DNA from: Sphingomonas sp. | GTDB lineage: Bacteria; Pseudomonadota; Alphaproteobacteria; Sphingomonadales; Sphingomonadaceae | Direction: 5' to 3' | Assembly: GCA_013001055.1 (NCBI GenBank) | Contig: JABDNH010000004.1 | Span: forward strand, 24,529-88,528 | Length of the DNA: 64,000 nucleotides | Shown: one piece after another, positions 1 through 64,000 of the stretch | Layout: every line of letters starts with the position of its first letter | Numbering within the stretch: position 1 is the stretch's first letter | Program-made: the position numbers and the translations under genes | Notes under the pieces: model-generated | What the model saw: only the letters and a program-made list of their open reading frames with translations | Databases searched by the model: none | Told to the model about the DNA's origin: nothing

Positions 1-837
1 GTCATCGTCGGCTTCGGAACGTCGGCGCCGGAACTGGTGACCAGTTTGCAAGCCGCGCTGTCGGGGTCGCCCGATATATCGGTCGGCAACGTCGTCGGTT
101 CGAACATCGCCAACGTGCTGCTGATCCTAGGCATCAGTGCCATCATCATCCCGCTGCCCATCAAGCCGCCGGCCTTCTACCGCGACGGCTTTGCGATGAG
201 CATGGGCGCGCTCGCGGCGCTGGCGGGCGTACTTCTCGGCGGCTTTGACAGGTTGTCGGGCATCCTCCTGGGAATGATGTTGCTGTCCTACATCATCGTC
301 GCTTACTTGACCGACCGCGACAAAAACGACGACGAAGCCGAACGCCACCTGCACGCAGAAGCGCAGAAGCCCAAAACCAAGCGCAGTCTTGCCCTGCTTC
401 TCCTGATGACCGCGGGCGGCATCGCCGCAGTCATCTTCGGTGCGCAGTATCTGATCGAGGGCGCCGTGACGCTGGCGCGAGGCATGGGCATTTCCGAAGC
501 GGTAATCGGCCTGACAGTCGTCGCCGTCGGCACCTCGCTTCCCGAACTGGTTGCCTGCACTGCTGCTGCTATCAAGAAAGAGCCCGATGTGGCGCTCGGC
601 AATATCGTCGGCAGCAGCATCTACAATATTTTCGGCATCCTGGGCATCACCGCCGCGATCGTTCCGCTCGGCGCGCCGCCCGAAATCGCGCGGCTAGATA
701 TCTGGGTGCTGATAGGGGTAACCGGCTTGCTGATGCTATTCCTGCGCACCGGCTGGACCATCCATCGCTGGGAAGGCGTCATCTTTACCGGCGCCTATGC
801 GGCCTATGTCGGCTTCCAATTGGCAGGTGCGCTCTGA
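1..837 (+). CDS. Ca2+/Na+ antiporter, CaCA (YrbG) family, 5' end outside window
   Basis: Frame 1 is open from base 1. Two alpha-repeat motifs (GFGTSAPELVTS and GTSLPELVA) and multiple hydrophobic helices. Confidence 0.75.
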   Translation, partial: VIVGFGTSAPELVTSLQAALSGSPDISVGNVVGSNIANVLLILGISAIIIPLPIKPPAFYRDGFAMSMGALAALAGVLLGGFDRLSGILLGMMLLSYIIVAYLTDRDKNDDEAERHLHAEAQKPKTKRSLALLLLMTAGGIAAVIFGAQYLIEGAVTLARGMGISEAVIGLTVVAVGTSLPELVACTAAAIKKEPDVALGNIVGSSIYNIFGILGITAAIVPLGAPPEIARLDIWVLIGVTGLLMLFLRTGWTIHRWEGVIFTGAYAAYVGFQLAGAL

Positions 838-855
838 CCCGTTAGGCAGCTTGCC

Positions 856-3171
856 ATGAGTACTGACATCGCCGCACTCAGTGCGTTGGAATCCCGCCTG
901 CGCTGGCTCGCCAGCTGGACCATCCACAACGCCAACCACATTCGACCCAAGTCGGATGGCGTCAAGGTCGGCGGGCATCAGGCCTCCAGCGCCTCGATGA
1001 GTGCGATCATGGCGGCACTCTATTTCCACGCGCTGGGACCCAACGACCGCGTCGCGGTGAAGCCGCACGCCGGGCCGGTGTTGCACGCGATACATTATCT
1101 GCTCGGCAACCAGACGCGGGACAAACTGGAGGCCTTTCGAGGGCTTGGCGGGGCGCAAAGCTATCCCAGTCGCACCAAGGATACGATCGCCGTCGACTTC
1201 TCCACTGGCTCGGTGGGTCTTGGCGTGGCCATCACGCTCTTTGCCAGCCTCATGCAGGATTATCTTACCGCGCACGGCAAGATGACGCAGGAAGAGCGCG
1301 GCCGCTTCGTTGCGCTGATCGGCGATGCGGAGCTCGACGAGGGCAACATCTACGAAGCCATCATCGAGGGCTACAAGCACGACGTGCGAAACCTGTGGTG
1401 GATCGTCGACTATAACCGTCAAAGCCTCGATGCCACGTCGACCGATCGCATGTTCGAACGCTTCGACGAAATCTTCGCAAGCTGCGGCTGGTGCACGGTG
1501 GAAATCAGGTACGGCAGGAAGCTCAAGAAGGCGCTGCACGCCAAGGGCGGCAAGCCGGTCAAGGACTGGCTCGAATCCCTGCCCAATGCCGATTTTTCCG
1601 CGCTGCATTATCAGGGCGGCGCAGCATGGCGCGAGCGGATAAACGCCGATCTGGGCAAGAAGGGCGACGCTTTCCTGTCGGCGCACAAGGATGACGAGGC
1701 GCTAGGCAATCTCATGCTCGACCTTGGCGGGCACTGCATGGAAACGCTGGTCGAGGCCTTTGACGAGGCCAAGAAGGATGACACGCCAACCTTCTTCATT
1801 GCCTGGACGGTCAAGGGCTTCGGCATGCCGTTCGCGGGGCACAAGGACAATCACGCCGGCCTGATGAATCCCACGCAGATCGCGCAGATGCGCGAGGACA
1901 TGGGGATCGCAGAAGGCGACGAGTGGAAACCGTTGGCGGGGCTCGGCGACAATATGCGCCCCAAGGCCGAAGCGGTATTGGAAGCTACGCGCATCAAGCA
2001 GGAAAAGCGCGCCCGCTCATTCGGTACGGTGTCGATCCCGAACCTCCCTGCACCTGACGGTGAGGAACAGTCTACGCAGGCCGCCTTCGGACGCATCCTG
2101 ATGGATCTCAGCAAGGCCGGCGGGGACTTGGCCGACCGCATCGTCACAACCTCGCCCGATGTTACCGTCTCGACCAATCTCGGCGCGTGGGTGAACCAGC
2201 GCGGCCTGTTCAGGCGGCGCGATGCCGAAGACGTGTTCGCCAAGGCAAAAATTCCCAGCGCGCAAAAGTGGGGTGCGAGCAACCAGGGTCAGCATATCGA
2301 GCTTGGCATTGCCGAATCCAACCTGTTCTTGATGCTGGCGGCCGCCGGACTGACGGGCGACCTGTTCGACGAGCGCCTCTTCCCGATCGGCACACTCTAC
2401 GATCCGTTCATCGCGCGCGGTCTCGATAGCCTCAATTATGGCTGTTACCAGGACGCCCGGTTCCTGCTCGTGGCCACTCCTTCGGGGCTGACGCTGGGGC
2501 CAGAGGGCGGCGCGCACCAGTCGATCAATCCGCCGCTCATCGCATTGGGCCAGCCGGGCCTTCGTCATTACGAGCCAGCTTACGCCGACGAGCTGGCGGC
2601 GATGATGCACGAAGCCTTCCGCCTGATCGACGACCCGGACGGCGAATGCACCTATCTGCGCCTGTCAACCCGCCCGGTCGAACAGGTAGCCCGCGACAAT
2701 GACGATTGGAAAACGGGCGCGCTGCAAGGCGGCTATTGGCTCAAGGAGCCCGCCGAAGGCGCCGAAGCCGCCATCGTCGCGATGGGCGCGCTGATGCCGG
2801 AAGCACTTGCCGCGCACGAAGAGTTGAGCGCCGACATTCCCGGCCTCGGGCTTCTCAACGTGACATCTCCAGACCTGCTGCATCGCGGCTGGACTGCCGC
2901 GCAAGCCGCGCGCTGGGGCGGCGAACGCATGCCCAGCCATGTCGAGCAGCTGCTTGGCCGCCTCGCGCCCGGGGCAGGTCTAGTTACGCTATGCGATGCC
3001 GCACCCGCTTCGCTGTCTTGGCTTGGCGGCGTCCTTGGCCAGCGTGTTGCCCCGCTTGGCGTCGAGAAGTTCGGGCAGACCGGAAATCTCGCCGACCTTT
3101 ACGCCACTTACCGGCTCGACGGCGACGCCATTACCGAGGCCATGGCGGAGATTCTCTTGACGCCATCTTAA
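856..3171 (+). CDS. ThDP-dependent transketolase-like / homodimeric pyruvate dehydrogenase E1-type enzyme (771 aa)
   Basis: ATG at 856. GGHQASSAS and GDAELDEGN(x)N-type ThDP/Mg motif, with E1/transketolase-like C-terminal half. No E2/E3 genes nearby. Confidence 0.7.
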   Translation: MSTDIAALSALESRLRWLASWTIHNANHIRPKSDGVKVGGHQASSASMSAIMAALYFHALGPNDRVAVKPHAGPVLHAIHYLLGNQTRDKLEAFRGLGGAQSYPSRTKDTIAVDFSTGSVGLGVAITLFASLMQDYLTAHGKMTQEERGRFVALIGDAELDEGNIYEAIIEGYKHDVRNLWWIVDYNRQSLDATSTDRMFERFDEIFASCGWCTVEIRYGRKLKKALHAKGGKPVKDWLESLPNADFSALHYQGGAAWRERINADLGKKGDAFLSAHKDDEALGNLMLDLGGHCMETLVEAFDEAKKDDTPTFFIAWTVKGFGMPFAGHKDNHAGLMNPTQIAQMREDMGIAEGDEWKPLAGLGDNMRPKAEAVLEATRIKQEKRARSFGTVSIPNLPAPDGEEQSTQAAFGRILMDLSKAGGDLADRIVTTSPDVTVSTNLGAWVNQRGLFRRRDAEDVFAKAKIPSAQKWGASNQGQHIELGIAESNLFLMLAAAGLTGDLFDERLFPIGTLYDPFIARGLDSLNYGCYQDARFLLVATPSGLTLGPEGGAHQSINPPLIALGQPGLRHYEPAYADELAAMMHEAFRLIDDPDGECTYLRLSTRPVEQVARDNDDWKTGALQGGYWLKEPAEGAEAAIVAMGALMPEALAAHEELSADIPGLGLLNVTSPDLLHRGWTAAQAARWGGERMPSHVEQLLGRLAPGAGLVTLCDAAPASLSWLGGVLGQRVAPLGVEKFGQTGNLADLYATYRLDGDAITEAMAEILLTPS

Positions 3172-3189
3172 CCCTTCGCGGGCTATGCG

Positions 3190-3474
3190 ATGGCCATGTC
3201 GCGCACACCGCTCGAACTCCAACTGGCCCACGAACTCGACGAAGCCCGCAAGCTGCTCGAAACGATGGGTGATGAGCTCGCCACTGATATCCAAGTGGTG
3301 ATGGCGCATGGTGTCGCGCTGCAATCGGTTGATATCGTCGGCCAGATCATGGGCCACATCGCGGCGGTAGTGCGCGCTGCAGAACGCTGCGAAGCGGTCG
3401 AGGATATCGGTATGCATGACTTGAAGATGAAGCTCCTTCCGACCTTGAAGGATGCTTGCGACAAGGCCGCCTGA
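3190..3474 (+). CDS. hypothetical small protein (94 aa)
   Basis: Intergenic-filling ORF with host-like GC-rich third positions. No recognisable motif. Confidence 0.4.
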   Translation: MAMSRTPLELQLAHELDEARKLLETMGDELATDIQVVMAHGVALQSVDIVGQIMGHIAAVVRAAERCEAVEDIGMHDLKMKLLPTLKDACDKAA

Positions 3475-3490
3475 CGCTTAGGCATCCTTC

Positions 3491-3943
3491 ATGGCCGGCA
3501 AATATTTTGACGAATGGCGGACAGGCGAAATCATCGCCCACGCCATCACGCGCACCGTGACCGAGACGGACAACCTCCTTTTCTCGACGATGACGCACAA
3601 CCCGCAACCGCTGCATCTCGATCATGAAGCGGCCAAGGACACCGAATTCGGGCAAGTGCTGGTCAACAGCTGCTTCACCTTCAGCCTGATCGTTGGCGTG
3701 TCGGTGGGTGACACCACGCTTGGCACGCTGGTCGCCAACCTTGGCTACGACAAAATGAAATTCCCCAAACCCGTCTTTATCGGCGACACGATCCGCAGCG
3801 AGAGCGAAGTCACTGCGCTTCGCGAGAGCAAGTCGCGGCCAAATGCCGGGATCGTCACGTGGGAACATCGCGGCTTCAACCAGCGCGATGAACTGGTGTG
3901 CAGCTTCTCGCGATCCGCACTATTGCTGAAGAAGCCGTCATGA
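3491..3943 (+). CDS. MaoC-family (R)-specific enoyl/acyl-CoA hydratase (hot-dog fold)
   Basis: 150 aa. [14 protein letters not shown] hydratase-type motif. The stop overlaps the next start (ATGA at 3940-3943). Confidence 0.8.
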
Positions 3944-4776
3944 GCGTGAAGCCCGCCCGAAGTTGGCTGTTCGTTCCCGCGGACAGCGAGAAGAAGATCG
4001 ACAAGGCCGTCGCGGGTGACGCGGACGCTATCATCTTCGACCTCGAAGACAGCGTAGCACCTGGCCGCAAACAGGTTGCTCGCGAGATACTCGGCAACAT
4101 CTCGCAGCGTGACGGCGGCCCGCAATGGTGGCTCCGTATCAACCCGATCGACAGCGACCATCATCGCCGCGATCTCAAATTGCTCGCGCGCCACGACCTG
4201 ACCGGCATCGTCCTGCCCAAGGCCGAAAGCGGCCAGGACATTACGCACATCCAGCATTCGATCGGCGATATTCCGATCCACGCCATCGTGACCGAGACGC
4301 CCGCCAGCCTGTTCGGACTGCTATCCTATCGCGATGCCGCCAGCCCGCTCACCGCGATGAGTTGGGGTGCGGAAGATCTGTCGGCCGCGCTGGGAGCGAC
4401 TTCCAAGCGCGGCCCCGATGGCGAGTTGGCGTTCACCTACAAGTTGGCGCGCTCGCTGTGCCTGGCAGGTGCCGTCGCCGCGGGGGCGCAGCCGGTGGAC
4501 GGCGTTTATACCGAAATTCGCGACCTTGATGGCCTCGCTGCCGAAGCCAAGGCGGCGGCCGCCGAAGGCTTCACCGGCAAGCTTGCCATTCATCCGGCGC
4601 AAGTCGCGGTGATCAATGACGCCTTCACGCCGAGCGAAAGTCAAATCGCCCATGCCAAGGCCGTGGTCGATGCCTTCAAGGCTGACCCGAACGCCGGCGT
4701 TCTCGATGTCGCAGGCAAGATGGTCGACAGGCCCCACCTCATACAGGCGATGAGCCTGCTCGAACGACTGCGGTAG
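3940..4776 (+). CDS. HpcH/HpaI aldolase / CitE-like acyl-CoA lyase
   Basis: Internal ATG at 3940 gives [23 protein letters not shown]...[11 protein letters not shown], a typical CitE N-terminus. The track ORF start at 3898 overlaps MaoC and is less likely. Confidence 0.8.
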
Positions 4777-4815
4777 CGGGTTGACCCGGCATCCAAAGCC
4801 GGCTCACATCCGCCG

Positions 4816-6255
4816 ATGGGGGAAATGACATTTACCGAACGATCGGTGCGACTGGGCATCTGCGCCGCGCTGGGGCTCATCCTGTGGTTCTGGCCGGTCC
4901 CCGCTGGTGTCGACCAGGATGGATGGCACGTGCTCGCCGTGTTTGCAGCCACGATTCTCGGCCTGTTGCTCCGGCCCTTCGCAATGTCGACCGTGGTGCT
5001 GTTCGGGCTGCTCGTACTGGTCGTGACGCAGACGATCGGGGAAGATTCGCGGTCATCGCTCGAGGCCGCTTTGGTCGGTTTCTCCAACACCACTGTCTGG
5101 CTGGTCGTCGCCGCCTTTCTCATCGCCGGTTCGGTCATTCGCACGGGGCTCGGCCGGCGCATTGCGTTGACGCTCGTCAACCGGCTGGGCCAGAATGAGC
5201 GCGGGCTCGCCTATGGCATCGGCATTGCCGAACTTCTGCTGGCTCCTGTCATTCCATCGAACACGGCGCGCGGCGGCGGTATTCTGGCGCCTGTCGTGGA
5301 TGCTGTCAGTAAATCGGTCGGCGAAGGCCGCGACCCTGCCGAAGCGCGTTCGGTCGGTCGCTACCTCGTTTTTGCCGGCGCGCATTTCAACCTGATCACG
5401 GCGGCCATGTTTCTTACCGCCATGGCAGCCAATCCGCTGGTCGCGGAAGCTGCCGGCGAGATCGCGGGCGTCCAGTTTGGCTGGGGCACATGGGCGCTGG
5501 GCGCGATTGTGCCCGGCCTCGTGGCCATCGCCTTGCTGCCGGTTTTCCTGCAGCTTGTCGTCAAACCGCCGCGGATCGACGGTGCCGCTGCCCGCCTCAC
5601 GGCGCGGGAACAACTCGCCGCGATGGGACCGCGCACGCGCCGGGAAACCATTCTTGTCAGCGTGCTGGTCGGACTGGTGGCGCTCTGGGCAAGCGGCCCG
5701 CTGCACGGCCTCCACGTCACCGTCGTCGCCTTGCTTGGCATTGCCGTACTGCTAGTCACCCGCGCGGAGAAGTGGCGCGATCTTGCGGGTACGTGGGGCG
5801 CATGGGATGCGCTGATATGGCTTGGCGGCCTTCTGACCATGGCCAACCTGCTGCGCGACACCGGTGTGATTGGCTGGTTCGCGGGCGCCGCGGCCACGAT
5901 GTTCGAGGGGTATGCCGGTTTGTCGGTGGCGATCGGCCTGGCCCTCATATACTTCTATTCGATGTACGGCTTCTCGATGCTGACGGGCCACATCAGCGCA
6001 ATGGTGGGCGCCTTTTTGCTGATTGCGGTCGCTGCCGATGCGCCGCCGCTACTGATGGTCGCCTTGCTCGCCTATTTCTCGACACTGTGCGGTTGCCTGA
6101 CACATTATTCGACCGGACCCGTCGTCATCTATTTCGGGCTCGGCTATCACACCGTGCCCGACTGGTTCCGTGTCGGTTTCCTTGTATCGCTGTTCAATCT
6201 GGTCATCTGGCTTGGCATCGGCCTGCCCTGGTGGAAATTTCTCGGCTGGTGGTAA
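4816..6255 (+). CDS. DASS/SLC13-family anion (di/tricarboxylate) permease
   Basis: 479 aa, about 12-14 TM, with the SNTARGG motif typical of DASS/2-oxoglutarate-malate translocator-like permeases. Confidence 0.75.
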   Translation: MGEMTFTERSVRLGICAALGLILWFWPVPAGVDQDGWHVLAVFAATILGLLLRPFAMSTVVLFGLLVLVVTQTIGEDSRSSLEAALVGFSNTTVWLVVAAFLIAGSVIRTGLGRRIALTLVNRLGQNERGLAYGIGIAELLLAPVIPSNTARGGGILAPVVDAVSKSVGEGRDPAEARSVGRYLVFAGAHFNLITAAMFLTAMAANPLVAEAAGEIAGVQFGWGTWALGAIVPGLVAIALLPVFLQLVVKPPRIDGAAARLTAREQLAAMGPRTRRETILVSVLVGLVALWASGPLHGLHVTVVALLGIAVLLVTRAEKWRDLAGTWGAWDALIWLGGLLTMANLLRDTGVIGWFAGAAATMFEGYAGLSVAIGLALIYFYSMYGFSMLTGHISAMVGAFLLIAVAADAPPLLMVALLAYFSTLCGCLTHYSTGPVVIYFGLGYHTVPDWFRVGFLVSLFNLVIWLGIGLPWWKFLGWW

Positions 6256-6301
6256 CTGCTAGTCCGGTTTAAGCCTTTGGCCTGATCGCAGGAGATAATC
6301 T

Positions 6302-7354
6302 ATGCCGAGCAAAGCCTTTGGCTGGGGCGTTGAAAGCGCCAGTGACACTGTCCATCCCATTCGCTTCGAACGGCGCGACCTTCGGCCCAACGACGTCGCC
6401 ATCAAGATCAGCCATTGCGGCATTTGCCATAGCGACCTCCACTTCGCCCACAACGATTGGGGCATGAGCCACTATCCGATGATCCCTGGTCACGAAATTG
6501 TCGGCCAGGTCACCGATGTCGGGGCCGAGGTCAGCGGCTATGCTAAGGGTGACCGCGTCGCCGTGGGTTGCCTCGTCGACAGTTGCCAGCAATGTGAGTT
6601 TTGCGAGGGTGGACAAGAAATGTTCTGCGTCGAAGGCTCGACCTTCACGTATGGCGTGCCTGATCGATATGGCGAACTCACGCAGGGCGGCTATTCCGAT
6701 CATATCATCGTTCGCGAAGAATTTGTCTGCAAGGTACCCGACAGCCTCGATATGGCGCAGGCCGCCCCGCTGATGTGCGCGGGCATCACCACCTACTCAC
6801 CGCTAAAGCGTTGGGGTGTGACGGAAGGCGACAAGGTTGCCGTCGCCGGTCTCGGCGGTCTCGGCCACATGGCGGTGAAGATTGCGGCCGCGATGGGCGC
6901 GCGCGTGACCGTGCTGACAACGTCCCCGGAAAAAGCGGATGCGGCGCTCAAGATCGGTGCCAGCGATGTGCTCGTCTCTACCGACGAAGAAGCGATGCAA
7001 GCGGCGGCTGGACGGTTCGATCTAATCATCGACACGATCCCCGTGGCGCATGAAGTCGATCCTTACGCCACGCTGCTGCGACCCAACGGCACGATGGTCA
7101 TCGTCGGGGCCTTGGAGCAGCTGCCGAGCTTTTCCGGCTTCAACCTCATCTTCGGAAACCGCGCCATCGCAGGTTCGGCGATCGGCGGACTTCCCGAAAC
7201 GCAGGAGATGCTCGATTTTTGCGCCGAGCACGGCATCGTCCCCGAGATCGAACTGATCAAGGGCGACGAGATCGGCGCCGCTTGGAAGACGCTGGGCAAG
7301 GGTGACATCCCGCATCGCTTCGTGATCGACGTCGAAGGCAGCACCAAGGAGTGA
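6302..7354 (+). CDS. Zn-dependent NAD(P) alcohol dehydrogenase (cinnamyl-ADH/YahK-like)
   Basis: GICHSDLH, GHEIVG, CxxCxxC structural-Zn motif and GLGGLGH Rossmann motif. Confidence 0.85.
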   Translation: MPSKAFGWGVESASDTVHPIRFERRDLRPNDVAIKISHCGICHSDLHFAHNDWGMSHYPMIPGHEIVGQVTDVGAEVSGYAKGDRVAVGCLVDSCQQCEFCEGGQEMFCVEGSTFTYGVPDRYGELTQGGYSDHIIVREEFVCKVPDSLDMAQAAPLMCAGITTYSPLKRWGVTEGDKVAVAGLGGLGHMAVKIAAAMGARVTVLTTSPEKADAALKIGASDVLVSTDEEAMQAAAGRFDLIIDTIPVAHEVDPYATLLRPNGTMVIVGALEQLPSFSGFNLIFGNRAIAGSAIGGLPETQEMLDFCAEHGIVPEIELIKGDEIGAAWKTLGKGDIPHRFVIDVEGSTKE

Positions 7355-7364
7355 CCTACCTGAG

Positions 7365-7904
7365 ATGAAGCGCATTTTCGGATGGCTTGCCGTCACTGCC
7401 GGTCTCTTGGCCTTCTTCGCGTTGACGCTTCCAGCAGTCATGCAAAGCCGCCTTCCAGAGGTGGAGTTGCCAATGCAGGCCGGCCGTCCCGGCTTCGACC
7501 CGATCCGTTATTTTGAAGGCGCGACGAAGGGCGAAGGAAGGCTGTACATCGTCGATGGCAGCGTCATCCCGATACGCGTCGAAAGCACAGGTGAGAAATT
7601 GGCAGACGGCAGCCTGCGCCTCACCCAGCATATACGCGAGGGCGACAATGCGCCGCGAACGCGAAGCTGGACCCTGCGCGAAACTTCGAAAGGAGACTAT
7701 GTCGCTGAACTCAGCGATGCCCGCGGCACGGTCGCGGCGCATGTCGAAGGCAATCGCATGACAATCGAATATGAAACGGGCAGTGAACGCATCCACCAAG
7801 TGCTCGTCCTCAACCGGGATCGCCGCACGGTTTCCAATCGTCTCGATGCCTATAAATGGGGGTTGAATGTCGCGCGGCTGGACGAAACAATAACCCAAAG
7901 ATAG
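7365..7904 (+). CDS. DUF3833-like exported protein
   Basis: N-terminal signal/TM. The pattern FEG...G...RSWTL....GDY......ARG.....V.GN resembles the DUF3833 family as I recall it. Confidence 0.55.
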   Translation: MKRIFGWLAVTAGLLAFFALTLPAVMQSRLPEVELPMQAGRPGFDPIRYFEGATKGEGRLYIVDGSVIPIRVESTGEKLADGSLRLTQHIREGDNAPRTRSWTLRETSKGDYVAELSDARGTVAAHVEGNRMTIEYETGSERIHQVLVLNRDRRTVSNRLDAYKWGLNVARLDETITQR

Positions 7905-7938
7905 GCGCCCGATCCTTGACGGCGCGGGGGAGAATTTC

Positions 7939-9552
7939 ATGAGCGAACAGTTCGGCGCCGCTGCGGCAGGCGCGCCCAAGCCCTGGTCGATGAAACGCGT
8001 GGTGATTGCCTCGTCCGCGGGCACGGCCTTCGAATGGTACGACTTCTTCATCTTCGGCGCGCTGGCCAGCACTATCGGGACGGTTTTCTTCACGGGCCTT
8101 GGCGAAACGGCGGGTGTCATCGCCGCGCTGGGACTTTTTGCTGCCGGGTTCGCCTTTCGCCCGCTGGGCGCGATCATCTTTGGCGCGATGGGTGACCGGA
8201 TCGGACGCAAGGCGACCTTCCTTACCACCGTCAGCCTGATGGGCGGCGCGACCTTTGCCATCGGCCTACTGCCGACTTATGCGCAAGCGGGCATCATCGC
8301 GCCCATCCTGCTGATCATCCTGCGCATCTGTCAGGGAACTGCCCTGGGCGGGGAATATGGCGGGGCGGCGATCTATGTCGCCGAACATGCCGATGACGAC
8401 AAGCGCGGCGCGGCTACCGGCTGGATCCAGTCAAGCGCCGCCTTCGGCTTGATCGCAGCCCTTCTGGTCATCTATTTCACGCGCACCACGGTCGGCGAAG
8501 AGGCGTTTCTCGAATGGGGTTGGCGCATTCCCTTCCTCGTGTCGATTCTGCTTCTCTTCATCTCGGTATGGATGCGACTGAAACTTTCGGAGAGCCCGGC
8601 TTTCCAGAAGTTGCAGGCCGAGGGTGAAGTCACCAAGACGCCGCTGCGCGAAGCCTTTGCCGAAAAGGAAAGCCTGAAGCAGGTACTGACCGCCTTTTTC
8701 GCCTTCATGGCGGCGCAGGGGGCGCTCTGGTATTGCGCATTCTTCTACGTGCAAGTCTTCCTCGAACGAAATCTCGGTGTGCCGGGGGCAGAGGTGAACT
8801 GGATCATCCTGCTCGTGACCGTGATCTCGGCGCCGCTCTACGTTTTCTTCGGCTGGCTGAGCGACCGGGTCGGTCGAAAACCGGTGATGGTGGGCGGCAT
8901 GATCCTGGGCCTGGTTGCTTTCTGGCCGGGTTTCCATGCCATTGCCGACGCAGTGAACCCGCGCCTTGCCGCAGCGCAGGAGGCCGCGCCTGTAGTGGTC
9001 GAAACCGATCTCGAAAGCTGTTCGGTGCAGTTCGACCTGATCGGCAAAGCCGAATTCACCACGCCGTGCGATATCGCTTCCAAGACCTTGTCCGCCGAAG
9101 GCGTCAGCTATACGCGCGTCGCCAGCAGTGACGGCAGCACGGTCGTTCGGGTCGGCGATGCCGCAGTGCCCGTCAGCGACGATGCCAGCGCGATCCCGGC
9201 AGCATTGGTCGATGCCGGCTATCCCACGAGCGCCGACCCCGACGAGATCCAGAAGGGTACGCTCTATTTCTGGTTGATCGTGTTCACCATTGCTGCAACC
9301 GCGCTCTACGGCCCGCAGGCCGCCGCGCTGGTCGAGATGTTCCCGACGCGCACGCGCTACACCGCGATGAGCCTGCCTTATCACATCGGTACCGGCTGGG
9401 TCGGCGGCTTCCTGCCCGTTACCGCCTTCGCGATCGTCGCGGCGACCGGCGATATCTACGCGGGTCTGTGGTACCCGATCTTCTTCATCGCGCTGAGCAT
9501 CGTGTGTTCGCTATTGTTCTGGAAGGAAAGGCATGGCCGTCCCCTCCACTAG
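7939..9552 (+). CDS. MFS transporter, metabolite:H+ symporter (MHS) family, with about 110-aa internal soluble insert
   Basis: SAGTAFEWYDFFIFG and GDRIGRK MHS signatures, 12 TM. A non-hydrophobic insert lies roughly at codons 340-450. Confidence 0.8.
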   Translation: MSEQFGAAAAGAPKPWSMKRVVIASSAGTAFEWYDFFIFGALASTIGTVFFTGLGETAGVIAALGLFAAGFAFRPLGAIIFGAMGDRIGRKATFLTTVSLMGGATFAIGLLPTYAQAGIIAPILLIILRICQGTALGGEYGGAAIYVAEHADDDKRGAATGWIQSSAAFGLIAALLVIYFTRTTVGEEAFLEWGWRIPFLVSILLLFISVWMRLKLSESPAFQKLQAEGEVTKTPLREAFAEKESLKQVLTAFFAFMAAQGALWYCAFFYVQVFLERNLGVPGAEVNWIILLVTVISAPLYVFFGWLSDRVGRKPVMVGGMILGLVAFWPGFHAIADAVNPRLAAAQEAAPVVVETDLESCSVQFDLIGKAEFTTPCDIASKTLSAEGVSYTRVASSDGSTVVRVGDAAVPVSDDASAIPAALVDAGYPTSADPDEIQKGTLYFWLIVFTIAATALYGPQAAALVEMFPTRTRYTAMSLPYHIGTGWVGGFLPVTAFAIVAATGDIYAGLWYPIFFIALSIVCSLLFWKERHGRPLH

Positions 9553-9601
9553 AGGGGCAACGAAGCCATGCCTTCATGGCCGTCCCCTCCACTAGAGGGG
9601 C
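9532..9601. repeat. 27-nt tandem duplication (43-bp period) spanning the MFS stop codon; each copy holds a CCCCTC-CACTA-GAGGGG hairpin
   Basis: Identical 27-mers catggccgtcccctccactagaggggc at 9532-9558 and 9575-9601. Hairpins at 9541-9557 and 9584-9600. Outer 10-bp stem 9528-9537 / 9565-9574. Confidence 0.85.
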
Positions 9602-9620
9602 GAACGGGTTTCAAGGCGCT

Positions 9621-10235
9621 TTACGCTTTCCCGAGGCGCGCAGCCCTGCGCGCGAGAGCGCCGACGTGATCGAGGTCGGTCTCTCCTGATGGCAGGATCC
9701 AGCTGCCGCCAACGCATTTGACGTTGGGGTGGGCAAGCCAGTCTTCGGCCGTATCTTCCTTGATACCCCCGGTGGGGCAAAAGCTGACGCCGCCGAAAGG
9801 TCCGGCGAGCGCCTTGAGCGCCTCAAGGCCGCCTGCAGCCTCTGCCGGAAAGAATTTGAAGTGATCGAGCCCGAGATCGAGCCCGCGCATGATGTCGCCG
9901 GCATTGGCGACGCCTGGCAGGATCGGGACGCGCTTGTCACTGGCGGCGCGCACCACGCCATCGGTCAGCCCCGGTGAGACGATGAAGCGCGCGCCATAGT
10001 CGACGGCTTCGTAAAGATCGACTGCGTTGAGCACGGTGCCCGCACCCACGATCGCGCCCTCGACCTTCGACATTTCCTCGATCGCGGGCAGGGCTTCCTC
10101 GGTGCGCAGCGTCACTTCGATGACTGGCAGTCCGTTTTCGACCAGCACCTGTGCCAGCTCGATCGGATCGACGCTGCCGTCCAGCACCAGCACCGGAATG
10201 ACCGGCGCGGCTTCCATGATATCGCGAATGCTCAT
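9621..10235 (-). CDS. eda: KDPG / 4-hydroxy-2-oxoglutarate aldolase
   Basis: 204 aa. PVIPVLV...IEVTLRT...GAGTV...F.KFFPAE... Eda pattern. Last gene of the ED operon. Confidence 0.85.
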   Translation of the reverse strand: MSIRDIMEAAPVIPVLVLDGSVDPIELAQVLVENGLPVIEVTLRTEEALPAIEEMSKVEGAIVGAGTVLNAVDLYEAVDYGARFIVSPGLTDGVVRAASDKRVPILPGVANAGDIMRGLDLGLDHFKFFPAEAAGGLEALKALAGPFGGVSFCPTGGIKEDTAEDWLAHPNVKCVGGSWILPSGETDLDHVGALARRAARLGKA

Positions 10236-10444
10236 GACTTGTCCCCGCTTGGCCAGCCGTCTCTAATCTTGATCTGTTCAACCATAGAGTGAGCTTGATC
10301 GATAGAAAACCAAGCCTTTTTCAAGCAATCAATCATGGTCGAATCATCAAATTCTTCGGCAGCCTTAAAGAAGCGATCTAACATTCCGGCAGCATAGAGT
10401 CGCTCGTTACCGGTCATACCGGAAACATCGCGCGGCGGCTTCAT
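10232..10444 (-). CDS. hypothetical 70-aa protein, low-GC insert between glk and eda
   Basis: The ORF exactly fills the glk-eda gap, with ATGA overlaps at both ends (10441-10444 and 10232-10235). An alternative start at Met10 (10417) gives MTGNERLYAAGMLD... Confidence 0.5.
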   Translation of the reverse strand: MKPPRDVSGMTGNERLYAAGMLDRFFKAAEEFDDSTMIDCLKKAWFSIDQAHSMVEQIKIRDGWPSGDKS

Positions 10445-11411
10445 GCATGCTCCTTGGCGAATGCCACTGCGGCGCCATACAGGCCCGCCTGCGGATGGGT
10501 GACGAGTTTGACGGGGATCTGCTCCATGCGGCGCTCAAAGCGGCCTTTGGCGACAAAGCGATCGGCGAAGCCCGAATTCTTGAACAAGTGGCGAATGCGA
10601 TAGCCGAGCCCGCCGGCGAGAACGACGGCGTTAGATCCATGCGCCAGCGCAAGGTCCCCGCATACCGCGCCGAGCGTAAGGAAGAATCGGTCGAGCGCTG
10701 CGGCCGCGAGCGGATCCTTCCCCTCGATCGCCCGCGTCCACAATTCCTTGTCCTCGAGATCGGGGACCGCCTTGCCTTCCATCGCACCGAGCGCTTCGTA
10801 AATATTGGCGAGGCCGGAGCCGCACGCGATACGCTCGACCGAGACACGGCGCAAATCGCGCCGCATCCGCTGGAGGATCTTGTCTTCAAGGCTGTCCAGC
10901 GGCGCAAAATCGATATGGCCGCCTTCGGTCGCGATGACGTGCATGTGACCATCGGCGGTTTTCAGCAGCTGCGCGACGCCCAGCCCCGTGCCGGGGCCCA
11001 CCACGGTGGTCACGCCGTCATCGGGAAACGCTCCTTCAGGGCCGGTGACATGGTCGAAATATTTATCGTCCAGTGCGCCCACCGCATGGGCAACCGCCGC
11101 GAAATCATTGACGATGCAGAAATGTTCGACATCCAATTTTTCTTGCGCCAGCGCAGGGCGGATCACCCACGGATTGTTGGTGAGTTTGAGGACCTCGCCA
11201 TCTACGGGCCCCGCAAATGCCACGCTCAGCGACTTGGGCTCCTCCCCCGGATTGACCTCGCAGAAATGGCGCCAAGCCGTCTGAAAGCTGGCGTGGTCGT
11301 TGGTGCCAAGCGTTACCGGTTCGCCAAGGCTGACGACGGAACCCTTTTCTATTTCGGCAATGGCGAAGCGGGCGTGCGTTCCGCCGACATCGGCGACGGC
11401 GATGGTCTGGC

Positions 11412-11415
<4 letters not shown>
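10441..11415 (-). CDS. glk: glucokinase
   Basis: N-terminal ADVGGTHARFA ATP motif, 324 aa. 4-bp overlap with edd. Confidence 0.9.
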
Positions 11416-13226
<1,811 letters not shown>

Positions 13227-13229
13227 GCT

Positions 13230-13931
13230 CTACGGCGCCCAGTGAATATCGATGGGGATCTGGCTTTCGGCAAGCACGCGGCCAATCGGCAGTTTCGAGG
13301 ACTGTCCATCTTCGATCGCCTGCTCCAATAGATCCCGCTTTTCCTGGCCGGTGATGGTAATCAGGATCGTGCGCGCCTGGAGAATCGCCGCGCGCGTTAG
13401 CGACACGCGGTCGACCGGCGCTTCGGGCGGCATCGGATCGGGACGGATGCCCATCGCGAGGCGCGCCTTGGGCGCATCCATCGCGTCTTCCAGATCAGGG
13501 CCCGCGAACAGCGAGGCGGTGTGCCCATCGGCACCCATGCCGAGCCAGACGAGATCGGGCGGCCACTTCAAGTCGCGCAGCCGCGCATCGGCGGCATGCC
13601 CGGCCATCGTGTAATCTTCCGCCTCAACCGCGATCGGATAGATGCGTGCGCCGGTCGAAATCATCGCCTGCGCGATAGCGCGGATGTTCGACAGTTCATT
13701 ATCCACTGGCACGAGCCGGTCATCGCCCGGGATGATCGTAACGCGTTTCCACGGCAGCTGCTTTTGCGCAAGGTGCGCGAAGATCGGCGCTGGCGTCGAC
13801 CCGCCCGGGAAGGCGACAAGGCTTTCGCCACGCGCATCGATCGCGCTCTCGATGATGAACCCGATATCCCCGGCGACCTCGGCCGCCATGTCCTCGCGGC
13901 TGTCATAGTCCCAAAATTCGGCTTCAATCAT
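13230..13931 (-). CDS. pgl: 6-phosphogluconolactonase
   Basis: 233 aa. FPGGSTP and GMGADGHTASLF motifs. Confidence 0.85.
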   Translation of the reverse strand: MIEAEFWDYDSREDMAAEVAGDIGFIIESAIDARGESLVAFPGGSTPAPIFAHLAQKQLPWKRVTIIPGDDRLVPVDNELSNIRAIAQAMISTGARIYPIAVEAEDYTMAGHAADARLRDLKWPPDLVWLGMGADGHTASLFAGPDLEDAMDAPKARLAMGIRPDPMPPEAPVDRVSLTRAAILQARTILITITGQEKRDLLEQAIEDGQSSKLPIGRVLAESQIPIDIHWAP

Positions 13932-15348
13932 TCCATGCCCTTCCGTCGCGCTGTGTGAGTTCGGTCGAGCCTGTAGGGCCCCAGCCGCCCGATGTGTAGG
14001 CCTCGGGCGTCATATCGGCGCGCAGCCACGACGCCCTGAGGCCATCGATGTAATTCCATTGCGCCTCAACCTCGTCGCGGCGCACGAACAAGGTTGGATC
14101 GCCCTCGATCAGGTCGAGCAGCAGCCGTTCGTAGGCGATGCGGCGGCGATAATCGCTGAACGCGCCTTCCATGGTGACGTCCAGCGGCACTTCGCGAAGG
14201 CTCATCCCGCCGCGGTCGAGCCCCGGCGTCTTGGTCATCATCTTGATGCGGATATTTTCTTCGGGCTGGATCGAGATGATCAGCTCATTGGGCTGCATCT
14301 GCCCCGACATATTGCCGAAGATCGAATGCGGGACGCATTTGAACTGGATGTAGATCTCGGTCTTGCGCCGCGCCATCGCCTTGCCGTGACGCAGGTAGAA
14401 CGGCACGCCCGCCCAGCGCCAATTGTCGACATGGGCCTTGAGCGCGATGAAGGTTTCGGTTTTGGACGTCTCGCCCAATTCCTCCAGATAGCCTTCATAT
14501 TGTCCCAGCACGACATCGGACTTGGCTTTCTCGGCGTCTATTTGCCGAAGCGACTGCAGCACCTTCACCTTTTCCGCGCGCACCGCGTCAGGATCGTAGG
14601 CCGCAGGTGGCTCCATTGCGACGAGGGCCAACAGCTGCAGCATATGGTTTTGGAGCATGTCGCGCGAAGCACCGGCCGTATCGTAATAGCCCGCGCGCCC
14701 TTCCAGACCGACCGTTTCGGCAACCGTAATCTGGACGTGATCGATGTGCGACGCATTCCACACCGGCTCGAGCAGCGAATTGGCAAAGCGCAGCGCCAGA
14801 AGGTTCTGCACCGTTTCCTTGCCGAGATAATGGTCGATGCGGAAGATACGGCTTTCGGGGAAATGCGCGGCGACCGCGTCATTAATCTCGCAACTGCTTT
14901 GAAGATCGGTCCCGATCGGCTTTTCCAGCGCCAGCTTTACCGTTTGGCCGGCCAGCCCCACTGCCGCCAGATTGTCGATTGCCGCCCTGAACAGGCTCGG
15001 CGCGGTAGACAGGAAAATCGATACACCCTCATTGACGTCGATGTGATCGGCGAGTTCCTGATAGCCATGGGGCGTCGTCACATCGACCGGCGAGTAGGTG
15101 ATACGTTGGGCAAAGCGCCGAGCCGTCACTTCGGAAAAGAAGTCGTCGGGCAGATGTTCGCGCAGCGCCTCCACGGCAGTCTCGCGAAACTCGTCGTCGC
15201 TCAGCTGCGAGCGCGCCGTTCCGATAATCTTAAGCTCGTCGGGAAGCAGGCCATCGGCGTGAAGCCCGTACAAGGACGGAATCAGCATGCGACGCGACAG
15301 GTCACCCGTCGCCCCGAACAGGAGCAGCGTCTTGGACTGTCCGATCAT
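13924..15348 (-). CDS. zwf: glucose-6-phosphate 1-dehydrogenase
   Basis: LFGATGDLSRR NADP motif and RIDHYLGKE active-site motif. Confidence 0.92.
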   Translation of the reverse strand: MIGQSKTLLLFGATGDLSRRMLIPSLYGLHADGLLPDELKIIGTARSQLSDDEFRETAVEALREHLPDDFFSEVTARRFAQRITYSPVDVTTPHGYQELADHIDVNEGVSIFLSTAPSLFRAAIDNLAAVGLAGQTVKLALEKPIGTDLQSSCEINDAVAAHFPESRIFRIDHYLGKETVQNLLALRFANSLLEPVWNASHIDHVQITVAETVGLEGRAGYYDTAGASRDMLQNHMLQLLALVAMEPPAAYDPDAVRAEKVKVLQSLRQIDAEKAKSDVVLGQYEGYLEELGETSKTETFIALKAHVDNWRWAGVPFYLRHGKAMARRKTEIYIQFKCVPHSIFGNMSGQMQPNELIISIQPEENIRIKMMTKTPGLDRGGMSLREVPLDVTMEGAFSDYRRRIAYERLLLDLIEGDPTLFVRRDEVEAQWNYIDGLRASWLRADMTPEAYTSGGWGPTGSTELTQRDGRAWND

Positions 15349-16838
15349 CGGGCCTCCCGCGCCTTCAGCGCCTCGTTATGGCTCGGAAAGTTCATCGCGC
15401 AGCGCTCCAGGAAATCATCGATTCTGTACATATCGGGGAGATGCACGTCTTCGCCCGGCTTTTCCAGCTTTTGCGGGAAATTCCCGTAGCCGCCGAGCAG
15501 GCAGTGCCAACTTACGGCGTTGTAATATCTGGCGATATCCTGCCGCTGTACCTCGAGGGTCAAATCTTGGCGCGTGAACCAGGCTGTCATTATTCCCTTG
15601 AGGCTGGGCGAAAGATTTTCATGCGCCGCATTGTCGCGCCAATAGTCGGTGTCGCGGCGTAGCTGGCAGCGATAATGCGCGACGATATAGTCGCGGATGC
15701 CTTCATAACGCGCCGCGATACTGTCATTAAAAGGTCCGCGCGCCTCGGGCCCCAGCCCGTCCGTGTCCACCGCTTTGATGAATTGCTCGACCGTGACAAG
15801 CACGATGTGCAGTGCGGTGGCCTCCAGCGGTTCGAGAAAACCTTGCGCCAGGCCGATAGCAAGGCAATTGGCATTCCAGCTCTTGTCAAGCCGCCCGCAG
15901 CGCATCTTGAGATGGCGTGCCTCGACATCTTTGCCGACGCCCAGCGCAGCGCGCAACTCGGTCTCGGCGGCGTCGGCTTCGATATATTTCGAGCTGTAGA
16001 CGTAGCCATTGCCGGTGCGGTTGGTGAGCGGGATTGACCAGCGCCAGCCCGCGTCCATGGCGATGGCCCGGGTTGCGCATTCGGGCCCGCCTTGGGCGAC
16101 ATCGGTGGGCAGGACCACCGCGCTGTCCGCGAACAGATTGTCAGCAAAGGAGACATGCGCTCCGCCCAATGCCTGTTCGGCGATCAAGGCACGAAAGCCC
16201 GAGGCATCGATGAAGAAATCGGCTTCGTGGCGACCGCCGTCTTCGCCAATCAGCGCCGCGACCTCGCCGTCATCCGTCATTTCGACCGAGGCGATCCTGG
16301 TATCGACCCATTCGACCCCTCGCTTCGTCGCGATGCCCTTCAGGACTTCGCCAACCTTGTGCGCATCGAAATGGTAGCCGTAGCTGACTTCAAGGGGGAA
16401 ATTCTCGGGGTTTAGCGGCGCAAGCTTGCGCTCCGCCAGCAGCCCGGGGAACAGGAAGTCATCGGGATGCGCCTGCACATCGAGGCCCGATCGCCGCAGC
16501 CGCGCGGCCCGGAAAAGCTGCCCCGCGCTGTGCCCGTCGAGGGCGGTCGGGAAGGGATGAAAGTAACGCTCGTAGCCGGGCTTCTGCGACCAGTGCTCGA
16601 ACTGGATGCCGACCTTGTAGGTTGCATTTGCGGCGGGCATCCACTCGGCCTCGCTCACCCCGATCGTATCGAAAAAGACCTTGAGTTGCGGGGTCGAGCC
16701 CTCACCTACCCCGACAATGCCGATCTCGCTGCCTTCGATCAGCCGGATCATGGTTCCCGGCCAATGATGCTGGAGCAGGCAGGCTGCCATCCAGCCTGCC
16801 GTCCCGCCGCCCAAGATCGTAATACTGCTCGGTGTCAC
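15345..16838 (-). CDS. flavin-dependent tryptophan-halogenase-family protein
   Basis: GGGTAGW FAD motif right after the GTG at 16838. GVGEGSTPQLKVFF contains the Lys position of PrnA-type enzymes. WRWSIP matches the WxWxIP motif. ATGA overlap with zwf. The track's 566-aa version adds an Arg-rich, non-homologous N-terminus. Confidence 0.8.
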   Translation of the reverse strand: MTPSSITILGGGTAGWMAACLLQHHWPGTMIRLIEGSEIGIVGVGEGSTPQLKVFFDTIGVSEAEWMPAANATYKVGIQFEHWSQKPGYERYFHPFPTALDGHSAGQLFRAARLRRSGLDVQAHPDDFLFPGLLAERKLAPLNPENFPLEVSYGYHFDAHKVGEVLKGIATKRGVEWVDTRIASVEMTDDGEVAALIGEDGGRHEADFFIDASGFRALIAEQALGGAHVSFADNLFADSAVVLPTDVAQGGPECATRAIAMDAGWRWSIPLTNRTGNGYVYSSKYIEADAAETELRAALGVGKDVEARHLKMRCGRLDKSWNANCLAIGLAQGFLEPLEATALHIVLVTVEQFIKAVDTDGLGPEARGPFNDSIAARYEGIRDYIVAHYRCQLRRDTDYWRDNAAHENLSPSLKGIMTAWFTRQDLTLEVQRQDIARYYNAVSWHCLLGGYGNFPQKLEKPGEDVHLPDMYRIDDFLERCAMNFPSHNEALKAREAR

Positions 16839-17038
16839 TGCGCCTTCAGGCGAATGGCATAGCCGCCGCCGGGAGCCATGTTGAGGGACAAAACATCGCG
16901 CGCCGTCACGTCGCGCTGTTCGATCACGATACCGAAGCGCGTCGGCCCGAGATAATGCGAAGTGTCGGCATCGCGGTAGATGCGCGCGCGGTGATGATGC
17001 TCGCCGCGCTGGCCATGCTTCGCGTGGGGGAAGAACAA
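16835..17038 (-). CDS. hypothetical 67-aa protein, possibly coupled to the halogenase-like gene
   Basis: Its stop (16835-16837) overlaps the GTG at 16838 (GTGA). No recognisable domain. It competes with the long N-terminal extension reading frame. Confidence 0.35.
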   Translation of the reverse strand: MFFPHAKHGQRGEHHHRARIYRDADTSHYLGPTRFGIVIEQRDVTARDVLSLNMAPGGGYAIRLKAQ

Positions 17039-17132
17039 CCCGCATAAGCGTGCTTGCGCCTTCTGCGGCGTTGCAATATGGTTAACCGAGGTTAGTTTTT
17101 CGAAGCGTTGGCCTTTTGCTGGGGGACGTGCG

Positions 17133-17981
17133 TTGAGCGCACCCGATATCTTTTTGTCTTACAGCCGCGAAGATCGCGCGGTGGCGCAGCGCGTCAGCCA
17201 AGGGCTTGAACGCGAAGGCTTCTCGGTATGGTGGGATGCCGAATTGCATTCGGGCGAAACATTTGACGAGATGATCGAGCATAATTTGCGCCGGTCCAAG
17301 GCCGTCATCGTGCTCTGGTCGCCGCGCTCGGTCGGATCGCGCTGGGTCCGCGCCGAAGCCACACAAGGCGATCGCCGCAAGAAGCTCCTGCCCGCCGTGA
17401 TCGAAAGCTGCGAATTGCCGATCGCATTCGAACTCCACCACACGTCGGACCTGTCGAAATGGGATGGCAATCTATCCAACCCGGACTGGCTCGGGCTTGT
17501 CACTGATATCCGCCGGTTGATCGGCTTCAAGGTCGGCGAAGACGCGGGGGCGACCCATACGCCATTATCGGGTCATCGCCCTGCACCCGACATGGCCGCG
17601 CACGAAGCGCGCCCCGATGACCAGACCCAGTTCTTCACCGAGGTTGGCGCACCGATTGAAGAAAGCGAAGTGCACGTGCTGGAACTGGCCGATGGGGACC
17701 AGCGGGTGCGAAAACATGTCGTCGGGCCGCTGGGGCTGAAGATCGGGCGCGCGGCGCCTTCCGACCTGATCCTGTCCGACCCGCGCGTTTCCCGGACACA
17801 TTGCCTGGTCGAAATCAAGAATGACGAGCTTGAGGTATCCGACCTCAATTCGACCAACGGGACCTATGTGGACAATGAGCGTGTGGAAAAGACCATGCGG
17901 ATCCCCGTTGGGTCGGAATTGCGTGTCGGCAAGAGCCGCCTCATTCACGAACTACGCTCGCGCGCCGACCTTCAGGCGTAG
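17133..17981 (+). CDS. TIR domain - FHA domain fusion protein
   Basis: TTG start preceded by GGGGGA. TIR_2-like DIFLSYSREDR, VIVLWSPRSVGSRWVRAE (Glu codon 17355-17357). C-terminal FHA with the GR, SRTH and STNGT signature. Confidence 0.8.
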   Translation: MSAPDIFLSYSREDRAVAQRVSQGLEREGFSVWWDAELHSGETFDEMIEHNLRRSKAVIVLWSPRSVGSRWVRAEATQGDRRKKLLPAVIESCELPIAFELHHTSDLSKWDGNLSNPDWLGLVTDIRRLIGFKVGEDAGATHTPLSGHRPAPDMAAHEARPDDQTQFFTEVGAPIEESEVHVLELADGDQRVRKHVVGPLGLKIGRAAPSDLILSDPRVSRTHCLVEIKNDELEVSDLNSTNGTYVDNERVEKTMRIPVGSELRVGKSRLIHELRSRADLQA

Positions 17982-17989
17982 GCTACTTC

Positions 17990-20056
17990 TTAACGTTCGG
18001 TCGAAGCGCTGTTGTTGCGCAGGAATACGAGATATTGCCGCGTCTGCTCTGCCTGCCGGATCAGCCGATCGGCCTCCGCACGCGTGGACACACCGCGCAT
18101 CGAATTGCTCAGCGTTCCCAGATAATCCTCATACCCTTCGGCACGCTGCGCGTTGGCGCGGCGTGTATCGTATCCGGCCCTTTGTGCATCCGAAGCGCTG
18201 CGCCCCGGACGCCGTCCGCGCGCCATGCGTTGCACTTCGTTGGCAAGCCCCTCTCCCTCGCGGACAATCGCGGCGAGGCGATTGCGCTGCGCAGCGGTCA
18301 CTCCGGCAGAGGCGCTTGCCACAGGCGCTGCAGAAGGCTGCGAGAAGGTCGATGCGGGAGCAGTCGAACTCGGCTGCTGCGCGGCGGTCTGTGTGCGCGC
18401 AGGTTCTTCGGCCGGCTGCCGTTCGACCCTGCGTTCGGGGGTCTCGGTGGGCGTGACATCCTCGGCAACTTCTTCGCTATCGACGTCGTCTTCGGGCACG
18501 ATGCTGTTGCCGTCCTCCAGCGTGACCTCCTCCATGCCCTCGTCGTCGATTGCGGTCGGTGCGGGTTCGGCCTCGGCGAACGGGTCTTCGCTCGGGCGCA
18601 GCCATAAGAAGACGACAATCGCGAGCAGCGCTGCGACCCCCGCCGGCACCAACCATTTGGGACGCTTGGCGGGTATATCCTTGCCCTTGGCGGCGGCCAC
18701 CGGTGTCTTGTTCCCCTTTCCGGGCGGATCGTCATTGGTCGGCGCTTCGTTCGCGATCGCCTTGCCACGCGCTGCAGCGATCGCAGCCGCAGCCGCTTTC
18801 TCTCCTTCGTCGGGCCAGGGCAAGGCAGGCTTCTTTTTCCAATCGCTACGGTCGGGGCCTGATCCGAGCGCTTCACCAGCCATGTCGTCGATATTCGGCG
18901 CGTTCGCCAGATCGGCCTGGGTGGGATCGCTTTCGTCCGCCGGCGGGACATCTGCCGCAGCGTCCGATGGCCCGTCGCTTTCTTCGGTCGCACCATCACT
19001 CTGCGCATAGAGCCCCGCGCGCGTTTCCCCGGCATCCATCTTGAAGGTGGCGTCCTCAGGAGCATCGGGTACGGGGTCGGGATCGGGCGCGGGAAGCACG
19101 GGCTGGATCTCGTGCGGATCGTCCATCATGGGCGCGACCCGCGTCGCTTCGCCATCGTCGTTCGGCTCAATAGCGCCGGAGAACAAGCGCAGCCACCGCG
19201 CCACCGATTGCGGTCGATCGCCCGGGCGGATGACCATCGCGGCATCGATCGCCTTGAGGAAATCCTGCGAGTATCCGGGCAAATCGCGCTGTGCCAATGG
19301 CGTGTCGTCCTCGCCGTGCATGCGCTCGAGCACCTCGAGTGGTTTTTCACCCGTTACGCATTCGTAAAGCACGACGCCAAGCGCATAGATATCGGTCCAC
19401 GGGCCCTGGTCGTAGGTCTTCACATATTGTTCGATCGCCGCATATGGCGGTGTGTGAAAGGTGACCTTCGTGGAGGTCGCATCGCCGCTTTCGAAGCGCG
19501 CCGAACCGAAGTCGATCAGGACGGCGCTGCCATCCTCGCGCACGATGATGTTGGCAGGTTTGATGTCCCGGTGGAGCACCCCGACGCGGTGCGCGCGTTC
19601 GAGTCCCTCGGCGATTGGCAGAATCACATTCGAGAGGGTGCCTTCGTCGAATTTCTTGCCGTCTTTCAACTGCTTGGACAAGGATTGCCCGTCCTCGAAG
19701 TCCATTACCATGTAGGCGGTGCCGTGGATTTCGAAGAGGCTTCGTACCGATACGATGTTGGGGTGGCGCGACGGCGTGGAGAGGTTCCACAACAGTTTTG
19801 CTTCTTCGACGAATTTCTTGAGGCCGAGCGCGTGGACTTCCTCGGCATCGCTGTCGACCGGCACCACCGTATCGTCTTCCTCGCGCTCCGAAATGGCGCT
19901 GGGGAAGTATTCCTTGATGGCGACAAGCTCGTCGAAATAGATGCCGCGGCCACGATAGACGATGCCGAACCCGCCGACGCCGATCACGTCCTCGAGCCGC
20001 CATTCCCGCAGCACCGTGCCGACCGGCAGCGCCTTGTTGCTATAGGCTTTGCTCAT
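17990..20056 (-). CDS. Hanks-type Ser/Thr protein kinase, single-pass membrane protein with about 200-aa extracytoplasmic C-terminal region
   Basis: GVGGFGIVY, VAIK, HRDIKPANI, DFGSA, PPYAAIEQ. Acidic/Pro-rich linker. TM WLVPAGVAALLAIVVFLWL (18599-18655). Confidence 0.9.
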   Translation of the reverse strand: MSKAYSNKALPVGTVLREWRLEDVIGVGGFGIVYRGRGIYFDELVAIKEYFPSAISEREEDDTVVPVDSDAEEVHALGLKKFVEEAKLLWNLSTPSRHPNIVSVRSLFEIHGTAYMVMDFEDGQSLSKQLKDGKKFDEGTLSNVILPIAEGLERAHRVGVLHRDIKPANIIVREDGSAVLIDFGSARFESGDATSTKVTFHTPPYAAIEQYVKTYDQGPWTDIYALGVVLYECVTGEKPLEVLERMHGEDDTPLAQRDLPGYSQDFLKAIDAAMVIRPGDRPQSVARWLRLFSGAIEPNDDGEATRVAPMMDDPHEIQPVLPAPDPDPVPDAPEDATFKMDAGETRAGLYAQSDGATEESDGPSDAAADVPPADESDPTQADLANAPNIDDMAGEALGSGPDRSDWKKKPALPWPDEGEKAAAAAIAAARGKAIANEAPTNDDPPGKGNKTPVAAAKGKDIPAKRPKWLVPAGVAALLAIVVFLWLRPSEDPFAEAEPAPTAIDDEGMEEVTLEDGNSIVPEDDVDSEEVAEDVTPTETPERRVERQPAEEPARTQTAAQQPSSTAPASTFSQPSAAPVASASAGVTAAQRNRLAAIVREGEGLANEVQRMARGRRPGRSASDAQRAGYDTRRANAQRAEGYEDYLGTLSNSMRGVSTRAEADRLIRQAEQTRQYLVFLRNNSASTER

Positions 20057-20070
20057 CCTATGTCCCCCGA

Positions 20071-20099
20071 TTGGCAGAATTGCATAAACATGGGTTAGT
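20071..20099 (+). promoter_or_regulatory. candidate sigma70-type promoter for the PP2C gene (TTGGCA-N17-GTTAGT)
   Basis: Hexamers read by eye, with 17-nt spacing. About 30 nt upstream of the ATG, which is preceded by AGAGGGGG. Confidence 0.3.
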
Positions 20100-20127
20100 T
20101 TCTAGTCTGCGATCCTGAAGAGGGGGT

Positions 20128-20847
20128 ATGGTCATGCGCTTCCTGAGTGCCGGGACGACCCATGTCGGACTGAAACGCCAGCATAATGAGGACGCGCTGC
20201 TCGACGCGCGCGAGCGTGCCTTATGGGTGGTCGCCGACGGTATGGGCGGCCATGAAGCGGGCGACGTTGCCGCCAAGATGGTTGTCGATCGCCTCGCGCA
20301 GGAATTGTCTGAAGGCTCGGTCGAGGACCGTCTGGAAAAGGCCTCGGCCATCCTCGAGGAGGTAAATGGCGACCTTGTCACCATGGCGCAGGGGGGCGCA
20401 AAGAGTGGCACAATCGGCACCACGGTCGTCGGGCTTGTCATCGACGAGGCGCAATTCGGGATATTCTGGGCAGGCGACAGCCGCGCTTACCGCGTGCGCG
20501 ATGGCGCCATTGCCCAATTGACCCGCGATCACAGCCTGGTGCAGGATCTGGTCGAAGCCGGCATGCTCGCGTTCGAGGATGCAGAGCACCACCCCGACGC
20601 CAATGTCGTGACCCGCGCGGTGGGCGCCAAGGAGATGCTCAAGGTCGCCACGCGCACCGGCGATACGCGATCCGGCGACATTTTCGTGATCGCCTCCGAC
20701 GGGCTCACCAAAGTGGTGGAGAAGTTCGAAATCCTCGACATCGTGACCAGCCGCAATCCCATGCAGTCGGTGGATGCATTGCTTGAGATGACGTTGCAGC
20801 GCGGCGCACCCGACAACGTCACCATACAAGTAATCCGCGTCGGCTGA
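20128..20847 (+). CDS. PP2C-family Ser/Thr protein phosphatase
   Basis: GLKRQHNEDA, VADGMGGH, ASDGLT, GAPDNVT metal-binding motifs. The start may be the ATG at 20134. Confidence 0.85.
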   Translation: MVMRFLSAGTTHVGLKRQHNEDALLDARERALWVVADGMGGHEAGDVAAKMVVDRLAQELSEGSVEDRLEKASAILEEVNGDLVTMAQGGAKSGTIGTTVVGLVIDEAQFGIFWAGDSRAYRVRDGAIAQLTRDHSLVQDLVEAGMLAFEDAEHHPDANVVTRAVGAKEMLKVATRTGDTRSGDIFVIASDGLTKVVEKFEILDIVTSRNPMQSVDALLEMTLQRGAPDNVTIQVIRVG

Positions 20848-21579
20848 TCAGCCCGGGTTATACTGCATGTAGCCGTACCAGGCGACATAGGGTTGGCCGC
20901 GCGCATTGCGCGCCGGATTGAATCGCACCTTCTGTTCCACCAGTCGGCAGGTTTCCGCATCGATCTCCGGATCGCCGATCGAGACATTGACGCGGCAATC
21001 GGTCGCGCGGCCGTTGACCTGCACCCGCACCGCAACCAGTACGCGTCCGCCCGACGGCCAGCGTCGGCGCATGTCGCGCGGGTAGTCGCGCGCGGTCAGT
21101 GTCGTGCCTTGCACCACGCTTGGCCGCGTTCCGCCACCGCCGCCCATTCCCGTACCGCTGTTGCCCGCGCCGGTGCCATCGCCGCGACCGCCGGCACCCG
21201 TGCCCTCGCCCGGGCGGTCGCTGGCTCCTTGGGTCGTATCGCGGCCTTGGTTGGGCGTTTGCGACGCAGGCGTCGGGTTGCGCGTCGGCGTGCGCACGAC
21301 CGTCGCTTCGACAGGCGTCGCCTCGCTTTCGATATTCTCCTCGCTGGCCGCGCCTTCCTCGCGCGGGGTCGCCTGGTCCGGTTCGTCAATGTCGACCTCG
21401 GGCGGTGGCGGTTCGGGAAGCGCAATATCGAACGTGTCGAGCGGCGGATCCCTGGCGACCTCGTTCCCGCCAACCGAACCGAAAAGCAATGCCACTGCCG
21501 CCACCGCGCCGTGCAGCAGCAAGACGATCAGCAGCGTACCGACACGCTGCGCAGGGGGTGTTTGTTCGCCGTAGGCCAT
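20848..21579 (-). CDS. energy transducer TonB-family protein
   Basis: N-terminal TM, Pro/Glu-rich spacer, C-terminal TonB domain (YPRDMRRRW..GRVLVAVRV..G....C.V). Start taken at Met17 of the track ORF. Confidence 0.75.
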   Translation of the reverse strand: MAYGEQTPPAQRVGTLLIVLLLHGAVAAVALLFGSVGGNEVARDPPLDTFDIALPEPPPPEVDIDEPDQATPREEGAASEENIESEATPVEATVVRTPTRNPTPASQTPNQGRDTTQGASDRPGEGTGAGGRGDGTGAGNSGTGMGGGGGTRPSVVQGTTLTARDYPRDMRRRWPSGGRVLVAVRVQVNGRATDCRVNVSIGDPEIDAETCRLVEQKVRFNPARNARGQPYVAWYGYMQYNPG

Positions 21580-21631
21580 GGGGGTCCAACGCGGCACTGC
21601 CGCGACGGGTTCAGTCTTCGGGCACAACCTG

Positions 21632-22807
21632 TCACAGCGCCTCCACTAAGGTGGCGTTGGCGATGCCGCCGCCTTCACACATAGTCTGCAAGCCGAACGT
21701 CTTGCCGCGCGCTCGAAGCGCATGGATCAGCGTCGTCATCAGCTTTGTCCCTGTCGCGCCAAGCGGATGGCCGAGCGCGATTGCGCCGCCGTTGACATTC
21801 AGTTCGTCCGGGTCAGCTTTGGTTTCCGTCAGCCAGGCCAACGGCACCGACGCGAAGGCCTCGTTGACCTCGTAGAGATCGACATCGTCATGGCTGCGCC
21901 CCGACCGTTCAAGAATCTTCGCGGTCGCAGGCACCGGCTCCATCAGCATGATGACCGGGTCGCCCGCGGTTACGGCCAACGCATCGACGCGCGCCAGCGG
22001 GCTCAGGCTATGCTCTTTGAGTGCGTGCTCCGAGACCACCATGACGCCCGAAGCGCCATCGCATATCTGACTGGCATTACCCGCCGTTATCACCCCGCCC
22101 TCGGTGAGGGGGGCAAGCCCGGCGAGGCCTTCCATCGATGCATTGGGGCGGATACCTTCGTCCTTGTCATGGCGGATCGCACCGCCATCCTTGTCCAAGC
22201 CATCGAGCACGAGGATCTCGTCGTCGAACGCACCCGCTTCGCTCGCGGCAGCGGCCTTCCGATGACTGGTCAACGCGAAGGCATCCAGCTGCTCACGCGA
22301 AAAATCGTACTGATCGGCGATCATCTGCGCGCCGGTGAATTGCGAGAATTCGGTTACACCGAACCTGTCGAGGACTGCCTTGCTCCACGGGCCCTCCCCG
22401 AGGCCCGCCTTGGCGGGCAGGATGAACGGCGATCCCATGGGCACTCGCGTCATGCTTTCCACGCCTGCTGCGATGACGACATCTTGCGTCCCGCTCATCA
22501 CCGCTTGTGCCGCGAAATGGAGCGACTGCTGCGAGCTGCCGCATTGCCGATCGATCGTCACGGCAGGTACGCTTTGGGGAAGGTTGGAAGCCAGCACGCA
22601 GCTGCGGCCGACATGGAAACTCTGCTCGCCGACCTGGCTGACACAGCCGACTATGACGTCTTCGATGACGGCGGGATCGATGCCACTGTCAGCGACCAGC
22701 GCGTCGAGTATTGCAGCACCCAGATCGACGGGATGCCAATTGCGCAGTGCGCCGCCACGCTTGCCACCCGCGGTCCGTTTGGCGGCGACGATATAGGCGT
22801 GTGGCAT
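21632..22807 (-). CDS. acetyl-CoA C-acyltransferase (thiolase)
   Basis: RQCGSSQQ active-site Cys region, NEAFA, and the C-terminal CEGGGIANA thiolase signature. Confidence 0.9.
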   Translation of the reverse strand: MPHAYIVAAKRTAGGKRGGALRNWHPVDLGAAILDALVADSGIDPAVIEDVIVGCVSQVGEQSFHVGRSCVLASNLPQSVPAVTIDRQCGSSQQSLHFAAQAVMSGTQDVVIAAGVESMTRVPMGSPFILPAKAGLGEGPWSKAVLDRFGVTEFSQFTGAQMIADQYDFSREQLDAFALTSHRKAAAASEAGAFDDEILVLDGLDKDGGAIRHDKDEGIRPNASMEGLAGLAPLTEGGVITAGNASQICDGASGVMVVSEHALKEHSLSPLARVDALAVTAGDPVIMLMEPVPATAKILERSGRSHDDVDLYEVNEAFASVPLAWLTETKADPDELNVNGGAIALGHPLGATGTKLMTTLIHALRARGKTFGLQTMCEGGGIANATLVEAL

Positions 22808-22879
22808 GGCTGGCTCCTGCAAGTGGAGTTTCTGCGTTAGCGCGGTCGCGTGCCGCCCGACAACGGGCTAGGTCCAGGA

Positions 22880-22909
22880 AAGAAAAAGGCCGTCCCGGTG
22901 AGACGGCCT
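22880..22909 (-). terminator. intrinsic terminator downstream of tRNA-Ser
   Basis: 8-bp stem aggccgtc/gacggcct (22887-22894 / 22902-22909), followed on the minus strand by TTTTTCT. Confidence 0.5.
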
Positions 22910-22917
22910 ATTTGTCA

Positions 22918-23007
<90 letters not shown>

Positions 23008-23139
23008 AACACATGTCAGCGAGTTCAGGGCGGGTTAGCCCTTGGTCGGAGCGGGCCTCTAGCAGCGCTTGGACAGCTTGAAAAGGCCCTAGACGTAAGC
23101 CCGTCTGGAACGGCCCGCCTCGCCACCCATTTTTGTGGC

Positions 23140-23832
23140 ATGACCAATTTTTCCAATGCCCTCATCATCGGTGCCCCGGGCGGCATCGGCGGCGCCATCG
23201 CGGACAGGCTGGAAAGCCAGGGCATGAAGGTCACACGCCTGTCGCGCTCCAGCAAGCCGCCAATCGATTTTGCCGACGAGACCGGCCTTGCAGCGGCCGC
23301 CGAAGCGCTGCGGACGAAGGCCCCTTACGATCTCGTCCTGCTTGCCAGCGGTATTCTGCACAGTGACGACTTCGGGCCCGAAAAAAGCTGGAAGATGCTG
23401 GAAAAGTCCGCGCTCGAGCAAGTGTTTCTTGTCAACACGATCGGCCCCATGCTCGCTGCGCGTCATTTCCTGCCGCTGATGCCGCGCAAGGGCCGCAGCG
23501 TTTTCGCTGCGCTCTCGGCGCGCGTCGGGTCGATCACGGATAATCGGCTGGGCGGCTGGTACGGCTACCGCGCCTCCAAAGCCGCACTGAACCAGTTCAT
23601 CCGTACGCTTTCGATCGAGCTTGGCCGCACCCACGAAGACCTTGTCGCGCTCGCGCTGCATCCCGGTACGGTCGACACCGACCTGTCCGAACCGTTCCAG
23701 GGCAATGTGCCCGACGGCAAACTCTTCACCCCCGACTATAGCGCCGAAAAACTGATTGCGGTGATGAGAGAGGCCACATCCGCCGATAGCGGCAAGCATA
23801 TCGATTGGGCGGGCGAAGAGGTGCATCCCTGA
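23140..23832 (+). CDS. short-chain dehydrogenase/reductase (C-factor/CsgA-like SDR)
   Basis: ATG at 23140 gives IIGAPGGIGGA Rossmann motif and YRASKAA catalytic motif. The upstream part of the track ORF runs across the tRNA and is spurious. Confidence 0.8.
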   Translation: MTNFSNALIIGAPGGIGGAIADRLESQGMKVTRLSRSSKPPIDFADETGLAAAAEALRTKAPYDLVLLASGILHSDDFGPEKSWKMLEKSALEQVFLVNTIGPMLAARHFLPLMPRKGRSVFAALSARVGSITDNRLGGWYGYRASKAALNQFIRTLSIELGRTHEDLVALALHPGTVDTDLSEPFQGNVPDGKLFTPDYSAEKLIAVMREATSADSGKHIDWAGEEVHP

Positions 23833-23843
23833 CCGTTACATCT

Positions 23844-23858
23844 TGCGACAATGTCGCA
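23844..23858. promoter_or_regulatory. perfect palindrome TGCGACA-A-TGTCGCA upstream of the EF-hand/two-component genes
   Basis: Read directly. Lies in the 115-bp gap about 90 nt upstream of the EF-hand gene ATG. Confidence 0.25.
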
Positions 23859-23947
23859 GCCTTCTGACAAATTATCACGACCTTTCGTTTGCATAAGCGG
23901 AAGCATCGGCGGCTCCCCCGCCGCCCGTTTGTGAAAGGAAAGCGTTT

Positions 23948-24436
23948 ATGAAGAAGTTTCTCGTGATCGGCGTCGCTGCCGCCCTCTCCCTCCCTGCCAT
24001 GGCTGCCGCGCAGCCTGGCGAGCGCGGCATGCGCGCCGATACCAATGGCGACGGTCTTATCCAGATGAGCGAAGTCGAAGCGCAGGCGCAGCAGCGCTTT
24101 GCCCGCCTCGATGCCGATGGAAACGGTGCCATCACCCAAGCCGAAGCCGCCGAGGCGCGCGAAAAGATGAAGGCCATGATGGCCGAGCGGCGCGCTAGCG
24201 ATGAAGGAAAGCATCGCGGTAGGCGCGGTATGCGCGGGATGCGCGGCGGTGAGGGCGCGATGTTCGAGCGCGCCGATACCGATGGCGACGGCCAGGTGAC
24301 TTTCGTCGAGTATAACGCCCCGATGCTGGAACGGTTCGCCAAACACGACACCGATGGCGACGGTGCGATCAGCGCCGACGAACGTGCCGCAGCGCGCGAA
24401 GCCCGCAAAGCCGCGCGCGGCACCCGCGGCCAGTAG
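23948..24436 (+). CDS. secreted protein with four canonical EF-hand Ca2+-binding loops
   Basis: Signal peptide ending AMAAAQ. Loops DTNGDGLIQMSE, DADGNGAITQAE, DTDGDGQVTFVE, DTDGDGAISADE. Confidence 0.85.
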   Translation: MKKFLVIGVAAALSLPAMAAAQPGERGMRADTNGDGLIQMSEVEAQAQQRFARLDADGNGAITQAEAAEAREKMKAMMAERRASDEGKHRGRRGMRGMRGGEGAMFERADTDGDGQVTFVEYNAPMLERFAKHDTDGDGAISADERAAAREARKAARGTRGQ

Positions 24437-24512
24437 CGTAGCCCTCGCTCTGGCCCGAACGGAACGTGGGGGCTGGCTTCGCCAGTCCCCATGTTTCATC
24501 AAGGACACCGAT

Positions 24513-25214
24513 ATGCGCCCACACCTTCTTATCGTCGAAGACGAGCCCGCGATCCGCACCCCGCTCCAGCGGTATCTGGAAAGAGAAGGTATGCGCGTCA
24601 CCGCCGTGGCCGATGCAGCCAAAGCCCGCGAAGCGCTCGCCGGCGGCGCCTTCGATGTCGCTGTGCTCGATATCATGATGCCGGGCGAGGACGGGCTCTC
24701 GCTCGCCCGCTCGATCCGCGCCGATGGTGCGCTGCCCATCCTCTTCCTCTCCGCCAAGGCAGAGGATATCGACCGCATCGTCGGGCTCGAGATGGGCGCC
24801 GACGACTATCTCACAAAACCCTTCAATCCGCGTGAACTGCTCGCCAGGTTGAAGGCCATCCTGCGCCGTACCGGCGCCGACCGCGAAGAGCAAACGGCCG
24901 AGACCGAGGTCTATCGATTCGAAGACTTTGCGCTCGACGCCACGCGCCAATCGCTGCTGCACAAAGGCAAGGAAGTCGAGCTGACCAGCGGCGATTTTCG
25001 CCTGTTGCTCGCGCTCGTGCAGCGCCCTGCGCGCGTCCTGACCCGCGACCAGTTGCTGGACCTGACCAAGGGCCGCGAAGCCGGTCCCTTCGATCGTGCA
25101 ATCGACAATGCCATATTGCGGTTACGGAAAAAACTTGGTGAGGATGGTCCGCGCCTCATCCGCACCGTCCATGGCGCAGGGTACAGTTTTGCCGCCGAAG
25201 TAGAGCGCGCATGA
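24513..25214 (+). CDS. OmpR/PhoB-family response regulator
   Basis: ATG at 24513 gives LLIVEDEP...DIMMPGEDG REC domain plus a winged-helix C-terminus (RTVHGAGYSF). Confidence 0.9.
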   Translation: MRPHLLIVEDEPAIRTPLQRYLEREGMRVTAVADAAKAREALAGGAFDVAVLDIMMPGEDGLSLARSIRADGALPILFLSAKAEDIDRIVGLEMGADDYLTKPFNPRELLARLKAILRRTGADREEQTAETEVYRFEDFALDATRQSLLHKGKEVELTSGDFRLLLALVQRPARVLTRDQLLDLTKGREAGPFDRAIDNAILRLRKKLGEDGPRLIRTVHGAGYSFAAEVERA

Positions 25215-26509
25215 AGCGGCTTACGCTCGCCACCCAGATTGCGCTGGTCGTCGCGCTCGCCCTGTTCGTGGCGCAGTCAATCAACTTCGTGTTTGCCGCA
25301 CAGAACCGCCAAAACCAGCTGGTCAACAGCGCCGCTTTGCCTGCCGCCGAGCGCCTGCTAACCGCAGCGAATAATGCCGACATGCTCGACAGCCGCCCCG
25401 TGATCCGGCGCATGGCGCGGCAGCGCCGCGTAGCGATCAGCGATATCTCGCCAATCCCCGAAGGCGCCGAGCGACTGCCAAGCGCGGAGAGAGTGATTGC
25501 CGAAGCGCTCACCGCCGAGGGTCTCATTACGCGGCAGATCCAGGTTGTGACGCTCGATCCAGGAAGCCGCGATCGGCCGACGTTGCTGGCCGCCGCACAA
25601 CTTGAAGACGGTCGCTGGGTCTCGGTCCGCGGCCGTGGTCCGCGCCCGCTGCGCCCGCTACTGGGGGCGCTTATCCTGCAATATTTCATCATCGGCCTGA
25701 TCGTGCTGATCCCCACGCTCTTGCTGCTTCGGCGGACCAGCCGTTCGATGCGCCGCCTCACCAAGACAGCCGAAGAGTTCGATGGGACCAATGTGCCCAT
25801 GCCCGTCCCGGTCAAAGGCCCGCGCGATGTTCGCGCGCTCATCACCGCCGTCAACGGCATGGAAACGCGCATTGCCGACATGATGGGCGAAAAGGATGTC
25901 ATGCTGGGCGCTATCGGCCACGACCTTCGTACCCCGCTGACCGCGCTGCGGATCGAAGCCGAGACGGTGGAGAACGATTCGCAACGCGCTGCGCTGATCG
26001 ACCAGATCGAAGCGCTGCATGCGCAATTCGAACAATTGCTGGATTTCGCGCGCCTGGGCCGCGCGGCCGGCTCGACCGAAATTGTCGCGCTCGATGATCT
26101 CGCCAGGACAATCGTTGCCGAGCGTGCCACGCCCCCACTGACGCTTGAAGCCAGCGAGCCTGTTCGCGTCTCTGCCCAGCCCGGCCCGCTGCGTCGTGCG
26201 ATCGACAACCTTGTCGGCAATGCCCTGCGCTACGGAGAACGCGCCGAACTATCGGTGCGCGCCGACGGTGACAGCGCCGTGATCTGCGTCCGCGATCATG
26301 GCCCCGGCATTTCTGCCGACCAGCGGAAAGCCGCAATGCGTCCGTTCGAACGACTCGAGGCCTCACGCAATCGCGGAACCGGCGGCCACGGCCTGGGCCT
26401 CGCCATCGTTTCCGCCGTCGCTCGCGCGCAAGGCGGCCGGCTCGAGCTCGCCGACCCGGCGGAAGGCAGCGGCCTCGAAGCGCGCATTATACTTCCGCGC
26501 TTGTCCTGA
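25211..26509 (+). CDS. sensor histidine kinase (2 TM, HAMP, HisKA, HATPase_c)
   Basis: ATGA overlap with the regulator. H-box GAIGHDLRTPLTAL, N box DNLVGNALRY, G boxes RDHGPGI / GGHGLGLAIV. Confidence 0.85.
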   Translation: MKRLTLATQIALVVALALFVAQSINFVFAAQNRQNQLVNSAALPAAERLLTAANNADMLDSRPVIRRMARQRRVAISDISPIPEGAERLPSAERVIAEALTAEGLITRQIQVVTLDPGSRDRPTLLAAAQLEDGRWVSVRGRGPRPLRPLLGALILQYFIIGLIVLIPTLLLLRRTSRSMRRLTKTAEEFDGTNVPMPVPVKGPRDVRALITAVNGMETRIADMMGEKDVMLGAIGHDLRTPLTALRIEAETVENDSQRAALIDQIEALHAQFEQLLDFARLGRAAGSTEIVALDDLARTIVAERATPPLTLEASEPVRVSAQPGPLRRAIDNLVGNALRYGERAELSVRADGDSAVICVRDHGPGISADQRKAAMRPFERLEASRNRGTGGHGLGLAIVSAVARAQGGRLELADPAEGSGLEARIILPRLS

Positions 26510-26538
26510 GCGCCAAACGTCCTACATTGCACTGCACC

Positions 26539-26874
26539 ATGCTGAGTAAAATTCCCTCCGCCAATTTCGCCATCGGCGACGTCGTGCGCCACCGCATCCT
26601 CGAGTTTCGCGGCGTGATTTTCGATGTCGATCCCGAATTCGACAATACCGATGAATGGTATGACGCCATTCCCCCCGATATCCGCCCGCACAAGGAGCAG
26701 CCATTCTACCACCTGATGGCGGAGAATGAGGAGCAGACGTACATCGCCTATGTCAGCCAGCAGAACCTCGTGCTCGACGACGAGGAAGGCGAGGTCGACC
26801 ACCCGGCGATACCGACTCTGTTCACCGGCTTTTCGGACGGTCGCTACCAGTTGCGCCCCGAACGTCGCCACTAG
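26539..26874 (+). CDS. hspQ: heat-shock protein HspQ / hemimethylated-DNA-binding YccV family
   Basis: FAIGDVVRHRILEFRGVIFDVDP...PFYHLMAE... matches the HspQ pattern. ATG at 26539 preferred over TTG at 26527. Confidence 0.75.
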   Translation: MLSKIPSANFAIGDVVRHRILEFRGVIFDVDPEFDNTDEWYDAIPPDIRPHKEQPFYHLMAENEEQTYIAYVSQQNLVLDDEEGEVDHPAIPTLFTGFSDGRYQLRPERRH

Positions 26875-26909
26875 GAGCAATTTCCTAGCAAAAATCCGGT
26901 CACAAATGG

Positions 26910-26938
26910 TTGACTCATCGCCAGCCTTTCCATAGTTG
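26910..26938 (+). promoter_or_regulatory. candidate sigma70 promoter of rplU-rpmA (TTGACT-N17-TAGTTG)
   Basis: Hexamers read by eye, about 65 nt upstream of the rplU ATG. Confidence 0.35.
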
Positions 26939-27001
26939 GCCCCATCCCCCGCGCGGACGGTGTCCGGCGCGGCCAATATTAATGAATCGAGAGAAGAGCC
27001 C

Positions 27002-27517
27002 ATGTTCGCAGTCGTGCGCACCGGCGGTAAGCAATATCGCGTCGCCGAAGGAGATAAGATCGTAGTCGAGAAACTCGACGGTGAAGCTGGTGACAGCGTC
27101 GATCTGGATGATGTGCTGCTCGCGGGCGAAGGCTCGAAGCTGCAATCGACCGACAAGCTGGTCGTCGGCGCCAAGATCGTGGCCCAGGCCAAGGGCGAGA
27201 AAGTGACCGTCTTCAAGAAGAAGCGCCGTCACAATTACCGTCGTAAGCGCGGTCATCGCCAGCAGCACACCATCCTCGAGATCGTGTCGATCGGCGGTAA
27301 ATCGTCTGGTAAGAAACCGGCTGCTAAGAAGGCCGAAACCAAGTCGGACGACAAGAAGCCGGCAGCGAAGAAGGCCCCTGCCAAGAAGGCCGCGGCGAAG
27401 AAATCGACAAAGGATGCTGCACCTGCTAAGAAGGCCGCAGCGAAGGAAACCACGGCCAAGAAGGCGAGCAAGTCGCCTGCCAAGAAGGCACCGGCCAAGA
27501 AGACCGAGAAGAAGTAA
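27002..27517 (+). CDS. rplU: 50S ribosomal protein L21 with about 70-aa Lys/Ala-rich C-terminal tail
   Basis: [14 protein letters not shown]... canonical L21 core (about 100 aa), then a KKPAAKKA-type low-complexity tail. Confidence 0.9.
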
Positions 27518-27519
27518 CG

Positions 27520-27789
27520 ATGGCACATAAAAAGGCTGGCGGCTCGTCCAAGAACGGTCGCGACTCAAATCCAAAGTATCTCGGCGTCAAGAAGTTTGGC
27601 GGGCAACAGGTCCTTGCCGGCAACATTCTCGTGCGCCAGCGCGGTACGAAATTCTATCCCGGTACGAACGTCGGCCTCGGCCGCGATCACACCCTCTTTG
27701 CCCTTACGGACGGCCGCGTGTCGTTCAGGGACGGCAAACTCGGCCGCAAATTTGTGCACGTCGAAATTATGCCGGAGGCGGCTGAATAA
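27520..27789 (+). CDS. rpmA: 50S ribosomal protein L27
   Basis: [24 protein letters not shown] canonical L27 N-terminus. Confidence 0.95.
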
Positions 27790-27855
27790 CCGGGACTTGT
27801 CGATAAAGGGCGGTCCCACCGGAGGGACGGTCCGACAAGTCGATCAAAAGACAAA

Positions 27856-27890
27856 AAGGGAGAAGGGGCCGCCCTCTTCTCCCTTTTTTC
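27856..27890 (+). terminator. intrinsic terminator after rpmA
   Basis: GC-rich stem aagggagaagggg / ccctcttctccctt, followed by TTTTTT. Confidence 0.6.
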
Positions 27891-27956
27891 GTTTGTCTCA
27901 AACTTCTCCCTGAACTGTCACGAAGTCCCGCTAGCGGGATGGCGAGGAGAAGTGGG

Positions 27957-28487
27957 ATGTTCGCGGTTACCAAGCGTTTGCTGTTACGCCCCGGCTGGTC
28001 CAACGATGCGCCTGCGCTCGCGCGCGCCATTGCGGACGAGCAGATCGTACGCAACCTTGCGCGCGCGCCGTGGCCCTATGGCCTTGAAGACGCGCAGAAG
28101 CATCTCGACACGATGGCGACTGCCGACCTCCCCGTCCTGCTGATCACCAAGCGTGACAATGCCGAGATTGTCGGCATTCTCGGGTTCGACCGGATAGAGA
28201 CGGGCGAGGTCGAGTTGGGTTACTGGATCGCGCGCAAGCACTGGAACCGGGGCTATGCGACCGAGGCAGGCCTCGCCGCGCTCGACATCATCAAGACGCT
28301 GGGCTTCGCGCAGGTGGTTGCGGGCCATTTCACCGACAATCCGGCAAGCGGACGCGTACTGCGCAAGCTGGGCTTCGCGCCGACCGGCGAGAAGGCCATG
28401 CGCCACAGCTGCGGCCGCGGCGAGGAAGCCGAAGTGATGATGTATGCGCTGGATCTAGGCGAGATTGCCGACCGCGTCGCTGCCTAG
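27957..28487 (+). CDS. GNAT-family N-acetyltransferase (RimJ/RimL-like)
   Basis: MFAVTKRLLLRP start with GAGGAG 6 nt upstream. WNRGYATEA acetyl-CoA-binding region. Confidence 0.75.
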   Translation: MFAVTKRLLLRPGWSNDAPALARAIADEQIVRNLARAPWPYGLEDAQKHLDTMATADLPVLLITKRDNAEIVGILGFDRIETGEVELGYWIARKHWNRGYATEAGLAALDIIKTLGFAQVVAGHFTDNPASGRVLRKLGFAPTGEKAMRHSCGRGEEAEVMMYALDLGEIADRVAA

Positions 28488-29386
28488 GCGGCGCGGCGAA
28501 CCTTCCTGCCCGACGTGTCGAACTTGGTACCGACCTCCGCGTCATAATCGCGGATGAGCTGACGATCGTCTTCGTTCCACGGGTGGAAGCCCGGCAGGAA
28601 ATAGGCGATCCATGGCGTGAACCACTTGCGCACCATGCCAGGGGACAGCACCGCATATTTGAACATGCGCCACTTCACCTTGGCGCCGGTCAGCCCGTCC
28701 TGCTCGAGCAGATCGAGCATCCCTTCCCAGCGATGCTTCAGGAAGTTGTAGGTGACGTTCACCATCACCAGGCTCTTCACCTTCCAGCGCTTGGCGCGCG
28801 ACCAGTCCTTGGTCGCATGCATCCAGGTATCGAAGGCCACGCCCTTATGTTCGATCTCTTCGGAGGCGTGCCAGCGCCACAATTCGGCGGTCGCTTCGTC
28901 GGCGCCTTCCAAATGCTTGGGATTGGCAAGAAGTTCATGGGCCAGGATCGCAGTGAAATGTTCGAGCGCCATGGTTGCGGCAAGGCTGGCGATCTTGGGC
29001 TTTGTCGCGATAAAATCGAGCCGCTCCTGCACCTTTTCCTCCAGCGGCGCGATGTCGTAGCCCGCGTCTGCCGCGCGATTGTTAAACGCGACATGTTCGC
29101 GACTATGCATCGCTTCCTGCGTCACGAAATTCTTGATGTCGTCGGCCAACCGCGCATCGGCACCGTGGCGGAAGGCCCGCACGCTATCGACAAAAAAGGC
29201 CTCGCCCTTGGGAAAGGTGATCGAGAGCGCGTTGTAAAATGCCGTCGCATAAGGATCGTCACCATGCCACCAGCGCGGCGTTTTCTCCTCCCGCCCGAAA
29301 CGCCGATCGCGCGGCGTGATCGAAAGATCATTGGGGGTAACGGTTGCGGTCGTCATCACTTCACTCCAAAGAGGCGGTTTAGTCAT
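28484..29386 (-). CDS. predicted metal-dependent hydrolase (Metal_hydrol family)
   Basis: WHGDDPYATAFYNALSITFPKGEAFF and QEAMHSREH motifs typical of this family. The start may be Met11 (29356). Confidence 0.7.
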   Translation of the reverse strand: MTKPPLWSEVMTTATVTPNDLSITPRDRRFGREEKTPRWWHGDDPYATAFYNALSITFPKGEAFFVDSVRAFRHGADARLADDIKNFVTQEAMHSREHVAFNNRAADAGYDIAPLEEKVQERLDFIATKPKIASLAATMALEHFTAILAHELLANPKHLEGADEATAELWRWHASEEIEHKGVAFDTWMHATKDWSRAKRWKVKSLVMVNVTYNFLKHRWEGMLDLLEQDGLTGAKVKWRMFKYAVLSPGMVRKWFTPWIAYFLPGFHPWNEDDRQLIRDYDAEVGTKFDTSGRKVRRAA

Positions 29387-29399
29387 AGATGGTTATAAC

Positions 29400-29407
29400 T
29401 GACACTT

Positions 29408-29413
<6 letters not shown>
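29400..29413. promoter_or_regulatory. inverted repeat TGACA-CTTA-TGTCA in the AT-rich hydrolase/TetR divergent region (candidate TetR operator)
   Basis: Read directly. Sits between the divergent starts if the downstream Met codons are used. Confidence 0.3.
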
Positions 29414-31936
<2,523 letters not shown>

Positions 31937-32006
31937 AGCGCAATTGGCCCTTATTGCGCCGTATTCGATTGCCAAAGCGCACGCCAACCAACCTATCGGG
32001 GAACCT

Positions 32007-32252
32007 ATGAGCGACCGTGACACCGTAAAATCGAGCGTTTTCAAGCTGATCGAACAATTCAACAAGAAGGGCGTCGACGTCACCGAGGAGACGCGCTTTG
32101 CGCAAGATCTGGAGTGGGACAGCCTCACCGTGCTCGACTTCGTGGCGGAGGTCGAAGACGAGTTCGACATCCTCATCACGATGAACCAACAGGCCGAGAT
32201 CGAAAAGGTCGGCGAGCTCGTCGACGCGGTCCACAAGATGGCGAACAAGTGA
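32007..32252 (+). CDS. acyl carrier protein (sphingolipid-pathway ACP)
   Basis: 81 aa with the phosphopantetheine site DLEWDSLTVLD. The stop overlaps the spt GTG start. Confidence 0.85.
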   Translation: MSDRDTVKSSVFKLIEQFNKKGVDVTEETRFAQDLEWDSLTVLDFVAEVEDEFDILITMNQQAEIEKVGELVDAVHKMANK

Positions 32253-33451
32253 GCGACCTTTTCTCCAAGTTCGATCCGATCATCGCCCAGCATAAGGGGC
32301 TGATCGACAGCGGCCTGACTGATCCGTTCGGACTGGTGATGGAAGAGGTTTTGTCGCCAACCGTGGCCATGTGTAATGGGCGCGAAACCATTTTGCTCGG
32401 TACCTATAATTATATGGGCATGACCTTCGATCCCGACGTGATTGCGGCGGGCAAGAAGGCGCTGGACGAATTTGGTTCGGGTACCACGGGTAGCCGCGTC
32501 TTGAACGGCACCTATTCGCTCCACAAGGATTGCGAAGCCGCGCTCAGGGAATTTTTCGACATGTCGGGCGCGATGGTCTTTTCGACCGGTTATCTTGCCA
32601 ACACAGGCGTGATTTCGACGATCGCGGGCAAGGACGATTACATCATTCTCGATATGGATAGCCACGCGTCGATCTATGATGGCTGCGCGATGGGCAACGC
32701 CAATGTCGTCCCCTTCCGCCATAACGATATCGAAGCCTTGGAAAAGCGGCTGAAACGCCTGCCCGAAGATGCCGGCAAGCTGGTGATCCTCGAAGGCGTC
32801 TATTCGATGCTCGGCGATACCGCACCGCTCGACAAGATGGTCCCGCTTGCCAAGAAACATGGCGCCATGGTGCTGGTCGATGAAGCGCACTCGATGGGCT
32901 TCATCGGCGAAAACGGGCGCGGGGTGGCAGAAGCGCAAGGCGTGATCGACGATGTCGATTTTATCATCGGCACCTTCTCGAAATCGGTGGGCACGGTCGG
33001 CGGCTATTGCGTCTCCAACCACCCCAAGTTCGAAATCCTGCGTCTCGCCAGCCGCAGCTACATCTTCACCGCGTCGCTGCCGCCCAGCGTCATGGCGACC
33101 GCGGCCACCTCGATCCGCAAGATCATGGGCGCGAAGGACAAACGCGATCACCTGTGGGAAAATTCGACACGTCTTCACAACGGCCTCACGAAGCTGGGCT
33201 TCGAGCTTGGCACAAAGGAACCCGAGAGCGCGATCATATCGGTCATCATGCCCGATCTCGAGCGCGGCGCGGCGATGTGGGACGCCCTTTTGAAGGAGGG
33301 CCTTTACGTGAACCTGGCGCGTCCGCCAGCGACGCCTGCGGGCATGACGCTCCTTCGCTGTTCATTGTGCGCCGAACATTCAACCGAGCAGGTCACCGAG
33401 ATACTCGGTATGTTCGAACGCGCTGGCCGCACAACAGGCTGTATCGATTGA
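32249..33451 (+). CDS. spt: serine palmitoyltransferase
   Basis: GTG at 32249. Long collinear identity to the Sphingomonas paucimobilis SPT sequence as I remember it (LLGTYNYMGMTFDPDVIAAGK, VLEGVYSMLGD, KKHGAMVLVDEAHSMGF, GTFSKSVGTVGG PLP-Lys). Confidence 0.92.
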   Translation: MSDLFSKFDPIIAQHKGLIDSGLTDPFGLVMEEVLSPTVAMCNGRETILLGTYNYMGMTFDPDVIAAGKKALDEFGSGTTGSRVLNGTYSLHKDCEAALREFFDMSGAMVFSTGYLANTGVISTIAGKDDYIILDMDSHASIYDGCAMGNANVVPFRHNDIEALEKRLKRLPEDAGKLVILEGVYSMLGDTAPLDKMVPLAKKHGAMVLVDEAHSMGFIGENGRGVAEAQGVIDDVDFIIGTFSKSVGTVGGYCVSNHPKFEILRLASRSYIFTASLPPSVMATAATSIRKIMGAKDKRDHLWENSTRLHNGLTKLGFELGTKEPESAIISVIMPDLERGAAMWDALLKEGLYVNLARPPATPAGMTLLRCSLCAEHSTEQVTEILGMFERAGRTTGCID

Positions 33452-33492
33452 CTCTTTTCCTGAGTCGTCAAGGCCACTAGAAGGGTCGGAGC

Positions 33493-35466
33493 ATGACGGA
33501 CGGGGATCAGACCGCCTTCGATTGGCGCCGCGGCGCTGCGGCTTTCGTTGCGCTTTTCGCGACGCTCATGCTTTTGTTCATGATCTGGATGGTCTCGGCC
33601 TCGAACGAGGCGCGCGAAGCCGCGCAGGCGCGCGAACGCCATGCCTATGACGTGACGCTGCTGACGCGCACGCTCGATGCCAGTATCTCCAATGCCGAAG
33701 CCGCCTTGGGTCGCTACGTTCTCGATGAGGATCGCTTCACGGGCAGCATCTACTATTCCGAATGGCGCCTTGCCGAACAGCAGCTCAACGAACTCGAACG
33801 CCTGGTTGCCAAGGATCCTGCACAGCGTGAACGCGTCGAGCGGCTGCGTACCAATTTCGATGAGCGCCATGCAGAACTGTCCGCGGCTGCACGCGCTGCG
33901 ACCGCTGGCCAGGGCAGTGGCGGCATCAGTCTTTTCTACCAGGCTGGTGAAAGCGCATCGATTACGGCCATCGCCACGATCCTGCGCGAGATTGCACGTG
34001 CCGAACGCAATGCGCTGACCGCATCGATCGAGGAAACCAGCTTCTTTTCCGCACGGGCTGGCAAGCTCACCGACTATCTCGGCTATCTTGGCGCGCTAGT
34101 GGCAGCGATCGCGCTCGCTATGGGCGTCTTTGCGCTTCGGACCTTCAATCAGTATCTGGCCAGCCGCCGCGAGACTGCGGTCGAGACCGAACGCGCCGAT
34201 GCGCTCGAGGCCGCCGTTGCCGAGCGCACGGCGGAACTACAGACCGCCAACGAGGCGCTGAAGGCCGAAGCCGAGGAACGCGCCGCCGCCGAAGCCCAGC
34301 TTCGCCAAGTCCAGAAGATGGAAGCGGTGGGCCAGCTTACCGGCGGTATCGCGCACGACTTCAACAACATGCTTGCCGTCATCGTCGGTGGACTCGACCT
34401 GGCACGGCGCCGCATCGATGGACCGCGGCGCGAATTGTTGACCCATCTCAACAATAGTATGGAAGGCGCCAACCGCGCCGCCACGTTGACCCGCAGGCTG
34501 CTATCCTTCTCGCGTCACGAACCCCTCCACCCCGAACGGGTTGAAAGCGAAGAGCTTGTCCGAGCGATGCGCGAAATGCTCGACCGTACACTGGGTGAGC
34601 GTATCTCGATCAACCTTGACCTCGACACCGAGGCTTGGCCCGTCTTCGTCGACGCCCATCAGCTGGAGAACGCGATCCTCAATCTCGCGGTCAATGCGCG
34701 CGATGCGATGGACGGCCAAGGCGAACTCACCATCCGCACCGATAACGTCACGCTGTCGGACAATGAGATTGGCGACATCCCGTCGGGCGATTATCTCAAA
34801 CTGTCGGTTATCGACGACGGATGTGGGATGACCGAAGAGGTGCGCACGCGCGCCTTCGAGCCCTTCTTCACCACCAAGGAAGTCGGAAAAGGTACCGGTC
34901 TTGGCCTGTCCCAGATCTTTGGCTTCGCGCACCAGTCGGGCGGCGAGGTTGGCATCGAAAGCGAGGTCGGCAAGGGAACTAGCGTGGCGCTTTACCTGCC
35001 GCGAACGACGATCGAGGCCGGAAAGGTGACGCTTCATCCTGCTGCCAAACCCATTGCGCCGCACGAGACGATGGCACCGGCCGATGCACGCCTCCTTATC
35101 GTCGAGGACGATGCGCGCGTTCGCGCCGCCACTCTGGGTGCCCTCGAAGACCTTGGATACGCGCCGCAAAGCGTCGATTCAGGCGCCGCTGCGCTCAAGG
35201 TCTTCAAGCCGGGAGCGTTCGATCTGATCATTTCCGATGTCGTCATGCCCGAGATGACCGGCCCCGAACTCATCCGCGAATTGCGCGCACGGCAAAGCGA
35301 TATCGCCGTACTTTTCGTCACCGGCTATGTCGGCGAAGGCGAGACCGACGAGCTTGCGGGTTACGAAGTGCTGCGCAAACCCTTCACGGTCAGTACGCTG
35401 GCCAGCGCCGTTGCATGCGCACTTGGCAATGTAGCTGTTGGCGGCTCCAGCGCGGCTGCCCGCTAG
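33493..35466 (+). CDS. hybrid sensor histidine kinase/response regulator with CHASE3-like sensor
   Basis: TM, about 170-aa periplasmic helical region, TM, coiled coil, H-box [11 protein letters not shown], HATPase ([23 protein letters not shown]), C-terminal REC (LLIVEDD...[10 protein letters not shown]). Confidence 0.85.
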
Positions 35467-36023
35467 ACCGGATTTTTGGCTGGTTCGATTGACAGGCCGC
35501 GCAGGTAAAGCAGTCTGATTCCGACACGCTTTGTACGGTTGCCCACGGTAAAGGCTGCACTGCTGTGGCGCGGCTTGCGCTCGAGCAATGTAACCCGCGC
35601 ATTGTTCGAAAAGGCGCCGCCATCGATGCGCGTGAGCCTGTAATCGCGATTGACGTCGTGCTGTAGTCCAAAAGCGTAAGTACCGGGCCCCGGCACCTTG
35701 ACGCACACATCGACCGGTCCTGATTGCGGGATGGGGAACATGTGCACCTTGTGGATTTTCCTGCCGCCGACGAGCCAGTTGTCCGGATTGCCGTCATAGA
35801 GATCGAGACGAAGCTCGCCTTTGCGCGTCTTGAAACCCGATACGCGCACCAGAATTGCCGCTTTCCCGCCATCGCAGTGGCCGACATCGCCGATTTGCGT
35901 CACGACGGCGGCCGAGCTGGCAACTGCCGGTGCAGCGGGTGTGACGAGCGCCAGCGCGCCCATGACGAGCGCACTCGATACAGCCAGCGACAGGGGGTTC
36001 AGGAAATTATGCACTTTATACAT
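35463..36023 (-). CDS. DUF2141-family exported protein
   Basis: Signal peptide. G.LRLDLY....F and GTYAFGLQHDVNRD...IDGGAFSNN match the DUF2141 pattern as recalled. Confidence 0.65.
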   Translation of the reverse strand: MYKVHNFLNPLSLAVSSALVMGALALVTPAAPAVASSAAVVTQIGDVGHCDGGKAAILVRVSGFKTRKGELRLDLYDGNPDNWLVGGRKIHKVHMFPIPQSGPVDVCVKVPGPGTYAFGLQHDVNRDYRLTRIDGGAFSNNARVTLLERKPRHSSAAFTVGNRTKRVGIRLLYLRGLSIEPAKNPV

Positions 36024-36135
36024 CTCGTTTTGCTACCGAATAAGCCCGACTTGCCCTGTTTCAAGGCGTGCATGGGCTTCACATTGCCGCTCAATAGGGC
36101 CAAATCATGGTGAAACGCCCATTAAAGCCGGACAA

Positions 36136-37380
36136 ATGAACCTAAGCCTTATCGATCGATACATGGTCCGATCCATCACCGTGCCGCTCATCGGCACGCT
36201 GGTGGTCGCTGCGATGTTGCTGACGCTCGACAAGATGTTGCGCCTGTTCGACTTTGTGGTGGCGACCGGCGGACCCGTCAGCGTGGTCTGGAGGATGCTC
36301 GCCAACCTGCTCCCCGAATATGCCGCGCTGGCGATACCGCTAGGTCTGATGCTCGGCATCCTGCTGGCCTTCCGCAAACTCGCATTGTCGTCCGAACTTG
36401 ATGCATTGCGTGGTATCGGTGTCGGATACGGTCGGATGCTCAAGGTGCCCTACATGTTCGCCGTCGGCCTGCTGGTGGTGAACCTTGGCATCGTCAGCTT
36501 CCTCGAACCCTATTCGCGTTACAATTATGAAGGCTTGCGCTTTGACCTGCGATCGGGCGCGCTCGGTGCTGCGATCGATGTCGGCGAATATAACAAGCTT
36601 GGCGATGGCATCACGCTGCGCATCGAGGAAAGCGAAGATGACGGTACGCTACTGAAGGGCATCTTCGTATCCATGGAAGAGGATAATGGCCGGCGCATCG
36701 CTGCCAGTGCGACGCAGGGCCAGTTCCTCGCCACCGACGATCCCTCGACCATCCTGTTCCGCCTGCAGGACGGTCGGCTAATCCAGGACGAGCCCGATTT
36801 CGCGACGCCGCGCACGCTCGCGTTCGATACGTACGACTTGCCGATCGCGCTGCCGGAAACATCATCTTTCCGTGAACGCGGGCGCGGGGACATCATCAAG
36901 GAGCTCACGCTGCCCGAGGTCGCCGCCATCGCCTATGGCGGCGAGGCTGCCAGCCGCGAAGACAATCTTGCCGCGCGCGCCAACCTCCATTTCCGACTGG
37001 TAGAGGTTTTCATGATGCTGATGCTACCGCTGCTCGCCGTCGCATTGGCCGTGCCGCCCAAGCGCTCCTCCTCGGCGCTGGGCATCTTCGTCGCCATTGT
37101 GATCGTGGTGACGTATCACAAGATCAACCAGTACGCCGAAGCGGCCGGCGCACAGGGCCGCCTCAATCCCGAGGTCGCGCTCTATACGCCGCTGATTAGC
37201 ATGCTAGCGCTGATCGGGTGGATGTATCATGTCATCGCACATCGCCCCGGCGGCCAGCCGATTGGTGCGTTAGAGGCGGTTTTCGCCAAGTTCGGCAAGC
37301 TGATCAAGAAGGTCATCCCCGATTCGCGCGCCCGCGCTCTTGCAAAACGACGCGAAGCAGAAGAAGCCCCGGCTGAATGA
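36136..37380 (+). CDS. lptF: LptF-type permease of the LptB2FG ABC exporter
   Basis: ATG at 36136 gives LIDRYMVRSITVPLIGTL, the YjgP/YjgQ family start. 6 TM with a central periplasmic domain. Confidence 0.8.
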   Translation: MNLSLIDRYMVRSITVPLIGTLVVAAMLLTLDKMLRLFDFVVATGGPVSVVWRMLANLLPEYAALAIPLGLMLGILLAFRKLALSSELDALRGIGVGYGRMLKVPYMFAVGLLVVNLGIVSFLEPYSRYNYEGLRFDLRSGALGAAIDVGEYNKLGDGITLRIEESEDDGTLLKGIFVSMEEDNGRRIAASATQGQFLATDDPSTILFRLQDGRLIQDEPDFATPRTLAFDTYDLPIALPETSSFRERGRGDIIKELTLPEVAAIAYGGEAASREDNLAARANLHFRLVEVFMMLMLPLLAVALAVPPKRSSSALGIFVAIVIVVTYHKINQYAEAAGAQGRLNPEVALYTPLISMLALIGWMYHVIAHRPGGQPIGALEAVFAKFGKLIKKVIPDSRARALAKRREAEEAPAE

Positions 37381-38480
37381 TCAACCTCGATTTCCTGCCC
37401 TCGCGCCAGATCACCCTTTACTTGGCGAAGCTGTTCATCACACGCACCTTTGCCGTGCTGATCGCGCTGGTGATGGTGCTGATGATGCTCGACCTGCTGG
37501 GCGAAAGCGGCAAGATCCTCGCGGTGGAGGGCAATAGCGATGCGGACCTGTGGCGCTACGTGCGGTTGCGCCTGCCGCTTCTCATCTCGCAATTTCTGCC
37601 TTTCGCGGCCTTGCTCGGCACCTTGATCGCTTTCACTGCGCTCAACCAGAATAGCGAGGTCATTTCGATGAAGGCGGCGGGCCTGTCGGCGCACCAGATA
37701 TTGGCGCCGCTGATCCTGACGGCCGCCATCGTCGCGGTCGGATTGTTCGTCTTCAATGAAACCGTAAAGGTGAACAGCGCGCGCGTGGTGACCGCCTGGC
37801 AGGACAATGACTACAAGCCTGTCCCCCCCGAAAGCGGTATCATGAGCAATGTCTGGATCCGCTCACAAGGAGGTCAGGTTCATGCCCGCTTCGCCGCCGG
37901 CACCGGCGATGATTTCCGGTTGCAGGACGTGTCTATCTATCGTCTCGAAGACCGCGTTTTGAAATCGGTGGCACGCGTCGATACGGTACGTCCCATCACC
38001 GGCGAGGACCGATGGTCGTTTGAAGGGATAGAGACCTACGACGCCGAGATGAACATGGTCCGCGAAGGGGCCACGGGCACGGGGCTTGCCGGCGTTACGC
38101 CGAGCCAGTTCAAGCTCGCTACCGTCAATCCAGACAGCACCGACATCATCACCCTTACCGAAGATATCGAAGCGCTCGAAGCCGCAGGCCGCCCCACGGA
38201 AGCTGCACGGGCCGGGTGGTGGCATAAAGTCACCGCGCCTTTGTCGACGCTGCTGATGCCACTTCTGGCGTCTGTGGCGGCTTTCGGGCTGGCGCGTTCC
38301 GGGCAGGTCCTGCTGCGCGCTACTATCGGCATGGCGCTGGGCTTTGCCTATTTCGTCGCCGACAATTTCAGCCTCGCAATGGGCACGGCCGGCGTCTATC
38401 CGCCTTGGCTTGCCGCATGGGGGCCGGTGCTGCTGTTCTTCCTGATCGGTGAAAGCGTCCTTGTGAGGACCGAAGAGTAG
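37377..38480 (+). CDS. lptG: LptG-type permease of the LptB2FG ABC exporter
   Basis: ATGA overlap with lptF. YjgP/YjgQ topology. Confidence 0.8.
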   Translation: MINLDFLPSRQITLYLAKLFITRTFAVLIALVMVLMMLDLLGESGKILAVEGNSDADLWRYVRLRLPLLISQFLPFAALLGTLIAFTALNQNSEVISMKAAGLSAHQILAPLILTAAIVAVGLFVFNETVKVNSARVVTAWQDNDYKPVPPESGIMSNVWIRSQGGQVHARFAAGTGDDFRLQDVSIYRLEDRVLKSVARVDTVRPITGEDRWSFEGIETYDAEMNMVREGATGTGLAGVTPSQFKLATVNPDSTDIITLTEDIEALEAAGRPTEAARAGWWHKVTAPLSTLLMPLLASVAAFGLARSGQVLLRATIGMALGFAYFVADNFSLAMGTAGVYPPWLAAWGPVLLFFLIGESVLVRTEE

Positions 38481-39587
38481 CTAAGCCCGCTTGCCCGTCG
38501 TTGCCGACACGAGATGGGACACCAATGCCCACAGCCCGCGCCGCGACGAGCGGTGATACAGGCTGCTATCCTCGAGCTCTGCGACCAGGCGGCGATGCGC
38601 TTGGCCCAGATTGTGATAGGGCACGCCCGGCAGCAAGTGGTGCAGCGCATGATAGCGCAGCCCAACCGGCGCCCAAAGCGCAGGCAGCAGGCCCGGCGGC
38701 GGCACGTTGACACTATCGAGATACTGGGCCGTGACGCTCATCGGCTCCTGCGTGTCATTTTCCCAGAAATGCGCGACCATGGTGCGCAATTGGTTGAGCC
38801 CCATGAGCCCGCAGGCAACGCCCATGAAGATCGCGAAGGCGCCGAGCGGCAGCACGCCGCCCACCAGTGCCGCGATCAGGATCCATGACCACGCGAATGC
38901 CGCCACTTCCTGATAGGTGAACTGGCGCGCGGCATCGCCCACCGGGCGTTCACGGCGAAAGTCGGGATTGATCTGCAGCCCCGAATAGCGCCCGACCACT
39001 TCATCGCGCACGCGCTTCGACACGAAGCTGACAGGCGCCAAAATCGCGAAGCGGAAGAAAAGCAGGAATGGTGCCAGCGTGCCGCCGATCATGAAAATCG
39101 GCAACGACCACGGCTTCATCGATGCAAGCGGGAGATATTCCGGATCGTCCCTGGTGCCATATTTGGTCTTGGCATGATGCTGGTTGTGCACGCCCTCGTA
39201 CATAAAGCTCGGCGCAAACAAGGGCACGCCTACCAGCACATTCCACACCAGACGAAAGAAAGGCAGGTCGCCTTTCTTGATATGACTGATCTCGTGAATG
39301 AAGCTGCCCGCGCGATAGAGCGCGAGCACCGCCAGGAGCCCCGCGCCGATACGCAGCCCGGTCCCTTCGCCAAACATCGCGAAAGCGAGCGCGGCATAGC
39401 CGAGCAGCGCGCTTCCCAGCATGTCGAGCCAGAAAATTGTCGGGCTCGGCGTATTGAGGCCGCGCGTCAGCTGCGCGGCGGCCTTGAGCAACGCCTTGTC
39501 ATCGCCGCTGCGCATGGCGCGGCGAACGTTCGTATCTTCGGTGCGGGCGTCGCGTGCGACCCCGGCTGGATAGGTCGTATCATTCAT
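38481..39587 (-). CDS. membrane fatty-acid/sphingolipid desaturase-family protein
   Basis: Three His boxes: HEISH, HNQHH, HALHH. 4 TM. Confidence 0.8.
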   Translation of the reverse strand: MNDTTYPAGVARDARTEDTNVRRAMRSGDDKALLKAAAQLTRGLNTPSPTIFWLDMLGSALLGYAALAFAMFGEGTGLRIGAGLLAVLALYRAGSFIHEISHIKKGDLPFFRLVWNVLVGVPLFAPSFMYEGVHNQHHAKTKYGTRDDPEYLPLASMKPWSLPIFMIGGTLAPFLLFFRFAILAPVSFVSKRVRDEVVGRYSGLQINPDFRRERPVGDAARQFTYQEVAAFAWSWILIAALVGGVLPLGAFAIFMGVACGLMGLNQLRTMVAHFWENDTQEPMSVTAQYLDSVNVPPPGLLPALWAPVGLRYHALHHLLPGVPYHNLGQAHRRLVAELEDSSLYHRSSRRGLWALVSHLVSATTGKRA

Positions 39588-39726
39588 GTATCTTGTCCTG
39601 GGTGCGCCATCTGGCGACAGATCATGGCACCATCAAGGCAAAGCTGCCCGATTCTTTCGTAAAATCATGACATTGCGCACCTTAATCGCAGATGACATCG
39701 GCCACCGGCTCGGCTAGCCCTTTTTC

Positions 39727-40863
39727 ATGTCCACCACGCTCAAGATACGGCCGGTCGAAAACAGCGCAGACAAGAAAAAGTTCGTCGACGTCGTCTGGTC
39801 GATCTATGTCGACGATCCCTACTGGGTGCCGCCTCTTAAGTCCGAGGTGCACGGGCTGCTCAACGAGAAGAAGAACCCGTGGTTCGAACATGGCCGCCTC
39901 CAGCTATTTCTGGCCGAACGCGGCGACGAGGTCGTGGGACGGATCAGCGCCCATGTCGATGATCTCTGGCTGGAACGATTCCCGGGCTGCGGCATGTGGG
40001 GGCTATTCGAAGCCAAGGATGCCGAGGCCGCAGCGGCGCTGATCGAGACTGCCGAGCAATGGCTGCGCGAGCAGGGAATGGCGCGCGCGATGGGGCCGAT
40101 CAGCCTGTCGATCTGGGACGAGCCGGGCCTGCTGGTCGAAGGGTTCGAGGAAAAGCCGATGATCATGATGGGTCATCATCGCCCCGAATATCAGGACTGG
40201 GTGACGGCTGCGGGCTATGAAGGAGTAAAGAACCTCCACACATTCGGGCTCGATATCCGTATCGACATGATCCCGGTGATCGACAAGCTCATCCAACTGG
40301 GCGAACGCAACGAGCGCATCCGCATCCGCGACGTCGACAAGTCGAAGTTCGATGAAGAGGCCGCGATCATCCTCGATATTCTCAATGACGCATGGAGCGA
40401 CAATTGGGGATATGTCCCCTTGACCGATGCCGAGATCGCCTATGCCGGCAAGATGCTCAAACCGATCATCGTCGAGGATCTGGTCAAGATTGCGGAGGTG
40501 GACGGCAGGCCGGCGGCCTTCATGATCACCATTCCCGACATCAACGAGCTGATCGAGGATCTGGACGGCAAGCTGTTTCCCTTCGGCTGGGCCAAACTGC
40601 TGTGGCGGCTGCGCAAGCCGTACACGCGGCGCGTGCGTGTCCCCTTGATGGGCGTGCGCAAGGAGCATCAAAAGGGCCGCCTCGCAAGCCAGCTTGCCTT
40701 CATGCTGATAGAATATACGCGCCGCGTCTGCGTCGACAAATATGGCATCAATTTCGGCGAATTCGGCTGGGTTCTCGAGGACAATAAGGGAATGATGTCG
40801 ATCGCCGAGCTGCCCGGATCGGGTATCAACCATACCTACCGAATTTACCAAAAGTCGCTCTAA
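39727..40863 (+). CDS. 378-aa GNAT-like acyltransferase-family protein (function unknown)
   Basis: IRPVE...F..V.WSIY..DPYWVPPLK N-terminus typical of a conserved about 380-aa proteobacterial N-acyltransferase-like family. Confidence 0.6.
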   Translation: MSTTLKIRPVENSADKKKFVDVVWSIYVDDPYWVPPLKSEVHGLLNEKKNPWFEHGRLQLFLAERGDEVVGRISAHVDDLWLERFPGCGMWGLFEAKDAEAAAALIETAEQWLREQGMARAMGPISLSIWDEPGLLVEGFEEKPMIMMGHHRPEYQDWVTAAGYEGVKNLHTFGLDIRIDMIPVIDKLIQLGERNERIRIRDVDKSKFDEEAAIILDILNDAWSDNWGYVPLTDAEIAYAGKMLKPIIVEDLVKIAEVDGRPAAFMITIPDINELIEDLDGKLFPFGWAKLLWRLRKPYTRRVRVPLMGVRKEHQKGRLASQLAFMLIEYTRRVCVDKYGINFGEFGWVLEDNKGMMSIAELPGSGINHTYRIYQKSL

Positions 40864-40886
40864 ACCCACGCTCCGGCGAATCCGAA

Positions 40887-40911
40887 GGCACCACTCGTAC
40901 GTTTCTCCGTT
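40887..40911 (+). promoter_or_regulatory. EcfG-like general-stress promoter candidate (GGCAC-N16-CGTT)
   Basis: One mismatch to GGAAC-N16-CGTT. About 20 nt upstream of the SDR ATG region. Confidence 0.25.
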
Positions 40912-40932
40912 GACCGGTAAAAGGAGGGCGCA

Positions 40933-41814
40933 ATGAGTGATAATGACATGATCACGATCGAAGCCGATCCTAAAGAAGAACGGCTGCACCTAGCCGACCT
41001 TCCGGGTTCGGAGGCTGAACTTTCACCCACTCCCGATTTTATGCCGCGCTATCCCGGTTCGGGCCGGCTTGATGGTAAGACAGCGATCATAACTGGCGCC
41101 GACAGCGGCATCGGCCGGGCAATTGCTATCCTGTTCGCCCGTGAAGGGGCGAATGTCGCGATCGTCTATCTTTGTGAGGACGAGGACGCGCGCAAAACTC
41201 TCGAGTTGTGCAAAGACGAAGGTGCCGATGCTTTCGCCATCGCCACCGATCTTGGAAGCAAGAAAGCTTGTGAAGAAGTCGTGGAAGCAGTTGTCGAGCG
41301 GTTTGGCGGTATCGACGTGCTCGTCAACAATGCAGGCGAACAGCATCCCGACCGCGACATTCGCGACATCAGCGAAGACCAGCTACGCCGGACATTCCAG
41401 TCGAACATCTACTCGATGTTCTTCCTAACGCAGGCTGCGCGGGAACACCTCAAAGAAGGGGCTGCGGTGGTCAATACGACCTCGATTACCAGCTACAAGG
41501 GGCAGCCTGTCCTGCTCGACTACAGCGCCACGAAGGGAGCCATCACGGCTTTCACGCGGTCGCTCGCTACCAAGCTTTCCGGAGACGGCATTCGTGTCAA
41601 TGCCGTTGCTCCCGGGCCGATCTGGACACCGCTCAATCCAGCTGGAGGCATGCTGCCCGAAAAGATGGACGACTTCGGTAAGGATACGCCGATGGGGCGG
41701 CCGGGCCAGCCAAACGAAGTCGCCCCTGCCTACCTGTTTCTTGCCTGTGAGGATTCGAGCTATATCAGCGGACAGGTCATCCATCCCAATGGCGGGACGG
41801 TCGTCGGCGGTTAG
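40933..41814 (+). CDS. SDR-family oxidoreductase (YghA/YdaD general-stress-protein-39-like)
   Basis: ITGADSGIGRA Rossmann motif, YSATKGA catalytic motif, and the N-terminal extension typical of this subfamily. Confidence 0.85.
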   Translation: MSDNDMITIEADPKEERLHLADLPGSEAELSPTPDFMPRYPGSGRLDGKTAIITGADSGIGRAIAILFAREGANVAIVYLCEDEDARKTLELCKDEGADAFAIATDLGSKKACEEVVEAVVERFGGIDVLVNNAGEQHPDRDIRDISEDQLRRTFQSNIYSMFFLTQAAREHLKEGAAVVNTTSITSYKGQPVLLDYSATKGAITAFTRSLATKLSGDGIRVNAVAPGPIWTPLNPAGGMLPEKMDDFGKDTPMGRPGQPNEVAPAYLFLACEDSSYISGQVIHPNGGTVVGG

Positions 41815-42584
41815 CCCTCCATGCGCATCCATACGGGCGCATGATCCGACGCCTTTTCCTCGCCGCGCGCCCATTTGTGCACGCCCGCGCCTTGCAGCCG
41901 GTCTGCGGCCTGCGGCGAACACAGGAAATGATCGATGCGAAAGCCATGGTTCTGCGGCCACGCACCACGCTGGTAATCCCAGAACGTCCATAGCTTTTCT
42001 TCATCGGGCAATGCCGCGCGCAATGCATCGGTCCAGCCTTGATGAACAATCCGGCGCAGCGCAGCGCGGCTTTCGGGCTGCATCAGCGCATCGGCGGCCA
42101 TCGCTTTGACGCTATAGGTGTCGCGATCTTCCGGGATGACGTTGTAGTCACCTGCCAGGACAACCGGGCGCTCTTCCTTGAGCAGCGACTCTGCATGGTC
42201 CGCCAGACGCTCCATCCATTCGATCTTCTTGTCGAATTTCTCGGTCCCGATGGGGTTTCCATTCGGCAGATATATCGAGGCGACGATGAGGTCGCCGATT
42301 TCCGCCTCGATGTAGCGGCTCTGTTCGGGCAAGGGATCGCCGGGAACACCGGTGCGGCGCAGCTTGGCCTCGTCCTTCGACAGGATGGCTACGCCGTTGA
42401 AGCCCTTTTGCCCATGCCACAGGGCATGATAGCCGGCCTTTTCGACATCCCCGGTCGGCAACCCGTCCACTTCACCCTTGAGCTCCTGAAGGCACACGAC
42501 ATCGGGTTTCTCCTTGTCGAGATATTCCACGAGCCGCGGCAAACGCGCGCGAAGACCATTGATGTTGAAACTGACGATTTGCAT
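41811..42584 (-). CDS. xthA: exodeoxyribonuclease III
   Basis: MQIVSFNINGLRAR...DVVCLQE...SDHAPV signature. Confidence 0.9.
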   Translation of the reverse strand: MQIVSFNINGLRARLPRLVEYLDKEKPDVVCLQELKGEVDGLPTGDVEKAGYHALWHGQKGFNGVAILSKDEAKLRRTGVPGDPLPEQSRYIEAEIGDLIVASIYLPNGNPIGTEKFDKKIEWMERLADHAESLLKEERPVVLAGDYNVIPEDRDTYSVKAMAADALMQPESRAALRRIVHQGWTDALRAALPDEEKLWTFWDYQRGAWPQNHGFRIDHFLCSPQAADRLQGAGVHKWARGEEKASDHAPVWMRMEG

Positions 42585-42587
42585 CGA

Positions 42588-42947
42588 TCAGATCGAAAAG
42601 CTCGACCCGCACCCGCAGCCAGCTGCCGCATTGGGGTTCGTCACCTGGAAGCTGGCGCCGCCCAGATTTTCGACGAAATCGACCGCAGAACCGCGCACCA
42701 GATCGATACTAACGGGATCGACCACTAGCGTGACGCCGCATTCCTCGGTGGTAATATCGTCCGCCTCGGCCGCGCCGAGCTCGAACTTATAGGTAAAGCC
42801 CGAACACCCTCCGCCCTCGACCGACAGACGCAGCACGGCGGGCGCGCCCTGCTTTTCGGCGATGGCAGCGACGCGCTTGGCTGCGTTTTGGGTGAGAATG
42901 ATGTCGGTCACGTGGAGCGAGATAAGGTCGCCCCCGCCTCGCCGCAA
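42588..42947 (-). CDS. erpA: iron-sulfur cluster insertion protein (HesB/IscA/ErpA family)
   Basis: GGGCSGF and C-terminal CGCGSSF Cys ligands. The true start may be the GTG at 42911. Confidence 0.8.
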   Translation of the reverse strand: MRRGGGDLISLHVTDIILTQNAAKRVAAIAEKQGAPAVLRLSVEGGGCSGFTYKFELGAAEADDITTEECGVTLVVDPVSIDLVRGSAVDFVENLGGASFQVTNPNAAAGCGCGSSFSI

Positions 42948-42950
42948 GCC

Positions 42951-43859
42951 TTACTGACCGGCGGCGCCGCCCTGGGCGATTTCGTGCATCGACATATTGT
43001 CTTCCATCGCCAGGAGATAATCGGTCGATTTCATGAAGGGCAGCGGATTGACCGGCTTGCCGTCGATGCGGACTTCATAGTGAAGGTGGCTACCGGTCGA
43101 ACGGCCGGTCGAACCCATCTTGCCGATCTGCTGGCCGCGGCGAACGGTATCGCCGGCAGCGACCTGGATTTTCGAAAGGTGAGCATAGCGCGTCACGATG
43201 CCGTTGCCATGATCGACCTCGATGAGGTTGCCGTAACCGCCGCGATTATAGCCGGCGCGGAGCACCTTGCCGTCAGCAGTCGTCAGGATCGGCGTGCCGA
43301 CCGGGCCGGCAAGATCGATACCGGCATGCATGGCGCGGCGCTTCTTGAAGGGATCGGTACGTGTACCGAAGCTCGAGGTAAGGGCCGAGCCCTTGACCGG
43401 CATGTCCGACGGCACTGCAATAGTGCCCTCCTGGAGGTGGTCGAGCTTCTTCCAGCTCGTGAACAGCTGGCGAAACGTTTCATCGCCTTCTTCCGACGCT
43501 TCAAACGGGCCACCGATGGCTTCGGGAAGCTCGTAGGCAACGCCCATCTCTTCCAGTTCGGCCATACGACGCTCGATCTTCTCGTCGAGCAGGTTTTTGG
43601 CGAGCACGGCCAACACGCGCTGTTTTTCCGCGATCTGGGCGTGCGTTTCGCTGTCATGCAGCTGGTACGAAAGCACCGCCGTTTCGGCGGTGGCAAGACG
43701 GGCAGCGCTGTAGCCGGACCAAGCCGTCAGAAACACGACCACGAACAAGGCCATAAGCTGAACGAGTGCCGGGCAATAAATCCGACGCACCTTCTCACCA
43801 TCGCGAATGTAGATCTCGCGATCGCGAATGATACCGTTGAAAAAACCCGTTCCCGCCAT
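42951..43859 (-). CDS. M23-family metallopeptidase
   Basis: N-terminal TM and coiled coil. HAGIDLAG, HLHYEV Zn motifs. Confidence 0.85.
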   Translation of the reverse strand: MAGTGFFNGIIRDREIYIRDGEKVRRIYCPALVQLMALFVVVFLTAWSGYSAARLATAETAVLSYQLHDSETHAQIAEKQRVLAVLAKNLLDEKIERRMAELEEMGVAYELPEAIGGPFEASEEGDETFRQLFTSWKKLDHLQEGTIAVPSDMPVKGSALTSSFGTRTDPFKKRRAMHAGIDLAGPVGTPILTTADGKVLRAGYNRGGYGNLIEVDHGNGIVTRYAHLSKIQVAAGDTVRRGQQIGKMGSTGRSTGSHLHYEVRIDGKPVNPLPFMKSTDYLLAMEDNMSMHEIAQGGAAGQ

Positions 43860-44243
43860 GTTCAGACCCGCTCCTGTCCGGTCGATGCGTCACCGACCCG
43901 CTTTAGAATTTCAAATTCGTTGGCGATCCCCACCCCAACGCACTGACAGCACCGTAAATGCCCTAACGGCCGCTGCGGGATTGAAGGTCTGCCGATAAGG
44001 TTAAGAAAAGCAAACCGGATATAACGGGTACGAGACGAGTTGCGGCGACAAAGCGATGAAATGAGAAATTTCTTAAACCAGATTAACACTTTAATGGAAC
44101 CCGCGAAGAGTTCTCCTTAACAATGCGAATAATTAACGGGGAGCCCGATCTTTTCTGGCTGTCATCCGTTGTGCGCCTGACCTATCACACTTGCGGGCCA
44201 CGCCGTCCCAACGCGGTGCGCCTCTCTGCAAGGGGAGTATGAA

Positions 44244-45362
44244 TTGACGAGCAAACCACAATCGCGCCCTGCGCGACCCTATTTTTCATCCGGGCCGTGC
44301 GCCAAACCGCCGGGCTGGGATCCATCGAAACTCGATCTTTCGGGCCTTGGCCGGTCGCATCGCAGTGCGCACAACAAGGCGCGGCTAGCGCATTGTATCG
44401 CGCTGATGCGCGATGTGCTCGAGCTCCCCGAAACGCATCGCATTGGCATCGTTCCGGGCTCGGACACCGGCGCATTCGAGATGGCCATGTGGAACCTGCT
44501 GGGCAAGCGCGGTGTGGTCGTCGCGGGCTGGGAAAGCTTCGGCAAGGACTGGGTCAACGACATCCTCAACGAATTGAAGATCGATGCCCACGCGATGGAA
44601 GCAGAATATGGCAAGCTTCCCAATCTCAAGAAGATCGGCTGGCATAACGATGTCGTCTTTACGTGGAACGGCACTACCAGCGGCGTGCGCGTACCGGGCG
44701 GCGACTGGATACCCAACCGGCGCGAAGGCTTATCGATGGCCGATAGCACCAGCGCGCTTTTTGCCGAGCGCGTGCCATGGGAAAAGATCGATGTCGCCAC
44801 CTTCTCGTGGCAGAAAGTGCTGGGCGGCGAAGCTGCCCATGGCGTGCTCATTCTCGGCCCCCGCGCGGTCGAACGACTGGAAAGTTATGATCCCCCTTGG
44901 CCGCTCCCCAAGCTGTTCCGGCTAAAGAAGGGCGGCAAGATCAACGAGGGCATTTTCACCGGTGCGACCATCAACACACCGTCAATGCTGTGCGTCGAAG
45001 ATGCGATCCACAGCCTTGAATGGGCGCAATCGATCGGTGGCCTCGACGGCCTGATCGAGCGCGCGGAGGCCAATGTCGCCGCAGTCGACCGGCTGGTGGC
45101 GGAGCGCGACTGGCTTCACCATCTCGTCGAGGAGCCCGAGCTGCGATCGAAGACCGGCATTTGCCTGACCTGCGACGGCGCCGATCGCGAGCGCATCACC
45201 GCGATGGTCAAGCTGATCGACGGCGAAGGCGCCGGCTACGACTTCGGCGCCTATCGCGACGCCCCGCCGGGGCTACGCATCTGGTGCGGCGCGACTGTCG
45301 ATCGTGACGATATCCTGGCCCTTGGGCCCTGGCTCGACTGGGCATGGAGTGAAACGCAATGA
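44244..45362 (+). CDS. serC: phosphoserine aminotransferase (alphaproteobacterial type)
   Basis: TTG start with AAGGGGAG upstream. PYFSSGPCAKPPGW N-terminus. FSWQKVLGGE PLP-Lys region. Confidence 0.88.
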   Translation: MTSKPQSRPARPYFSSGPCAKPPGWDPSKLDLSGLGRSHRSAHNKARLAHCIALMRDVLELPETHRIGIVPGSDTGAFEMAMWNLLGKRGVVVAGWESFGKDWVNDILNELKIDAHAMEAEYGKLPNLKKIGWHNDVVFTWNGTTSGVRVPGGDWIPNRREGLSMADSTSALFAERVPWEKIDVATFSWQKVLGGEAAHGVLILGPRAVERLESYDPPWPLPKLFRLKKGGKINEGIFTGATINTPSMLCVEDAIHSLEWAQSIGGLDGLIERAEANVAAVDRLVAERDWLHHLVEEPELRSKTGICLTCDGADRERITAMVKLIDGEGAGYDFGAYRDAPPGLRIWCGATVDRDDILALGPWLDWAWSETQ

Positions 45363-46933
45363 AAGTCCTGATTGCGGACAAGATGGACCCGCGCGCCGCG
45401 CAGATTTTTCGCGAGCGCAGTATCGAAGTCGATGAAACAACGGGGCTGACGCCTGACGAACTCAAGGCGATCATCGGCCAGTATGACGGGCTTGCGGTCC
45501 GCTCCGCAACGAAACCGGGCGCGGAATTGTTCGATGCCGCGACAAACCTGAAAGTCATCGGGCGCGCCGGGATCGGGGTCGACAATATCGACATCGCTGC
45601 TGCCACCGCACGCGGCATCGTCGTGATGAACACGCCGTTCGGCAATTCGATCACGACTGCCGAACATGCCATCGCGATGATGTTCGCGCTGGCCCGGCAA
45701 CTGCCTGCCGCCGATGCCTCGACGCAGGCCGGCAAGTGGGAGAAGTCCAAGTTCATGGGCGTCGAGCTGACCGGCAAGACTTTGGGTTTGATCGGCGCCG
45801 GCAATATCGGATCTATCGTGGCCGCGCGCGCGCTGGGCCTCAAGATGAAGGTGATCGCCTACGACCCGTTCCTGACCGCTGAACGCGCGCTCGAACTGGG
45901 TATCGAGAAAGTCGATCTCGACGCACTGCTGGGACGCGCCGACTTCATCACGCTCCACACGCCGCTGACCGACCAGACTCGCGGCATCCTCGATGCCGAG
46001 GCATTGGCCAAGACAAAGAAGGGCGTACGCATCATCAATTGCGCACGCGGCGGCCTGATCGACGAAGCGGCGCTTAAGGAAGCGCTCGACAGCGGGCAGG
46101 TGGCAGGCGCCGCGCTGGACGTGTTCGAAACCGAGCCGGCGACCGATAGCCCGCTTTTCGGCACGCCCGGCTTCGTATCGACGCCGCATCTTGGTGCATC
46201 GACCACCGAGGCGCAGGTCAACGTTGCCATCCAGGTTGCCGAACAGATTTCGGACTATCTCTTGACTGGCGCGATCACCAACGCGATCAATTCGCCCAGC
46301 CTGACGGCCGAGGAGGCTCCGCGCGTCAAGCCGTACATGGGATTAGCAGAAAATCTAGGTAAACTTGCCGGCCAGGTGCTCGGCGAGGATATCGAGCGCA
46401 TCGCGGTCGAGGTCGAAGGCGACGCCGCCGAACTCAACATCAAGCCTATTACCGGCGCCGTGCTGGCCGGGCTGATGGGAAGCTATTCGGACAGCGTGAA
46501 CATGGTCAACGCCCCTGTGCTCGCCAAGGATCGCGGGCTCGACGTACGCGAAATTCGGCACAGCCATGAAGGCGATTACCATACTCTCGTGCGGGTCACC
46601 TGCGATACGCCCAAGGGCAAGCGCAGCGTTGCGGGCACCTTGTTCGGCAACGCCAATCCGCGCCTTGTCCACCTGTTCGATGTCGGTATCGAGGCCGAGC
46701 TGAACGGGCCGATGCTCTATATCGTCAACACCGACGCGCCGGGGTTCATCGGCGCGCTCGGCACCGCGCTGGGACAGGCGCAGATCAATATCGCCACCTT
46801 CAACCTTGGTCGCCGCAAGATTGGCGGCGCGGCGGTCGCGTTGATTGCGATCGACAGCGAGCCGGATGCCGAGACGGTCAAGAAGCTGTCCGCGTTGGAC
46901 GGCGTGCGAAAGGTCGTGCCGCTACGCTTCTGA
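45359..46933 (+). CDS. serA: D-3-phosphoglycerate dehydrogenase (long form with ASB/ACT domains)
   Basis: ATGA overlap with serC. GLIGAGNIG NAD motif. 524 aa. Confidence 0.92.
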   Translation: MKVLIADKMDPRAAQIFRERSIEVDETTGLTPDELKAIIGQYDGLAVRSATKPGAELFDAATNLKVIGRAGIGVDNIDIAAATARGIVVMNTPFGNSITTAEHAIAMMFALARQLPAADASTQAGKWEKSKFMGVELTGKTLGLIGAGNIGSIVAARALGLKMKVIAYDPFLTAERALELGIEKVDLDALLGRADFITLHTPLTDQTRGILDAEALAKTKKGVRIINCARGGLIDEAALKEALDSGQVAGAALDVFETEPATDSPLFGTPGFVSTPHLGASTTEAQVNVAIQVAEQISDYLLTGAITNAINSPSLTAEEAPRVKPYMGLAENLGKLAGQVLGEDIERIAVEVEGDAAELNIKPITGAVLAGLMGSYSDSVNMVNAPVLAKDRGLDVREIRHSHEGDYHTLVRVTCDTPKGKRSVAGTLFGNANPRLVHLFDVGIEAELNGPMLYIVNTDAPGFIGALGTALGQAQINIATFNLGRRKIGGAAVALIAIDSEPDAETVKKLSALDGVRKVVPLRF

Positions 46934-47038
46934 CGCGGTCGGCCCATATTTGTCATCATCCCTGATTAGGCGTAGCCAGATGACTGCGGCACCGCGTGTC
47001 GCAGTCTTTGGATGCATCAACCAAGAGGGGGTAGCTTG

Positions 47039-47431
47039 ATGACTGTCGAACTTACCTATCTTACCTGGGCGGCGCTGCTGACGGCGCTGCTCTGGGTGCC
47101 CTATATTTGGGGCCTGTTGCGTAATTCCGAAAATATGGCGTCAGGATATGTCGATCCGACGCCTCCATCGAACCTGCCCGCCTGGGTAAAGCGCGCCAAT
47201 CGAACGCACATCAATTCGGTCGAGACTCTCGCGCCGTTCGCGGTCTTCGTGCTTGTTCTCCACGTCACCGACCAGAACAACAGCATGACCGCATTATGGG
47301 CGATGGTCTTCTTCTGGGCACGCGTCGCCCATGCCATCGTCTACTGGTTAGCGATTCCCTACGTCCGCACGCTGGCGTTCCTCGTGGCGCTTGTCGCGAC
47401 GCTCGGGCTGTTCTGGGAAGCGATCAGCTAG
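47039..47431 (+). CDS. MAPEG-family membrane protein
   Basis: ATG at 47039 with AGAGGGGG upstream. 4 TM. RAN.TH.N..E... motif as in MAPEG/glutathione-transferase-like proteins. Confidence 0.7.
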   Translation: MTVELTYLTWAALLTALLWVPYIWGLLRNSENMASGYVDPTPPSNLPAWVKRANRTHINSVETLAPFAVFVLVLHVTDQNNSMTALWAMVFFWARVAHAIVYWLAIPYVRTLAFLVALVATLGLFWEAIS

Positions 47432-47471
47432 ACTAGCCAAAGCGGCCTGCCAGCCAATTTCGCGGTACCCC

Positions 47472-48287
47472 TCAGCAGAAGCTGGCGGGGTCCGGTCCCA
47501 TGCGGCCGGCGGGATCGTCCATGGCGTCGATCCGCTCGATTTGCTCGTCGCTGAGGGTCAGCTGCTCGGCGCGCATATTGGCGGCAATATGGTCGCGGCT
47601 CGACGCCTTGGGGATGGCTGACAGGCCCGACTGCAGGTGCCAGGCAAGGATGACGGCCGAACGGGGCGCATTGAGCGCGGCGGCGACGTCGCTGATAACT
47701 TCATGGTCGAGGAGGTCGCCTCTCCCCAGTGGCGACCAGCTTTGCGTGACGATCTGCATGTCGTCGTGCAGCTGTCGCAATTCGCGCTGCTGGAAGGCTG
47801 GATGACATTCGACCTGGTTGACTACGGGCACCACGTCGGTGGCGGCCACGATCTTTTCCAGATCCTGCGGCCTGAAATTGCTGACGCCGATAGATTTGGC
47901 GTGGCCCGCATCGCGCAATTCGATCAGCGCCTTCCAGGTATCGACCATCCGGCCCCTGCCTGGGCATGGCCAGTGGATCAGCAGCAGATCGACGCTGGCA
48001 CGGCCCAGCCGACCCAGACTTGCGGCAGTCGCCACCTTGGCCTGTTCGAAACCCTGGTCGCTGTTCCACACCTTGGTTGTCAGGAAGATGTCTTCACGTC
48101 CATCGAGGGCCGCACCGACGCCGCGTTCATTGCCGTAGATCGACGCGGTATCGACCAGCGCATAGCCCTCCTCCAGCGCAAGCTTGACCGTGTCGGCGGC
48201 CTTGGCGTCGTCGATCTTGTAAGTCCCGAAACCCAGCTTCGGCATGTCGCGCCCGTCGTTGAGCGTTAGGGTCCTCGATGTGAACAT
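47472..48287 (-). CDS. aldo/keto reductase (2,5-diketo-D-gluconate reductase-like)
   Basis: ATG at 48287 with AAGGAG upstream. LGFGTYK, DTASIYGNE, LLIHWP motifs. The longer track ORF N-terminus is spurious. Confidence 0.88.
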   Translation of the reverse strand: MFTSRTLTLNDGRDMPKLGFGTYKIDDAKAADTVKLALEEGYALVDTASIYGNERGVGAALDGREDIFLTTKVWNSDQGFEQAKVATAASLGRLGRASVDLLLIHWPCPGRGRMVDTWKALIELRDAGHAKSIGVSNFRPQDLEKIVAATDVVPVVNQVECHPAFQQRELRQLHDDMQIVTQSWSPLGRGDLLDHEVISDVAAALNAPRSAVILAWHLQSGLSAIPKASSRDHIAANMRAEQLTLSDEQIERIDAMDDPAGRMGPDPASFC

Positions 48288-48383
48288 TTTGACACTCCTT
48301 TGCAGCCTTAAGTGCTGGACGGGCGCGCCGGTTCCCCCTAGGCAGCGAGGCGCAATTGAGACGTCGAGACAGCAGGAAGTATC

Positions 48384-49673
48384 ATGGGCAACGTCACCGT
48401 CATCGGCGCACAATGGGGCGATGAAGGCAAGGGCAAAATCGTCGACTGGCTGGCGAGCCGCGCGGATATCGTCGCGCGCTTCCAGGGCGGCCATAATGCG
48501 GGTCACACCTTGGTGATCGATGGCAACGTCTATAAATTATCGCTGCTGCCGAGCGGGGTCGTGCGCGGCACCCCCAGCGTCATCGGTAACGGCGTCGTGC
48601 TCGATCCATGGGCGCTCAAATCGGAAGTTGAGAAGCTCGAGGGACAAGGCGTCAAGATTACGCCGGACGTCCTCTGGATTGCCGAAAATGCGGCCCTCAT
48701 CCTGCCCATCCACCGCGATCTCGATGCGCTGCGCGAAGACGCCAGCGGCAAGGGCAAGATCGGCACCACGCGCCGCGGCATCGGCCCTGCCTATGAAGAC
48801 AAGGTCGGCCGCCGCGCCATTCGCGTCTGCGACCTCGCCCATCTCGACGGTCTCGGTCCGCTGATCGACCGGCTTTGCGCGCATCACGATCATCTTCGCC
48901 GCGGCTTTGGCGAGCCTGAAGTCGATCGCGAGCGACTGCTCAACGATCTCAAGGAAATCGCCGACTTCGTCACGCCGTTCGCACGTCCGGTTTGGAAGCT
49001 GCTCGACGAAAGCCGCCGCGAAGGGAAACGCATCCTGTTCGAGGGCGCGCAGGGCGTCCTGCTCGATGTCGATCACGGGACCTATCCCTTTGTGACCTCG
49101 TCCAACACGGTCGCAGGCGCAATCGGGCCGGGCAGTGGCATGGGACCGAATAGCGCCGGCTTCGTGCTCGGCATCGCCAAGGCCTACACTACCCGCGTCG
49201 GATCGGGTCCTTTCCCAACCGAGCAGGACAATGACGTCGGCCAGCGCCTCGGCGAGCGCGGGCACGAATTCGGCACGGTGACCGGCCGCCAGCGCCGCTG
49301 CGGCTGGTTCGACGCCGTGCTGGTGCGCCAATCGGTCGCCGTGTCGGGCGTAAAGGGAATCGCGCTGACCAAGATCGACGTCATGGACGGGTTCGACACG
49401 GTGAAGATCTGCACTGGATACAAGATTGACGGGAAGGAATATGATTACTTGCCCGCGCACGCTTTCGATCAGGCGCGCGTAGAGCCGGTTTACGAAGAGA
49501 TGTCCGGGTGGGACGGCAGCAGCGCGGGTGCCCGCAGCTGGGCCGAGCTCCCCGCGCGCGCGATCAAATATGTTCGCCGGATCGAAGAGCTCATCCGCTG
49601 TCCCGTCACGCTATTGTCGACGAGTCCGGAACGCGAGGACACGATCCTCGTCCAGGATCCCTTCGCCGAATGA
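48384..49673 (+). CDS. purA: adenylosuccinate synthase
   Basis: [15 protein letters not shown]-loop, [11 protein letters not shown]. Confidence 0.95.
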
Positions 49674-50407
49674 CGAGCCGCGAACAGACCGGCTTCATGC
49701 CAAAGGATCATGCGTCCAATGCGCATGTGACGTGGCTTGACCGGCTGACCTGGGCACTGTTCGCGCCGATCACGGCTCCTTTCCTTCTCAAGTCGCTACG
49801 CGGTGGATCGAAGGCCGAAAAGGAACGCCTGCTCAAGCGCCTCGGCCTTCCCGACGACGCGCTTCCCAATCTCGGAAGCTGGAAAGCCGATACCGGCTTT
49901 CTCCATCTCATCGTCGACACCATCCTTGAGAGGAAGCCGGCCCAGGTCGTCGAGTTCGGCTGCGGCGCGTCCTCCCTGGTTATCGCCAAGGCGCTCCAGA
50001 AGGCTGGCGGCGGCCAGCTTACCAGCTTTGACCAGCATGAAGATTTCGTGGCCAAAACGCGTGAATGGCTCGGCGGGTACGATCTCGACGCGAACATCAC
50101 CTATGCGCCGCTCGCGCCCAGCCCCGGTGGCTGGCCCGGCCTGTTCTACGATATCCCGCCGCTCGAACCCGGCATTGATCTCATCATCGTCGATGGCCCG
50201 CCCTGGACCATCCACCCGATGACCCGCGGCGCCGCCGATCAACTTTTCGACCGACTGGCGCCGGGCGGCATGGTCCTGCTTGACGATGCGGCGCGCCCCG
50301 GCGAACGCATCATCGCGAGCCGTTGGAAGAAGCGGTATCCGGACATCGACTGGCGCTACTGGAGCGGCGGCGAAAAGGGTACCCTGATTGGAGTCAGGAA
50401 GGACTGA
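49670..50407 (+). CDS. class I SAM-dependent methyltransferase-like protein
   Basis: The ATG at 49670 overlaps the purA stop (ATGA). [10 protein letters not shown] motif I, IIVDGPP, MVLLDDA. Confidence 0.65.
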
Positions 50408-50804
50408 GCCAGCGCCAGGCCGTCACCGCCGCGAGCGCCCAGACGATCAGGACCATTGCCAGTCCCGCCCTGCTGACCGGTCGTTCCGACAGCCCCGCCG
50501 CTTCCATGCGTAGCCGCGCGACGACAGCTTTCGGCACCATCTTGAGCGCCAGCCAAAGCCCCGCCGGAACGATCAATACGTCATCGACCAGCCCCAGCAC
50601 CGGAATGAAGTCCGGAATGAGATCGATCGGGCTGAAGGCATAAGCCGCCGTCAAGCCGGCGACGATCTTAGCGAAGAGCGGGACGAAGGGGTCACGCGCC
50701 GCCAGCCATAGGATCAACGCATCGCGCTTGAGGCTGTTAGCCCAGCGCTGCAAACGCCCGGGCGTGCTTTGCCTTTCCGGCTCTGGTTTCCCGCAATCCA
50801 CCAT
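50394..50804 (-). CDS. DUF1232 (YkvA-like) membrane protein
   Basis: YAFSPIDLIPDFIPVLGLVDD signature. The start is uncertain: ATG 50804 overlaps the upstream GNAT by 68 nt, and TTG 50753 is an alternative. Confidence 0.7.
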   Translation of the reverse strand: MVDCGKPEPERQSTPGRLQRWANSLKRDALILWLAARDPFVPLFAKIVAGLTAAYAFSPIDLIPDFIPVLGLVDDVLIVPAGLWLALKMVPKAVVARLRMEAAGLSERPVSRAGLAMVLIVWALAAVTAWRWLSPS

Positions 50805-51243
50805 CGATCAGTAGCACCTGCCAATAGTCGCCGGCATAGGGGCTTTCAAAGGGCCTTGCCGCGCCGACATCGTAATCGAAGCGCCCGTAATAGCCGGGTT
50901 CGCCGAGCAGGAAGATGGCCTGGCACCCGAGCTGCCGCGCCGTCGCCTCCGCAGTGCGGACCAGCGCGCCGCCGATGCCCACGCCCTGTCTTTCGGGGAG
51001 CACCGCCACTGGCGCCAGCGCCAGCGCTTCGATGGTCGTTCCATCGGCCTCGGCCTCCATCCTTGATAGCATCACATGGCCGACGACACGGTTATCTTCT
51101 TCGGCAACGATCGACGCAGCAACGTCCCCGCACGCCTCGAGCATGCCGACCAGCTTCACCTCGTCCTCGCCGCCAAATGCGGCGCGGTGCACCTTGGCGA
51201 TTTCCAACGCATCATCAATTCGCGCCGGACGATAGATTGTCAT
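50737..51243 (-). CDS. GNAT-family N-acetyltransferase (YhbS-like)
   Basis: RQGVGIGGALV acetyl-CoA motif. 168 aa. Confidence 0.8.
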   Translation of the reverse strand: MTIYRPARIDDALEIAKVHRAAFGGEDEVKLVGMLEACGDVAASIVAEEDNRVVGHVMLSRMEAEADGTTIEALALAPVAVLPERQGVGIGGALVRTAEATARQLGCQAIFLLGEPGYYGRFDYDVGAARPFESPYAGDYWQVLLIDGGLRETRAGKAKHARAFAALG

Positions 51244-52043
<800 letters not shown>

Positions 52044-52047
<4 letters not shown>

Positions 52048-53054
52048 CGCGTATCTCCCTGTTCTTCATCTTCGCCCGGTTCCTCGACGATCAGTTCGCC
52101 TGCGTAAGGACCTTCATAAGTCTCGCCCTTTAGCGCGGTATCGCCGCTGTCCGCTAGGGCTGCGTTGAACTCCGCCCCGAAGACGACGCCAAGCCCGACG
52201 ACGTAAAAGAAAATGAGCACCACCATTACCCCCGCCATCGAACCGTAGGTGCGTCCATAGCCCCCGACCAGGCCGATGGCTTCGGGCAGGACCGTGGCGG
52301 TCAACAGCCACCACAACGTGATGAAGATCGCGCCCGGCCATACGCGTCCTTTGCCCCGGCGATAGCGAAGCGGCGTGAGCGCGTAGAAGATCGCATAGAC
52401 GGTCAGGAAGAGCACGACCGACGGCACGATTCGAAACAGCCCTATCGAACCCGCGAAATCGCCTGACACCGGCAAGTAGTTGGTGATGAGTGCCTGAAGG
52501 CTGGTCAGCAGCACGGTAGCGGAAAAGGCGATGAACAGCAGAAATACGGCGCCGATGATCAAGCCGATCGACGCCAGCCGATATTCCCAGAATGGCGCGC
52601 TCATTCGAATGCCGTACGCACGGCGCAAGATATCGCGGATGGTTTCGATGAAGCTGCCAGCCGTCCACAAGCCGACCAGCGCGCCGACCCACAAGAGGGC
52701 ACCCGTCTTGCCGGTTGTCACTTCGAACAAGGGCTCGGCCAGTGTTTCGGCGACATCGGGTGGTAACTGCGACAGGATGGCGAAGATGGCTTCATCGCTG
52801 GCCCCGTCGCGGCCGATCAGCTTGGCGACCGCCGTCGCGAGGATGAGAAACGGGAAGAGCGCCAGCAACGAGATATAGGCGAGGTTCCCGGCGTGGATGA
52901 AACCGTCCGAATAGACGCCGTACACCGTCCGCTTGAGAACTTCCCACGGGCGCTCGCTCTTCCGGAGCTTCCTGATTTTTTCGCGACCGAACTGGGCATG
53001 CAGACCGGCCAGCCGCTTGCGGCGCGCTTCAGGAGAGTGTGGCGACTGCTGCAC
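52044..53054 (-). CDS. YihY/BrkB (ribonuclease BN-like) family membrane protein
   Basis: GNLAYISLLALFPFL motif, 6 TM. ATGA overlap with fabI. Confidence 0.8.
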
Positions 53055-53063
53055 GCTTGCCGC

Positions 53064-54017
53064 CTAGACCCCGAGGCCGGACCGCACGTTATCGGACGAA
53101 TCCCAGCCGGACACGAAATCCTGCAGTTTCTTGTCGCCCTTGGGTATCTCGATCATCAGCCGCACCAGCTGGTTGCCGCGCCCGCCGCCCTTCTTGGTGA
53201 AACCCTTGCCGGTCAGGCGTAAGGTCGTGCCGCTCGACGAGCCCTTGGGAATCGTCATGGTCACCGCGCCGCCCACGGTCGGCACCTTTACCTTGGCGCC
53301 CAGCACCGCTTCTTTCAGCGTGATCGGCAGGTCGAGACGGATATTGTCGCCATCGCGCTCGAAGAATTTGTGATCCTTGACCGTGATTGTGACGATCGCA
53401 TCGCCGGTGCCGCCGGGACCTTCCTGCCCCTGGCCTTTCAGGCGGATTTTGGTGCCGGTCTCCACGCCCGCCGGCAGCTTCATGTCGATCGTCTTGCCGC
53501 CTCCAAGCTTGACCCGCTGGGGTTCCTGCAAGGCAGCATCGACGAAGGGAACGCTCAGACGATAGGAGATGTCCGCGCCTTTGGGTGCGCTCGATCGCTT
53601 GAAGCCACCGAAGCCACCACTGTTGCGCGAGCGTGTCTGCGCTCCGCCGCCGCCGAAGATGCCTTCGAACAAATCGGACAGGTCGGGGTCGATGTCGCCC
53701 GGATCGAAGCCCTGTGGTCCGCGGCGCGCACCGCCGGCAGTTCCGCCGCCGCCAAAGGGATGGCCGCCTCCGTAGCCGCCGCCAAAGGGCGACTTGGGAT
53801 TGCCTTCCTCGTCGATCTCGCCGCGGTCATAGCGCGCACGCTTGTCCTTGTCCGCGAGAATGTCATAGGCCGATGTCACTTTGCCGAAGCGCTCGGCGGC
53901 CTTTGGATTGTCCTTGTTCCGGTCGGGATGCAGCTGCTTGGCCAGGCTGCGATACGCCGTTTTTATCTCGTCTTCGCTGGCCCCGCGCTTGAGGCCCAGT
54001 TGCTGATATAGATCCAT
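53064..54017 (-). CDS. DnaJ-class co-chaperone without Zn finger (CbpA-like)
   Basis: J domain with HPD (QLHPDRN), Gly-rich linker, DnaJ C-terminal domains. Confidence 0.85.
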   Translation of the reverse strand: MDLYQQLGLKRGASEDEIKTAYRSLAKQLHPDRNKDNPKAAERFGKVTSAYDILADKDKRARYDRGEIDEEGNPKSPFGGGYGGGHPFGGGGTAGGARRGPQGFDPGDIDPDLSDLFEGIFGGGGAQTRSRNSGGFGGFKRSSAPKGADISYRLSVPFVDAALQEPQRVKLGGGKTIDMKLPAGVETGTKIRLKGQGQEGPGGTGDAIVTITVKDHKFFERDGDNIRLDLPITLKEAVLGAKVKVPTVGGAVTMTIPKGSSSGTTLRLTGKGFTKKGGGRGNQLVRLMIEIPKGDKKLQDFVSGWDSSDNVRSGLGV

Positions 54018-54094
54018 AACACGCCTCTAAACGGAATTGGCCGCAAAAGGCCAGTGGCTTGCGCCATTCTTCACTCACCCTTACGCGGGAGCAT

Positions 54095-54667
54095 ATGAAC
54101 CCGTTCCAGCTTTTCGACGAGTGGTATGCGCAGGCCCGGGCGTCCGAACCGTCCGATCCCAATGCCATGGCGTTGGCGACCGCTACCCCGGATGCGATCC
54201 CCTCGGTAAGAATGGTGCTGCTAAAGGATCACGGGCCTGAAGGTTTCGTCTTCTATACCAACATGGAAAGCCGCAAGGGCGAAGAGCTGACCGCCAACCC
54301 GCGAGCATCGCTCTGTTTCCATTGGAAGTCGACCTACAAGCAGGTCCGCATCGAAGGCCGCGTCAAGCAGGTCAGCGACGCCGAAGCCGACGCCTATTTC
54401 GCCAGCCGCGGCCGTGCCAAGCAGTTGGCTGCCATCGCGTCGCGCCAAAGTCGCCCCCTCCCTGCTTTCGAGAAGTTCGAACAGGAGATCGCGGCGCTGG
54501 ATGCCGAATATGCGGGTCGTGATCTGCCACGGCCTGACCGCTGGAGCGGCGTTCGCGTCATCCCCGACCAGATCGAGTTCTGGGAAGGCACCCGGGAACG
54601 CACCCACCACCGGCGCCTTTTTGTACGTGACGGCGACGGTTGGAGAGAAGGGCTGCTATACCCGTGA
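54095..54667 (+). CDS. pdxH: pyridoxamine 5'-phosphate oxidase
   Basis: ATG at 54095. RMVLLK, FYTN..S.KG..L, IEFWEG...R.H.R signature. Confidence 0.9.
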   Translation: MNPFQLFDEWYAQARASEPSDPNAMALATATPDAIPSVRMVLLKDHGPEGFVFYTNMESRKGEELTANPRASLCFHWKSTYKQVRIEGRVKQVSDAEADAYFASRGRAKQLAAIASRQSRPLPAFEKFEQEIAALDAEYAGRDLPRPDRWSGVRVIPDQIEFWEGTRERTHHRRLFVRDGDGWREGLLYP

Positions 54668-55608
54668 GCGGTTTTCATCATCACGGCCACGACCATAAGA
54701 GCGATCATGCGCACGAACGCGCCAGCCTGACCGGGCGCGCCGCGTTGGCAAGCGTCTCGGTCGCGCTTTTCCTTGTCGGCCTCAAGGTCTGGGCGAGCTG
54801 GGATACCGATAGCGTCGCCATGCTCGGCAGTCTTGCCGACACCTCGCTCGATCTGATCGCCAGCCTCGTCACTTTCTTCGGCGTACGATATGCCGCCAAG
54901 CCCGCTGATGACGACCATCGTTTCGGGCATGGCAAGGCCGAAGGCATCGTCGCGCTGTTCCAGGTCATCATCATCTCGGTCAGCGCGATCGGCATTGCTT
55001 GGCGCGGCATCGAACGCTTCTTCAGCGGCGAACGCACACAGGAGCTCGAACTCGGCGTGACCGTGTCGGGGATCGCCATCGCCGTCACATTGGCACTGCT
55101 AGCCTATCAGCGTTTCGTCATCCGTAAGACCGGCTCGGTCGCCATCCAGATGGACCATGTCCATTACCAGACCGATCTGCTCCTCAACGGCGCGGTCATC
55201 GCCGCGCTCTTCCTCGACCAGGTCGCCGACGTGCCCTTTGCCGATCCGCTGATGGGCATCGCGATCGCGGCGTGGCTGCTCTACGGCGCGTGGAGCGGTG
55301 CAAGCCATGCGCTCGACCAGTTGATGGATCGCGAATGGGACGAGGAAAAGCGCGACCGCTTTCTCGCCATGGTGAAGACCCATCCCGAAATGCAGGGCGT
55401 TCACGCGCTGCGCACGCGATCTTCAGGCGGTGTCGATTTCGCGCAATTCCATTTGTGGCTCGATCCCGAAATGACGATTTCCGAAGCACACCGTGTGATG
55501 GACGAGATCGAAGCGACCATTCACAAGGAATTTCCCGGCATCGACCTGCTGATCCATCCCGATCCGAAGGGACTTGAGGAGCGCGGACACGACACCACGC
55601 CGCTATAA
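54664..55608 (+). CDS. cation diffusion facilitator (CDF) family metal efflux transporter
   Basis: The GTG at 54664 overlaps the pdxH stop (GTGA). His-rich N-terminus (HHHGHDHKSDHAH). 6 TM with DSLVD-like sites. Confidence 0.85.
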   Translation: MSGFHHHGHDHKSDHAHERASLTGRAALASVSVALFLVGLKVWASWDTDSVAMLGSLADTSLDLIASLVTFFGVRYAAKPADDDHRFGHGKAEGIVALFQVIIISVSAIGIAWRGIERFFSGERTQELELGVTVSGIAIAVTLALLAYQRFVIRKTGSVAIQMDHVHYQTDLLLNGAVIAALFLDQVADVPFADPLMGIAIAAWLLYGAWSGASHALDQLMDREWDEEKRDRFLAMVKTHPEMQGVHALRTRSSGGVDFAQFHLWLDPEMTISEAHRVMDEIEATIHKEFPGIDLLIHPDPKGLEERGHDTTPL

Positions 55609-55620
55609 GGAGGCATTTGA

Positions 55621-56409
55621 ATGCGGATCCCATTCCATCAGGTCGATGCCTTCGTGGTCGACGGACAGCCGCTGACCGGCAACCCTGCTGCGATCATGCT
55701 GCTCGACGACTGGCTGCCCGATGCGACGCTGCAGGCGATCGCGGTTGAAAATAATTTGTCGGAAACGGCCTTCCTGAAACGCTCGGACAGCGCAGCGGAT
55801 TGGGATTTGCGCTGGTTCACGCCGGCTACCGAGGTCGACTTGTGCGGCCATGCGACGATCGCTTCGGCGCACGTCGTGATCGGCGATCGCGACGAAGTCT
55901 CCTTCCAGACCCGCTCCGGCGTGCTCGCGGCGTCGCGTAGCGGCGACACCATCATTATCGATCTGCCCGCCGGCGATCGCTTCCAATCGCTGGAAGACGC
56001 TGCGCTTGCCAACGCGCTCGGCATCGAGCCCGTCGAGATGATCAAGGCCAGCGCCGCCGAAGATTGCCTTGTCGCGCTGCTTGAAGACGAAGCCGCGGTG
56101 CGCGCCGTGGCACCCGATTTCCACGCCATGCGCCTATGGAAGGATCTTGTCATCGTCACTGCGCCCGGCGACAGGACCGACATTGCCAGCCGGGTGTTTG
56201 CAGTCGGCTACGGCATCGATGAAGACCCAGTCACCGGTGCCGCCCACGCCGCCATCGTACCGTGGTGGGCGCAGCGGCTCGGCAAGGAGCGAGTCACTGC
56301 GATCCAGGCAAGTGCTCGCGGCGGCCATCTCCAATGCACGCATGACGACGACCGGGTCCGGCTCGGCGGGCGCTGCGTATGCGTCATCGAAGGCGAGTTT
56401 CGCCTCTAG
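55621..56409 (+). CDS. PhzF-family isomerase-like protein
   Basis: FHQVDAF....[20 protein letters not shown] motifs. Confidence 0.85.
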
Positions 56410-57512
56410 GCGACTTCAAGCTCGGCGGCTTGCGTCGCGCCGATCGTGCCGCCACCAAGCAGTCGTTCGCCCTCGTAAAAAACTGCCGACTGGCCCGGCG
56501 CGACGCCATATTCGGGACGATCGAAAGCGAAGTGATTGCCATCCCAGGTTCCGGGCTTTGGCGGCGCCAGACTACGCACCTTGGCATATACCGTGCGCTG
56601 GTCTTCGGCGAGCCAGTTGACTTGTTCGACCGAGGCCGAACCCACCGCCAGCGCAGCCTTGGGGCCCACCACCACGCGATTGGTTTGCGGGTCGATCTTC
56701 ACGACATAAAGCGGCTCGGGCTGACCGCCGATTTCGAGCCCGCGGCGCTGTCCGATGGTGAAATGCACCACGCCTTCGTGACTGCCCAGCTTGCGCCCAT
56801 CAAGATCGACGATGTCACCCGGCGTTGCCGTCTCGGGCTTTAGCCGCTTGACGAGGCCCGCATAATCGCCATCGGGCACGAAGCAGATGTCCTGGCTGTC
56901 GGGCTTGTTTGCGACTTCGAGCCCCGCCTCTTCCGCCAGCTGGCGTACCTTGTCCTTGGGCAGGCCGCCCAGCGGGAAGCGCAGGTAATCGAGCTGGTCG
57001 AGTGTCGTACCGTAAAGGAAATAGCTCTGGTCCCGGCGCGGGTCCAAGCCCTTCCATAGCTGGGCCTTGCCGTCCGCGCCCATCACGCGGCGTACATAAT
57101 GGCCTGTCGCAAGGCAGTCTGCGCCCAGGTCGCGCGCAAAACCGATCAGGTCGACGAACTTGACGCCCTGGTTGCACTTGGAACAGGGCACCGGCGTGCG
57201 TCCCCTGGCATATTCATCGACGAACTGGTCGATCACGCCCTCGCGAAAGCGGCTTTCGTAATCGAGCACGTAGTGGGCGATGCCGAGCCGGTCGCACACC
57301 ATCTTGGCGTCGTAAATGTCCTGCCCGGCACAGCACGACCCTGAGCGCTTCACGGCCTCGCCATGATCATAAAGCTGCAAGGTGACGCCGATGACTTCAG
57401 CATCGGTCTTCGCCGCGAGCGCCGCGACGACGCTCGAGTCCACGCCGCCGGACATGGCGACTACGATGCGTGCGCCGCTGGCGCCGCCTGGAAGATCGAA
57501 GCTTGGGGACAT
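56406..57512 (-). CDS. mnmA: tRNA 2-thiouridine(34) synthase
   Basis: [13 protein letters not shown]-loop. CSKCN, catalytic Cys regions. Confidence 0.93.
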
Positions 57513-57589
57513 TTCGGCCGCGTCTTTACCTGAAATTCACCCTGTTCTTCTAGACCCATTCGCAAGAAGTCAGGGAAAAGGGGCCGATT

Positions 57590-57793
57590 TTGGCACGTTA
57601 CGAAGGGAAAATTACGTCTGCTGCCGAAGCGCGACTCGAATTGGAAGAGCTGCTTTCGCTCATGGACACCCCCGTGGAAAACCCTTTTTCGCCAGAACGT
57701 TGCGAGAAATTGGCGCGATTTCTGTCGGGGGAAGATGTCGGCGATTCGCTCCGCGGCACCTTCGCCAGCAAAGGGTTAAAGGAGCGGAAATGA
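57590..57793 (+). CDS. doubtful 67-aa ORF in the mnmA-sciP intergenic region
   Basis: TTG start, weak codon bias, no motif. Listed only because the 380-bp gap is otherwise empty. Confidence 0.2.
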   Translation: MARYEGKITSAAEARLELEELLSLMDTPVENPFSPERCEKLARFLSGEDVGDSLRGTFASKGLKERK

Positions 57794-57892
57794 ATTTAAC
57801 TCTCAAATTAACCCTTGCCTGTGAGAAAATCTTCAATGGCCGCGACGTAAACGGGGTCATCGGAAATGATGAATATGTGATTGAGGATACAG

Positions 57893-58192
57893 ATGCTTGA
57901 AAATCAGGACATTCGGCCCGCGCAGGTCGTCGGCCCCCTCGGGGAACCGCTGACCATCGACTCGCTGCCTCCTGCCAACACCACCCGCTGGGTCGTGCGT
58001 CGCAAGGCGGAAGTCGTCGCTGCTGTGGCCGGCGGCCTGCTAACCGTCGACGAAGCGTGCGAGCGCTACTCGCTCAGCCTCGAGGAGTTCACCTCGTGGC
58101 AGCGCGCGGTCGATCGCTCGGGAATGCCTGGCCTGCGCGTCACGCGCCTCAAGCATTATCGCGATCAGTATGAGCGTCAGCAGCGCTACTAG
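57893..58192 (+). CDS. sciP: DUF1153-family transcriptional regulator SciP (CtrA inhibitor)
   Basis: ATG at 57893 with GAGGA upstream. LPPANTTRWVVRRKAEVVAAV.GGLL...EAC.RY.LS.EEF.SWQ matches Caulobacter SciP as remembered. Confidence 0.8.
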   Translation: MLENQDIRPAQVVGPLGEPLTIDSLPPANTTRWVVRRKAEVVAAVAGGLLTVDEACERYSLSLEEFTSWQRAVDRSGMPGLRVTRLKHYRDQYERQQRY

Positions 58193-58275
58193 GACGCCCG
58201 CTCCCTGACCCTTTTTGCGGCCCGCCATTACGGCGGGCCGTAATCGTTTCGGGCTTGCAACATCGCCCTTTAGAT

Positions 58276-58300
58276 GGAACTTTCGCTCGCCAGTTTCGTC
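58276..58300 (+). promoter_or_regulatory. EcfG-like general-stress promoter candidate (GGAAC-N16-CGTC)
   Basis: Perfect -35 GGAAC, and -10 with one mismatch to CGTT. About 37 nt upstream of the YeaQ-like ATG. Confidence 0.3.
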
Positions 58301-58336
58301 GAACCCGGTGAAAATTGCGCAAAAGGGAGAGAAATA

Positions 58337-58591
58337 ATGGGATTTATTATCTATATCGTTGTTGGTGGCATCTTGGGCTGGCTCGCCAGCATCGTCATGC
58401 GCACCGACGCCCAGCAGGGTATCCTGCTTAACGTTGTTGTCGGTATCGTCGGTGCGTTTCTCGCCGGCCTCATCGTCTCGGGCGGCTCGATTGGCGACGG
58501 TATTACCCTTCGCAGCGTACTGGTCTCGTTGGTAGGCGCGATCGTGCTTCTCGGCATCGTCAACCTAATCCGCCGCGGCCGCGTTCGCTAA
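58337..58591 (+). CDS. GlsB/YeaQ/YmgE-family stress membrane protein
   Basis: ATG at 58337 after AAGGGAGAG. GGILGWLAS...G...N.VVGIVGA pattern. Confidence 0.85.
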   Translation: MGFIIYIVVGGILGWLASIVMRTDAQQGILLNVVVGIVGAFLAGLIVSGGSIGDGITLRSVLVSLVGAIVLLGIVNLIRRGRVR

Positions 58592-58608
58592 GCGACTACG
58601 AAAGCAAT

Positions 58609-58654
58609 AAAAAGGGCCGCGCGGTGCAACCTCCGCGCGGCCCTTTTCTTTTTT
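58609..58654. terminator. bidirectional intrinsic terminator between the convergent YeaQ-like genes
   Basis: 11-bp GC stem gggccgcgcgg/ccgcgcggccc, flanked by AAAAA upstream and TTTTCTTTTTT downstream. Confidence 0.65.
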
Positions 58655-58663
58655 CCGGCGTGC

Positions 58664-58927
58664 CTACGCCTTTCGCTTCAGGACCAATCGGTAGATCACG
58701 AGGATGATCAAGGCACCGATAACGGCAGCGATAAAATCTGCACCTTCCCCGGGCTCATACCAGCCGATGGTATGGCCGATGAAGCCCATCAACAGGGCGC
58801 CTGCAATGCCGAGCAGGATCGTCACGACGCACCCACCGGGGTCCTTTCCCGGCATGATCAATTTCGCCAGTGCGCCCGCCACGAGCCCGATCAAAATCCA
58901 CCAAAGCCATCCGTGGTCTTCCAGCAT
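58664..58927 (-). CDS. GlsB/YeaQ/YmgE-family stress membrane protein (second copy)
   Basis: WILIGLVAGALAKLIMPG...ILLGIAGALLG pattern. Start taken at Met13 of the track ORF. Confidence 0.8.
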   Translation of the reverse strand: MLEDHGWLWWILIGLVAGALAKLIMPGKDPGGCVVTILLGIAGALLMGFIGHTIGWYEPGEGADFIAAVIGALIILVIYRLVLKRKA

Positions 58928-59137
58928 CAAACGTCTCCCTGTTTTGTCTGATTCGTACGGCAAACCATCTTGCGCATCCCCCTCGCCGACGCAAGCGACC
59001 CCGTTCGTCGAAAAACGGTAGAGACAAGCGGCCCGGGGTGCGTTGTTGTTGCACCAAGTGACTTATTAACTTAATACAGTGCGCAAACGAAACTCACCCG
59101 CTCCCGTTTCGGAGCAGCGCACGGGGGCAATACGGGA

Positions 59138-60391
59138 ATGGCAATGAACCGCTTTTCGAAGATGGGTCGCAGCGGCGGCGATATGGCGATCGAAGACCAG
59201 AGTGATGGCCGCTCCAAGCGCCGAATTATCCTTATCGTCGCAATCCTGCTGATCGTCGCCGCGTTGGTGGCGGCCGCCATGTTCATGCGCGGCGGCGATG
59301 ACGTTGCTGCCGCCGGTGGCCCAGCCGGTGAAGGCAGCGACCGTGCCGCCCAAGCCGTGACCGTGATCGTGCCTGGCAATTCCGAGGTCGCAAGTACCAT
59401 CACGACGTCGGGCACGCTTGGCGCGCGCCGCGACCAGAATGTGGGCATTGCTGGTCAGGGCGGGAAGGTAACGCGCGTCTTGGTCGATGCGGGCGATTGG
59501 GTTCGTCAGGGTCAGGTGCTGGCGACTGTCGATCGTTCGGTCCAGACGCAGCAGGCGGCGCAGCAGCGCGCCTCGCTCGCCGCGGCGCAAGCCGATGCAG
59601 ATCTCGCCAAATCAAATCTCGATCGCGCCCAGCAACTGGTCGAGCGCGGGTTCGTATCGAAAGCCGAAATCGACCGGCTGCGGTCAACCTATGAAGCCGC
59701 GCAGGCCCGCGTCAGCGTCTCGCGTGCCCAGCTCAACACCACGCTAGCGCAAATCGGCCAGCTCGACGTTCGCGCGCCGACATCGGGCCTGATCCTCGAC
59801 CGCAACGTCGAAGTCGGCCAGGTCGTCAGCGCCGGTACGCCTTCGCTTTTCCGTATGGCCCGCGGCGGCGAAATGGAAGTGCGCGCGCAATTGTCGCAGC
59901 AGGACTTGTCCGTAGTGTCGGTCGGGATGCCGGCGACCATTACGCCCGTCGGCTCCGACCAGCAGTTCGCCGGGCAGGTTTGGCAGGTTTCGCCGGTCAT
60001 CAATCCGCAATCGCGCCAGGGTGAGGTCCGCATCTCGGTTCCCTACGACCCGGTCATTCGTCCCGGTGGTTTTGCTGAGGTAAAAATTGCTAGCGGTGTG
60101 ACGACCGCGCCAATGCTGCCGCAGTCGGCAGTGCTGTCCGATGCCAATGGCAACTATGTCTATGTCGTCAATGCCGACAATGAAGTGGTCCGCCGCGATA
60201 TTGTCGTCGGCGCGGTCGATGATCGCGGGGTGACCATTCGCGAAGGCATTAGCGGCAACGAACAGGTCGTGGCTCGCGCCGGCTCATTCCTGACGGTCGG
60301 CCAGAAGGTCGTGCCCCAGCGAGAGGCCGCGGCATCGGTGCGGCAACAGGAGCAAGGCTCTGTGGGCGAAGGCGAAGGCGAGGAAGAATAA
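59138..60391 (+). CDS. RND efflux periplasmic adaptor (MFP/HlyD family)
   Basis: TM anchor, lipoyl/coiled-coil hairpin (QAAQQRASLAAAQADADLAKSNLDRAQQL), beta-barrel region. Confidence 0.85.
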   Translation: MAMNRFSKMGRSGGDMAIEDQSDGRSKRRIILIVAILLIVAALVAAAMFMRGGDDVAAAGGPAGEGSDRAAQAVTVIVPGNSEVASTITTSGTLGARRDQNVGIAGQGGKVTRVLVDAGDWVRQGQVLATVDRSVQTQQAAQQRASLAAAQADADLAKSNLDRAQQLVERGFVSKAEIDRLRSTYEAAQARVSVSRAQLNTTLAQIGQLDVRAPTSGLILDRNVEVGQVVSAGTPSLFRMARGGEMEVRAQLSQQDLSVVSVGMPATITPVGSDQQFAGQVWQVSPVINPQSRQGEVRISVPYDPVIRPGGFAEVKIASGVTTAPMLPQSAVLSDANGNYVYVVNADNEVVRRDIVVGAVDDRGVTIREGISGNEQVVARAGSFLTVGQKVVPQREAAASVRQQEQGSVGEGEGEEE

Positions 60392-60394
60392 GTC

Positions 60395-63300
60395 ATGAAT
60401 TTGCGCCGCATATCAGAGTGGTCGATACGTAATCCGGTCCCGCCCATCGTCCTGTTCATCGGGCTCACGCTCGCCGGGATCATCTCGTTCATCGGCATGG
60501 AGGTGACCGACAACCCGGACATCGATTTCCCCGCTGCCAACGTCTCCATCGTCCAGCCGGGCGCCGCGCCCGAGGAAATGGAAAACCAGATCACCCAGCG
60601 CGTCGAAGCCGCCTTGCGCAGCGTCGATGGCGTCGACGAGATAAATTCCTCGGTCAACGAAGGCTCGTCCAATACCTTCGTGCAATTCGCCATCGGCACC
60701 AACACCGACCGTGCCGTCAACGACGTGCGCGATGCTGTCGCTCAGATCCGCGGCGATCTTCCCGCCGGCATTCTGGAACCGCGTATCAACCGCGTCAACA
60801 TTACCGGCGACAGCTTGAGCTTCATCGCGATCAACACGACCGACATGACGCTCGAACAATTGAGCTGGTTCGTCGATGATACGGTGAGCCGCCGCTTGCT
60901 CGGTATCGAGGGGCTGGCAGAAGTCAGCCGCTATGGCGGTGTCGACCGCGAAATCCGTGTCATCCTCGACCCCGACGCCATGCAGGCGCAGGGCATCACC
61001 GCCGCGCAGGTCAATAACCAGCTACGCCAGACCAACCTCAACGCTGCTGGCGGGCTGACCGAAATTGCCGGAACCCGACAATCGGTGCGTGTTCTCGGCA
61101 ATGCCGAAACCGCTTATGAACTCTCGCAGACCCTGATCTCTATTCCGGGCGGCAACACGGTGCGCCTGCGCGATATCGCCGAAGTGAGCGACGGGGCGTC
61201 CGAACAGACCAGCCTGGCCCGGATGAACGGTCAGGAAGTGGTCGTCTTCAGCTTCAATCGCGCCAAGGGGGCATCGGACATCACGGTCTACGATGCTGCC
61301 TGGGAAGAATTGAACGCCATTGCCGAAGAAGACCCGCGCGTCAGCTTCACCGAAATCAACAACAGCGTGGAATATACCAAGGGCCAATATGCAAGCTCGA
61401 TGCAGGCGCTGATCGAGGGTGCCATCCTGGCCGTCCTTGTGGTGTTCCTGTTCCTGCGCGATTTCCGCGCGACCGCGATTTCGGCGATCGCCATCCCGCT
61501 ATCGGCGATCCCGGCCTTCTTCTTCATGGATCTCATGAACATCAACCTCAACTTCCTGTCTCTGCTGGCGCTAGCGCTGGTGGCCGGGGTGCTGGTCGAT
61601 GATGCGATCGTGGAAATCGAGAATATCGTGCGCCACATGCGCATGGGCAAGTCCGCCTTCCAGGCGTCGATCGACGCCGCAGACGAAATCGGCCTCGCCG
61701 TTGTCGCCACTACGGCCGCCATCGTCGCGGTGTTCCTGCCGGTAGCATTGATGCCCGGCATTTCGGGCCAATTCTTCAAGAACTTCGGCTACACCGTGGT
61801 GCTGGCGGTCATTATGTCGCTCCTTGTCGCGCGCATGATCACGCCGCTCGTCGCCGCCTATTTCCTGCGCTCGCATGGCGAGGAAGCGCACGGCGAAGGC
61901 CCGATGATGAAGCGCTATCTCAAGGTGCTCAACTGGACGCTCGATGACAGCAAGGCGCGCGCCTACAAACAGCGCAACCCGGGCTTCACCGGCTGGATTG
62001 GCAGCTGGTTCCGCGATCACCGCATGACGGCAGTGCTAGGCGGTTTCCTGACGTTGGTCGCGACTGTGGTGCTCTTTGCGACGCTGCCTCAGCAGTTCCA
62101 GCCCGATCTCGATCTCGACAATAACAGCGTGCGCATTTCGATGCCGCCGGGCGCGACGCTGCAGCAGACGCAGGCCAAGGTGGCCGAAGCTGCCCAGGTC
62201 GTGCTCGCCCACCCGGACGTGGAAACGGTGTTTGAACGGACCTTTACCAATAGCGGCTACGTCAATGTCACGCTAACCGAGGATCGCGACAAAACCTCGA
62301 CGCAGATCGAGCGCGAACTGGCGCCGCGACTGGCGCAGATTTCGGATGCGCGCGTTAACTTTCAGAGCCAGGGCGGCGGCGGCCCGGGCGGTTCGGGACA
62401 GGCACTGACCATGTACCTGGGATCGTCCGATCCGGCCGCGCTGGAGCAAGCCGCCAATGCGATCATGGCCGACATGGCCGAACGCGACGAATTCATTTCG
62501 CCGCGCGTCATCGGCGATGATATCCGCCCCGAAATCACGGTCACGCCGCGTTTCGACCTTGCCGCCGACCTTGGCGTGACGACGGCCGCGTTGTCGCAAA
62601 CGATCCGCATCGCGACGCTCGGCGAGATCGATCAGAACAGCGCCAAATTTTCGCTGTCGGACCGCCAGATCCCGATCTCGGTGAGCCTGTCGGAACAGGA
62701 TCGCCAAGACCTCGACACGCTGACCAATCTTCCAGTGCCGACCGCCAATGGCGGTTCGGTCCCGCTGAAGGCGGTCGCCGATATCGGCTTTGGCGCGGGG
62801 CCCACCACGATCCAGCGCACCGACCAGATGCGCCGCATCGCCATCGGCGCCGATCTGCAGCCCGGCCTCGTTACCGGCGATGCCTACGAGATCATCGAAG
62901 AACTGCCCGCCTACCAGGCGATGCCGTCCAACGTGACGCGCCTCAACCTCGGTGCCGAGAAGTGGCAGCAGGAGCTCATTCAGAACTTCGTGATCGCGGT
63001 GTTCTCGGGCGTGCTGCTGGTGTTCGCGGTTCTGGTGCTGCTCTATCGCCGCTTCCTGTCGCCATTCGTCAACATGGGGTCGCTGCTGCTCGCCCCGCTC
63101 GGCGCCTTCATCATGCTGCACCTGTTCGGTCTTGCCGTATCGTTGCCGGTCTATATCGGGCTATTGATGCTGCTCGGCATCGTCGCCAAGAACTCGATCC
63201 TCCTGGTCGATTTCGCGGTCGAGATGATGAACCACGGCATGGAGAAAAACAAAGCCATCTACGAAGCTGGCCACAAGCGTGCTCAGCCGATCGTCATGAC

Positions 63301-63592
63301 CACCGTGGCCATGGTCGCGGGGATGATCCCGATCGCGCTGTCGCTGCATGGCGACGGCTCTTGGCGTTCGCCGATGGGTTACACCGTCATTGGCGGACTG
63401 ATCTTCTCGACGGTGCTCACGCTGCTGCTTGTCCCAGCCTTCTTCAGCCTCGCCATCGATGCGGAGAAATGGGTCGTCCGCAAGCTTGGCGGGCTGGTGA
63501 ACCCCGGCGACGACAGGCCGCTGCTACCTGCCGGCCAGCGCAGTGTCGAAGACGGCAGCACGGGCCCCAAGCCGCTTCCCGCTGCCGAGTGA
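60395..63592 (+). CDS. RND efflux permease (AcrB/HAE family), 1065 aa
   Basis: 12-TM AcrB architecture. VDDAIVEIENI and ILLVDFA motifs. Confidence 0.93.
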   Translation: MNLRRISEWSIRNPVPPIVLFIGLTLAGIISFIGMEVTDNPDIDFPAANVSIVQPGAAPEEMENQITQRVEAALRSVDGVDEINSSVNEGSSNTFVQFAIGTNTDRAVNDVRDAVAQIRGDLPAGILEPRINRVNITGDSLSFIAINTTDMTLEQLSWFVDDTVSRRLLGIEGLAEVSRYGGVDREIRVILDPDAMQAQGITAAQVNNQLRQTNLNAAGGLTEIAGTRQSVRVLGNAETAYELSQTLISIPGGNTVRLRDIAEVSDGASEQTSLARMNGQEVVVFSFNRAKGASDITVYDAAWEELNAIAEEDPRVSFTEINNSVEYTKGQYASSMQALIEGAILAVLVVFLFLRDFRATAISAIAIPLSAIPAFFFMDLMNINLNFLSLLALALVAGVLVDDAIVEIENIVRHMRMGKSAFQASIDAADEIGLAVVATTAAIVAVFLPVALMPGISGQFFKNFGYTVVLAVIMSLLVARMITPLVAAYFLRSHGEEAHGEGPMMKRYLKVLNWTLDDSKARAYKQRNPGFTGWIGSWFRDHRMTAVLGGFLTLVATVVLFATLPQQFQPDLDLDNNSVRISMPPGATLQQTQAKVAEAAQVVLAHPDVETVFERTFTNSGYVNVTLTEDRDKTSTQIERELAPRLAQISDARVNFQSQGGGGPGGSGQALTMYLGSSDPAALEQAANAIMADMAERDEFISPRVIGDDIRPEITVTPRFDLAADLGVTTAALSQTIRIATLGEIDQNSAKFSLSDRQIPISVSLSEQDRQDLDTLTNLPVPTANGGSVPLKAVADIGFGAGPTTIQRTDQMRRIAIGADLQPGLVTGDAYEIIEELPAYQAMPSNVTRLNLGAEKWQQELIQNFVIAVFSGVLLVFAVLVLLYRRFLSPFVNMGSLLLAPLGAFIMLHLFGLAVSLPVYIGLLMLLGIVAKNSILLVDFAVEMMNHGMEKNKAIYEAGHKRAQPIVMTTVAMVAGMIPIALSLHGDGSWRSPMGYTVIGGLIFSTVLTLLLVPAFFSLAIDAEKWVVRKLGGLVNPGDDRPLLPAGQRSVEDGSTGPKPLPAAE

Positions 63593-63623
63593 CATCGGCA
63601 GTAATGACGGTTAGGCAGGCGCT

Positions 63624-64000
63624 ATGAACGCGCCTGCCAAGCCCCTGGCTGCCCCCGTTGTCGCCCAAAACGGCGTCGCGCAGATGAAGCTGTTCGCGAC
63701 CGGCCTGCTAGTGTTGATGGCGTTCGCCTATTTCGGCGCGCGCGAGGTGCAGCCGGATTATCCGATGCTGGCCTGGGTTGAAGCCTTTGCCGAAGCGGCA
63801 ATGGTCGGCGGGCTGGCCGACTGGTTCGCGGTCACCGCACTATTCCGCCACCCGATGGGCCTGCCCATCCCGCACACCGCGATCATTCCCAAGAACAAGG
63901 ATCGCATCGGCGCCGCGCTCGCCAATTTCATCAAGCAGAATTTCCTCACCCCCGTGGTGATCAGCCGCCGCATGGCCAAGCTCGATCTTGCCAGCGCCGC
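63624..64000 (+). CDS. DUF445-family membrane protein, 3' end outside window
   Basis: Not in the ORF track because no stop is reached. My translation from the ATG at 63624 gives ...MVGGLADWFAVTALFRHPMGLPIPHTAIIPKNKDRIG, the DUF445 signature. Confidence 0.75.
   Translation, partial: MNAPAKPLAAPVVAQNGVAQMKLFATGLLVLMAFAYFGAREVQPDYPMLAWVEAFAEAAMVGGLADWFAVTALFRHPMGLPIPHTAIIPKNKDRIGAALANFIKQNFLTPVVISRRMAKLDLASA

What the first reader, a model, noticed from the sequence alone, without database searches (positions are those of the whole stretch)
17133..20847. TIR-FHA fusion protein with a membrane Hanks kinase and a PP2C phosphatase: candidate phosphothreonine-gated TIR signalling/defence module
Seen: 17133-17981(+) encodes 282 aa. 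The N-terminus is a bacterial TIR_2-like domain (DIFLSYSREDR; VIVLWSPRSVGSRWVRAE). Glu75 (codon 17355-17357) sits where NAD-cleaving TIRs carry their catalytic Glu. An approximately 60-aa linker with Thr/Pro sites (GATHTPLSGHRP) follows. The C-terminus is an FHA domain with every pThr-binding signature residue (G205-R206, S220-R-x-H223, N242-G). Next to it are an apparently active Hanks kinase (GxGxxG, VAIK, HRDIKPAN, DFG; one TM) and an apparently active PP2C (ADGMGGH, SDGL, PDN). Established: FHA domains read kinase-written pThr marks. The Fha1/PpkA/PppA triad gates T6SS assembly through a membrane kinase of similar topology. TIR NADase or signal-synthase activity depends on induced oligomerisation, and TIRs act in Thoeris and other anti-phage systems. 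Inference: kinase-written, phosphatase-erased pThr marks could drive FHA-mediated assembly of the TIR domain, or relieve intramolecular autoinhibition. That would be a reversible phospho-switch on an NAD-consuming or signal-producing enzyme. I do not know of a described system with this wiring. No T6SS, ThsA-like or other effector genes are in the window.
Basis: partly seen in the sequence, partly recalled or inferred. Interest (0 to 1): 0.86.

Follow-up and report, generated by a model that had tools for sequence, protein, structure and literature searches.

The report
Kinase-gated TIR–FHA signalling module
A bacterial enzyme of the TIR family, fused to a reader of phosphorylated threonine and flanked by a membrane kinase and its phosphatase, is real and conserved across the Sphingomonadales. 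In most relatives it sits beside a predicted nucleotide-signal receptor, which points to an undescribed way of switching TIR signalling by protein phosphorylation.

Summary
17133-17981(+) encodes a 282-aa TIR_2 + FHA fusion. Next to it lie an apparently active single-pass Hanks kinase (17990-20056, -) and a PP2C phosphatase (20128-20847, +).

Glu75 aligns with the Glu of the AbTIR WTNYE motif. It is invariant in 121/121 homologues, as are the FHA phosphothreonine-binding residues.

The three genes are syntenic in every related genome locus whose contig reaches far enough (kinase 37/37). The flanking genes differ. TIR genes of the same subfamily that lack FHA lack the kinase (1/41).

Four results are new:
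- The kinase and phosphatase are specifically PpkA/PppA-type, the type VI secretion phospho-switch, but no T6SS genes are present.
- One acidic-T-[QR]-hydrophobic motif is conserved upstream of the FHA (T165) and after the kinase domain (T305).
- In 36 of 40 related loci, a protein with an unclassified SLOG-fold domain lies beside the TIR-FHA gene. It occurs alone, fused to a 4-TM module, or as TPR-S–SLOG–nucleotide cyclase.
- The window and Sphingomicrobium flavum lack this partner.

Best reading: a phospho-gated TIR signal generator. Whether its role is immune or housekeeping is open. I found no published description.

The parts
17046..17132 (+). Upstream region of the TIR-FHA gene, with a promoter-like box TTGCAA-N16-TAGTTT that contains the 9-mer GGTTAGTTT (17090-17098)
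   Evidence: The 9-mer occurs only twice in 64 kb, here and upstream of the PP2C gene. Expected by chance 0.02. The promoter reading is my inference; the consensus scan did not call it.
17133..17981 (+). TIR-FHA fusion gene (282 aa)
   Evidence: ORF. Pfam TIR_2 2.4e-23 and FHA 1.6e-18. 1899 homologous 90% clusters, of which the top 120 all carry TIR_2+FHA.
17133..17528 (+). TIR domain (res 1-132)
   Evidence: AF2 pLDDT is mostly 87-96. phmmer hits to solved TIR NADases 7uxr, AbTIR and SARM1. The stretch LWSPRSVxSRWVRAEAT is invariant.
17355..17357 (+). Glu75 codon, predicted catalytic glutamate
   Evidence: Translates to E. It aligns with the Glu of the AbTIR WTNYE motif. It is 121/121 conserved.
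17529..17654 (+). Disordered linker (res 133-174). It is shorter in the window's clade than in most relatives.
   Evidence: pLDDT<50 for 133-174. The alignment shows the linker varies in length.
17610..17639 (+). Conserved acidic-T165-Q-F-[YF]-T169 motif, the candidate phospho-acceptor and FHA ligand
   Evidence: T165 is 106/121, Q 99, F 94, Y/F 104 and T169 98, with acidic residues at -2 to -6. A domain-swapped FHA-TIR relative (P0244) keeps EQTRIMT just before its FHA.
17664..17960 (+). FHA domain (res 178-276)
   Evidence: Pfam FHA. AF2 beta-sandwich with pLDDT about 95. Foldseek hits GarA/OdhI/FhaA FHA domains at E about 1e-10 and 31-32% identity. All pThr-binding residues are invariant.
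17990..20056 (-). PpkA-like Hanks Ser/Thr kinase (688 aa), convergent with TIR-FHA and 8 bp from it
   Evidence: Pkinase 2.3e-36. Best solved relative is PpkA 5hnv at 2.3e-54. It is adjacent to TIR-FHA in all 37 related loci long enough to show it.
19181..20056 (-). Kinase catalytic domain (res 1-292)
   Evidence: VAIK, HRDIKPAN and DFG are present. It is 74-81% identical across genera, with most positions at least 95% conserved in 29 orthologues.
19130..19159 (-). Juxtamembrane motif [ED]-D-D-E-A-T305-R-[FVI]-[FY], the candidate autophosphorylation and FHA-docking site
   Evidence: T305 is 29/29 and R is 28/29. The pattern is the same as at T165.
18599..18655 (-). Single transmembrane helix (res 468-486)
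   Evidence: It is the only 19-residue window with Kyte-Doolittle above 1.6; the peak is 2.45.
17993..18598 (-). Extracytoplasmic C-terminal region (res 487-688): an acidic/Pro-rich stretch plus a weakly conserved tail of about 100 aa, the putative sensor
   Evidence: tblastn matches to residues about 591-687 in many loci at 34-57% identity. Conservation profile. No Pfam domain. The topology is inferred.
20057..20127 (.). Divergent kinase/phosphatase intergenic region, with TTGCAT-N17-TAGTCT and GGTTAGTTT (20093-20101)
   Evidence: The motif AATCGCAYGAA..ATTGCTAGTCT recurs in this intergenic region in many related loci.
20128..20847 (+). PppA-like PP2C phosphatase (239 aa)
   Evidence: PP2C_2 7.6e-16. 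PppA 6jkv at 1.7e-52 over residues 4-237. It is present in all 32 related loci whose contig reaches that position.

Best explanation
A three-gene phospho-switch controls an enzymatically active TIR domain.

Shown by sequence and comparison:
- a membrane-anchored PpkA-type Ser/Thr kinase;
- its PppA-type PP2C phosphatase;
- a cytoplasmic protein that joins a TIR domain, with the catalytic-type Glu intact, to a GarA-like cassette of a Thr motif plus an FHA domain.
The three form one conserved module.

Inferred mechanism:
1. A cue at the envelope activates the kinase.
2. The kinase autophosphorylates its juxtamembrane acidic-ATR[FVI] site (T305).
3. The FHA domain docks there, bringing TIR-FHA to the kinase.
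4. The kinase phosphorylates the matching acidic-TQF[YF]T site (T165).
5. FHA-pT165 binding between molecules clusters the TIR domains. Clustering is the known requirement for TIR NAD+-cleaving or cyclising activity.
6. The PP2C resets the system.

The TIR product is most likely an ADP-ribose-derived signal. In 36 of 40 related loci the neighbouring gene encodes a SLOG-fold domain, the fold that binds such signals in Thoeris ThsA and TRPM2. That domain occurs alone, fused to a 4-TM module, or fused to a nucleotide cyclase.

The window's lineage has lost the adjacent receptor. Its output is therefore either read by a receptor encoded elsewhere or is NAD+ consumption itself.

Whether the module serves phage defence or ordinary envelope/stress signalling is not resolved. 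Context favours the latter slightly.
For: - Domains and active-site residues.
- Synteny with unrelated flanks: kinase in 37/37 and PP2C in 32/32 loci long enough to show them. The kinase is absent from FHA-less TIR loci of the same subfamily (1/41, p=1.5e-21).
- Kinase and phosphatase are specifically PpkA/PppA-like. In my knowledge that pair acts through an FHA protein.
- One shared motif at T165 (106/121) and T305 (29/29).
- The FHA is closest to GarA/OdhI, which carry a phospho-Thr motif upstream of the FHA.
- A domain-swapped FHA-TIR relative keeps the Thr motif next to the FHA.
- The SLOG-like partner is adjacent in 36/40 loci, in three architectures that track TIR-FHA clades.
- The SLOG fold is supported by weak YAcAr/YpsA/DprA/STALD hits. 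It is also supported by Foldseek matches at probability 0.90-1.00 to ShosA, DprA, TM1055 and Moco carrier protein.
- The same TIR subfamily pairs with the same SLOG family in TIR-TPR arrays of other orders.
- The minimal three-gene form is shared by the window and S. flavum, at 55% TIR-FHA identity, with all key residues intact. It is therefore maintained by selection.
Against: - There are no experimental data of any kind.
- No SLOG partner lies within 64 kb in the window, so the 'signal' step is borrowed from relatives.
- T165 is Ala in 15/121 homologues. In the window the T305+3 residue is Ala, not the usual Phe/Tyr.
- The AF2 model gives no confident TIR-FHA arrangement (pTM 0.47).
- Only 15 residues separate T165 from the FHA core, which neither proves nor excludes cis binding.
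- SLOG domains can be enzymes (the LOG family) rather than receptors.
- SLOG sequence-level evidence is weak (best Pfam E 0.0011; Foldseek E 0.02-0.1).
- PADLOC models give only generic domain hits.
- Only 80 of 300 detected genome loci were sampled, and locus genes were called by my own ORF script.
Confidence: 0.6

Rival explanations
1. The switch has the opposite polarity, as in GarA/OdhI. Unphosphorylated TIR-FHA is the active or partner-bound form. Phosphorylation of T165 makes the FHA bind its own tail and shuts the protein off, and the PP2C is then the activator.
For: The FHA is most similar to GarA/OdhI, which to my knowledge are switched off by intramolecular pThr-FHA binding. The Thr motif lies directly upstream of the FHA, and it stays there in the domain-swapped P0244.
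Against: Only about 15 residues separate T165 from the first FHA strand, against about 30 in GarA (my recollection), so cis binding is sterically less obvious. TIR enzymes are generally activated by assembly rather than held active as monomers. Nothing tested here decides the polarity.
Confidence: 0.2
2. The TIR is itself the effector. On kinase activation it depletes NAD+ to arrest growth, as an abortive-infection or stress-dormancy mechanism, and no diffusible signal or receptor is involved in this genome.
For: The window and S. flavum lack the SLOG partner yet keep all catalytic residues. TIR effectors that deplete NAD+ are known in CBASS, Pycsar and pAgo systems (preprint 10.64898/2025.12.03.692087).
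Against: 36/40 related loci carry a SLOG partner, including the window's nearest clade in the tree. The SLOG-less loci are scattered in the tree, which suggests repeated loss or relocation rather than a distinct design. A receptor elsewhere in the genome could not be excluded.
Confidence: 0.15
3. The TIR domain is a non-catalytic interaction module. The triad is an orphan type VI-style phospho-pathway that controls something else, such as an envelope or secretion process.
For: The kinase and phosphatase are PpkA/PppA-like. Some bacterial TIR proteins act as adaptors. One source annotated a homologue as a type VI component (P0068).
Against: The catalytic-type Glu and the surrounding motif are invariant in 121/121 homologues. 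No T6SS gene was found among the ten large window ORFs scanned, and none is among the co-conserved families in 40 loci. The SLOG partnership points to nucleotide chemistry.
Confidence: 0.05
4. The adjacency is fortuitous and the three genes are functionally unrelated.
For: The genes lie on alternating strands and are not a single operon.
Against: The arrangement is kept across genera while the flanks change. Co-occurrence gives p=1.5e-21. A 9-mer found nowhere else in the window lies upstream of both + strand genes.
Confidence: 0.01

Closest known systems
Type VI secretion threonine-phosphorylation pathway (PpkA kinase, PppA phosphatase, Fha1/TagH FHA protein)
   Same: The kinase and phosphatase are the closest solved relatives by a wide margin (5hnv 2.3e-54; 6jkv 1.7e-52).
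   Different: No T6SS genes were found among the ORFs scanned in the window, and none is co-conserved in related loci. Here the FHA is fused to a TIR enzyme. The kinase's outer region has no recognised vWA or other domain.
Thoeris anti-phage systems (TIR signal synthase ThsB plus a signal-binding effector; type I SIR2-SLOG, type III multi-TIR + SLOG, type VII SLATT)
   Same: In relatives, a TIR with the catalytic-type Glu sits next to a SLOG-fold protein, in some cases fused to a DUF4231/SLATT-like membrane module. There are weak ThsB_TIR and PADLOC ThsB hits.
   Different: The input is an explicit kinase/phosphatase/FHA switch. The systematic Thoeris survey and its supplements mention no kinase, phosphatase or FHA. 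The SLOG family has no Pfam or PADLOC model. One output is a nucleotide cyclase. The context is housekeeping and chromosomal. The window itself has no effector gene.
GarA/OdhI (actinobacterial FHA switch proteins)
   Same: They are the closest FHA structures (E about 1e-10, 31-32% identity). Both have a conserved phospho-acceptor Thr motif just upstream of the FHA and are substrates of a Hanks kinase (the latter from my knowledge).
   Different: GarA/OdhI have no enzymatic domain and regulate TCA-cycle and glutamate enzymes. Here the cassette is fused to a TIR.
Bdellovibrio DgcB (FHA-GGDEF diguanylate cyclase)
   Same: An FHA domain is fused to a second-messenger synthase, and solved structures show the FHA bound to the protein's own phosphorylated tail peptide (6hc1, 6hbz).
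   Different: The output domain is GGDEF (c-di-GMP), not TIR. There is no adjacent PpkA/PppA pair that I know of.
SARM1 (animal TIR NADase)
   Same: Its TIR NADase is held inactive by a fused regulatory domain and activated by assembly, and TIR sequence similarity is detectable. To my knowledge its activity is also modulated by phosphorylation.
   Different: Its regulation is mainly allosteric through the ARM domain (NMN/NAD+). It has no FHA and no dedicated kinase/phosphatase pair.

Membership tests
TIR-domain NAD+-cleaving enzymes (Pfam TIR_2) | Significant match to a TIR profile | tested here: met
   TIR_2 E=2.4e-23, 83 bits against a cut-off of 28.
TIR-domain NAD+-cleaving enzymes (Pfam TIR_2) | Catalytic glutamate in the SxWxxxE motif | tested here: met
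   E75 aligns with the Glu of AbTIR DWTNYE and is 121/121 conserved.
TIR-domain NAD+-cleaving enzymes (Pfam TIR_2) | NAD+ hydrolase or cyclase activity | not testable with these tools
   This needs biochemistry.
FHA phosphothreonine-binding domains | FHA profile match and beta-sandwich fold | tested here: met
   FHA E=1.6e-18. Foldseek to GarA/FhaA/EmbR FHA domains, probability 1.00.
FHA phosphothreonine-binding domains | pThr-contacting residues (GR, SxxH, NG) | tested here: met
   G205, R206, S220, R221, H223, N242 and G243 are all 121/121.
T6SS threonine-phosphorylation pathway (PpkA/PppA/Fha) | PpkA-type kinase and PppA-type phosphatase | tested here: met
   5hnv 2.3e-54 and 6jkv 1.7e-52, each far above the next family member.
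T6SS threonine-phosphorylation pathway (PpkA/PppA/Fha) | Genetic linkage to T6SS core genes (TssA-M, Hcp, VgrG, ClpV) | tested here: not met
   All ten large window ORFs scanned are housekeeping. The only families co-conserved in 40 loci are TIR-FHA, kinase, PP2C and SLOG-type proteins.
Thoeris | TIR signal-synthase gene in one operon with an effector that carries a signal-binding domain | tested here: not met
   The window has no SLOG, Macro, SIR2 or similar gene next to the TIR, and the SLOG profile finds nothing in 64 kb. The feature is met in 36/40 related loci, where a SLOG-fold partner is adjacent.
Thoeris | Location in defence islands or on mobile elements | tested here: not met
   The neighbours are zwf-pgl-edd, a halogenase, TonB and a thiolase. 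The flanks of S. flavum and the other SLOG-less loci are also housekeeping. No full-length copy was found in 72,556 plasmids or 50,697 phage records.
Thoeris | Protection against phage | not testable with these tools
   This needs phage challenge experiments.
GarA/OdhI-type FHA switches | Conserved phospho-acceptor Thr motif upstream of the FHA | tested here: met
   Acidic-T165-Q-F-[YF]-T, with Thr in 106/121. The motif is kept in the permuted P0244. Actual phosphorylation was not tested.
SLOG superfamily (partner protein in relatives, not in the window) | Rossmann-like SLOG fold with glycine-rich nucleotide-binding loops | tested here: inconclusive
   The GHR / GAD / WDGxxGxGGT motifs are invariant. 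Pfam hits to YAcAr, YpsA, DprA and STALD are only weak (best 0.0011). The AF2 model has pLDDT 86. Its Foldseek domain hits at probability 0.90-1.00 are ShosA, DprA, TM1055 and Moco carrier, at E 0.02-0.1.

The most novel reading that the evidence does not exclude
This is the core of an undescribed TIR second-messenger pathway that is fixed in the chromosome across a whole order and is not primarily antiviral. A type VI-style PpkA/PppA phospho-switch has been redeployed to gate a TIR signal synthase. Its ADP-ribose-derived product is read by a new SLOG family wired to nucleotide cyclases or 4-TM membrane proteins. It would be a housekeeping envelope/stress signalling cascade built from 'immune' parts.
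Probability: 0.3. Interest if true: 0.9.

Novelty: new variant of a known kind. Interest (0 to 1): 0.78.

Why it matters
How bacterial TIR proteins are switched on is largely unknown. In Thoeris systems the trigger is described only as 'phage infection'. Here the input is explicit and can be manipulated: a kinase, a phosphatase, a phosphothreonine reader, and two conserved candidate phosphosites that can be mutated.

If the model holds, it would be the first bacterial TIR controlled by reversible Ser/Thr phosphorylation. It would link the type VI secretion phospho-switch to NAD+-derived signalling. In relatives, it would couple a TIR signal to cyclic-nucleotide synthesis, making a two-tier messenger cascade.

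The module is strongly conserved, sits among housekeeping genes and has no mobile copies. That raises the possibility that TIR signalling has a non-immune role in an abundant environmental order.

Tried and rejected
- PADLOC models gave only generic hits: TIR, kinase (mad6, PD-T4-6) and PDC-M21C for the three proteins, and nothing for the SLOG partners apart from a weak PycC hit for the type C cyclase protein. No known defence system could be assigned.
- Burroughs et al. 2015 (PMC4678834), the paper most likely to mention such a context, is not in the held library. Prior description there cannot be excluded.
- Full-text searches for TIR + FHA + PP2C, SLOG/SLATT, Thoeris + forkhead-associated, 'TIR-FHA', and PpkA + PppA + TIR found nothing relevant. 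The Thoeris survey preprint and its supplements contain no kinase, phosphatase or FHA.
- Foldseek with the whole TIR-FHA model returned only FHA hits in the top 50. TIR relatives were taken from a sequence search instead.
- P0003, the closest NCBI relative, could not be looked up by exact sequence.
As weak evidence only, no top-120 type-B homologue lies on the S. flavum contig or the P0003 contig.
- The consensus promoter/terminator scan found nothing in the intergenic regions.
- Most 'two-stretch' representatives in the exhaustive search proved to be tandem TIR-TIR proteins, not extra FHA fusions.

Full report
**1. What is in the window**

The three ORFs are as described:
- 17133-17981(+), 282 aa;
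- 17990-20056(-), 688 aa;
- 20128-20847(+), 239 aa.

Pfam assigns TIR_2 (2.4e-23, res 6-110) and FHA (1.6e-18, res 203-266) to the first. It assigns Pkinase (2.3e-36) to the second and PP2C_2/PP2C (7.6e-16 / 3.1e-12) to the third.

TIR-FHA and the kinase converge with 8 bp between their stop codons. The kinase and the phosphatase diverge from a 71-bp spacer. GC content and third-position GC match the neighbours.

The surroundings are housekeeping: glk-edd-pgl-zwf, a tryptophan-halogenase-like gene, TonB, a thiolase, tRNA-Ser, and a two-component system. The other large ORFs I scanned are transporters, LptF/G, SerA, PurA and AcrB. No T6SS gene turned up among them.

**2. Active sites**

A sequence search of the TIR part against solved structures finds bacterial TIR NADases and SARM1. 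W71 and E75 of SRWVRAE align with the W and E of the AbTIR DWTNYE motif. To my knowledge this is the catalytic Glu, E208.

In an alignment of 121 homologues, W71, E75 and the whole stretch LWSPRSVxSRWVRAEAT are invariant. So are the FHA residues G205, R206, S220, R221, H223, N242 and G243.

The AlphaFold model has mean pLDDT 81. It shows two well-folded domains joined by a disordered linker (133-174) and no confident mutual orientation (pTM 0.47). The FHA domain is structurally closest to GarA/OdhI/FhaA (E about 1e-10, 31-32% identity). It also matches the FHA of the diguanylate cyclase DgcB, which was solved with its own phosphorylated tail peptide.

The kinase has VAIK, HRDIKPAN and DFG, and a single hydrophobic helix at 468-486.

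**3. The module is conserved**

The protein database holds 1899 clusters related to TIR-FHA. The best 120 all carry TIR_2+FHA, and the named ones are Sphingomonadales: Sphingomicrobium, Croceicoccus, Novosphingobium and Altererythrobacter.

Of 80 genome loci fetched, 39 encode the full fusion. Sphingomicrobium flavum adds one more. tblastn with the window's proteins gives these results:
- The kinase is next to TIR-FHA in all 37 loci whose contig extends beyond the gene.
- The PP2C is present in all 32 loci that reach its position.
- zwf, edd, the halogenase, TonB and the thiolase are not conserved as neighbours.

The 41 loci that match only the TIR domain (55-60% identity) have no PP2C. Only one has a kinase match, and it is weak and unrelated. 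Fisher p=1.5e-21.

The kinase domain is 74-81% identical across genera, whereas TIR-FHA is 42-50% and PP2C 47-54%.

No plasmid or phage record holds a full-length copy. The flanks of several loci are ordinary metabolic and translation genes.

**4. The kinase and phosphatase are the type VI kind**

Against all solved structures:
- The kinase's best match is PpkA (5hnv, 2.3e-54). The next kinase scores 2e-21.
- The phosphatase's best match is PppA (6jkv, 1.7e-52). The next, PstP, scores 2e-33.

The third part, the FHA protein, has acquired a TIR domain. T6SS genes are absent from the ORFs scanned in the window and from the co-conserved gene families of 40 loci.

**5. Candidate phosphosites**

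Two other sites are.

The first lies about 15 residues before the first FHA strand: D-[ED]-x-[ED]-[RA]-T165-Q-F-[YF]-T. Thr is present in 106/121 homologues and Ala in 15.

The second lies just after the kinase domain: [ED]-D-D-E-A-T305-R-[FVI]-[FY]-A. Thr is present in 29/29.

Both sites follow one pattern: an acidic run, then Thr, then Gln or Arg, then two hydrophobic or aromatic residues. To my knowledge this resembles both the acidic-upstream preference of Hanks kinases and the pT+3 hydrophobic preference of FHA domains.

One representative from the exhaustive search (P0244) has the domains in the reverse order, FHA then TIR. It still carries EQTRIMT directly before its FHA. This suggests the Thr motif and the FHA form one cassette, as in GarA.

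**6. A fourth component in relatives**

Clustering the ORFs of the related loci revealed further families next to TIR-FHA. They share one domain with invariant GHR, GAD, LPF..Y..DF and WDGxxGxGGT motifs. It occurs in three architectures:
- (A) alone, about 250 aa, directly downstream of TIR-FHA (12 loci);
- (B) fused to a helical module with four predicted TM helices in two hairpins, about 560-620 aa (11 loci). Some sources annotate this module as DUF4231 or 'SMODS and SLOG-associating 2TM effector';
- (C) as TPR-S / this domain / class III nucleotide cyclase, about 590 aa, upstream of TIR-FHA (13 loci).

A profile built from A and B detects C at 4e-9 to 3e-5.

Pfam gives only weak hits, but all are to SLOG-superfamily or related families: YAcAr 0.0011, YpsA, DprA, nucleoside deoxyribosyltransferase and STALD. 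A confident model of a type B protein (pLDDT 86, pTM 0.87) gives these domain-level Foldseek matches at probability 0.90-1.00: ShosA, DprA, TM1055 (a LOG-family protein) and the Moco carrier protein. To my knowledge all are SLOG-superfamily members, and E-values are 0.02-0.1. I therefore treat the domain as an unclassified SLOG family, with the fold supported and the sequence evidence weak.

In all, 36 of 40 related loci carry it (plus two genes truncated at contig ends). The partner type follows the TIR-FHA tree. The loci without a partner are scattered in that tree, which implies repeated loss or relocation (a neighbour-joining tree without support values).

Outside the order, the same TIR subfamily occurs as tandem arrays of TIR-TPR genes followed by a type-B-like protein (12 of 41 loci).

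**7. The window's version**

The window has no such domain in any frame (best E=1.1). S. flavum has the same minimal layout, TIR-FHA -> <- kinase, PP2C -> <- TonB, and likewise has no partner.

In S. nitratireducens (L029), whose kinase is the most similar to the window's among the fetched loci (81%), a type B gene sits between TIR-FHA and the kinase. The window's lineage therefore probably lost it, or moved it, long ago: the window and S. flavum TIR-FHA proteins are only 55% identical. All catalytic and binding residues were kept. The three-gene core must have a function without an adjacent receptor. I could not test whether a receptor is encoded elsewhere.

**8. Mechanism, with its status**

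Shown: the domain content, the residue conservation, the synteny, the PpkA/PppA relationship, the shared motif, and the SLOG partnership in relatives.

Inferred:
1. The kinase senses an envelope cue.
2. It autophosphorylates T305.
3. The FHA domain docks on pT305.
4. T165 is phosphorylated.
5. FHA-pT165 contacts between molecules cluster the TIR domains and activate them.
6. The PP2C reverses this.
7. The TIR product, derived from NAD+, is read by SLOG proteins where they are present.

The opposite polarity, GarA-like self-closure that switches the protein off, is a real alternative. So is a pure NAD+-depletion output in the SLOG-less lineages.

**9. Immune or housekeeping role**

Arguments for defence: the parts list (TIR, SLOG, a SLATT-like membrane module) matches the Thoeris logic.

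Arguments against defence: the very slow evolution of the kinase and TIR domains, clade-wise inheritance, housekeeping neighbours, the absence of mobile copies, and a cyclase output.

I rate a non-immune signalling role slightly more likely, but this is open.

**10. Novelty**

I found no paper in the searchable library that describes a TIR-FHA fusion or a kinase/phosphatase-controlled TIR. The systematic Thoeris survey lists 29 effector types and mentions no kinase, phosphatase or FHA, in the text or in the supplements. The 2015 comparative-genomics paper that defined SLOG and SLATT could not be read, so prior mention there cannot be ruled out.

I classify the module as a new variant of a known kind: TIR-to-SLOG nucleotide signalling with a new, explicit phospho-input.

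**11. Caveats**

- Genes in the related loci were called with my own ORF script in high-GC DNA.
- Only the best 80 of 300 detected genome loci were examined.
- The tree has no support values.
- All functional steps are inference.

Noticed in passing
window 17090-17098 and 20093-20101 (+): The 9-mer GGTTAGTTT occurs only twice in 64 kb (expected 0.02): 35 bp upstream of the TIR-FHA start and 27 bp upstream of the PP2C start. It lies within similar boxes, TTGCAA-N16-TAGTTT and TTGCAT-N17-TAGTCT. This may be a shared promoter or operator that co-regulates the two + strand genes.
   Followed up: partly
window 20057-20127; the same intergenic region in L001, L007, L009-L011, L013, L020, L021, L023, L025-L033, L036, L037, L052: The kinase-phosphatase intergenic region carries a motif conserved across genera, AATCGCAYGAA..(about 12 nt)..ATTGCTAGTCT. 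The upstream regions of TIR-FHA are not similarly conserved.
   Followed up: partly
L039:1876-10216, L044 (six TIR genes), L043, L045, L047, L063, L067: In Gammaproteobacteria, Steroidobacteraceae, Caulobacterales and Parvularculaceae MAGs, TIR domains 55-60% identical to this one occur as tandem arrays of TIR-(FlgO/TolB_N-like)-TPR genes. These arrays are often followed by a 670-710 aa SLOG-like + DUF4231 membrane protein. This looks like a multi-TIR + SLOG system related to what the literature calls type III Thoeris, but PADLOC has no model for the partner.
   Followed up: partly
P0244 (291 aa, from the exhaustive protein search): This relative has the reversed domain order (FHA then TIR, 50% identical). 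It keeps an EQTRIMT motif directly before the FHA. It is either an independent fusion or a permutation. Its source and genomic context are unknown.
   Followed up: partly
L004:4027-5790, L021:4041-5831 and 11 other loci: The TPR-S / SLOG-like / class III cyclase proteins have Thr where the canonical cyclase motif GxxVNxAxR has Asn (YGTEVTVAARIE), and they give a weak hit to the Pycsar cyclase PycC. Their activity and nucleotide specificity are unclear.
   Followed up: no
window 17990-18598 (-), kinase residues 487-688: The extracytoplasmic part of the kinase has no Pfam domain. It is an acidic/Pro-rich stretch followed by a weakly conserved, probably helical tail of about 100 aa. The kinase length varies from 625 to about 900 aa among orthologues. 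The sensed cue is unknown.
   Followed up: partly
window 15345-17045 (-): The Pfam match of the tryptophan-halogenase-like ORF begins at residue 75, and the first 70 residues are Arg-rich. The listed start is probably too far upstream. The ORF's stop overlaps the start of zwf by 4 nt. A halogenase-like gene also lies near the module in S. flavum (L081).
   Followed up: no
window 22918-23007 (-): tRNA-Ser (anticodon CGA) lies between the thiolase gene and a short-chain dehydrogenase gene. No integrase or other mobile-element sign was seen nearby.
   Followed up: no
L027:795-1181 (-), L037:3429-3821 (-): Two related loci carry a second, divergent TIR gene (33-34% identical) a few kb upstream of TIR-FHA on the opposite strand.
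   Followed up: no
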